Source: Mytilus edulis (lineage: Eukaryota). Taken from it: a DNA stretch of 64,000 nt. The DNA is taken from contig NC_092352.1 in assembly GCF_963676685.1 (NCBI RefSeq), positions 73,470,001-73,534,000 on the forward strand. Direction: 5' to 3'. Every line of letters starts with the position of its first letter. Within the stretch, counting starts at the first letter, position 1. The position numbers and the translations under genes are program-made. The notes under the pieces were generated by a model. That model did no database searches. It was not told where the DNA came from and saw nothing but the letters and a program-made list of their open reading frames with translations. Below, piece by piece: positions 1-64,000 of the stretch.

Positions 1-470
1 GTGTAAATAAGCATCGCTTAGATCTAGAGAAATGGCCCAATCTCCTATTTTTACTAGATTTAATACTTTTGTGAGAGTGTCCATTTTGAAATGTATTTTC
101 TTGAGATACCTGTTGAGGGGTCTGAGATTTATTACTGGTCTCATTGTCCCATTCTTTTTGGGGACTAGAAAAAATGTACTGTAGAAACCTGTTGCTGCAT
201 CTTGCTGGCGAACAGGTTCTATAGCGTCTTTTTCTATAAGAGTATTTATTTCTTGGATTAAAATATCCGAGTCTTTTAAAGACACAGAGGTTTTCCGTAT
301 GCCTGTCCAAAATGGCATTTCTAGAAACTCTAGTTTGTAACCCTCTGTTATTACTGACAAGACCCATTGATCGTCTGTTATTTTTTCCCAATTGTCCCGA
401 AAAAATCTTAGACGACCCCCAACTGGTATCTCGGCCTGATTCTGATAACTTATTACCTTCAACTCTGAGT
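1..470 (-). CDS. DIRS pol (reverse transcriptase), N-terminal part
   Basis: Manual translation of the minus strand gives PVGGRL, FYSTFFLVPKK, RPVINLRPLN, SLDLSDAYLH. The frame overlaps the gag stop and runs off the window. Confidence 0.85.
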
Positions 471-2153
471 CAGCTATTGTTTTTCTTTGGGATCCGAAAA
501 GAATGCCAATTGCCACCTGCTTTCTTTTCTTTATCCTTTTTCCCAAAGTCATCAGCTTTATTGTCTTTCTGGAACTTCCTGGGAACAGATCTCACAGAAG
601 ATTTGTTATAATTAAAACCTGAGCGTTTATCAGCTAAATTAGCATTGTTATAATTAACATGAGTAGAACTATTATTAGAACTATATCTAGGAGCTTTATT
701 TTGCCAATCTTGACGCACCTGAGTTGATTCAAACTTTCTCTTATTATTGTTTTTATACTCTGGTAAGAGATCGTCTAGTTGCTCACGTTGTTCTTTACGT
801 TTCAAGTTTGTCTTCCAAACCTTTACCAAATACACCCTCATTCGAAAGAGGTAAATACAACACTTTAGCCTGTATATCTTTCAAGTTATTTAAACCAGAC
901 TCAGTAGCTGCAGCTTTCCTGCGTATCATATGGTTAAACGCCCCTGTGCGTCCTACCTGACCAAGAGACTTTGTCGAAATTGCAAACAAGTCCTTCACCA
1001 TTTGACAAGTTTCATCACTTACATTTTCATTCTCAACTCTCTCTAATAAGGTTCCTAATGTTTGTTGCATATACAACACTGATATAATACCCATACGTGA
1101 AGCCACCTGCCCTTGATAGGCTAGATTTTCTATCTGTTTTAAAGGTTGAGTAACCAATTGCTTGTGTTTGTCCCATGACTTAACACTATTTGTACCATGA
1201 ACAGTTCTTATCATTGGTTCTAATAAATCATCCAAACTGGGTACTTGTAAAAAGCTTTTAGATTTATCATTAACCGGAAAACAACTACGGTATTCATCTT
1301 TAAAAGCAGTAAGTTTCTCTGGATTTGTAGTTCTCCAGGAACGTTCTAGAATTCTAACCTGCGCTTCATCAATGATCAAGCCACCTGAATTATCAGAAGA
1401 TTCTGAAGGAATATCTTCCTTGAAAAGCTTAGACAATAAATTTAAATTATCTGACTGCTTGTCTACAGTTTTATTGTTATTATTATCAATGTTACTTGTT
1501 TGTCTCTGATTTGAATGACTTTCAACATTGTTATTAATTATAGTAGGTTGAGTTTGTAGATATTGGCTAAATCTTTCAACATTTCTAGATTTATTGCCAG
1601 CCTGAGAATAAACACTTACAGGACTACCAAGGCCACGAGAATATTCATCCTCTACATCTGATGAACATAGACCAAGTAAATCAGCCTTTTCACGACTGTC
1701 TATATGAAGAGAAATTTCTGACCTATTGTCAAAATCAATATTTCTAATAATTCTAGGACTTCCCAAGTCCTCATCAAGATTTGCATTCAAAGAAATTACC
1801 GGTCTACGCTCCCCTGTACTTGGGACGTTATCCGAACTTTGTTCTCTCTGCGTGGCTAAACCACCAGATTGAGAAATCTCTGCAACAGTCGAACTACCTG
1901 TAGTAGCACATGACTTGTTCAAAACTGCAAATAGCATATCTATTTTCTTATCAAACCTGTCCTCCATACTGGTTAACTTATTCTCAAGTTCAGCCGTCTT
2001 TGACACACGTTTCTTTTTCTTTGAAGAAGAGTCTTTTGTTGTCCTCGCCATTTTTTTCACGAGAAAATCACCCGTTGGCGTTTCACCTGCACTATCTGAA
2101 TCTAAATTTTCAGCATTTGCGTCAGCAAGTGAGAGTCTATACTCTTCAGCCAT
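470..2153 (-). pseudogene. DIRS gag-like ORF1 with one frameshift near 800
   Basis: ORF 795..2153 ends LEDKLET*. The natural continuation KRKEQREQLDDLLPEY... is in the frame of ORF 470..841, consistent with an indel in a short A-run. Confidence 0.75.
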
Positions 2154-3589
2154 CGTCCAATATGAACGGACGATAATATCAAACGTACATAAATAAAAAT
2201 TTCAACAACGAGACTATAGTAGGAAGTCTCAAAGTGAGAACGTCTTATTTTGTTGCCGCCGAAAGATAAACTGAGGAGGCCTTCACCCGGATGATCAATG
2301 TTAGATAGATGTTTGAAATCATCCAGGTGTTGCGAGTTATGAGAACGTTGTAAGGGAGATAATCCTTATGTGTATTCCTTGACTGGTAAGTAAAAATATA
2401 TATGATATAAAATTGTGTTTTTGGTTAATCCGCAGCGGTAACCAAGGAAAAAATCAACATGATCAAGGAGAAAGAAGCTAAAACAACACAATGAAACCAA
2501 TAAATGTATCTGGGAGTTAAAGCAAATCATTCAGTTATTGATTTATCTACTATTTATCAATTTATTTAATTGATCCAAACATAGAAACCAACATCTTAGA
2601 TTAAGTGTATAAGATGTTTCACCATGACCAATATCTTTATTTTTCAAAATGAAACACTTCGATGATATGAATCTGTCTTTAAAAAATAATAAAAAAAGTT
2701 ATTATACGAACAAATATCAGTTGCATTCATGTAGATTATGTGCCATTCATATTATCAGATTCTAACTGCCATGGAATGATTAAAAACAAATATTTTATTG
2801 CTTTTGACGTGGTCTGAAACATTTCTATAGAAAATGTGTAATTACTTGATAACGTAGAGTCGTCGATTACCAATAACCACAAAATGCATTATAAATTTTA
2901 ACCATCGAACAACAATATCTCTACAATTAATGTATTACATCTTACATGTAAATCTTTTGAACTGTTCGTTTAGTTTATCTGAGTAATGGTAGTGTTAACC
3001 GTAAAACAACAAGTAAACTAACATAACACTTACATACTCTTTCGACAGCATTATACGACTTGCTTCGTCGTATGACTTAAAATATTACAAAGAATTCACT
3101 GATACGTTGACCAATACGATGCATGTATCTGTGTGTTGACTTATAAGCTAAACGGATTTTTTACTTTGAACTACCATATCTGGTTTAATCATACTTTTAC
3201 CGATTTTGTTCTTTCATCAATTCTATCATTTCAACGGAGTGTGGATATTTATACAGATGATAATGCATTGTGGAAGATATATACTTTGTCGACCGTTATC
3301 GTTCATTATTAAGTTACTAGTAAATCGATTTCCTTTGTTTGTATGTGTTATCTGTGTTATCTCGATTTGTTGTCTTAATTATAGATTTGATTTGAGATCT
3401 TGTTTAATGCCATTGCTAAATTGAAAATATTAAGATGCTTTTAGCCTGTGCGTATTTATATTCCCCACTTAATTCCAACTTGAATAGGTAGCGATTCTGG
3501 AAGAAAGATGCGAAGATGCCATAGTGTTATGCAAACTCATAAGTCAAAGAATAACCAAAAAACGTCAGAGAATAAACAAAGACGATTCA

Positions 3590-5985
<2,396 letters not shown>

Positions 5986-6059
5986 GACTATATATTGTTT
6001 GAGTCTTGAGTAACAAGTCTTCAAAAACCGCAATGCGGTGTATGACAATCAAAATATTA

Positions 6060-6066
6060 TTTTATA
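6060..6066 (-). promoter_or_regulatory. Candidate TATA box of copy E
   Basis: TATAAAA on the minus strand ~75 nt upstream of the ATG, in a block conserved with copy C (35678-35684) and altered in copy D. Confidence 0.35.
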
Positions 6067-8039
6067 GAAACCAGGTGTTACCAACTGGCCAATGAATTAG
6101 AAAAAAAAAGAATTATTAAATATTAGAAAGTTCATACAAAAAGAATAATTTCATAAAGAAAATTAATATCTATTGAGTAAATATTATGTAATTCTAATGC
6201 CATATATTTTTTTTCTACATTATCAAACCAGTGACACGATGTACTGAAACACAAAAAGAAAAGAATAACAATAAAAAGATATTTTGAATTAGCAAAAAAA
6301 TAAATTAGAATAAACGAATGATAATTACCCTGTGGGAAATCTTTACAAATCGAAACCTTAAGCAAATAAAATGAGTGTTTCTTAATATCAGTCTTTAGTT
6401 CAAACAAACATCCTTATGCAAGAATGAATAGTACATTATATTTTATATCAACTGTTTAATTAACACTTATGGGTGCACTCTGCTTGGTATTATTCCTTCT
6501 TTTTAAATTAAATGTACTAAATGAGAATTTACGTACTTTTACTACATGTACAAACAATGACATTTTACCCTTACTACCTAATATTATGTAGCCACTGATG
6601 TATAAGAAAATACACAGTTGCATGATTAATTTCTTGTATGAATACTAAGTATAACTTAAATTACTACGGGAATTCACCTTCAATCACCAAACAAAAAATT
6701 ATACTACAGTTGAGTAAGAATCAATGCTTAAAAACCACATTCTTTCAGAATATGACAGTTGTTTTCTATTCTTATGATGTGTTTGCACTTTTTATTTTGC
6801 ATTTTGATTTTTCGTTTCGAATTTTCATCTGAGTTTAGAATTTTTGTAAATTTACTTTTTCATTTACAAGCAGGAAAAATAATTGAATCCTTGGTTTGCT
6901 AAGATAATTGGTCAATATTAATTTACTTGATTTACTGTAGGTACATTATTGGCAATTCATGTATTTATTATGATTAAATCTTTTTCAATTTAAACATCAA
7001 CATGTTTTAACACAAGTAACTGGAACAAAACCAAGGAGATGTCAAATAAATTTGGGGTAAGCGACACATGTTCATCGACAATGGACAAACACAGATACGA
7101 ATTGTTAGTTATAAAAGGTCAAAACATTACAAAATTTTAAACAATGTATGTTGAAACAACAAGTTTAAAACAAATATGACAGACAGCAACCATTAAAGAC
7201 AACTAAAATACAATCTTAGAATGCACTAATAATATGGCGGCTTACACTTTGAGTTAAGACACTCCACTCCCCAGAAAGTTGGTATTTAAGCTATGATATG
7301 CTGTATATATTTTGTTATTAGCTACAAGAGGAAGTGGGAAATATTTCACACATTTATTTGGACTAAAAATTAGGAAAAAATTGAATTGTTTTTTCTTAAA
7401 TTGTCCATTTTGTAAAATTGGAAACTATTAAGAAACTAAGGTATAAACTCCTCATGCCATGTTGATCTTTGCAGAAATTTGCTATAATTTTTTTGTCACT
7501 TGTGGTTATATCAACATCATCGGTTTTATAAATAAATGTATCCTTGGCTGTCAATTTTTTTCGACTTTGAACAATTCTGCTAAAGGTTAATTCATAAAGC
7601 GCTTCGGACGCATACAATTTACAAAGTGTTGTATTCAATTTACAAAGTTTTGTATTCAATTTGTTGTTGGAAATCTTATATTTAGATAGACAATAATAGT
7701 GCATTGTCTTGACATATCTTTGAACTATTGTTGTCTTTATACTGCCATCTAGAAAATAACGTTTTCAAGTGTTGTTTAATGTGTTAATGTGTTAATGTTG
7801 TTTATTTGATTTTAAAATTATTGGGGAAAATCCCCTTTAACAAATTCCTCATGTCAGGCGAAGAAATATACAACACAATTAATGAAATGTAGATTACCTG
7901 TTGAAACTTGCAATCAATGGTGAACGAATTTTTTTTTTTGTTTTTGTTTTTGTTTTTTTTGAGTTTAGACGAAAATCCCAACAATAAGCATAAAAAATAA
8001 AGATTTATAGATTTCAAAAACAAAGTGAAACATGTTTTT

Positions 8040-8660
8040 TTCTAAAAATTGTAAAAGCAATAAGTCATTTTTATAAATGTCCTGTATACAAAACTTTGAA
8101 ATTTTCGAAAAACTAAGGATTTTCTTATCCCAGGCATAGATTACCTTAATCGTATTTGGCACAACTTTTTTAAATTTTGGATCCTCAATGCTCTTCAATT
8201 TTGTAAATGTTTGGCTTTATAAATTATTTTGATTTGAGCGTCACTGATGAGTTTTTATGTAGACGAAACGCGCGTCTGGCGTACTTAATTGTTATCCTTG
8301 TAGCTTTGATAACTATTTACAACATTTGGTCGATGCCACTGCTTTTGGACGTTTCGTCCCCGAGGGTATCACCAGCCCAGTAATCAACACTTCGATGTTG
8401 ACATGAATATCAATAATGTGGATTTTTTTTTTATAAATTTCCTTTTTACAAAACTTTGAAATTTTCGAAAAACTAAGGATTTTTTTTTTTATCACAGGCA
8501 TGGATTACCTTAGCCGTATTTGGCACAACTTTTATGAAATTTTGGATCCTCAATGCTCTTCAATTTTGTAATTGTTTGGTTTTATAAATTATTTTGATTT
8601 GAGAGTCACCGATGAGTCTTTATGTAGACAAAACGCGCGTCTGGCGTACTTAATTATAAT
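8040..8660 (+). mobile_element. Non-LTR retrozyme-like tandem repeat (~365-bp period) with two type I minimal hammerhead motifs
   Basis: Direct repeat (e.g. acaaaactttgaaattttcgaaaaactaagga at ~8087 and ~8448). Hammerhead at 8238-8282 with intact CTGATGA/GAAA core; second at 8603-8647 with CCGATGA and AAAA core mutations. Confidence 0.8.
8238..8282 (+). ncRNA. Type I minimal hammerhead ribozyme
   Basis: gcgtca-CTGATGA-gttt ttatgt agac-GAAA-cgcgcg-TC-tggcgt, with the palindromic helix III characteristic of Penelope/retrozyme minimal hammerheads. Confidence 0.8.
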
Positions 8661-9699
8661 TTGAGTCGTTCCACATTTCTTTGTATATATTGGAAACAAA
8701 AACAGACTGAAGAGGTTGTATGAATAATTAAATATAGTTTTTGTAACTTCAATTTAAATATTCATTAAGAAAAGAGATAGAGGGTCAGTGACTGTACATG
8801 AAATAGAAATACACAGTCAGCGCATGTTGACTGCTCAAATAGAACGAATGCAGTATAAGAGTATATAACATGATGCAAGTTATGTTAATATGTTCACATA
8901 TTAGTAGCTGAAAACAAATCTGTAAAAGTATAAAGTACACTATTCACATATCATTATATATTTCATTATTGTTTTTTTTAATCATTATATTAATAAAGAC
9001 ACAGTAGTATACCAATATTCAAAAGTCATAAATCGAATTATATAATACAAATCCGGGTTACACAAACTACAACTGAAGGGAACAAATTAACCATAGAAGG
9101 GAAAAACAAAAGAAACAACCAGAACTCCAAAATGCAATATACATAGAAACGATCTATGTGATAATAACTGCCATTTTCCTGACATGGTACAGAACAAAAA
9201 TGGTGGGTGGAACCTGGTTATAATTGCTAGATAAACCTCCCGCATATATAAAAGTGTTAAAAACAAAAATCACTAAAATGACAAAACTACGATACAGAAG
9301 TAAAACACAAATACACACAAAAACACTCATCACATAGAAAAGCTGCTCAAACAAATGATATAATGGACGACACAACATGCAAATACATAGAAAAACAACA
9401 AATATCTTCCAACAACGACAGGCACAACAAAACATCTCAAACAGTGACTCGCCTATGTATGTATGTATGTATGTAACGAATATGTAATTTTGAACTTCAT
9501 ACAGTCATGTTCACAAAACCAGTACAAACATACAAAGCCCATTGAAAATATGTAAATCGTTGAATATTTGAATTCGTGGTTCACCTGTGCCCACGATATC
9601 AACACAAAATGGAATTCAACGAATCATAATGAATCACCAGTAACACATTATCTAACCAAAACAACAACAGGAACATAAAAAAAATACAGATAAATGTTG

Positions 9700-11400
9700 G
9701 ATGCATGAAATACAGAAACATGTCGTATAGCAAAGCGAATTTACACTCGATAAAACAATCATATACGGGAAATTTGTTTTGTTTTGTTCGGTACTTAGCA
9801 GACAGACGAAATAGGGGTTAAACCCACAATCTTATGCGGTGAAAAATGCGATTAGTTGTATTAGACACAAAAATATCAACCAATTCATTATGTTGTTCAG
9901 GAAATTAACGGAGTGTCATTCTCCATTAGAATATCGATTGTCGGTTGAAAAAGCAAACCTCCACAATCAAGCATTTTGACAATATGATCTTCATTTAAAA
10001 TTCTATAAGAATCACTTCCTCGGTGGTTCTTCACAAAATAATGCTAATTATAACCCAAAACTAGAAATGAATATCTACGATTCCAATTTTTAGATTAAAC
10101 GCTCTGTTTGATGGAAATGATGGTCGATCTTTCATTTGAAAAAAAGAGGAATAGTAGCGTAAAGCGTAGAAAAATTTGACGGTTTATGATACTGCAAAAT
10201 TGCAGCGATTGTGAAATAAGATTTATCTGTAGATCTTTAGAAAATTTGAGAATCAACATCTGATTGACACCACTGGTTGTGAATTTCTTATCACGATATT
10301 GTTGAAGGTTCTCTTTTTCTGAAAAAAAATAGTAGTCAACACTTAAGAAAGATGTTTAGAATTAGGTAGGAATACGTGTTGTCTTGTTTATTCCAAGCTC
10401 TTTTGTGAGACATTGTAAATATAATTTTTTTAGCATACGAAGACAATATAATCGAAGGCTTTATCAGCAACCGAGATTTTGAATGGGTTAGAAATGCTTG
10501 TGCTCATAGTACATCGTAGCTTCTGAATGCGCGTCTCAATGGCCGATCGTATATCTGTGAGCCATTGAGACACATTGAACCATTGCTGGTTTGTCTAATT
10601 CGCGCTTTTTTCCATTTTCGTACATAGTCATCAACTGCATTCATCAGTAAACTCAAATTCTTTTCCTGTTGATGGGCTTGGGAATTCTTAATTTGAATCC
10701 TTTCGCTTAAATCTCTCCTAGTTGTTCTTTGGTAGCGATACTTAGTTCTCCAGTAATAACATAACCCGATGGACTATAATTGAATTTTAGCGATGCAGAA
10801 GAGCAACCCGGAGGTTTGGAATTCACTTCATTGGGGCTCAAGAACCCTCTCATGGTTGAACATCGTGGATGCAATAGTCTTGATGTAAGTAAATGAAATT
10901 ACAGGTGTAGCCTTATTTTTGTAGTACATTTCTTTGTACAGATTTCTGATGTCAAATATTGATAATTATGACTTTTATTGGCGAAATATACTTTTAAAAC
11001 ACATTTTCAATCATTTTTAGAAGTAATTTTTACGGGTTTGAACAGTTTATGGTTAGCAAAGTCCATGTTCATAAAGTATATTGATTAAAAATAGCATTTT
11101 TATAACTTATTTTTTTTTCTCACATATTCAAAAAGTCCTTTTGGTTGGATCTCCGACCTGATCAAACCAAAGGAATGTTTTAATTTATGGTTAAGACATT
11201 GTCTGCAAAAAGGCATGAAGAAGATATGTTTTAGTTGAACATTTAAATTGGGAGTATTTTTTAGTAAATGATATTTTTTTTTTATTAATTTCAACATAAA
11301 TAAAATATTGTCAAACAATTGTCTTTGTAATTGTAAAGTAGGTGACGTATGCATAGCAGGAGAGTAATACCATATATTTAACTCACCCGATCTTGTTTGT
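9700..11400 (-). mobile_element. Degenerate Penelope-like (Naiad-like) RT remnant
   Basis: Minus-strand fragments PGCSSAS..FNYSPSGYVITGELSI (~10740-10810) and VADKAFDYIVFVC (~10430-10475) resemble the CxC/GHVITGDL linker and ADKA..N..FVC motifs of N-terminal-EN PLEs. Heavily decayed; boundaries approximate. Confidence 0.5.
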
Positions 11401-12419
11401 TTAATGTTAATTTCATCCCCTCAGTGTTTGTTGTTTACTTTGATTCTTATAAATTCTAGATTTTTGAGATTTGATAATTAGTGAAAATATTTACCAACTA
11501 TGCTCCTTTTCATGTGAACTTGTTCTTTTATTTACATGAGACGTAATGATCGACTACCTGTTTTGAATCGTACACTGATGAGCCTTTTGCTGACAAAGCG
11601 CGCGTCTGCTGTATAAAATATTTAGTTATGATTTTTGTATGAGTAAGTTTAATATATAAGTTTTCCAGGAAAAAATATTATCCCGGTATATTCTTAAAAA
11701 GTAGAATAACAAATATACTGAACTCTGAAAAAAAAATCAAATGGACAGTCCCTAATCCAATGGCAAAATCAAATGATAAAACACATCAAACGAATGGACA
11801 ACAACTATCACATTCCTGACTTGTTACAGGCATTCTCAAATGTAGAAAATAGTGGATTGATCCTGGTTTTAAACCTCTCACTTGTATGACAGTCGCATCA
11901 AATTCCATTATATTTATAACGATGCGTGAACAAAACAGACATAATAGGTAAAATTGTCAAAATAGCGATACAGCCATCAATACCGTGTCACAATCTCAAT
12001 CAGAACAAAACAAACAAATAATTAACAAAGAAGCATAAAAAAGAAAATATAAAATTAAACAACCACATGTTTTACTACTTATATATGTATTTAAAATCAA
12101 CCAAAATGACTGCATAACGAGTGTTTTTGGTATTTCTCATGATATTGCTAGGCCTCTTTGACTATTGATTTTAGTTCGCCCTTTGGTTCATCCCGCTTCT
12201 CTTTTTATGTCTTACTCTTTACTCTCCCGAACATCTAAAATTGATGTAAAGTTCCGTAAACGAATACAATTTAGAATTAGATCAACCTCAAAAACACATT
12301 CCTTTGAGTGAGTTATATATATTTGTATATTCTATTATATGATATAGTACGAAAGAACAAACATGCGGAAATTCCTAGTAGAGCATACAAATTTAAGATA
12401 AACTGACAACGTCTTTTCC

Positions 12420-12454
<35 letters not shown>

Positions 12455-13121
12455 AACTATTAAAGAAGACAACTAGTCCACAAATCACTACATAAAAATG
12501 TATCACTAAAAAAAGAACTTCAAAATGTTAAACGCAAATTCAAAAGGGGGAGATCCATAACAATCGAAAAAAATAATCAAACGGTATCAAAAAACGAAAC
12601 AAGTGAGAAAAAACTTCAATTTTCATGACTTAGTATAGGCATTTTCCGAAAATAACATGGATAATATATCTTGGTCAGAAAAACCCCAACGAATCATGTC
12701 TTATATTCAGTGATTCCAATAGGTTGAAATAAATGCCTATAATGTAAACAGAGCGGCAAAGATAGCATTCATTGGTTCAACTTTAAGGATAGTGCCGGTT
12801 TGATATCGGTCTCATGTTGAAATAGACTTTATCATGCTAAATAAAGCAAAATATTAAATCAAAATATGCAAATGTAATTAAATTTGATAGTATAAATTAA
12901 CAGTCAATTAATTTAATTTATTCCACGGGAAATGTAAGTTGTTTGACCAACCGAATAAGAAAAGATACAATAAGACTTCTTTATAAGATTATTACATATT
13001 GCGTCAATTTCTATTTTCAATTGTTCAAGTGAAAGACATAACTAATATTTTTACCAGCATCTCCATTGTATCCAGAAATAGTGAGTAAGTAGTTCGTGCT
13101 CTCAATTCCAACACCAAATGT

Positions 13122-13910
13122 CAGTCTTGGATCCACTTCTTTTTCTCATCTTCATAAATGACTTACCTACAGCAGTAACAAAAAAAAAACACGCTTGTTT
13201 GCAGATGATTGTATCTTATACAAAAACATAACAAATCACCAAGATTGTACCATACTACAAAATGACCTAAACTGCCTAGCCAAATGGGAACAAACTTGGG
13301 GTATGTAATTCCATCCAACTCTCTCACTGTAACAAGATCACAGTCACCATTCAAACGTGACTATGTATTAAAAGGCCACATTCTAGAACTCGTCAGCACT
13401 GCAAAATATCTCGGTATCACCCTTTTTCACAACATGTCTTGGGATACACATACCAACAACATTACTGCAAAAGCAAATAAATTCTTAGGCTTTCTTAAAA
13501 GAAACTTAGAAATAAACCAGGCAGAAACAAAACGTTTTGCATACAAATCCATGGAATACTGCTCTTCAGTTTGGTCACCTCACACCCAAAAACAAAAAAC
13601 AACTTTGAAAGAATACAGAGAAGGGCAGCACGCTACGTCACCAACAAGTACTTCAACACCAGTAGTGTTACTTCCATGATTGACCATCTTCAATGAAAGT
13701 CACTTGAAACTCGCAGAAACATCAATCGAGTAACTATGCTGTACATACAAAATCTCACATCATCTCATTGCAGTAGATCCAAACCTTTACCTTCTACAAC
13801 GGCCAGTCAAAAACCCCAGATTTCCTAATTCATTACAATACAAAACATTCAGCACAAGAACCGATTACTTCAAGTACAGCTTTTTTCCATACTATGAACT
13901 GTGGAACTGT
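13122..13910 (+). mobile_element. CR1-group LINE, degenerate 3' RT fragment
   Basis: SVLGPLLFLIFINDLP-like, TRLFADDC, KYLGITL...SW..H..NITAKANKFLGFLKRNL, MEYCSSVWSPH and SFFP..WN motifs, with frameshifts. Confidence 0.85.
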
Positions 13911-15912
13911 TAAAAAACTGATCAAGAGTATATTTAGATATCCAACCTGTTTGTAAATATGTAAATGTTTTAATTTTTGTTTTGTTTTTGCACAAAATTA
14001 TTTTTGAATTATTCCACATATAAATTATTATATTTTATTAAGAAACTAACCGTGAAGGCGAAACTGAACTTGTCTTTTTGCATTCACGATAGATTTCTTG
14101 TCAACACTATCAGTTATAATTTATGATTTCTCGTCTAAGTACTCAATCGCATGCTATAACAACTAATTTTATAAAGCAAATATAAAGTAGCTGAGAAGAA
14201 TAAATCAGACAGTTAAACTACTGCTACTCATGAGTCTTCTAAGTTCTGATGATTAATCAAGAGAAACAAAACAGTGATACTAATCAAAAGTCGTATTCGA
14301 AAAGGCTGCGAAATATTTCCGTCATTTCAACAATTATTTTCATTATATGAAGTTCAAAATATGATACAAATGTATTGTATGCATTACAATACGTCCAAAG
14401 TTAAGTAAGCTGAACGTCCCGTATTAGATAGATAGATGGATACTACATTTTACTATATTCTCTAAAAAAAAAACTAAATACAAGTTCACAGAGAAACATA
14501 CAAGATAATACGTTTTTTTCCCCGTAATGGCCCCTCGAAAAGCTATATTAACTCTTAAATCTTGATTTTAAATCGACAGGGAATTCGAAAAACACACAAC
14601 ATTAAATATTATACCGAACCAATATTCAAGATGGACATCCCAAATCCGTGTTTGTAGTCCTGCCAGTTCCGGTAGAAATCTGTTGTGCCATCCAGTCTTT
14701 TTTGTATCACCTGTAAAAGATATTTATGGACATTGATAAGTTAAAAAAGAGTAATCTTATATACATTTTATCAATATAACGGTATATCTGTTAACTACCA
14801 AATGGTTGATTCCACTGCTAAAGGACTTTTAGTCCTTCTTAGTAATTTATTACTATCAAGTACTTCGATAATTGCAAAAATACAGATATTGATTTATTTT
14901 TAACTAAAAATGTATGTAGAGTATAATTAACTGTTGTCTTTAAATATTTGGTTCAATTTGGTTCAATTAAGTTTGGTCAGCTCTTTAAAGTAAGCATTAG
15001 GTTTTCCGAACTTTTGATTATACATGAGGAGAGCATCACTGAAGAGACATCATTTGTGAAAATGCGCATCTGGTGCAGCTTAATATGCACCGGATATGCT
15101 ATAGTATCAATTTGTTTTGATCAATAGATACTCAAATGTGTTTGGCTTTTACTTTTTAATTTTGATTTTCTTATGCATTATAAATGATAATGTTATAATC
15201 GTCCTTTTCACAATCTAAAACAAATTTTAACATTAAGAAAAATATAACAAATGTTATTTGCAGGATTAAATGAATAGATATCCCGTATAAAACCTTGGTC
15301 TGTATATCTGTTAAATCAATAAAAATAACAAAAAATCAAATAACGAATCAAATAATATTTTTATCATGTGTCATATGATTTTGATTTCGATTAGTTGATA
15401 TATCATACCGTCCATTGACCATCGACTCTCATATCACAGTAGACTTCAACTGGCTTGCTGTCAACGTTTATTGTATAAACACCACTAGGACTGCCTCCAG
15501 TGATGTCGCTACAATCATTAATCATAGCTAATGTTTCATTTCTGTCGTACTTTCAATGGTTGTTACAGTGGATCCTTTGTCGCTTGTTGTTTGAAGTTGA
15601 TTGTGATGTCACGTAATGTCGGTGCCGTCGTTGTTGTTGATTAGTCATCGGATTTTTTATTTGTTAGTTTGCCGTTTGTTGTTGGTATTTCGGTAGTTGG
15701 TAGCATTTGCATGCTTGACGAGCTGTACAAAAATGTGTGCTTTACAAAGGGACATAAGATTAATTTTAAGAGCAAAATTTATCAATGATCGCTTTTGCCT
15801 GGTGCAGTTTAAAGTTTAATGTTGAATAAAGGAATCATTAGTATACTAGTGTTCAAAAGTCATAAATCGATTGAAAAAAAAACCAACGTGCTTTACAACT
15901 ATTTTGATCTGA

Positions 15913-15956
15913 GCGTCACTGATGAGTCTTATGTAGACGAAACGCGCGTCTGGCGT
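15913..15956 (+). ncRNA. Type I minimal hammerhead ribozyme in a ~100-bp retrozyme/PLE fragment (~15897-15995)
   Basis: gcgtca-CTGATGA-gtct tatgt agac-GAAA-cgcgcg-TC-tggcgt, core and helix II perfect. Absent at the paralogous position in copy C intron 1 (~33715). Confidence 0.85.
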
Positions 15957-18900
15957 ATTGAATTATAATCCTGGTACCTTTGATAACTATTTACAAACCA
16001 AAACCGAAAGAAACACATTAGGAAACGAACAACAGGAACACCCAAATGAAACAAAAACAAAAGCCAACACACACAGAAACGAAATATCTCATAACAACTG
16101 CCATATTACTGACTTGGTACAGGACACTCTAAGAAAAAAATGGTTGGTAACACCTGTTTTAAAGGCATGACAAACCTTCCACTTAATGACAATGTTAAAA
16201 CATACTGATAAAACATATCTGACAGAAATACAGCACAAACAGACGCAAGAGAAATACACTCCCAATAATATAATAGTCGACACAACATGCAAACCGCAGA
16301 ACAACAACGAACATATTCCAACAACGAAAAACATCACAGGATATCAAAAACAGTGACGCACTTACGTAACTTACATGTTCTATGACAATGATGTAAAGGA
16401 AAGGCAGATTCTAAAAAAATCATTTGGACTATAAACGATAAGACATAAAAGATTATCTAACTGAAACCATGACAGAAACATAAAAAAAATAAACCGTGAA
16501 TGTTGGTTGTACAAAACACCGAAACACGCCAAACTACAATGCAAATTAACATTCAGTATAATAGATATATTATGACAATGATGATATTAAAAGGCACTTT
16601 TACAATTTTTTGGACAACAAATGATATAGCATAACAGATTATTCAATCGATATCATAACACCAAAACAGAAACATTAAAAATAAATACTAGTACACGAAT
16701 GTTGGATGAACAAAATTCCGAGACACGTCGTACAGCAATGTGAATAACTCTCGGTATAACAGTCCTATTCGGGAATAGGTCACGTTATGTACTATAAGAC
16801 AGACGACCTAGATGTAATATCACAATCATGACGTGGTAAAAATGTCATTAGTAAGTGTAGACACGGACACATCGTAAAGATCAACCAAACCATGATGGTA
16901 TCCATAAATTTTACGTGTCATTTTTAATCTTATAACTCTGATGGAACATTTTCTGCGTAAGGAGCTCATTCATGTTCTTGAAGTCAGTAGCGTGTGAACA
17001 TGCACGACCCTCAACGTATCAATTTAGATATATTCACACAACACGACGAAGCAGATGGTATTTTACTGCAGAGCAATTGGAAATTGATCATGTTGATAAT
17101 TGGGAAGTTTTTGTTAAAGATTTTAGTGTGAATTCGTCCACCTGTGTCAATATGGAGGGGAATATTATGGTATAAAGCAGTCATTCTTGTATTACTTTTA
17201 AAAAAAAAGGTGGACGGAAGATATCAAGAGGATATTGAAACCCATGCGTCGAAATCGAACCGAAAATAGCAAAAACTAAAACCGACTATAAGACATACAA
17301 CAAAAAACCCATTCAAAAATAGAGACTGACCAACATGAATGTAACTAGAAATAAATGGTGATCTTAGTATTCAAGCATGATAGACAGATCCTGCTTCAAA
17401 GGTGTCATCAATCGTGTTATTCATGGAACATGTGCAAATAAAAATTGGTCAATGTTATAAATGACGTCCGTACTATAGCACATTTCTAGGGAGCTGATGA
17501 TACCCTCAGAAACTCGCAGTCCTAGTGGTTCTTGAAAACATTGTGTTTTTATCAAAAGGAACACACACATATTACATGTATTAGCCAAATGATATTAGTT
17601 AACTTTGAAGATAGTGTTACTTAATGTAATAAGGAACAATATATCAAATAGTAATAAGCTTTATTACATCAACTTGTTTTGGTTGATAACTTAAAATGTT
17701 GAAATTAGCAAATGCAGTGAGCCAGATATTAGTATTACGTGAATCAAAAGCCCTTTAAGTTTGATTCCTGATTTCGTTAACACAACAACATCAAATAAAA
17801 TACATAGAATAGTTATTATGCTCAGTTACCATTTTCTCGTAGAAGAACACCACTGTCAGTATGTACAGTTACAGACAAACAGTCACGATGAAGGTGACAT
17901 TTGTGTGTTGTTTTGTTGTAACATGCTGTACAGCAATCATCTCTGGTACACTCTCTGGCACAGGCAATGGAGGAAGGTACTGTTACAGTTGCGATTATTG
18001 TTTCGTTCGATGTAATTTGTGTTTTATATTTGATCGAAAACGATTGCAATTCACCTTTGCAATAGCAGAAAAATTATAGAACCGCTACCACGATTCTTTG
18101 AATATACATGACTATTTATTGTTTGAGTCTTGAGTAACAAGTCTTCAAAAACCGCATTTCGGTGTATAACAATCAAATATCATTTTGATAGAAACCAGGT
18201 TTTACCAACTGACCAATGAACAAGAAAAAGAACTTAAATGATTTAATCATAGGAAGAACATAAAACATGACCAATTTCTTAAAGACAATTAATATTAATG
18301 GATTTAAATCTTATGAAGTTCTAATGCCAATATTTTTTCTACATTTGAGAACCAGTGACACCATTTACTTACAAACAAAAGAAAAGAATAACAATTATAT
18401 GCTTTTTTAAATCAGCAAAAATTGAAATTAGAATACAAAACTGATAATTATCCTCTTGGAAATCTTAACAAATCGAAAACTTTAGCCAAGAAAATGATTG
18501 TTTCTCAATATCAGGCTATAGTTTAAACAAACATCACTGTAATATAATGACACGTACGTAACACATAAAACTGTTCAATAAACACTTATAGATGCAATCT
18601 TAAAATATTCCTTTGTATATGTACAAAAGAATGAACACAACACGTAATCAAATTCATGCGTCTGAGGAGATTTTGAGGTTTTACCTTTACAACCGAATAT
18701 TTGATAGCCAAGGATGTATAAAAACATAAACAGTTGTAGAGTGAAGAATAATATTCGTGCATGAGTACTAACTATTGATTAAACTGCGAGGAGAATCACC
18801 TGCATTAACCAAACTTATAACGGCTTTTATGGCAAAATATTAATTGAATACTTAGATAATCTCCAGATAATATGTTAACTTAACATTAAGTTGTGATAAA

Positions 18901-19766
18901 TTATTGGTAAATTCTACATGTACTTATAATGATAAAATCATATTTGTAGTTTTAAAGTTTACTCCTGGTTTTGTTTCTTTTACAGCAGTTTCTGTTTCCA
19001 TTGGTCTCTAATGGATAGTTGCCTGATTGGGAATAATACCACAGCTTCTTTTTTGGTTTAAAGCAGAAATTTGTTAATACTTGTGCGCCATAATTTTGCT
19101 ACACATATCATGTACAAGGCTATATAATGAATAATTGATAACTGTTGAAAAGTGATAATTGTTCAGGCAGTGCTGAATGGAGTAGTAGGTTGATAGATTA
19201 CATTGTTTTCGAAGTCATACAATGATCTATGACATGTGTTACCATTAAAACAATCTTAGAACCAAAAAGTCAATTTTCTACAACATTTATGCGATTTACT
19301 TTTATTTTTGTATCCTCATTCTCAACTTTTTAAGGTTGAAACTGAATACAGGAAAAATAGAAATGAATACTTGTATTCTGTATATTAAAGAACAATTCTC
19401 TGTATCCACCAACCATTTTATATAGCGGGGACAGCACGCATAGTCACCGATTTTCATGAAACTTTGCCAAAACATGTGATTATGTAATAAAGTAAGAAAA
19501 ATGCCCACAAAAATGTTGCTAGGTCATGGTTGCCATGGAAACCAGTTATATGAGATTTCTCTCGCAAATTTTGAGAAATTTAGCATCGAAAAATTTGTAA
19601 ATATTTTTCAGTAACATAAAACTAAACAAACAAAATAGCAATGTCATACATAAAAAATATTTTGGATGAATATTATCACAACCGCAGAAGCAGAGGCTAT
19701 TTTTCAATATATTTCAGAAGACCAATTTAACACATTTTGTATGAACAAAATAGACATTTTGGCACC

Positions 19767-20767
19767 CACCTCCATTTAAGATTATGGCAACGCTTTACTC
19801 TATGGACTACCAGCTTACATGATTCAGAGACTACAAAGGGTTCAGAACACTGCTGCGCGAGTAGTTACAAGAAAAAAGAAATACGAACACATTACTTCGA
19901 CACTTGAGTCTCTTCACTGGCTGCCTGTGTAATACAGGGTGCAATACAAAATATTATTATATGTATTCCAGTCCGTGAAACATGAAGCGCCATTATATCT
20001 TAGTGAACTTGTAAATTTATACAGGCCATCAAGATCATTAAGGTCTGAAAACAACTTAACACTCGTAACTCCTATTGTGCGAACCAAAACCTACGGCAAT
20101 AGAAGATTTGATCAAGCAGCGGCCATCCTTTGGAATGCATTACCAAAAAAACTTCAAAATGCAAAGTCGGTGCCTGTATTCAAAAAGAACTTAAAAACTC
20201 ACTTTTTTCGACAAGCATTTTTAATCCCTTAAATTCGTTTCTGTGATACATTGTGCCATAGACGTTAGCCTGCTTTTGATTTATCGAACCTTTCTTTTAA
20301 CTGGAGATATGTTTCATTTATAATATGTACATTGTATGTTTTTTTAGTAGCACACATATTTTTCATTTCAGTAATTATATTTTTACATGATAATATTCCT
20401 TTTTCATCTTTTGAATACGTTTTCAAATTTTTAACTTATATTTGATAATTTGTAATAGCAATCTTATTTTAGACTTTTTTGGCTATTTATTTTACCAACT
20501 TTATTCAGTATAATTTTTTACTCGTTTTTTTATTTTGATTCATTGATATATATATTCCACTTTTTTGAAAAAAAAATTCCACATTATTAATCCTTTTATC
20601 TAGAAAAGTTTTAACACTTAAATATTTATTTTGTGGGTTCATGTTTTATATTTTTATCACTGTCTGTGTGTTTATTTCGTTAAACATGTGATGTAAAGCG
20701 CTTTGAGTAATATTGTTTTAGATTTAGCGCTATAGAAAAATTGTAATAATAAATAATAAATAAATAA
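19767..20767 (+). mobile_element. L2/CR1-group LINE 3' end nested in the TTAA transposon
   Basis: DYGNALLYGLP...LQRVQNTAARVV...HIT.TL.SLHWLPV...YKILL...LRS...WNALP...FKKNLKTHFF, then a 3' UTR and an (AAT/AAAT)n tail at ~20744-20767. Confidence 0.85.
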
Positions 20768-21109
20768 CATGTGGTTATGAATGAAAAGTATCAATGTTTC
20801 TAATAAACAAATTATAACAAAATGTTTGGGAAATTGGGTTATAGGATGGTTGCTATGGAAACAAAAGGTGTCATTTTTGCCTTTTACCTCTTAGATGTAG
20901 CCATTTTATTAAAATAATCCACAAAAGTATTATTGAATGACTATGATGTGCAAACCATTGGCAATTAAATTACCATAAATTTGTCCAAAAGTCAAAGGTC
21001 ATTGATAACCTTGACCTTTGACCTTGTGTATATTAATTGAATTTAGAATGGAAATATAAGAGGCATACTATACATGGAGAAAATGATCAGGACGTTTAAA
21101 AAAAAAATA

Positions 21110-21465
21110 AAATTGAAAATGGAAATGGGGAATGTGCCAAAAAGACAACAACCCGACCATAGAAAAAAACAACAGCAGAAGGTCACCAACAGGTCTTCAA
21201 TGTAGCGAGAAATTCCCGCACCCGGAGGCGTCCTTCAGCTGGCCCCTAAACAAATATATACTAGTTCAGTGATAATGAACGCCATACTAATTTCCAAATT
21301 GTACACAAGAAACTAAAATTAAAATAATACAAGACTAACAAAGGCCAGAGGCTCCTGACTTGGGACAGGCGCAAAAATGCGGCGGGGTTAAACATGTTTG
21401 TGAGATCTCAACACTCCCCCTATACATTGTACCTCTAGCCAATGTAGAAAAGTAAACGCATAACA
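21110..21465. repeat. Dispersed repeat, also at 59322-59660
   Basis: Near-identical aatggaaatggggaatgtg...agacaacaacccgacc...ctcctgacttgggacaggcgcaaaaatgcggcggggttaaacatg in both places. Confidence 0.8.
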
Positions 21466-24400
21466 AGCCAATTTTTATTAACATATGAAAAACAGAGAGT
21501 CAAGGTCATGTCAAAAGTGCTTAGAAACCACCCTTGTTTGATAAAAAAGTACCTAGCAACCATACATGATTTCAGTTAGGACTATATAAACTATTACATA
21601 TATCTAACTTCAAAGATCTATGGGGTGTCATTACATTATTTGTAATTAATCACTCATTTGAAGTGTAAAACTTCCTAGCAACCATTTATTTATATTAGGA
21701 AAATGCCTTGCAACCATCAATTTATATTGAAAAGAGCATAGCAACCAATTGATTATTTTAAAACAGTTTATTGTAGGTTTCATTGGGACAAAAATCAGAA
21801 AAAAATAATATTAAGAACACATGTTTAATCTGGAATAGTAAATTATATAGCAAATTTAATTTCAGGAGACTGATTACACATACATACAAAAATTTAAAAG
21901 ATGTCGTCTGATGAGACAACTCTCCAGAAGACAACCAAATGTTATTGAAATACAAGTTCTTTATATCTACAAGAAGAGGAGAATAGGAATATAACTGATA
22001 GGAGACCGACCAGTTTATTTTGGTTGGAGTTGACCTTTTAAGCAAAGAAGTTATGCCTAGACAATGTATTCATTTTCACTCGTTATAACTTATAAGGCTT
22101 GATTATTTCATATTTTTCGTCGAATTTGTTTTTCATTGCGTACACACCGTTTTTGAATTTTAAATAGTTTTAGGATGATGTGCATCTAAATGTACAGAAA
22201 ATTGTTTTAGCATGTTTTGGGCAATATTATTTATCTTCAGAACAAGACACTTTCACATTCATTTCATTAAACTTCCATTATCCCCATCACAAAATATAAA
22301 ATGATCTTTCCTAACTAATATAACAACACTGCATCTACTATCATTGCTATTTTTATACATCAACAGTGGAAGATTAAAAAAAATATTAAAAAATACTTTG
22401 TGTGTTGAGCAAAAGTTATTTTAATAGAGTCTCAGTGCCAATTGAGCTTTTCTCATAACAATGGCCTAGTCGTTGTTAACTTTAATATAAAAAACACGAA
22501 CTCTCCTTTGAAATTAGTAATCGAAGAGACTAAGACTAGGCCAATCAGGACCCCTTTTGGCCCAAAAATATAGAATTATTCCATTTGCTTTAAAAGTAAA
22601 CTCTAAAGCTTTTTATAAGAAAGTAGAAAGCGTGTGTTAGATAAATATGAGTCGACTTTGACAACACAGTGAAACACGCGTAAAGAAATTGAGTCATTTT
22701 GTCATGCAAAAAAACTAATATTTTGATAATACAATTAAATCACCAAGTTTTTCTTTACATTATTAAATAAACCATCTAACCATTAAACTGCAAATCTGTC
22801 TTCAAAGGATAAGGCAAGATAACCTACATGATTGGCTCCCTATTTTAGTAAAAAAAAAAGAAGACAATTGTTTTTTATGAATTTTATGTTGCTAGATCCA
22901 TACTTAAGAGGACACAAATCACCTTTTATTAACCGTTGCTCGGAAATATTTCTGTTGCTAAGTGGTTGCTAAGCAATTTGTGAACTTAAATTGAAGTGCA
23001 AGACTACTCATTTGTATCTTCAAGTTATTCTCAAACAAACCATATTATCTGGAAAATATGATTATTTGTACAGATACAGCAATTCGTATGTGCTAATTCT
23101 ATTATGAAGTAAAAATGGTTGCTAGGCAACCTTCTTTTACCGGGAATCAAAAAAAAATAATAATTTTTTAAAAAGTTTCTATATTAAGGCTAGCAATGGT
23201 ATGAATTAAGACTTCTTTTGAGAGGGGGATAAAAACGCCCCTTACATGTATCATAGTACCTTCTCTTTTGTAGATTTGGGCAAATAACTAGAGCAATTTG
23301 TACTGCGATTGTGCAATCCATGATGGCGGTATATTATGAATCTACCTTAAATTCATTTGACAACCCCTAATTAGAGTAAATACCATTTAAAGTCAATTTG
23401 GGTTAACAATCGTCATTTAGTATTAACATACATATATTAATATAGAATATTCTATGTATAACTTCAGGGGTAACTAAACAAGGGTACATAATTGGGATAA
23501 GGAAACAAGAAAAATTGCTGTTATTTGATTTTTTCTCCTTTGTACTAGTACAAAATGTATTCATTAAAAGGTAAAACGGCTATATGGAGTAAAATGAAAT
23601 TTTCGAATATTTTTATTTAATGATTGAGTCTTGTTGGTAATTTTTACTATTAAATTGTTCATTTATCCATATAAGTTTCACTAAAAAAATGTTTTGTTAC
23701 ATTACTTTTTATAAGATTGAAGATTCAAGATTAAGAACACAAAAGTAAAACACGAGTCCCCTAGTAAACGATAGAATGATTCAACTGGTATTTTTTTTCG
23801 TAAAATTAATAAAATACTTTGGAAAAAACAGCATTTGTTATTCAAGTAAGAACAGGAAACAAAGTAGTTGGCGATTAACTAAAATGTACATGAGTAAACT
23901 CATGTGTGTGAATTATTCAAGAAACACAATACCTGTTCTTAAAAGAAATTTAAGAGTATAAATGGAAGAATGAATTACAACTTTAGTAAAGCATCAATAC
24001 AAGGATGGTTGCTATGCATTTTCTGATTATACGAGAATGGCTGGTAAAGCTTATGTTGAAAATATTGATCCCTCAACTTTTAATTAGGATGTATATCACA
24101 GTTCGTATCAATCTGACCTCAACTTTGTATGGTTGCTAGGTACTTTTATATCAAGTAAGGGTCGTTGCTAAGAACTTTTAACATGACCTTGACCTCTGGC
24201 ATTTTGCTTTCTAACCAAATATAAGCAAAATTTGTCTAAACACTTTATCAAAATACTGGTTGGGTTTATTTGATAAAATTTTTAACAAAATTAAACAATA
24301 AAGACCAAAGGTCAAAGTCAAGGTCAAAATAACTTTGACCTTTAGGTCAATTTTCAGGTCATTGAATGCACAACATGTCCCAAGTGATTTTTATCTTGTA

Positions 24401-26632
24401 TTTGTCACTGTTTTAAAACTATCTAAATAACAATGTCAAAATTTTTCTTCAAAATACTAAAAATGACACTTTTATGTTCCCATAGCAACCACACTAGCAA
24501 CCTATTTCCCAAACCTTTAATGAAAAATTATTCCTAGGCAACAGTCATAGTTTACATTTATCACTTTAGTATAATTGGTTGTGGATGCAAAAGTGTAAAA
24601 TTATGTCATGCAAAATGCCTATAATTTGCCTTTTTGAATACATTGAAAATGCCACTATTTAAATCAGTGTTGCCCCTTCTTTCCCTTTTGTCAGAAATAA
24701 TTTTTATTTTTTTCATCTTACTCATAAAGTGTTATATTTAAATGAACAATAGTCAAATTGGTCATAAAACTTGAAATGTAAGCATGATAACTGCTTAAAA
24801 TAGGTCTTTTTTTATTTGCAAAATATGCATTTTTGAGACAAAATCCAAAGGGACTCATAACCATGGCAACGGAGGCATAAACACATTTTTTGTCAACATT
24901 TGTCATGTTAATTTATCGATAGGTACCAACAGACCAAATTTCAAGAAAATCATAGACTATGCGTGCCGCAACTTGGTTGGTGGTTACAGATAATTGCTAT
25001 TTAAAACATTATCGTTGAAAAAAATAATTAGTTTTACGCTTGAGTGTACTGCAAAAAGAAAATAATTACAATTAAAAAATATAATACTTTAACAGCGAAG
25101 GTAGCATTTAATTACTATCTTATGACTTTTGAATTCTATATTGGTTTAATATTTATATTTTGAAAGTCTTTGTGTAAATGTCAATCGGAACAACTTAGAT
25201 CACCCCAGTCTGAGATGTGCTGTGTTTTATAAAATAATGCCATGGCATTTTCTGTTAAGATTCGATTTCTGAGTTTGAATATCACTTTTGTATCTTTCTC
25301 CTATCATTGTTTGTCTTTATTTTCTTCTTTTTGGTTTTTCAATATTTTGTTCTGTGTGTGAAAAGCAACTGTATTAAGATACTATTGAGATACTATTCAA
25401 GGGTTTAAACTCCCCAGGAAAAGTTGTTCTTATCTCAGGTCCTTTCTGGTCACATCGCTTTGTTATACATCATGTACAACTTTGGTTCTCAAGTATTCGG
25501 CTTTCATGGTCTCTGCTGAAGTTTATTCCAGAAAAGCGCTTCGGAGACATAAAATTAACATTATATAAAAAGCATGTACATCGAAAACCGTACTTTTTAT
25601 AATTAACAAATAAATGAAATGTTCAAAAAGGAATGAAGTACTGTTCATATTTTGGTGCTCCCGAAGCGCTTTTATTTAGACCATTCAACGCTGAAAACTG
25701 GAAACGTTAGGTGCGCCATAAATATAAGGAAGAACTTGCTGAGGAAAATTTATATTTTTAATAGTTTCATTATTCATCAACATACAATGTAGAATTTTAA
25801 AAGAAAATATTGTGTCAATCATGTCAATACAAATCTTTGACTACTAAAATGATAATACTATAAGTCCACAAGAGGCGATTTCGATCCACTGCCTGTAAAA
25901 TGATTAACACTTTTAAAGCAAAAGTTATTTAACTTTTTTTCTTGATTATTTCGCATGTTTATATGTTTTGTTGTTAAATTAATGACTTCTTTAGTACGTA
26001 TCAATTAACTTAAATAAACACATTGTACATTACGGTTATGGTATTGTTCCTATATGAAAAATATTTTTCGTTCTTTTCAAGAAAATACATCCTAAGTATG
26101 TGATTACAATTTAAAGTTTAGAATAAACATCAATCCCAAAAAGTGAAGAAAAAAAACCTGCAATATTCCTGACTTGAGTATAGGCATTTTCCGAAAATTA
26201 CATCGAGAACATATGTTGATCAATAGTAACCCCACCGAATCAAGTCTTATATCCGGTGTTTCTATAGAGGCAAATATAGCATTCATCGGTACAAGTTTGA
26301 GCATTGCGTGAAATGTCTCATGTTTACATTGAGTTTATTATGCTAAATGAAATGATGAAAACTATCAAATAAAATAGAGAAATTTAAAGGTAAATTGTTG
26401 TATAAATTGACAGAAGATTGACAGATTAATGCCAAAGGGAATTCAATATAGGATGACCACCCTAATAACAAAAATAAGAAAGAAACACTAGAGGTTGTTT
26501 TGAAATATTATTTTCTGTCCCCTCAATACATTGTAGGTCCATTTTTCTTATTGAATTTAGATAAACATTTGTGAATGGGTCACAATTCACAAATAGCAAT
26601 TTTCTTTCCCAGTTAGGATGTTGTTTACTCTA

Positions 26633-35599
<8,967 letters not shown>

Positions 35600-35677
35600 A
35601 AATAAATAAATATTGTTTGAGTCTTGAGTAACAAGTCTTCAAAAATCGCAATGCGGTTGATAACAATCAAAATATCA

Positions 35678-35684
35678 TTTTATA
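35678..35684 (-). promoter_or_regulatory. Candidate TATA box of copy C
   Basis: TATAAAA ~79 nt upstream of the ATG in a block conserved among C, D and E. Confidence 0.35.
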
Positions 35685-36769
35685 GAAACCAGGGGTTTCA
35701 AACTGACCAATGAACAAGAAAAAGAAATTAAACGATTTAACAATAGAAAGTATAAACAGCGTGAACAATTTCTTAGAGAATATCAATATTTATCGATGAA
35801 AATGTTATGAAATCCTAATGCCAATATTTTTTTCTACATTTTCAAACCAGTGACACCATTTACTGACAAACAAAAAGAAAAGAATAACAATTATATGATT
35901 TTTTGAATAAGCCAAAATTGAAATTAAAATACACAACTGATAATTATCCTCTGGGAAATCTTAACAAATCGAAGACATTAGCAAATAAAATGATTGTTTT
36001 TCAGTATCAGGCTATAGTTTAAACAGACATCATTGTAAAAAAAGACACATACGTAACATACAAAACTGTTCAATAAACACTTATAGATGCACTCTAAAAA
36101 TATTCCTTCCCCCCCCCCCCTTATTTTGAAATAAATAATTATACTTATTACGAACGTACGTAAGAATGAAAACAACACGTAATTAAATTCGTGCGTCTTA
36201 GGAGCTTTTGATGTTTTACCTCTACAACCGAATATTTGATAGCCAATGATGTATAAAAACATGAATAGTTGAAGAGTAATATTTCTTGCATGAGTACTTA
36301 GTATTGATTAAACTGCGAGGAGAATCACCTGCATTCACCAAACTAATAACGGCTTTTATGGCAAAATATCAATTGAAATACTGTTTTATGCTTAGATTAT
36401 TTCCAGATAATATGTTTACTTGATATTTAGTAGTTGTAAATTATTGTTAAATTCTGCATGTACTTATAATGATTGAATCATATTTTGTTGATTTAGAGTG
36501 TACTTATTGTTTATTTCTTTACATCTGTTTATTTTCCATTGGTCTCTACTAGATAGTTGCCTGATTGGAAATAATACCACATCTTCTTTTTTGTTTAAGG
36601 CAGAATTTTTTTTATACTTGTGCGCCATACGTTTGCTACATATATCATGTACAAGGCTATACACTGAATAATTTATAACTGTGAAATAGTGATTATTGTT
36701 CAGACAGTGCTAAATGGAGTAGTTGATTGATAGATTACATTGTTTTCAAAGTCATACAATGATCTATAT

Positions 36770-37190
36770 AAAGAAGAAGATGTGGTATGATTGCCAATGA
36801 GACAACTATCCACATAAGACCTAACAACTATAGGTCACCGTACGGTCTTCAACAATGAGCAAAGCCCATACCGCATAGTCAGCTATAAAAGGTCCCGATA
36901 AGACAATGTAAAACAATTCAAACAAGAAAACTAACGGCCCTATTTATGTAAAAAAATGAACGAAAAACAAATATGCAACACATAAACAAACGACAATCAC
37001 TGAATTACAGGCTCCTGACTTGGGACAGGCACATACATAAATAATGTGGCGGGGTTAAACATGTTAGCGGGATCCCAACCCTCCCCCTAACCTGGGACAG
37101 TGGTTTAACAGTACAACATCAGAACGAACTATAAAAATCAGTTGAAAAAGGCTTAACTCATCAGATGGACAAAAATACAAGTGGACAACA
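36770..37190 (+). repeat. Dispersed repeat (gatgtggtatgattgccaatgagacaact family); second copy 38166-38371 is truncated by the PLE
   Basis: Two near-identical copies. The first is absent from the paralogous region upstream of copy D (~19230). Confidence 0.8.
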
Positions 37191-38412
37191 TGTGATACCA
37201 TTAAAAAAAATCTTATAACCAAAATGTCAATTTTCTATAACATTTATGTGATTTACTTTATTTTTATATCCTCATTCTCAACTTTTCAGGATGAAATACA
37301 GGACAAACATAAAAGTAAATACTTGTATTCTATATAAACATAATCGTTGAAGAAAATGATTAGTTTCATGCTTAGATATACTGCAAAAAGATAAGAAAAA
37401 CAATTAAAAATAGTAGAGGTTGCATTATTGACTTTCTCATGATTTTCTGTATTGGTTTTATGTTTGTATTTTTAAACAGGAACAACTTAGATCAACCCAG
37501 TCCTGGATGTTCCGTTTTCGGTTTATTGATGCCATGGACTTGTCTGTTAGGATTCAACTTCTGCATTTGCATGTTTCTCCTCTCTTTAATTGTCTTTATT
37601 TTCTCCTTCTTGTTGTTCAAAATTTTGTTCTGTGTGTGGCAAGCAACTGTATGTTAACATTTTTAAAACCAGTCTTCACATATATCAACGCATATCGTAG
37701 AAATTAAAAAGAAAAAAAAAACACAACTAAGAAAGAATAGCAACCGGTGGCATTCGTGTAGTAGGCGTAACATAATGTTTATTGGTAACCGATTAAATCT
37801 GCTATAAAAAATATAAAAAAATATTTGGTAGTTAATAGATTATAAGTTTTTCATCATATACTTGATATCCGAAAGTATAAAATGGTAATTTCGGATATAA
37901 GTCACTTCAAAACTATTAGAAAACCAATAAAAACTTGTGAAAACCCGCTGAAAATTGCTTTCGTCTTGCGCTTGATATCAGAAAAATATCAAAGTTAGAC
38001 AACCATTCAGCTGAAAGACATTTCCTAGGTTACCGTTTTAAATTCATGAAAACAAAGTTCTAGGAAAAAGCCAAGTCTGCACTAGTTTATATCTTGATTT
38101 ATATGCAGTTAAAATTTCTAAACGGACATTCCATACTTCAATAGTTATGATAAATATAATCATATAAAAAAGAGGATGTGGTATGATTGCCAATGAGACA
38201 ACTATCCACAAAAGACCAAAATGACACAGACATTAACAACTATAGGTCACCGTACGGCTTTCAACAATGAGCAAAGCCCATACCGCATAGTCAGCTATAA
38301 AAGGCCCCGATAAGACATTGTAAAACAAGTCATACGAAAAAACTAACGGCCTTATTTATGTAAAAAAATGATGAATGTCTGGAAGTACCTATCAGCCACG
38401 TTTGCCTATTCT

Positions 38413-38512
38413 CCAGGACCCAACACGTCGTGTTTCTGCAATACAGAATAGGACAAACTCTATAATATTCCGTGGCTCATATGAAGGGTGGGTGCTTCAT
38501 CAGGGGTTCTGA
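38413..38512 (-). ncRNA. Second copy of the PLE 3' hammerhead
   Basis: Reverse complement of 41730-41829, with a mismatch and a wobble in helix I. Confidence 0.65.
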
Positions 38513-38531
38513 CCCAATCCTTCATATTGTA

Positions 38532-40472
38532 CTAAGCTTTGACTACCGATCTAGTCAGTATTTCTTTTAAGTTCCGATGTCTACTATACGCCACCATTGG
38601 GTGGTTTTGGAAATAACTCCCTACATTTCGCATTGCGAACTTGTTTTTTATAATGTTTTCGTAAAGCTTTATTTATATTTCCTAACGAGAAGTGATATTT
38701 TGTTACAAATACTAGTGGTATCTGCTTGTCAGATTCTTGATTAAAGCGGAGTAACTCTAGTCGTTCGATATTGAGAGCCGATTCACAGCTACGAAGTATT
38801 TCAAGGTCGTTATATCCCCTTTGCTTAAGATGGCCTTTGAATATACAAAGAGTACATTTTGTATCTTAAATTTTGCGTGTTGCTGTTGTTTCGGTGGTGG
38901 CGAATAGCTTCCCCTTTTATAAATCCGGAGAAGACTGTTGGGTTATGCATAGACGTTCTATCTAAATATTGAAACGTATTAGTAGGTTTGGTGTAGCTCT
39001 TAATATCAAGGATACCGGTGTTCCTGAACCTCAACCCTTTATGTACGACTGTATCGAGAAAGATAATTTCCTCGTTTGAAATTTCAAACGTAAACTTTAA
39101 TAAAGGGTGATGATCATTTGCTATTTTAAAAAACTCCTCAACTTCTCCTCGTGATGAATGGGCTATTATAAACGCATCATCTCTATACCTTCCGTAAAAT
39201 AAGATCTTATTTTTATACTTATATTTTTCAATAATTTCATTGATAACTTCGAATGCTCTAATATCACAAATTTCTGGGCTGCATTTACTTCCCATACTAG
39301 CGCTTATTTTCTGTACAAAGTATCGGTCATTAAATTCAAAATAATTGTTTTTCAACACTGTGGCTACTAACGATTTAATTGTTTCACAGTTAGGCAATTT
39401 TATCGGATAATCTTCTTTTACTGCACTGTAATAAGCCCGTCCAACAGAATGAATGAGTTCATTGAACTCCATGTTTGTATACATGCTGGTGCAGTCAAAA
39501 GAAACTAAGAGGCAATCCCGATCAGGCCTTACATTTTCTATTTTATTTATGAAATCCCCACTATCTCTAATGTAACTGTTCTGTCTTTTAACTATAGGTA
39601 TCAAAAAGTAATCAATAAATTTGCTAACCCTTTCGGTGACAGAGTTACATTGAGAAATAATCGGTCTGCATGGGGGTAATTCATTTACTGTAATCGTTTG
39701 TTTTTTTATCCCTTGAAAAACAAGTTCACTTAATTTGTGAAGTTTAGGAAGAAGAAAAAGACGACCCAATCTGGGTCCCTCTTTCGATGAGCCATGGAGA
39801 AAATCAAGAGTTATCCCATCAATCTCACCATTGTCAAACGTCTTGCTGATTTGTGTTTGTACATTATTTTTAATCAGTAATATATTAGGTTCTTGTATCT
39901 CCGTGTAATGGATATAGTTTAACTGTCTGAACCCTTCTTTAATGTAGTGTGTCTTTTTAGATATTACAATTGCGCCTCCCTTGTCGCTCTTAGAGAAAAT
40001 AATATACTGCATGCTTTTCAAAGATCGTAATCCTAGCTGTTGTTCTTTGGTGAAATTGTAATAATTATTTCGTAAATCAAGATTTGATAATTCAAACTTT
40101 GTTAGATCTAGATAATTTTCAAGTTCAAAGCAAGCAGGTATCGGTTCATAAAATGATTCGGAACGGATGTATTCCCCGACTTTCTGTATTGCCAAAATGA
40201 AAACGACATCTAAGTTTTCTGGCAAATTCATTGAAGTCTGCCATTACAAATCTGCCTATATTACACTTCTTAGGCATAAGTATAAATTTCAAACCTTTAC
40301 CTAGAACAATGTATTGGTCGTCTGTCAATTGACAGTTGGCTAAGTTATATACATATTGTTTAGCTTTATATACCTGTCCTTTTTTTTGTTGTCTTTTCTT
40401 TGTAGAAACCCGATCGAGTTTTCTTATTTTCTGTTTAACAGTTTTTACTTTCTTTTTAGATCAGCGAGCCAT
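38532..40472 (-). pseudogene. PLE reverse transcriptase ORF (~645 codons, disrupted), no GIY-YIG endonuclease
   Basis: Starts MAR*SKKKVK...VYNLANCQLTDDQYIVLGKGLKF; frameshifts near 40165, 38850 and 38605; ends ...NLKEILTRSVVKA* at 38532. Confidence 0.85.
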
Positions 40473-40659
40473 TCTTAATATTGACGATTGCCAATCTGAT
40501 AGTTATAAATGCGATCACAATTATAACTTTTACGCCTAAAACAAACCACAATGGGAAAACCAACTGTCTGCAATCACAGACAAATGGAAACTGAATGCAC
40601 ACATTTTATCGTACATCTACTTAATGATAAATCCTGATGGTACTTCCAGACATTCAACA

Positions 40660-41710
40660 GTCATCGAAAGGGTTAGCAAATTTATTGATTACTTTTTGAT
40701 ACCTATAGTTAAAAGACAGAACAGTTACATTAGAGATAGTGGGGATTTCATAAATAGCATGTATACAAACATGGAGTTCAATGAACTCATTCATTCTGTT
40801 GGACGGGCTTATAACAGAGCAGTAAAAGAAGATTAACCGATTAAATTACCTAGCTGTGAAACAATTAAATCGTTAGTAGCCACAGTGTTGAAAAACAATT
40901 ATTTTGAATTTAATGACCGATACTTTGTACAGAAAATAGGCGCTAGTATTGGAAGTAAATGCAGCCCAGAAATTTGTGATATTAAAGCATTCGAAGTTAT
41001 CAATGAAATTATTGAAAAATATAAGTATAAAAATAAGATCTTATTTTACGGAAGGTATAGAGATGATGCGTTTATAATAGCCCATTCATCACGAGGAGAA
41101 GTTGAGGAGTTTTTTAAAATAGCAAATGATCATCACCCTTTATTAAAGTTTACGTTTGAAATTTCAAACGAGGAAATTATCTTTCTCGATACAGTCGTAC
41201 ATAAAGGGTTGAGGTTCAGGAACACCGGTATCCTTGATATTAAGAGCTACACCGAACCTACTAATACGTTTCAATATTTAGATAGGACGTCTATGCATAA
41301 CCCAACAGTCTTCTCCGGATTTATAAAAGGGGAAGCTATTCGCCACCACCGAAACAACAGCAACACGCAAAATGTAAGATACAAAATGTACTCTTTGTAT
41401 ATTGAACGGCCATCTTAAGCAAAGGGGATATAAGGACCTTGAAATACTTCGTAACTGTGAATCGGCTCTCAATATCGAGCGACCAGAGTTACTCCGCTTT
41501 AATCAAGAATCTGACAAGCAGATACCACTAGTATTTGTAACAAAATATCACTTCTCGTTAGGAAATATAAATAAAGCTTTACGAAAACATTATAAAAAAC
41601 TAGTTCGCAATGAGAAATGTAGGGAGCTATTTCCAAAACCACCAATGGTGGCGTATAGTAGACATCGGAACTTACAAGAAATACTGACTAGATCGGTAGT
41701 CAAAGCTTAG
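40660..41710 (+). pseudogene. Inverted, 5'-truncated PLE RT copy
   Basis: ORFs 40624..40836, 40885..41418 and 41402..41710 match the minus copy. A 57-nt deletion removes KIENVRPDRDCLLVSFDCT. Confidence 0.88.
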
Positions 41711-41729
41711 TACAATATGAAGGATTGGG

Positions 41730-41829
41730 TCAGGACCCCTGATGAAGCACCCACCCTTCATATGAGCCACGGAATATTATAGAGTTTGTCCTATTCTGTA
41801 TTGCAGAAACACGATGTGTTGGGTCCTGA
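41730..41829 (+). ncRNA. Type I hammerhead ribozyme with expanded helix II, in the PLE 3' end
   Basis: Helix I tcaggaccc/gggtcctga, CTGATGA 41739-41745, GAAAC 41806-41810, helix III acac/gtgt, cleavage triplet GTT 41818-41820. Confidence 0.7.
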
Positions 41830-41961
41830 GGAATAGGCAAACGTGGCTGATAGGTACTTCCAGACATTCAACATGTAGAGTCATGCCTAATTGTTCTTGA
41901 CACTCGTATTTATCAACTGATTTTTTGCTGCAATGTTACACAATTTAACTAGTTACAGTCA

Positions 41962-42357
41962 TTGGATGGTGTAAACTTCCAACTAACACCATACACAATT
42001 ACTATATTCACCATACACCATTACACCATACACCCTGTGCTATCACCATATCGGTTACACCTTTGCACCATACATTGTACGCCATACAAATTACACCATA
42101 ATGTAATTTAGTTTCAAAGAATGCGTGTGACTACGATTTCTTTTTTAAAACGAATTTTGATCACAATTTTGCAAATGAATGTACGAAATAAAATAAATGA
42201 TTAATTTTGCATAGTTTTAAATTTAAGTTTTAAACACCATAGCACCATACACCGTCTGCCATTATAACATATACTATAATATACTATAATATATACTATA
42301 CTATATAATATACACTATTAAACTATACACGTTTTTTGGGAAGTTTACACCATCCAA
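41962..42357. mobile_element. ~400-bp MITE-like element with internal CACCATA repeats
   Basis: Perfect 19-bp inverted repeat ttggatggtgtaaacttcc / ggaagtttacaccatccaa. Confidence 0.7.
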
Positions 42358-45284
42358 ACGGTGTAAGAACATATATAATAAGAGCGGTCACAAAGACGAG
42401 TCAACTCACCTGATTCAAAATGTTTTTTCTCTCATGACAGGAGCTTGTTTTTCAATAGTTGTTCTATGTAATTTTCATATTTGTTGGTTGCTTTCTATAT
42501 AAATCAGTCAGTTGAGTTTTTCCTTGAATTATTTTACGTTTTGTCATATCGAGTACTTTTATAGCTACATGTAAATATACAGTATGGGTTTTGCTCATTG
42601 CTGAAAGTCGTATGGTGACTTAAAATTGCGTGCATTTACGTCATTTGTTTGTGCTTTTGGCAATGTTTACCCATCTTTTTTCGATGATATCCATCCTAAA
42701 CAAGGTTTTTGCGACTTATCATTTCTAGTGATACCTTTTTATATTTCATAAGCGATGGGTTGATAATTGCTGAAACATAAGGTTGGTGAAGAAAAAAAAT
42801 GGGGATTCGTCAAAAGTCAAAACATATAATGTTTGGATCACATTCAAAACTACTTTGCCACTTCTTCGAATAATATGTTTTAAGTCCATACCAAATACAA
42901 CGAATTGTATATCAGATAATGAAAAACCAACAGAAATAACCCCTTATGTAATGTTTGTTTTTATATCTTTAACACTGCAAAATAAAAATCTTATAGAACA
43001 AACTGCAATAACAACGTTGTTGTACACTTATACATATTTGATTATTCCATACTACCCCTAAATTATTCGAACGGACACAAATTGTAGTTGCTGTCCTTTC
43101 ACTTGCAGATATTTCCTCTATATATTCAGGTACACATGAAAAAAACTGATAAAACTACCCCATATACCCTATATAACTGATGATATTACTTCTTGAACAA
43201 TATACTACCAAAAAATTAAGTAGTTTCATGCAGTAATGTTTTTATTTTAAAATCATTGCAAATATGACATATACAGCTAAGCTACAAAATTTTACGGACG
43301 CCATCCCGATTTTGTTGACCGTTATGGAATAACCGTTTCACAGATGATATCGGATATGTTACTTACGTCGTAACTACAATATCCCTCCCTTTTCACAAAT
43401 TGGATTGATCGAATTAGACTATTTACCGGATTTGCTAAAACATGAGCAGCACGAAGGGTTCCACATTTGGATCTGGATCTGCTTACCATTCCGGAGCACC
43501 TGAGATCGCCCCAGGTTTTTTATGCGGTTCGTGTTGTTTATTCTTTAGTTTTTTTAATTCTTGTGTCATGCATACTTCTGTTTGTTTGTTTGTTTGTTTT
43601 ATTCATTTTTAGCCATGTCGTTGTCAGTTTATTTTCGATTTATGAGTTTAACTGTCCCTCTTGTAACTTTCGGTCGTCTTTTAAGATGTTTGTTTATTGT
43701 AGTTAGCTACAAGAGGAAGTGGACATTATTTTCTTACAATCATTAGGTCTAGGAATTGAACTTTATACCTTTTCCTAGAATGATCTACAACAAACAATTC
43801 TTTAATTGTCCATTGATCTATTAAGATACCATTGCGATACTATTCAAAGGTTTAAACTCCTGATGTAAAGTTATTCTCGTGAATTTTTACAATTATCTCA
43901 GGTCCTTTTTGGTCACATCGTTCTTCAACTGTATCGGTTTTAAACATCTTTGGTTCTCGAGTATTCGGCTTTGAGGGTCTCTGTTAAAGTTTATTCCAGA
44001 AAAGCGCATCGGACACATGCAATTAACATAGTGTTAGTCACAGTTGTTGTTTGGAATCATATATTTAAGAGTTTAAAAAATGATGCCCGTTATGTTGTTA
44101 TATTATCGTTTGTGTAGCTATGCAGCTTAAACCGAACAAGTTAACATATTACGTTCACCGTTTTCATATAATTAAATTTTTGAAGCATTGTCTTTGTTTC
44201 ATCATTATATAAAAGCATGTAGATGAAATTTTTTTTTTTATAATTGACAAATAATTTTAACGTTCAAATTGAACGAAATACTGTATACATTTTCGTGCTC
44301 CAGAATCGCTTTTATTTAGACATGTTAGACTGTTCAACGCTGAAAACTAGAAAAATTAGAACTAGATGAGGAAAATTGTGATTTTTTTATAATTTCATTA
44401 TTCATCAATATACAATGTACAATTTTAAAAGAAAATATTGTGTTGATCATGTCAATTCAAAATCTTTGACTACTGAAATGATAATATTATCCACGAGAGG
44501 TGAAATCGACCCACTGCCTGTAAAAGTAATTAACACTTTTAAAGCAGAAGTGATTTTTTTTACTTGATTATTTCCCATGTTTATTTGTTTTTGTTAAATC
44601 AATGACTTCTTCAGAACGTAGAAATGAAATTAAATTCACAAATTGTATATTATTGATTTTAAAAGTACAACTAAGATGATGGTATTGTTCCTATATGACA
44701 GTCATTTTTCGTTCTTTTCAAGAAAATACATACTAAGTTTGTGATTACAATTTATAGAATAAACATCAAACCAAAAAAGTGAGAAAACAAACTACAATAC
44801 TCCTGACTTGAGTATAGGCATTTTCCGAAAATGACGTAGAGAACATATGTTGACTAATAGTAACCCCACCGATAAAATCTTACATCCGGTGTTTCTTTAG
44901 TAGAACATATAGCAATTCATCGGTACAAGTTTAAGCATGACGTGACACATGTCTCATGTTTACATTGAGTTTACTATGCTAAATTAAATAATGAAAAATA
45001 TCAAATAAATATAACGAAATTTAAAAAAAAAACATTTTGTTGTATAAATTGAAAGACGATTGACAGATGTATTCCAAAGGGAGTTAAATGCAGGATGACC
45101 ACTCTAATAACAAAAATAAGAAAAAAAACCCACTACAGGTTGTTTAGAAATATTGTTATTTGTGCCTTCAATACATTGTAGGTTCATTTTGTTTGCTAAT
45201 TAAATTTAGATAAACATTTGTGAATGGATCACTATTCATCAATAGCAAGTTTTTTCTTTCCAAGTTATGATGTTGTTCACTCTA

Positions 45285-51965
<6,681 letters not shown>

Positions 51966-52011
51966 CTCAAAAGTTTATAATGGTAAAATGATGTGAATCA
52001 TTTGATCATTA

Positions 52012-52018
52012 CTTTATA
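52012..52018 (-). promoter_or_regulatory. Candidate TATA box of copy B
   Basis: TATAAAG 47 nt upstream of the ATG; identical motif and spacing in copy A (62811-62817). Confidence 0.45.
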
Positions 52019-55000
52019 AAGTGGTGAAACAAAGCGGAGACAAAAATAAACTGGTGATGACACCATGTTTTCGAAAATAACTGGTATGTAAACAATCGTG
52101 ATTTGCAATTTTTATACATTAAAAATTTAGCTTTTAAATGTAAATGCTTTAAAAAAAGTTAAAAGTCATTTTACAAATACAAAACTTCTTGCTAAATATT
52201 TACACACAACTTTATAAAAAAGAACAAACAATAGAGTAAGTCGAGGCATCAGAAGCGTTGTTGTCGACAACCCAATTCTTTTCTTCTATATTATATGATA
52301 TTGTTTTCAATGCATATTCGTCAGATGAAAACATTACCACTTAAACATAATTATAAAGTGGTTATGCATTTAACTGTATTACGACCTACTTAAAATATAT
52401 AAAGATGTTGCATAAACGTCAATAAACCATCTATCTAAAACATACATCACCTACGGAAATCTACAATAGCTGGGTCTTGATGCAATATGAAAAGCTATTA
52501 ACCGGCACATAATTGGGTTGATATTATACAAATGTTCTCCAAATGACTAACACATTGAAATCAATATAGTTAAACATGTTAAAGCCGACTAAACTTTTAA
52601 GGGTCCAGGCTAATGCATTTTATAAGCATTGAGATTTATCTAGTCAATGTACAAATCAGTTGTGCAATGTATGGATGGAAGGAGTTGTTGGGGATTTGTA
52701 AATGATACAACAAGATTGCAGAGAGATATCATTGAAAGTGAAACACGATTATGAAGAATAACCTTTCTTCTTGACTGATTCGATTAAGAAAAAACGAATT
52801 CCTATACAAGTTAATTTGAATCACCTTCTTTACTTTATGTCAAGATCCAAATCGACCAGAGTTACTTTTTTTAGACCAATGATCTAATATTATGTACCAT
52901 ACATACACTAATTCCAGCACTTCCAAATTAAAAAAAATGCATGTGGTTATTTATTGCTTCTGTGTTATAAATAACTCATACCATACCGAATGTGACCTAT
53001 TCCCTAATATGACTGTTTTGCCGAGTGGAAATTTGCATTGATGTTAGACGTGTTCCGGTATTTATACATCAAATATTTATGCTTTCAGTTATATATAAGA
53101 AATTCTGTTTTTGTTGATCTGTTATTTTGCTTTAACATTTGATGTGTTCCCCTCGGTTTTGGTTTGTGAACCGGATTGATTTGTTTTCACTGGATTGATT
53201 AATGTCTATTGAAAAGAGGTATACTACTGTTGTCTTTATTTGTACCGCAAGTCTTGAAATTGAATGTATTGTGTATGAAATAATCACACGAAACAATGCA
53301 TAGATTTTTCCTATTTCGAGGACCTCATGGAAAGCTATTCAGATTCATGAAAAAGTTATTTGACTTACGAGTTTTGTCACTTTTAGTGTATATCAGAGCT
53401 GGTGATAAAAATGTCATTTTGCTAGTGGACCTTAAACCGGAGCGAATCACGATCCTTCTAGTCGACACACTTTTTTAATTCACACATTTGAATATTTGTA
53501 AAATAAATTGTGGCAAATTGGATAAAGCTTATGTCTATATCTTTATATTTATCACAAAATCTCACTTTGAGGCTATAATTGTTCTTTTGATATATTTTTT
53601 GACAAATTGGCTCAAAATTCAAGAAGTTGGAAGCCCTAAGACATATTATATGATAAAAATACTTCAAATTGAGTCTGATAGGCAACACTAGATTCATGTT
53701 TTTCAACAGATGTATAATAGGTTGTTTTAAGGGGACCACAAGATATTTCGGATCACACCGTAAGTTAGAACGGTGTAAACTTTACACATGTTCAATAGTT
53801 GGAATGGTATGGGCTTTGGTCATTGTTGAAGGCCGTACAGTGTCTAAATATGTTAATATGTTAATTTCTGTGTCATTTTGTCTCTTGTTGAGAGGTGTCT
53901 CATTGACAATCATACCACATCTTCTTCTCTTATTTTCTAAAATAAAATATTGACGTCCACATTGAGATCACATACACACTTATTGTATTTTATTAAACCG
54001 AAAAGTAACGGATACTTATTTTGGTCAGTACACATTTTCGTCCATCGAAGAAATATGTATTGTTTGTCTCTTTGTCGATATCTAATATTGTGGTTTGTAA
54101 GTAACTGCATAAGAGCCTAACGACAATTGATTCCTTTGTGTAGTTTTCCAACTTTACATTAATCAACAACCACCCAAATTTGGAAACAGTGAGTTTTAAA
54201 TTATATTATACGAAAATGAAGTTCCTAGTTTCTTTTTTTAGTATTATACATGTTATATGAAAACATTATTTTCACAGATTTTTTTTCTAATATTAATTAG
54301 AGAAGTGGTCGTGTATACGAATATGAATTAGAGACATCAACATAGCAACACAAATAAAGGCAGCAGTAGTATACCACTGTTCGAAATTCATAAATCGATA
54401 GAGAAAAAAAAACAAATCCGGGTTACAAACTTAAACTGAGGAAAACGCTTCAAATATAAGAGAACTACGACACAACAAAAACACATAATATAACAATGGC
54501 CATTTCCCTGACTTGGTAAAGGGCATTCTAAAATAAAAATGGTGGGTTGAACCTGGTTTTGTGGCATGCCGAACCTCCCGCTTTAATGGCAATGTTAATT
54601 ATAACATTAAAATGAGAATATTACACGACAGGACTACAATACAATTTAATGAGAGAAAATGTAGGACAGAGAAAGAAATAAATAATAGCCAACAAATGTA
54701 CCAGGGTAAAAATTTTAATACGCCAGACGTGCGCCACCTCCACACAAGAATAACCAGTGACGCTAAGTTTGGAAGCCAAAACAATTACAATGTTGAAAAC
54801 ACTGAGGACCAAAAGTCCCAAAACAAAATGTAACCAATACGCATGGGACAAGAACATAATTATTATTTAGAATTTAGATTAATTCATACTTTTGTGAACA
54901 GTAAATTTTATAAAATGACTATATAATAGATCTACATGATTAAACTAAAGTGGTGACTAGCTATAGAATAAAAACGGACATATACACATATAAAGAGGAT

Positions 55001-55296
55001 ATATCACATAGTGTCTGTATCTAATGCTAAGCTATGGATATATTTCGAGTCGAGACATGTTGAGAATAAATACAACGACACATGACAATTAAGATATGAA
55101 ATGACAGTAGATTCTTTAAGGTAAACGGTTACATTTGAAAATAACGTAGAATATCTATTTACTGATTTTAGTCAGACATGCGGAATTTCTGGGATCAATA
55201 TTTACAGAATACACAATCTTTTATTAATATGGTCGGTTAAAATCCTTATTATTCTTCTTTATTAATTATAATTTCGCCATCGAAATTTTACAGGTT

Positions 55297-55568
55297 TCAA
55301 TATGGCTTTATTTTCATAGATACGCCCTTTAGAGAATACTCTGAAGAATGCCAAGAATTCCAAAGTGCTCCATCAGAAGCTGTCTGTCCATTAAAGTAGT
55401 AAATTCCATTTAGGTTGGCATCAGTGCTCCAATTAAACCACCATCCAGAATATTTCGCTTGAGCACAATTAATAAACAAGTGTGCGTCATTGTCCCTATC
55501 CGATGTAGTGAACTTCATTCCATTCATCATATATGTCGAACCAGATGGTGGATTTATGATGCTATCAT
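55297..55568 (-). CDS. Copy A exon 5 (FReD C-terminus)
   Basis: DSIINPPSGSTYMMNGMKFTTSDRDND...INCAQAKYSGWWFNWSTDANLNG...SLKGVSMKIKPY*, acceptor TTGCAG. Confidence 0.88.
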
Positions 55569-57584
55569 CTGCAAAATAGAAAGATTTGTTTCAAAGGCTC
55601 CGTGTTTAAGGCAGTTCTTTGAAATATACATGTTATAAATAACACAGTCACACTGTGTTACTTGGATGGAGAGTTAGTTTTCTATTTGATCAGAAGTATT
55701 CTTGTAGTATCTATAAAAAAAATCTTTTGTGTGAACATTTCCTTTAAAATCACAAAAAAAGGATTGACAAACTTTTTTTTTTGTAATGATAGTTATAATC
55801 CCGCGAAGCTCTGCTGTCAATATTAATTATATTTTTAACTGCCATTTAGCGTAGGTAAACGTGAACGTCTGTGCTATGCACATGATTCAGTAAGCAGGCA
55901 AAACCTCGGGTCTGATAATTTGTGATCTGTAGGCCTTTCTTTGGAAATAAAATTCAAGGTCATTCCCAAAAAATTGACCTACAATAGTGATCTTGAACTT
56001 CTTAAACTACAAAAACAGATATAGTGAAACTAGTACACAACCATACGAATATTGTACTTCAAATTGACACATTTAGTTGAAAAAGATTATACTACATCTT
56101 ACATAGATGACATCATGAGTTTGTGAACCGTTCTGGATATTAGTTTCACAGAAAACGACCATATGTTACCATTTCTGTTAAATCAATTCAGTCCTCTTTT
56201 TCTCGAAACTTTGTTTTGAATATGAGATGAAGAACAATAAAGCAAAACACTGTTTCGATGAACTGTTTATCGAATTGATTTTATGTAGAATTACTTTTGC
56301 AATATGACCTTTAACATGCTTTAAATTTGCTGATATTTGCAGTTGACAGTCGTTAAAATGGCCAACAATTTGGTGTGTTCAAAGATAAAAAAAAACAATT
56401 TCAAAATTTGTACTTTACAAAATCTACATCAGTTTTCAAATATTCAACAAACGATGTCTCTCAACTATTGATTACATATGCTTTTGTTTCGTTCAGGGTT
56501 TGGAATGTTGCACCGTTTAGTTATAGAAAGTAATGTATGCAAGGCCTTTGTTGAATTATTAGCTCGTAAATATTAACTTCCTAGCACGAAACATCTTTAT
56601 ACGAAATTATTACACCAGAATGCAACCATTTATCTATCAAATATTAATGTATGATAACTTTCAACAGAAAGTGTCTTTCTGAAAATTGATTTATAAGATG
56701 AAGGTTTTTTTATTTATCGCAGGCTACTATATACAAAGTTTTCCAAGGTATCATGCAAACGCTTAAGATGAAACATTGTGCTGTTGATATACATTGTGCT
56801 GTTACTTGTTATAATATTACAGAAATAATACTAACATAAAATAACTGTATCTAAAACTTGACTTAAGCTTTTGCATTGACCTCTTTGAACATTCATGCAT
56901 TCCTAAGGAACTCAAATCTAAACCATATATAGTGGAGATAAAAATGACGAGTCTTTAGATATTGATTTTGTATGAGGGACATACTACTGAGTTATCAAAC
57001 AATTCTAATTTATCACACTGTTTCTTTTTGAAGTTCTAAAAAACGTGTATCTTATTGTTGTGACCTGTTCACTATTTCTTGCTATTTCACGTTTCACTCT
57101 GCATAGAGTGTTATTCGAAAATGTAATGGCAGTACAGAAACAAAAAAATGAATATTGTCTATAAAACTCGTGATATTAGACAAAAGAATGGCAAAACGAA
57201 CCCGATAAAACACGGCAGTGATCCTAGAAGGTACCCTACAATAGTAGGAAATAGACAGGGAGCTGCTGAAGTCAACCTCTGGTGCGGGATGTTTTCGCTG
57301 TATTGAAGACCTATTGTTGGCGTTCGGCTGTTTGTTTACTCCTTAGATGTCGGTATGTTGTCTGTTTGACCCATTTCCCGTTTCCATTCCCAATTTTATG
57401 TCTGCATACTCCTTTAATATACTGTTGATTTTTCCTATGTTCTATAATCAAAGCTTAAAGATTTCCGACACTTTTTTGATTTGGTGATTAATAGATCATG
57501 AACAATTTACTGACTGAAATTATCTGCCTGTCCTTGTGAAGTAATAACAGATTCATTTGTGACTAAAACAATTTATGTATTTAC

Positions 57585-57749
57585 CAGCATCTCCACTATA
57601 GCCAGCGATAGAGAGTTTGTACTTTGTGTTCTCACTTCCCACAACAAACGTATCATATTCTGCATAACGTTTATCACAATTCCAGTCTTCCAAATCAATT
57701 CGTAACTTGTAATTTTTCGTAGATAGAATATGATGTAAGTTGTCGTTCC
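57585..57749 (-). CDS. Copy A exon 4 (FReD)
   Basis: NDNLHHILSTKNYKLRIDLEDWNCDKRYAEYDTFVVGSENTKYKLSIAGYSGDAG, 165 nt, AG/GT. Confidence 0.88.
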
Positions 57750-59321
57750 CTTTAAATAAAAAAGATAGCTGCTCCCTTTTATTGCTAAACATTCTATTCA
57801 ATAATAATTATTTTTAATGAAGAATTTATTTGTTTTCATTGAAATTATGTTAATGTTACATGAACTTCAGATATACATATACATATAATACTTTTCCATT
57901 TCGATTTATCATCTCCTATTATAAATCATATACCATTACAATTCGATGATATCTGTTATATTTTGAATATTAAGTTATTAGTTTAAGATTGCTCAATGTT
58001 TGGCTTGAAACATATTGCATGCATGTTTAGGACAAGAAGAAAATTTCAATAATTACAATAGGAAGATCTTGAAATAGAGGCAGTTCGGAATGAGGGTTGG
58101 ACAATTTAAACTGCCACTTAAAAATGAAGGTATATTAAATTTAGAAAGGGAAGAAAATGTTGCCTTGTCACAGGCAACCTACGTACTGTGTGAAGAGTTC
58201 TTGCAATGGTTTGTAACGTAACACGTAGTATTCTCTATTCATAAGGCAATGGATTGTATGTCCCCATTCTAACTGGACCTGGCGATGTTATTGTACATCC
58301 TGTTCAGCCAACAGAACACACGACTTTGGCAAGTATTTTACTGCCGTTTAGAAGAGGAATGGTAAAAGAGAATAATTTTCATTTCCCAGTCACCTTATGG
58401 GTTAATTATTCCAAGAGGCTATTGAAAGAGTATATTGTTCATCTATTTCACCTACTTATTAGTTTAGTGTTGATAGCTTATTGATTTGCGGTTTTGTTTT
58501 ATTTAAGCCTCCGTCGGTTTTAAGATCTGGAAAACTCTTTTGTTTACTGAAAACTCGTAAATGGAGCACAGATCAAACAGCCATAAAACATTGGAAGGAT
58601 AAAAATCAAGGTAAAAAGAGAAGCAGACTATCGAGTAAACTAAAAAAGGAGCTTGCATCAACAAGGTAATTTTCAGCGCTATGCAAATTCACACTAATAA
58701 TATCACTATTTGGAAAGGGAAACCATCGATGAACGTATACAGTACAGGCAACAGTTCTGGTACTTTATGATCCGAGTCTCGGAAAACATGTCGCAAATGA
58801 CAAAATGAGTGAGTTGAGAAGCAGCAAATTGTGTTGGTCAACAAATTCGTTGTAAACACATGAAAACATGAAGATCGTTATGAACAAATGGGGCGTAGAA
58901 AGAACACAAACAAGGTCAAAATTTTCCTAAGGTAGCTAGAAAGCAAGTTTTGTACAAACATTCAAATCAATCAACACAAAATTTAAGAAAAATTTGTTAT
59001 AAATGATGTCAGCAGCGAGTTATCAGCGCTGAAGATTACCTGTGTAAATATTTCCCCAGTGATGATAAATGTACAATCTAAGATCTTCCTTTAACCGATT
59101 TTTTTTCAATGTACATGGTTAATGATATTTTTTTTTCTTAATTTTAAACATATTTTATCAATAATCACCTGTTACATCAACTCTAAGTTACCAAGGGAAG
59201 CAACTAAGGGGCGCCCGATTTTTAAAGACTCGTTATTTGGGGAAAAACAAATGAGAAAAAAAACCTCCCATTCAAAATAATCATGCAACATCTATCTTTA
59301 TATATATCATCTATCTTTAAA

Positions 59322-60455
59322 ATTTAGAATGGAAATGGGGAATGTGTCTAAGAGACAACAACCCGACCATAGAAAAAACAACAATAGAAGGTCACCAACA
59401 GGTCTTCAATGTAGCGAGAAATTACCCGGAGGCGTCCTTCAGCTGGCCCCTAAACAAATATATACTAGTTCAGTGATAATGAACGCCATACTAATTTCCC
59501 AAATTGTACACAAGAAACTAAAATTGAAATAATACAAGACTAACAAAGGCCAGAAGCTCCTGACTTGGGACAGGCGCAAAAATGCGGCGGGGTTAAACAT
59601 GTTTATGAGATCTCAACCCTCCCCTATACTTCTAGCTAATGTAGAAAAGTAAACGCATAACAATACGCACATATAAAATTCAGTTCAAGAGAAGTCCGAG
59701 TCTGATGTCAGAAGATGTAACCAAAGAAAATAAACAAAATGACAATAATACCTAAATAACAACAGACTACTAGCAGTTAACTGACATGCCAGCTCCAGAC
59801 TTCAAATAAACTGATTGAAAGATTGTGATTTCATCATATGAATATCAGGCACAATCCTTCCCGTTAGGGGTTTCGTATCATACCATCATAACATATAAGA
59901 GAAGAACATAACCCGTGTCATGCCAACAACTGGTTTTTGAATAAATGTGTTTTGTTCCGATGCAAAGAGCCTATAAGTTAATCAATATTAACGCCAAAAT
60001 ATGCAATCTTTAATGACCTGACAACAGTATCGTAACTATATCCCTTCTTAATAAGTCTATTTAAAGGTTTTGTTAGTTTCTGAGGTGAATACTGACATTT
60101 TTGTGCTTTATAAAGAATGTTTCCATAAAAAATTGGATGTGAAATACCTGAACGTAAATACATACTGAAGTCGTCATTATTGAGAGCCAAATATCATCTA
60201 AATATCTAAAACATGTAAAAGTATTATTAAATTTGTTTATCAGATGTTGTTTTGATGGGTCTTTGCTGATTTTTTCATCAATTGTAACTCATAGATATAC
60301 AAAAACAGGTCCGCAATAAGTGGTGCACAGTTAGTCCACATTCGACGATATACGGAATCTCCAAAGCGAACAAAAATGTTATCTAGTAAAAATTCAAGGG
60401 CATATATAGTATCAAAGCATGTCCAATTGACATAGTGTTTGTGTTTATTGCTCCT
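59322..60455 (-). mobile_element. Degenerate PLE-type (Naiad-like) RT 3' part plus its 3' repeat
   Basis: LEFLLDNIFVRFGDSVYR...TNCAPLIADLFLY.YE and RYLDDI...L..LIKKGY fragments, continuing into the repeat shared with 21110-21465. More decayed RT pieces lie at ~60790-61450. Confidence 0.65.
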
Positions 60456-60555
60456 NNNNNNNNNNNNNNNNNNNNNNNNNNNNNNNNNNNNNNNNNNNNN
60501 NNNNNNNNNNNNNNNNNNNNNNNNNNNNNNNNNNNNNNNNNNNNNNNNNNNNNNN
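60456..60555. other. Assembly gap (100 N)
   Basis: Run of N; 100 is usually a placeholder for unknown size. Confidence 0.99.
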
Positions 60556-62132
60556 AACACGAATCCCACCACAAAAATGGGGAGATCTCAAGAATTCAGG
60601 AATGATTATCAGATCGTTTTGTACTGGTGGTACCCGTAAATAACATCATGTACAATGAAATGTTTTGGTAAATTGTCGAATTCGGTGATCTCACAATCGA
60701 GAAAAATATGATTGTAGTGTCATAGCGGTCAACCAACCCATGAATGCATCTTTCATCAATGAAAACAATCTGTATACGATCGTCCTTTACATCAGTAACC
60801 CTCTATTGAGGAAAACAGGATAGGAAACGCATATTATAAGTTTGACATGTAACTGGGAGATATAGACTCCACATGCAGTTGTTGCTAGAATTTTACTACA
60901 AAGAAATGACAGTTTGTAGTGACTTCTTTTGTTGGAAGGTATTATTTTACAGTTTTTAGATGTTAGTAAAGAAATTAAATGAAGCATATTTTACTGTATC
61001 TGTGGTATCCTTTATTTCATGTCAATTGGAAAGAGGCATTTAACATAGTCATCAAACATAGAATGTTGTACTGAAAAGACATCATCTGTATAGCGGAATT
61101 TGAAGTTAAAAGAAGACGCTAGATTTTTTTTAAATTCTACCGGAAAGCATTTGTATGCAGTTGGTCTCATAATAAAACAAATTTCAAATGTAAGAAGATC
61201 TCATTACCTCCCATAGGAACAACTATTATGTGATGAAAAGCACGTCTATGTTGTCAATCAGAAATGTAAGCATTCAGAGAATTTTTTCTTTGAATCAGAT
61301 TGTTGTTTTACCAACGTATGATGTGTCCCTTCCAAAAATATAGTTATACATGTTATATCTCGATTTAGGTTGACAATAAAGTTAATAAAATACATATAGA
61401 CTATCTGATTTTCGTCTAGAATGGGAAATACTAGTGTATAGTGTATATTGTAGACAAACAATCTTATGTACTGAAGCAGATCATTGCAGTTTTGTTATCC
61501 TCTGGGTAATTAGTTTCACTGTCCCTATAAAGCTCAACTGATAAATTAAGGCAACAGTAATGTGAAATTGAGATTTTAAGTGAATTGTCACTATTTCCTT
61601 ATAAAAAATGTGTAATGTGGTTAACAAACAAAATCGTGGATGGTCGAACTTTATTTGGGGACAATAACATATTTTATCGGAATCTATTAGCTTTAAAACG
61701 TAATATTGCTTATTTGAAGATTAAAGCTCTCAAGATCCTTCGTTTGACAAAATTCCGACACCAGGCGTGACCGACTGTATATCATATATGATAGATAACT
61801 AGCCAAACTGCAAATAGGACGTTTAGATTTGAAGAAAACATTTATTTGAATGTGACAAAAATACGAACAAATGATCAAATGAATGATAAAAGTACGTACT
61901 GATGACTTCTTCCGTCTGTAAGGGGTAGTTTAGAATATTGAAAAGAAAAGCATATATATTCGGTTAACTTTTAATGGATATGCATTTGATCATTGTATCA
62001 TTGTATTTTGTTAATGCCGGAAATGGAATTAAATTAAGATAGTCGATATAATGTGTTCTGCAAAACAAAATAAAGCAAATACAAAATAGTAATATGTGTT
62101 CCCGTTCTTTTGTTTTGTTCGTAGAGCCTTAC

Positions 62133-62764
62133 TTGCTGAGTGGTGTAGAAACGTAACATTCTACGATATTGCACGTTCTGGAAACAAAACACCTTATCGC
62201 TATTTAGTCCATTCCAGGAAAAACAGTCATTTTTACAACTTCCTGTTTTGGGTCACCGGCCGAAAAATGGAGGTCATCAGTAGTGAGCTGAGGGAGAAAA
62301 AACTTTAGAAAGTGATCATCAAGAAACTTTTTTCGAAATTAAAATGAAAGTAAAAAAATATTTTGTTTGAAGTATTTACGGTAGTTTAAACAGGTCTCAT
62401 TAAAAAGTATCATGCATGGTGCATTGAACAGGGTCCCAGATAACTTCAACTGGATGAAAAAGTTGTGTAATTTTAGAACTTATCCGGAATGGAATAAATA
62501 GCGATTAGGTGTATTAGAATCTAACATGCACTCGCTTGTTTGTATATCATAGCTCATCGAACAACAAGAAGAATGATCAACGCATAAACCAGCACATACT
62601 ATTCTAGATCTAACTTTTCTTACTTCCAAAGAAGTTAACTTTGATGTAATCTTCATATTGTGGATTACTATAAATGTTTGATTGGTTATCTGCATATTGC
62701 AACATTGTATAACAATCGCAATACCTGCATATATAACCAAAGCGATAAACATAATGCTTTGCAT
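62133..62764 (-). pseudogene. Copy A exon 1 (signal peptide + PAN/apple), interrupted by a MITE and a stop
   Basis: MQSIMFIALVIYAGIAIVIQCC...CAGLCVDHSSCCSMSYDIQTSECMLDSN breaks at 62513 and resumes at ~62187 as FPERAIS*NVTFLHHSA|GTAAG, aligning with copy B FPQCVTWQNGTFLRKSS|GTAAG. Confidence 0.82.
62189..62512. mobile_element. ~325-bp MITE inside copy A exon 1
   Basis: Inverted repeat acaccttatcgctatttagtccattcc / ggaatggaataaatagcgattaggtgt (25 of 27 match). Confidence 0.8.
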
Positions 62765-64000
62765 TAAAGAGCATCTATAAGTGGAATAGCATAAAATGAT
62801 TTGGTCATAACTTTATATCTCATGATAAACATAAAAGAAAGAAAAACACACACAAAAGAAAAATTATGGCAGTAGTGGTAACCGTCAAGTCGATGGTAAA
62901 TATTATAAATATTTTAATTGATTTATTATATAAAAAGAAGAATTAAGCTTGGCAACTAAAATGCTATCAAAAGGATAAAAGTCTCTCATTATTTATAAAA
63001 CATCCTGTACTATTTTTGAATACAAAACGACCTAAAATGTCGTTTCAATAGAGGTTTTTTTTTCATAGAAAAAAAGCATGATGACGTCAATTATATTTCA
63101 CTTTCAATTTGTGCTTTGTAATCTGGGGTATTTCTAGATAAAATATTGACAGTGCAAACACTTAAACAAGATATACAGAGTACTACTGTACTGTTGAAAT
63201 ATTGATCAAGAGAGACGTGGTTACATAATGAATGTATTTATTGTTAAGGCAGTTTACCCATAATGACAGATTGCAGAGAAACAATACACCAATCAAATTT
63301 CATTAAATTTAAATGTCAAAAGGTTGATAGTGTTGTTACCACTGATGCTTTTTAAGCTATTAAATGCAATGTTCATATGCCTGTATTCAACAAGATAATA
63401 AATGCCCTAAATCAGTAATATACCAATGGTCAAAGCTCATAAATGGATAAAAATGACCAACTAAAGTAACAAACACAACTGAATGGGTGACATGAACTCC
63501 AAGATATAAGTGACCATTTGATTTGTATTATCAAATAGAGCTTATTATAAAACCCATTGTATGAACTTCGCATTCCTTCATGGATACATTGTGTTTCAAC
63601 ATGACCCCATTTAGTCTGTTGGGTCGTGCTCCAACCGGGGTATGTCAACGAACAACTGAATAGAAAATTCCAATATAACTTTCACAATTATTAATATATA
63701 GGTGTGCAAATACTTAGCGTCTGTTTTTAACGAATACAAAACATGTATTTGCAATCTTAGATCCTAAATTTCCAGGATGACAATTGGATTTCTTAATCTG
63801 ATTGATTCAAACTCCCTATTGTGTCATTTTTATAATGTCTCAAGGAATACATAGGTGAAGTCGTGTTTACTTTCTGTCAAGTCGTCATATTCTTCAGTTA
63901 ATGTTTTAAGTAAAGAATTGCAGATATCAAAGTTTCACGAAATTTAAGTTGAAGCTTAACAACCTATAATTCGCATATACATGTGAGCATTGTATAGATT

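What the first reader, a model, noticed from the sequence alone, without database searches (positions are those of the whole stretch)
38372..41873. Penelope-like element with RT but no endonuclease, inserted at an internal gene-cluster site
Seen: the ORF can be followed from a basic N-terminus (ATG 40472) to a stop right after PPMVAYSRHRNL.EILTRSVVKA in both copies, with a hammerhead 20 nt later. There is no GIY-YIG domain at either end. Known: in EN+ PLEs the P.VAY.R..NL linker leads into GIY-YIG, and EN-minus PLEs (Athena, Coprina) are mostly at chromosome ends. Inference: a compact endonuclease-less lineage that inserts internally, using nicks made in trans or pre-existing breaks. Its left end interrupts another dispersed repeat.
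Basis: partly seen in the sequence, partly recalled or inferred. Interest (0 to 1): 0.7.

Follow-up and report, generated by a model that had tools for sequence, protein, structure and literature searches.

The report
Nuclease-free Neptune retroelements spread genome-wide
This is a decayed copy from a large group of marine-animal jumping genes that have no DNA-cutting enzyme yet sit all over the chromosomes rather than at their tips, so they likely copy themselves into DNA breaks that they do not make.

Summary
The element is real and EN-less, but this copy is dead: a head-to-head pair of 5'-truncated arms (38369-40639 minus, 40639-41873 plus) with stops and frameshifts. The arms share a private 7-nt lesion, so they are not independent. 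The missing endonuclease is a lineage trait. The family's 3' ends stop at one point about 160 nt after the RT stop, behind a large-loop hammerhead. The RT nests in a clade of 77 database RTs (bivalves, a hemichordate), none with GIY-YIG, best placed inside Neptune (AU tests not decisive). Sister families in this mussel genome are intact head-to-tail arrays; one 2,566-bp unit holds a single 647-aa ORF. Copies are internal (none of 85 loci within 0.1 Mb of an end), show no target-site duplication (2 of 55, chance 1.5), and avoid the (TA)n sites used by EN+ Neptunes here (0 of 56 versus 22 of 29). EN-minus families chain with each other, some fragments starting at the hammerhead cut. Best model: priming on pre-existing DNA breaks with template jumping. 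EN loss in Neptune has precedent; I did not find this broad non-telomeric clade described.

The parts
38162..38368 (.). Host dispersed repeat, truncated by the left 3' end of the element
   Evidence: 87% match to window 36766-36959 ending at the junction; continuation not found in the right flank
38369..40639 (-). Left arm: 5'-truncated copy, family positions 979-3203 of the 3,203-bp unit; lacks ORF1
38532..40472 (-). RT ORF remnant (intact relatives 643 aa): TGA at codon 4, frameshifts near 40158, 38867, 38601; ends ...SVVKA-stop; no EN
   Evidence: 65-77% identity to intact P0002 by segment
38413..38512 (-). Type I hammerhead of the left arm, 60-nt stem/loop II span; stem I weakened by a point change (4 bp left)
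38369..38412 (-). 3'-terminal motif and family 3' end
40639..40659 (+). 21-nt piece of the element's own 3' end at the inversion centre (pseudo-LTR remnant), joined to the left arm next to a shared CTGAT
   Evidence: read
40660..41873 (+). Right arm: 3' half of the element, 97.5% identical to the left arm, 57-bp deletion in the RT core; RT stop 41708-41710
41730..41829 (+). Type I hammerhead of the right arm: stem I 9 bp, core at 41739, 3-bp stem II flanked by unpaired A's with a large loop, stem III 4 bp, predicted cut after 41820
   Evidence: cleavage predicted only
41830..41873 (+). 3'-terminal motif (CGTGG core shared with other EN-minus families) and family 3' end

Best explanation
The locus is a dead head-to-head insertion of an endonuclease-less Penelope-like element from a deep, likely Neptune-derived clade whose reverse transcriptase likely primes cDNA on free DNA 3' ends at pre-existing chromosome breaks instead of cutting its own target. 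Shown: no EN in the family or clade, sharp 3' ends, internal dispersed sites, no TSD, no TA or telomere targeting, mixed-family chains. Inferred steps: (1) tandem copies are transcribed and the hammerhead cuts the RNA, giving template 5' ends (supported in sister families by fragments that start at the predicted cut); (2) the RT starts at a fixed point by the conserved 3'-terminal motif; (3) on reaching a template end it jumps to another RNA of the same or another EN-minus family, building arrays and chains; (4) here both ends of one break would each have primed a cDNA, and the two were joined in the middle, giving both 3' ends outward, no TSD and loss of target DNA.
For: EN absence: (0 of 13 close relatives hit GIY-YIG; 2 distant ones did). 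Whole intact EN-less unit of 2,566 bp in arrays 98-100% identical. Internal sites: 26 loci on 11 chromosomes (this family) and 59 on 12 (family B), none within 0.1 Mb of an end, 3 and 2 within 1 Mb. 3' flanks: (TA)4 in 0 of 56 and telomeric hexamer in 0 of 56, versus (TA)4 at 22 of 29 EN+ Neptune ends in the same genome, Fisher p 1e-14. TSD of 7 bp or more in 2 of 55, both duplications of the element's own end, shuffled mean 1.5. The one insertion whose empty site could be read (L062) lost about 25 bp of target. Five inter-family junctions among EN-minus families plus one; none genuine with EN+ elements. Hammerhead use: 6 of 39 family-B 5' ends within 4 nt of the predicted cut, 3 exact, against 1 in the 107 nt upstream; family J and F fragments start exactly at their cuts. 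Priming at breaks is already proposed for EN-deficient PLEs (PMC3846280, passage read).
Against: No empty-site alleles were available, so target deletions rest on one readable site plus this locus. Old copies can lose TSDs, and EN+ PLE insertions also occur without TSD (PMC3846280). The EN+ control covers only Neptune families most like one query; Poseidon, Naiad and internal-EN families of this genome were not sampled as possible nick donors. The TA control is biased upward because TA runs align between copies. Inverted structures are common in EN+ PLEs too, so the layout is not diagnostic. In this family no 5' end falls exactly on the hammerhead cut (0 of 42) and its stem II is atypical. Three loci of this family lie 0.68-0.79 Mb from an end (expected 0.6 within 1 Mb), probably one duplicated region.
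Confidence: 0.58

Rival explanations
1. The RT is its own, but nicks come in trans from an EN+ PLE (or another nuclease-bearing element) in the same genome.
For: The genome holds many near-intact EN+ Neptune ORFs (50 matches). A motif like the reverse complement of this family's 3' end occurs in the 3' UTR of some EN+ families (5 of 19 loci).
Against: EN+ Neptune ends sit at (TA)n in 22 of 29, EN-minus ends in 0 of 56; no TSD excess; no genuine EN+/EN-minus junction and no EN-minus piece in the 30 EN+ loci. No cross-mobilisation was seen in Adineta (PMC3846280).
Confidence: 0.17
2. cDNA is made off the chromosome (self-primed or on circular, hammerhead-processed RNA) and then captured at breaks by host end-joining; arrays would come from rolling-circle copying.
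For: Exact head-to-tail arrays of up to five units; hammerheads with 6-7-bp stem III that could fold as monomers in most families; no TSD; circular templates are proposed for PLEs (PMC4209133 Discussion); fold-back copies that duplicate the flank (L006).
Against: 3' ends are precise in nearly all copies while 5' ends scatter, as expected of priming at the target; chains of different families need template jumps rather than one circle; no circle junction was seen in contigs of RNA-type runs (weak data).
Confidence: 0.18
3. A telomere-type EN-minus element (Coprina/Athena-like) moved inward by rearrangement.
For: Two ORFs, no EN and a hammerhead with a full stem III resemble fungal and rotifer EN-minus PLEs (PMC6431247, PMC4209133); AU test does not reject grouping with two long EN-less outgroup proteins (p 0.35).
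Against: No telomeric repeat in the 3' end or flanks (0 of 56) although the assembly reaches telomere repeats at 6 of 9 ends checked; near-identical young arrays lie 12-32 Mb from ends; trees place the clade among Neptune-type RTs.
Confidence: 0.04
4. Just a deleted copy of an EN+ element.
For: The window copy is decayed; an isolated 58-codon EN fragment lies 3 kb from one family copy (L066).
Against: Sharp family 3' end, EN-free complete units, and a clade of 77 RTs that stop at the same place. The L066 fragment has no RT end beside it.
Confidence: 0.02

Closest known systems
Neptune EN+ PLEs (PMC8557442)
   Same: RT groups with Neptune-type proteins (SH-aLRT 96-99 for the whole group; 97 with its EN+ sister trio); same C-terminal P..AY.R..NL segment as Neptune1_Ap/Ac in the supplement; pseudo-LTR, tandem and inverted layout; hammerhead.
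   Different: No CX2-5CxxC linker or GIY-YIG; ORF1 separate in mussel families; no (TA)n preference; full hammerheads with large loops instead of the minimal ones of co-resident EN+ families.
MjPLE01 of kuruma shrimp and the EN-minus subclades tagged within Neptune in Fig. 8 of PMC8557442
   Same: Neptune-like RT that lost EN; the paper says such losses are not unusual (parts 5-6 read).
   Different: Could not compare sequences: the MjPLE01 paper is not held and the figure labels are not visible. From recall, MjPLE01 was linked to telomeric repeats; this clade is not. The figure's EN-minus tag may cover members of this clade.
Coprina and Athena/Terminon EN-minus PLEs
   Same: No EN; ORF1 plus RT; hammerhead near the 3' end; head-to-tail chains; TERT-like fold of the RT.
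   Different: No reverse-complement telomeric repeat after the hammerhead, not at chromosome ends, short 643-aa RT, EN+-style inverted pseudo-LTR structures.
Chlamys PLE-X of Chara and Selaginella (PMC8557442, part 4)
   Same: EN-less PLEs with hammerheads that insert internally (genome-wide in Chara) by an unknown route.
   Different: Different clade (N-terminal-EN group, CxC motif), plants/algae, rDNA-targeted in spike mosses.

Membership tests
Penelope-like elements | PLE/TERT-type RT with N-terminal GLKF, DKG and core motifs | tested here: met
   model of intact relative P0002 (pLDDT 92) matches TERT best
Penelope-like elements | Pseudo-LTRs, partial tandem and inverted insertions | tested here: met
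Penelope-like elements | Hammerhead near the 3' end | tested here: met
   motif by script in 9 EN-minus families of this genome; not found by Rfam; activity inferred only
Neptune (EN+) | RT falls in the Neptune group | tested here: inconclusive
   best trees nest it among proteins labelled Neptune-type by their linker and EN; AU test does not reject a position outside (p 0.23); no named reference sequences in the tree; the full bootstrap run did not finish
Neptune (EN+) | C-terminal CX2-5CxxC linker and GIY-YIG with CCHH | tested here: not met
Neptune (EN+) | Bias for (TA)n targets | tested here: not met
   0 of 56 versus 22 of 29
Coprina/Athena | No EN domain | tested here: met
Coprina/Athena | Reverse-complement telomeric repeats next to the hammerhead | tested here: not met
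   3' ends read
Coprina/Athena | Located at or near chromosome ends | tested here: not met
Coprina/Athena | RT in the Coprina or Athena clade | tested here: inconclusive
   no named Coprina or Athena protein was obtainable; two long unnamed EN-less proteins fall outside the Neptune-type group but joining them is not rejected
Naiad/Chlamys | N-terminal GIY-YIG and CxC linker | tested here: not met
   upstream region is an all-helical ORF1; no EN in full units

The most novel reading that the evidence does not exclude
An unnamed, phylum-spanning PLE clade (bivalves, hemichordates, corals) that lost its endonuclease once, long ago, and thrives as break-healing retroelements: a telomerase-sized RT that recognises a conserved 3'-terminal RNA motif, primes on any chromosomal break, and strings together hammerhead-cut RNAs of several families (type I and type III ribozymes) into one insertion. 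It would be a living, non-telomeric model for nuclease-free priming by a TERT relative.
Probability: 0.4. Interest if true: 0.82.

Novelty: new variant of a known kind. Interest (0 to 1): 0.66.

Why it matters
The working rule is that EN+ PLEs go inside chromosomes and EN-minus PLEs go to the ends; the exceptions in print are few and their route is called unknown (PMC8557442). Here many families without EN are young, intact and scattered through an animal genome, with EN+ Neptunes beside them as an internal control. A 643-aa single-domain-chain RT with a defined RNA end, a predicted TERT-like fold and intact natural copies makes nuclease-free priming, the role of the PLE hammerhead and template jumping directly testable.

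Tried and rejected
Rfam: no hammerhead match, probably because of the large loop II. PDB sequence search with P0002: 0 hits. ORF1: no Pfam family above cut-off in 7 proteins, no usable Atlas hit, no blastp match to N-termini of 8 EN+ proteins; its model (pLDDT 70) is three long helices, so it was not sent to a fold search. Empty-site inference from repeat flanks worked for 1 of 46 insertions. Contigs of RNA-type runs cover families B and C but cannot show transcription, strand or ends; no GT..AG joint between ORF1 and RT was seen, which proves nothing. Eight of 13 rows were dropped: they involve the first 94 nt of my family-J reference, which is host flank, including the only row with an EN+ element. 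Of the 28 family-A flanks, one is the element itself and two are near-duplicates; the zero count is unaffected. The three chromosome-5 loci near an end share flanks and are likely one duplicated site. In the trees, near-identical rows (over 72%) were thinned and rows not covering the RT were left out (179 selected, 167 kept with the window); the rooted trees used 47 hand-picked rows. The window row was missing, so the EN test was repeated with full sensitivity. Literature searches for a description of this clade; none listed one. Repbase, Arkhipova 2006/2017, Gladyshev 2007 and Koyama 2013 were not available.
Full report
OBSERVATION. The region is one inverted insertion: a left arm on the minus strand (40639 to 38369) and a right arm on the plus strand (40660-41873), 97.5% identical over 1,119 nt, both 3' ends outward. 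A 21-nt piece of the element's 3' end sits at the centre (40639-40659). The RT (RVT_1) starts at ATG 40472 and ends ...SVVKA-stop in both arms, but it is broken: TGA at codon 4 and frameshifts near 40158, 38867 and 38601 on the left; a 57-bp core deletion and a stop on the right. Both arms share a net +7-nt insertion not seen in the 15 other matches listed, so they descend from one donor. A profile built from 54 EN+ tails finds no GIY-YIG in the 64-kb window while hitting both controls. The site is intergenic in a PAN-mucin-fibrinogen gene cluster, at 73.5 of 88.3 Mb on C9. Named hits at 90-95% identity are Mytilus proteins.

THE FAMILY (A). A 25-nt end pattern has 36 matches, which fall in 26 loci on 11 chromosomes. 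Copies stop at the same 3' base within a few nucleotides and are 5'-truncated at scattered points. The longest copy (L062) is 3,203 bp, preceded by a partial tandem copy of its own 3' part, the usual pseudo-LTR layout. It carries about 980 bp missing from the window, with an ORF1 of about 200 codons that is 35% identical to ORF1 of a sister family (E 8e-20). A model of that ORF1 group is three long helices with no strands, so it is not a GIY-YIG.

THE CLADE. The RT search returned many intact 642-650-aa proteins that end at the same P..AY.R..NL..S segment, named ones from Mytilus, Pinctada, Saccostrea, Saccoglossus and Montipora. A profile search of 1.84 billion proteins added more, plus EN+ proteins. 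In a 167-row tree the window RT sits deep inside a 78-row branch (SH-like 100) with no EN+ member; 65 of its 77 database proteins end within 10 residues of the profile end and the longest tail is 67. The search was seeded with EN-less proteins, so the sample is biased towards them, and some short gene calls elsewhere in the tree may be broken EN+ genes. Rooted on seven Poseidon-type proteins (my label, from domain order), 19 of 19 EN-minus rows form one branch (SH-aLRT 82 and 89; the 16-row core 99) that is sister to three EN+ Neptune-type proteins (97). AU tests reject neither a position outside the EN+ group (p 0.23) nor a union with two long EN-less proteins (p 0.35). So 'derived from Neptune by EN loss' is the best reading, not a proven one. 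The model of intact relative P0002 (pLDDT 92) matches telomerase RT best and shows the terminal segment as part of the RT's own C-terminal domain, so the protein ends at a domain boundary.

SISTER FAMILIES IN THIS GENOME. Several EN-less families are intact. Family B is a 2,566-bp unit with one 647-aa ORF and nothing else over 120 codons, in head-to-tail arrays 98-100% identical, with 91 end matches in 59 loci on 12 chromosomes. Families C (3,824 bp) and D (4,262 bp) have ORF1 plus RT. No EN profile hit lies beside any EN-minus RT end in loci L062-L080 and L111-L240, while all 30 EN+ loci hit; none lies in the four complete units. One stray EN fragment 3 kb from a copy in L066 has no RT end beside it. 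In marine-metagenome loci the ORF1 region is often fused to RT, and 39 of 62 carry a shared terminal motif within 200 nt of the stop (2 of 3,100 shuffles) that resembles the 3' end of the mussel families by eye.

RNA. Families A, B, C, E, F, G have a type I hammerhead 14-31 nt after the stop with a 48-137-nt stem/loop II span and different but paired stems; D, I, J have the type III permutation; none was found for H. Co-resident EN+ Neptunes have minimal cores. In family B, 6 of 39 5' ends lie within 4 nt of the predicted cut, 3 exactly, against 1 in the 107 nt upstream (p 1e-6, window chosen after seeing the data). Fragments of J and F also begin exactly at their cuts. For family A no exact case was found among 42, its stem II is only 3 bp with unpaired A's, and the left-arm stem I is damaged.

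INTEGRATION. None of 85 loci is within 0.1 Mb of a chromosome end; 5 are within 1 Mb. The assembly shows telomere repeats at 6 of 9 ends checked. Of 56 3' flanks none has (TA)4 or a telomeric hexamer within 30 nt, whereas 22 of 29 EN+ Neptune ends are at (TA)n. TSDs of 7 bp or more: 2 of 55, both the element's own end, against 1.5 by chance. The single readable empty site lost about 25 bp, and here the rest of the interrupted repeat is missing. EN-minus families join each other directly (F to A twice, B to J to B, D with B three times), never genuinely with EN+ pieces.

MECHANISM. Best fit (0.58): the RT primes on free 3' ends at existing breaks, starts at the conserved RNA end, and jumps between hammerhead-cut RNAs. 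At this locus each side of a break would have primed one arm. All of this is inferred from junctions. Rivals: off-chromosome cDNA captured by end-joining (0.18), nicks in trans from an unsampled nuclease (0.17), internalised telomeric element (0.04), deleted EN+ copy (0.02).

WHAT IS KNOWN. PMC8557442 (parts 1, 4, 5, 6 of 10 read; supplement part 1 and a term search) states that EN-minus families occasionally arise within Neptune and Chlamys, names shrimp MjPLE01, and reports EN-less PLE-X that are genome-wide in Chara by an unknown route; Fig. 8 labels could not be seen. PMC4209133 (parts 1-2 of 4) describes minimal type I hammerheads in animal PLEs and large-helix-III type I forms in fungal and protist EN-minus PLEs; I saw no type III there. 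PMC3846280 (passages) gives 9-10-bp TSDs for some EN+ insertions, none for others, and priming at telomeres or breaks for EN-minus PLEs. PMC6431247 (passages) gives the telomeric-repeat tail of Terminons. PMC11167929 (part 1 of 4) shows internal RT initiation for an EN+ PLE. bioRxiv 10.64898/2026.07.22.740005 (part 1 of 5) and PMC12602865 (passages) did not bear on EN loss. Nine literature searches listed no description of this clade; Repbase and three key papers were not available, so some families may already be catalogued.

VERDICT. The copy itself is ordinary debris; the lineage it reveals is a real EN-less, non-telomeric PLE clade that is broad, recently active and testable. New variant of a known kind; interest 0.66.

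Noticed in passing
Proteins P0164, P0175, P0177, P0183, P0190, P0199, P0200, P0204, P0213, P0225, P0240, P0242, P0243, P0247, P0250, P0253: Sixteen Neptune-like RTs carry the Zn linker and GIY-YIG inside the protein, between the thumb RGY motif and the terminal P..AY.R..NL segment, not after it (Pfam GIY-YIG in 14 of 16). They cluster in one branch. I did not see this third domain order in the parts of PMC8557442 read.
   Followed up: partly
L229, L236, L222 (families D, I, J), 70-270 nt after the RT stop: Type III hammerheads with large loops I and II in animal PLEs, while sister families have type I.
   Followed up: partly
window 41715-41870; L225 3000-3260: The large loop II can pair with sequence both upstream and downstream of stem I in families A and B (and by eye), suggesting a switch or pseudoknots around the ribozyme.
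   Followed up: no
L255, L259, L264, L266, L267 3' UTRs: EN+ Neptune 3' UTRs hold, in the opposite orientation, a motif like this family's 3'-terminal 30 nt; possibly a shared promoter element.
   Followed up: partly
L143-L220: Metagenome EN-minus relatives end 30-80 nt after the RT stop at a conserved motif with no hammerhead in between.
   Followed up: partly
L003, L006, L094: Three copies share the same flank after the 3' end, and in L006 it is duplicated on both inverted arms: likely 3' transduction or fold-back.
   Followed up: no
window 795-2201 (minus): 468-codon open frame with no Pfam family; from recall it resembles a DIRS-type gag ORF; untested.
   Followed up: no
window 5673-55646: Tandem cluster of genes with signal-like start, PAN domain, Thr-rich mucin exon (84-bp repeats at 49613-50396) and fibrinogen C domain, period about 12-19 kb.
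   Followed up: partly
window 8244 and 15919 (plus): Short hammerhead cores in an abundant small repeat, retrozyme-like.
   Followed up: no

Follow-up and report, generated by a model that had tools for sequence, protein, structure and literature searches.

Hammerhead ribozymes in the repeats of Penelope-like elements (PLEs), hammerhead pseudoknots, a mismatch at the base of helix II and occasional loss of the endonuclease are already known from the accessible text of earlier reports (PMC4209133, PMC3088659, PMC8557442). As far as the available text of Perreault et al. 2011 (PMC3088659) goes, a base-paired pseudoknot occurs in about 40% of hammerheads, is often built from bases just downstream of stem II and is needed for fast cleavage; an earlier note on the DNA studied here, which held that natural hammerheads use only short loop–loop contacts, was mistaken on this point. 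The pseudoknotted extended hammerheads I–III in the same text have in common with the present one a canonical core, a Watson–Crick helix between the helix I side and the bases after stem II, and a short stem II. Here, however, that helix (helix a) counts 14 bp and contains an internal loop, loop II measures 52 nt, helix II stands on an A-A mismatch and the cleavage triplet is GUU. Loop II is moreover predicted to pair with the 3′ flank (13 + 6 bp), and no double-sided case was found in the accessible part of that report.

Hammerheads of PLEs, in the portions available of Cervera and de la Pena 2014 (PMC4209133) and of PMC6765202, lie as here in a terminal repeat after the ORF, with tandem and inverted copies. 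The hammerheads of PMC4209133 also share with our set an extra base after A9 (four sister families here) and a near-palindromic, dimerisable helix III. Published metazoan examples are, in the same available text, minimal type I motifs that lack helix III and tertiary contacts, whereas the families described below have a helix III of 4–7 bp, a pseudoknot and long loops, and 8 of the 14 are type III. Published animal examples are also barely active, and copies keep sequence past the cut. For an anole PLE, the accessible text reports that the ribozyme is dispensable for insertion in vitro, that uncut RNA is the dominant insertion substrate and that reverse transcription starts internally, near a stem-loop (PMC11167929).

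Among endonuclease-deficient PLEs, Athena, Coprina and the Neptune-like MjPLE01 (Craig et al. 2021, PMC8557442, in part) resemble the present element in a reverse transcriptase (RT) lacking GIY-YIG, a hammerhead near the 3′ end and an optional coiled-coil ORF1. Extra helices or pseudoknots round an unchanged core recall the PK hammerhead (PDB 8YDC; Zhan et al. 2024, PMC11300833) and the type-SGC permuted hammerhead (Eckert et al. 2023, PMC10085705); in the text available, the pseudoknot of the former replaces helix II, which is kept here, and the block order of the latter is scrambled, whereas ours is plain type I. Mytilus itself has non-LTR retrozymes (Cervera and de la Pena 2020, PMC7229834, in part), with a type I hammerhead in mussel repeats and proposed cleavage and circularisation, but these are non-coding, 350–390 nt long and have a small loop II, compared with the RT-coding element of about 3.2 kb described here. 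The literature searched contained no hammerhead with loop II paired to both its flanks, no animal PLE with a type III hammerhead and no description of this dispersed, endonuclease-less PLE clade, although closed-access papers, Repbase entries or supplements could hold any of these.

The hammerhead and its host element

We analysed 64,000 nucleotides of Mytilus edulis DNA (the window; contig NC_092352.1, 73,470,001 to 73,534,000). The window contains two 5′-truncated copies of the element, back to back, and the hammerhead studied here follows the TAG stop codon (41708–41710) of an endonuclease-less Penelope-like RT frame in the copy on the plus strand (Table 1). Sequence inspection and a structure finder agree on a complete type I hammerhead at 41730..41829 (+), in the plain type I block order, with a predicted cut after 41820. 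A permuted order, as in the SGC and CSG non-circularly permuted hammerheads, was considered and rejected on this ground.

Table 1. Features of the hammerhead and of the element copies that carry it (window positions).
Feature	Position	Strand	Remark
Inverted longer element copy	38369..40639	-	5′ region truncated relative to the 3.2-kb unit
Second hammerhead copy	38394..38527	-	helices a, b, c identical; one helix I mismatch
RT open frame in inverted copy	38825-40243	-	472 aa, broken at both ends
Element-end fragment, 21 nt	40639..40659	+	junction of the two inverted copies
RT frame copy	40660..41710	+	5′-truncated, frameshifted; ends TAG 41708-41710; lacks GIY-YIG domain
Helix a, 5′ strand	41715..41730	+	5′ flank of helix I; starts 4 nt after RT stop codon
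Helix I	41730-41738/41821-41829	+	9 bp, open-ended
Core strand CUGAUGA	41739-41745	+	
A-A mismatch under helix II	A41746/A41805	+	
Helix II	41747-41749/41802-41804	+	3 bp
Helix a, 3′ strand = pseudoknot	41749..41763	+	start of loop II, directly after helix II 5′ strand
Helix c, loop II strand	41765..41771	+	place of a local hairpin in 7/15 related hammerheads
Helix b, loop II strand	41784..41797	+	4 nt before helix II 3′ strand
Core strand GAAA	41806-41809	+	
Helix III	41809-41812/41816-41819	+	4 bp, 3-nt loop
GUU triplet	41818-41820	+	cut predicted after 41820
Helices b + c, 3′ strands	41830..41848	+	contiguous with helix I 3′ strand
Unpaired element end	41849..41873	+	copies stop ~53 nt past predicted cut; inferred start of reverse transcription

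The CUGANGA and GAAA core is present with A15.1–U16.1 and with H17, which is U in all 37 aligned copies of the family, and the three helices (9, 3 and 4 bp) stand in canonical order with 95–97% of their cells paired in those copies. These counts and the sequence confirm as type I what the earlier note had described as a hammerhead in a PLE with extra helices. The insert in helix II that it had put at about 55 nt is also real, although its length between the helix II strands, that is loop II, is 52 nt. Helix III is near-palindromic and able to dimerise (−8.8).

Two features of the core had been singled out as atypical, the GUU triplet and the A-A at the base of helix II. Position R10.1–Y11.1 is occupied by this A-A mismatch or, alternatively, by a G-C pair with one extra A per side. 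GUU differs in none of the 37 copies and A-A in none of 73 cells; both are thus family traits, and decay of the individual copy is rejected as their cause. A mismatch at the base of helix II is not unique to this family, since we found A-A in a second family and U-U in two more. U-U at 10.1/11.1 is tolerated in published active hammerheads, according to the accessible text of PMC3088659; A-A at this position was not found in the hammerhead literature searched. Rfam at the gathering score gave no match in the whole 64-kb window, a result for which the long loop II is a likely cause, and descriptor and Rfam searches would be expected to miss such hammerheads generally, loop II measuring 23–137 nt across the families described below. 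RNA reads from four runs numbered 5, 9, 41 and 0 over 1 kb, with only about four over the cut region and no pile of ends.

The RT frame has the features of a PLE-type RT, namely the GKGLKF and DKG motifs (named as in the accessible text of PMC8557442) and a thumb region, with RVT_1 below the cut-off, and its closest protein matches are from Mytilus and other bivalves. Relatives of the frame continue into GIY-YIG, a domain that Pfam recognised in two of the longer ones, and the nearest endonuclease-bearing (EN+) relatives here carry a CX2-5CxxC linker (compare PMC8557442, in part). Most of the 64 homologs of at least 560 aa among 120 listed end about 15 residues after the thumb motif, and four carry the cysteine linker. 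A Pfam search found no GIY-YIG in P0002, P0036, an intact 646-aa ORF or the ORF upstream of the latter, so that GIY-YIG at either ORF end, the mark of the EN+ PLEs Neptune, Nematis, Penelope, Hydra and Naiad, is lacking in these proteins. A nuclease in the upstream ORF was likewise rejected, the only match there being a weak one to coiled coil. This upstream ORF of about 230 aa was seen with its weak coiled-coil match in families D and A (L093:1638-2336; L046:342-884) and is absent from the 2.56-kb unit of family B.

The full unit of the element is about 3.2 kb and includes a broken upstream frame resembling the 232-aa coiled-coil ORF of a sister family. A 181-nt region of the element has at least 41 matches on 11 contigs of the genome. 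Unlike Athena and Coprina in the accessible text of PMC8557442, which are telomeric and carry reverse telomeric repeats by the hammerhead, these copies are interstitial and scattered along chromosomes, and the fetched loci hold no run of three vertebrate-type telomeric hexamers. Features typical of Penelope-like elements are present, among them partial and head-to-tail tandems, an inverted 5′-truncated copy, a tail and a hammerhead in the repeat. Of 43 distinct copy ends, 39 fall at +47 to +62 past the cut, and flanks diverge after 41873. The element also makes small inversions and duplications at junctions. Terminal inverted repeats were considered for the piece at 40639–40659 and rejected, this being a junction fragment; five other copies continue there into ordinary 5′ sequence. 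Two differently flanked 150-nt copies (L008/L046 and L030/L045) share the start base 41724, inside the internal loop of helix a.

Predicted pairing of loop II with both flanks

Three complementarities proposed earlier between loop II and the flanks of the ribozyme were all located and exceed those of shuffled sequences. Helix a (41715-41730/41749-41763) consists of 9 bp, a 2x1 internal loop and 5 bp; helix b (41784-41796/41831-41842) has 12 bp with one bulged base and a possible extra pair, 41797-41830; and helix c (41765-41771/41842-41848) has 7 bp, base 41842 being common to b and c. The pairing energies are −17.1, −12.7 and −10.9 kcal/mol for a, b and c, respectively. When the insert was shuffled 20,000 times with dinucleotides kept, 234 shuffles matched its pairing with the 5′ flank, 17 its pairing with the 3′ flank and none both, and the whole region folds with z = −2.89, none of 200 shuffles being equally stable. 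Helix a corresponds to the published loop II pseudoknot of hammerheads, with at least four pairs linking the helix I side to the bases that directly follow stem II, and its formation here is likely from the sequence. Helices b and c are predicted as a further pairing of the same loop with the 3′ flank.

The seven helices tile the ribozyme with at most one base in common per junction, one shared base occurring at three junctions. Helix a adjoins helix I and its second strand adjoins helix II; helix I adjoins the 3′ strand of b, which adjoins that of c; and 4 nt separate b from helix II. All of the first 28 nt past the cut (41821–41848) fall in predicted helices, an anatomy that accommodates the earlier ideas of a multi-pseudoknot hammerhead and of a fold that holds the 3′ product.

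We aligned 37 of the 40 distinct copies, dropping three short copies that lack the 5′ flank. Every helix is 91–97% paired in the 37 copies; helix I runs directly into b in 34 of them, and b into c with no linker in most. Compensatory changes on both sides were found in no helix, but the copies are 86–100% alike and the covariation test therefore has no power within the family. Paired, core and unpaired positions diverge alike (1–6%), as under neutral decay. Contigs from four other runs belong to the same family and added no usable compensatory change. The earlier note had further pointed to preservation of the pairings in the inverted copy; a, b and c are indeed identical there, but with 96–98% overall identity to the plus-strand copy it is too similar to lend independent support. 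The check by covariation that it proposed is thus uninformative among copies, and comparison across families supports helix a, and b and c in only one other family. In contigs of run X3, presumed to be RNA and read with no matched DNA, 41660–41845 shows 16 A-to-G against 5 G-to-A places, an excess such as double-stranded RNA editing of inverted copies would give.

Searches beyond these copies returned little that differs from the family. When the genome was searched for the spacing of this core, 35 matches came back; by their letters, 31 belong to the studied family, and one outsider examined (L226) showed no hammerhead helices visible by eye. Among closer relatives sought for b and c, the diverged copy L081 is decayed and breaks off before reaching the 3′ flank; it had one other weak match. 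A metagenome scan returned one locus of the same family; viral contigs returned no relatives by protein and 122 pattern matches; and prokaryote genomes returned a single contig, whose RT frame is broken and which lacks an intact core. L376, a contig binned with a bacterial MAG that carries a broken RT of the clade, is most likely animal DNA.

Related families and the reverse transcriptase tree

Three protein searches of the genome, in each of which 150 of about 1,500–1,700 candidates were scored, led to 80 fetched regions, in which the structure finder gave 229 matches, 86 of them distinct. One representative was taken for each of 14 families (6 type I, 8 type III). One further family (L197), with a decayed helix II, failed the finder and was excluded from the pairing tests, and an extra type III motif with no linked RT (L092+) was kept apart (p 0.11). 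The related endonuclease-less families are 33–42% identical in the RT C-terminal query. In all 14 representatives the core and helices I–III are kept with other letters, and an equivalent of helix a, 4–9 bp of varied letters, stands at the same place.

With fixed windows, the 5′ flank of helix I and the first part of loop II pair significantly (p<0.05) in 11 of the 14 families, with p 0.065–0.08 in the other three; a control window in the same test is significant in 1 of 14. These families are related and hence not independent. The register is constant in 15 of 15 representatives, the strands ending 5–9 nt before the core and starting 10–15 nt after C3, and three or four pair types occur at each position of helix a, in a register chosen for pairing. 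No more than 5 of the 14 families pair better with their own partner than with any other, because the families are related and several share letters. From these sequence comparisons we consider helix a well supported across the clade. A local hairpin follows helix a directly in 7 of 15 motifs; in the studied family, helix c stands there, its second strand being supplied by the 3′ flank.

The 3′ pairing is rarer. Loop II pairs with the 3′ flank at p 0.002–0.003 in the studied family, and family B, of unrelated sequence and with a loop II of 137 nt, has a duplex at the same junction (p 0.009, or 0.10 when the partner region is left free). The tail of family B is 56 nt, with 25 of 29 ends at +55 to +62. 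In the other four of the six type I families (C, D, E and I) the 3′ flank pairing is not significant (p 0.14–0.60), and tails there are about 175–260 nt where measured; the matching test fails in all nine type III hammerheads. General pairing of element ends to loop II was rejected, the terminal window being significant in 1 of 12 families. The base of helix II varies as well, with A-A in two families (the second being K), U-U in two (H and J), an extra U in four and a direct pair in six. By eye, spaced GG pairs followed by 15–20 AT-rich bases end 41850–41873 and families B, C, D, F, G2, J, K, L and N, a possible RT start signal.

We placed the families on a quick IQ-TREE of 35 proteins, supported by SH-aLRT only and rooted at the midpoint. 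Endonuclease-less proteins group (99–100) apart from endonuclease-bearing ones; all six type I families fall in one group (99), and nine type III families lie outside it, with a support of 83 for their own group. On this tree one change between type III and type I, in either direction, suffices. Helix a starts 3–10 nt after the stop codon in all six type I families and 144–428 nt after it in the seven type III families measured. Type III hammerheads with a helix III of 5–7 bp and a loop I–loop II helix lie 3′ of the RT stop in L085, L082, L101, L104, L192, L193, L195 and L203. The dispersed endonuclease-less clade (loci L082–L118 and L184–L223) has intact frames of 646–675 aa and some near-identical tandem arrays with units of about 2.56 and 3.82 kb, from which it has probably been active recently. 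With about 14 families carrying apparently complete, braced ribozymes in two permutations, some of them in near-identical tandems with intact ORFs, cleavage, re-ligation and circles become directly testable.

Models for the extra helices

The reading that we favour, at a rough probability of 0.55, is a braced, pseudoknotted hammerhead in which the extra helices would retain the 3′ product and thereby favour re-ligation or circularisation as well as a continuous template. Pairing of loop II with both flanks would connect helices I and II at their far ends, and I, a, II and b would meet in a four-way junction if all helices form. The RNA would presumably cleave, probably slowly given GUU, the 3-bp helix II and the 4-bp helix III, and helix a may compensate for this weak core. 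After a cut in a tandem transcript, 28 paired bases would hold both ends, and the nick could be re-ligated or the unit circularised. With the template thus continuous across the cut site, reverse transcription would start at +53, which would explain why copies keep the tail. If b and c do coexist with the core, a four-way junction would hold this natural hammerhead together, a scaffold not found in the literature searched.

Energies bear on this point in two ways. Nested calculations give −15.8 for helices I+II+III, −15.8 for a and −20.6 for b+c, against −44.3 for the best core-less fold tried, so that the all-paired state is competitive if sterically allowed. Nested programs prefer a core-less fold, but such programs cannot score coexistence. 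With 14 bp in helix a and 19 bp in b+c, both are longer than one turn; by reasoning, the all-paired state may therefore need strand threading in uncut RNA and would form most easily in nicked RNA, as produced by cleavage or by the two ends of a unit-length RNA coming together.

The same calculations are among the arguments for a conformational off-switch, a reading that we think somewhat unlikely. Helix a would then belong to the active fold, while b, c and a hairpin of 41730–41742 would trap an inactive two-hairpin fold that protects the template until a protein or a terminating ribosome refolds it. The nested minimum-energy fold indeed combines a, b and c and buries the core (−47.4); in the pseudoknot-free ensemble the 5-bp hairpin at 41730–41742 buries the start of the core, and transcription of the b strand takes helix I from 0.68 to 0, so that it is gone after 41842. 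Nested folding, however, cannot represent coexistence. Helices b and c leave every base of helices I and II free, a restraint that a switch would not require, and tiling with at most one shared base fits coexistence better than strand exchange. As b follows helix I after about 10 nt of transcription, a lock acting without help would inactivate the core, and yet the core is conserved. Help from translation is conceivable, the start of helix a 3–10 nt after the stop in six of six type I families being within reach of a terminating ribosome, given its footprint. The 53 nt that copies keep past the cut also speak for the switch, as does the finding, in the available text of PMC11167929, that uncut RNA is the dominant insertion substrate of another PLE.

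Internal initiation near a stem-loop, published for the anole element (PMC11167929, in part), suggests another role, in which b+c would mainly be a recognition structure for the element's RT, setting an internal start about 25 nt downstream with little catalytic effect. Tails of 53–56 nt occur in just the two families whose 3′ duplex is significant, and the c strand lies in a GG-rich stretch that was seen by eye before the 3′ end of several families. Yet the motif was judged by eye only, and the terminal window, significant in only one of 12 families, yields no general structure; we find this role quite improbable. It is harder still to believe that a alone is real, with b and c left over from a local inverted duplication, or arisen by chance, and serving no function. 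A relic would agree with a 3′ duplex that is absent or not significant in four of the six type I families, with the lack of covariation within the family and with the small inversions and duplications that the element makes at junctions. It would leave to coincidence that only 17 of 20,000 shuffles match the 3′ pairing, that b and c exactly abut helices I and II, and that a duplex recurs at this place in a second family.

The braced hammerhead can be extended to the whole clade, in a version that is speculative and, taken together, unlikely. Pseudoknotted hammerheads would be clade-wide, with one switch between types III and I, and the one studied here would be a four-way-junction, nick-and-reseal ligase that circularises the element RNA, gated by a terminating ribosome 4 nt upstream of helix a and coupling RT synthesis to template processing.

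Other features of the window include minimal hammerhead-like cores at 8244, 11575, 15039 and 15919, in a different abundant repeat like the mussel retrozyme type and mostly decayed. At 795–2201 (−), 49524–50480 (−) and 49613–50396 we noted an open frame of 468 aa, together with an 84-nt tandem repeat in which both strands contain open frames. Exon-like blocks of 200–300 nt, repeated 12–19 kb apart, suggest a tandem gene cluster round the insertion.
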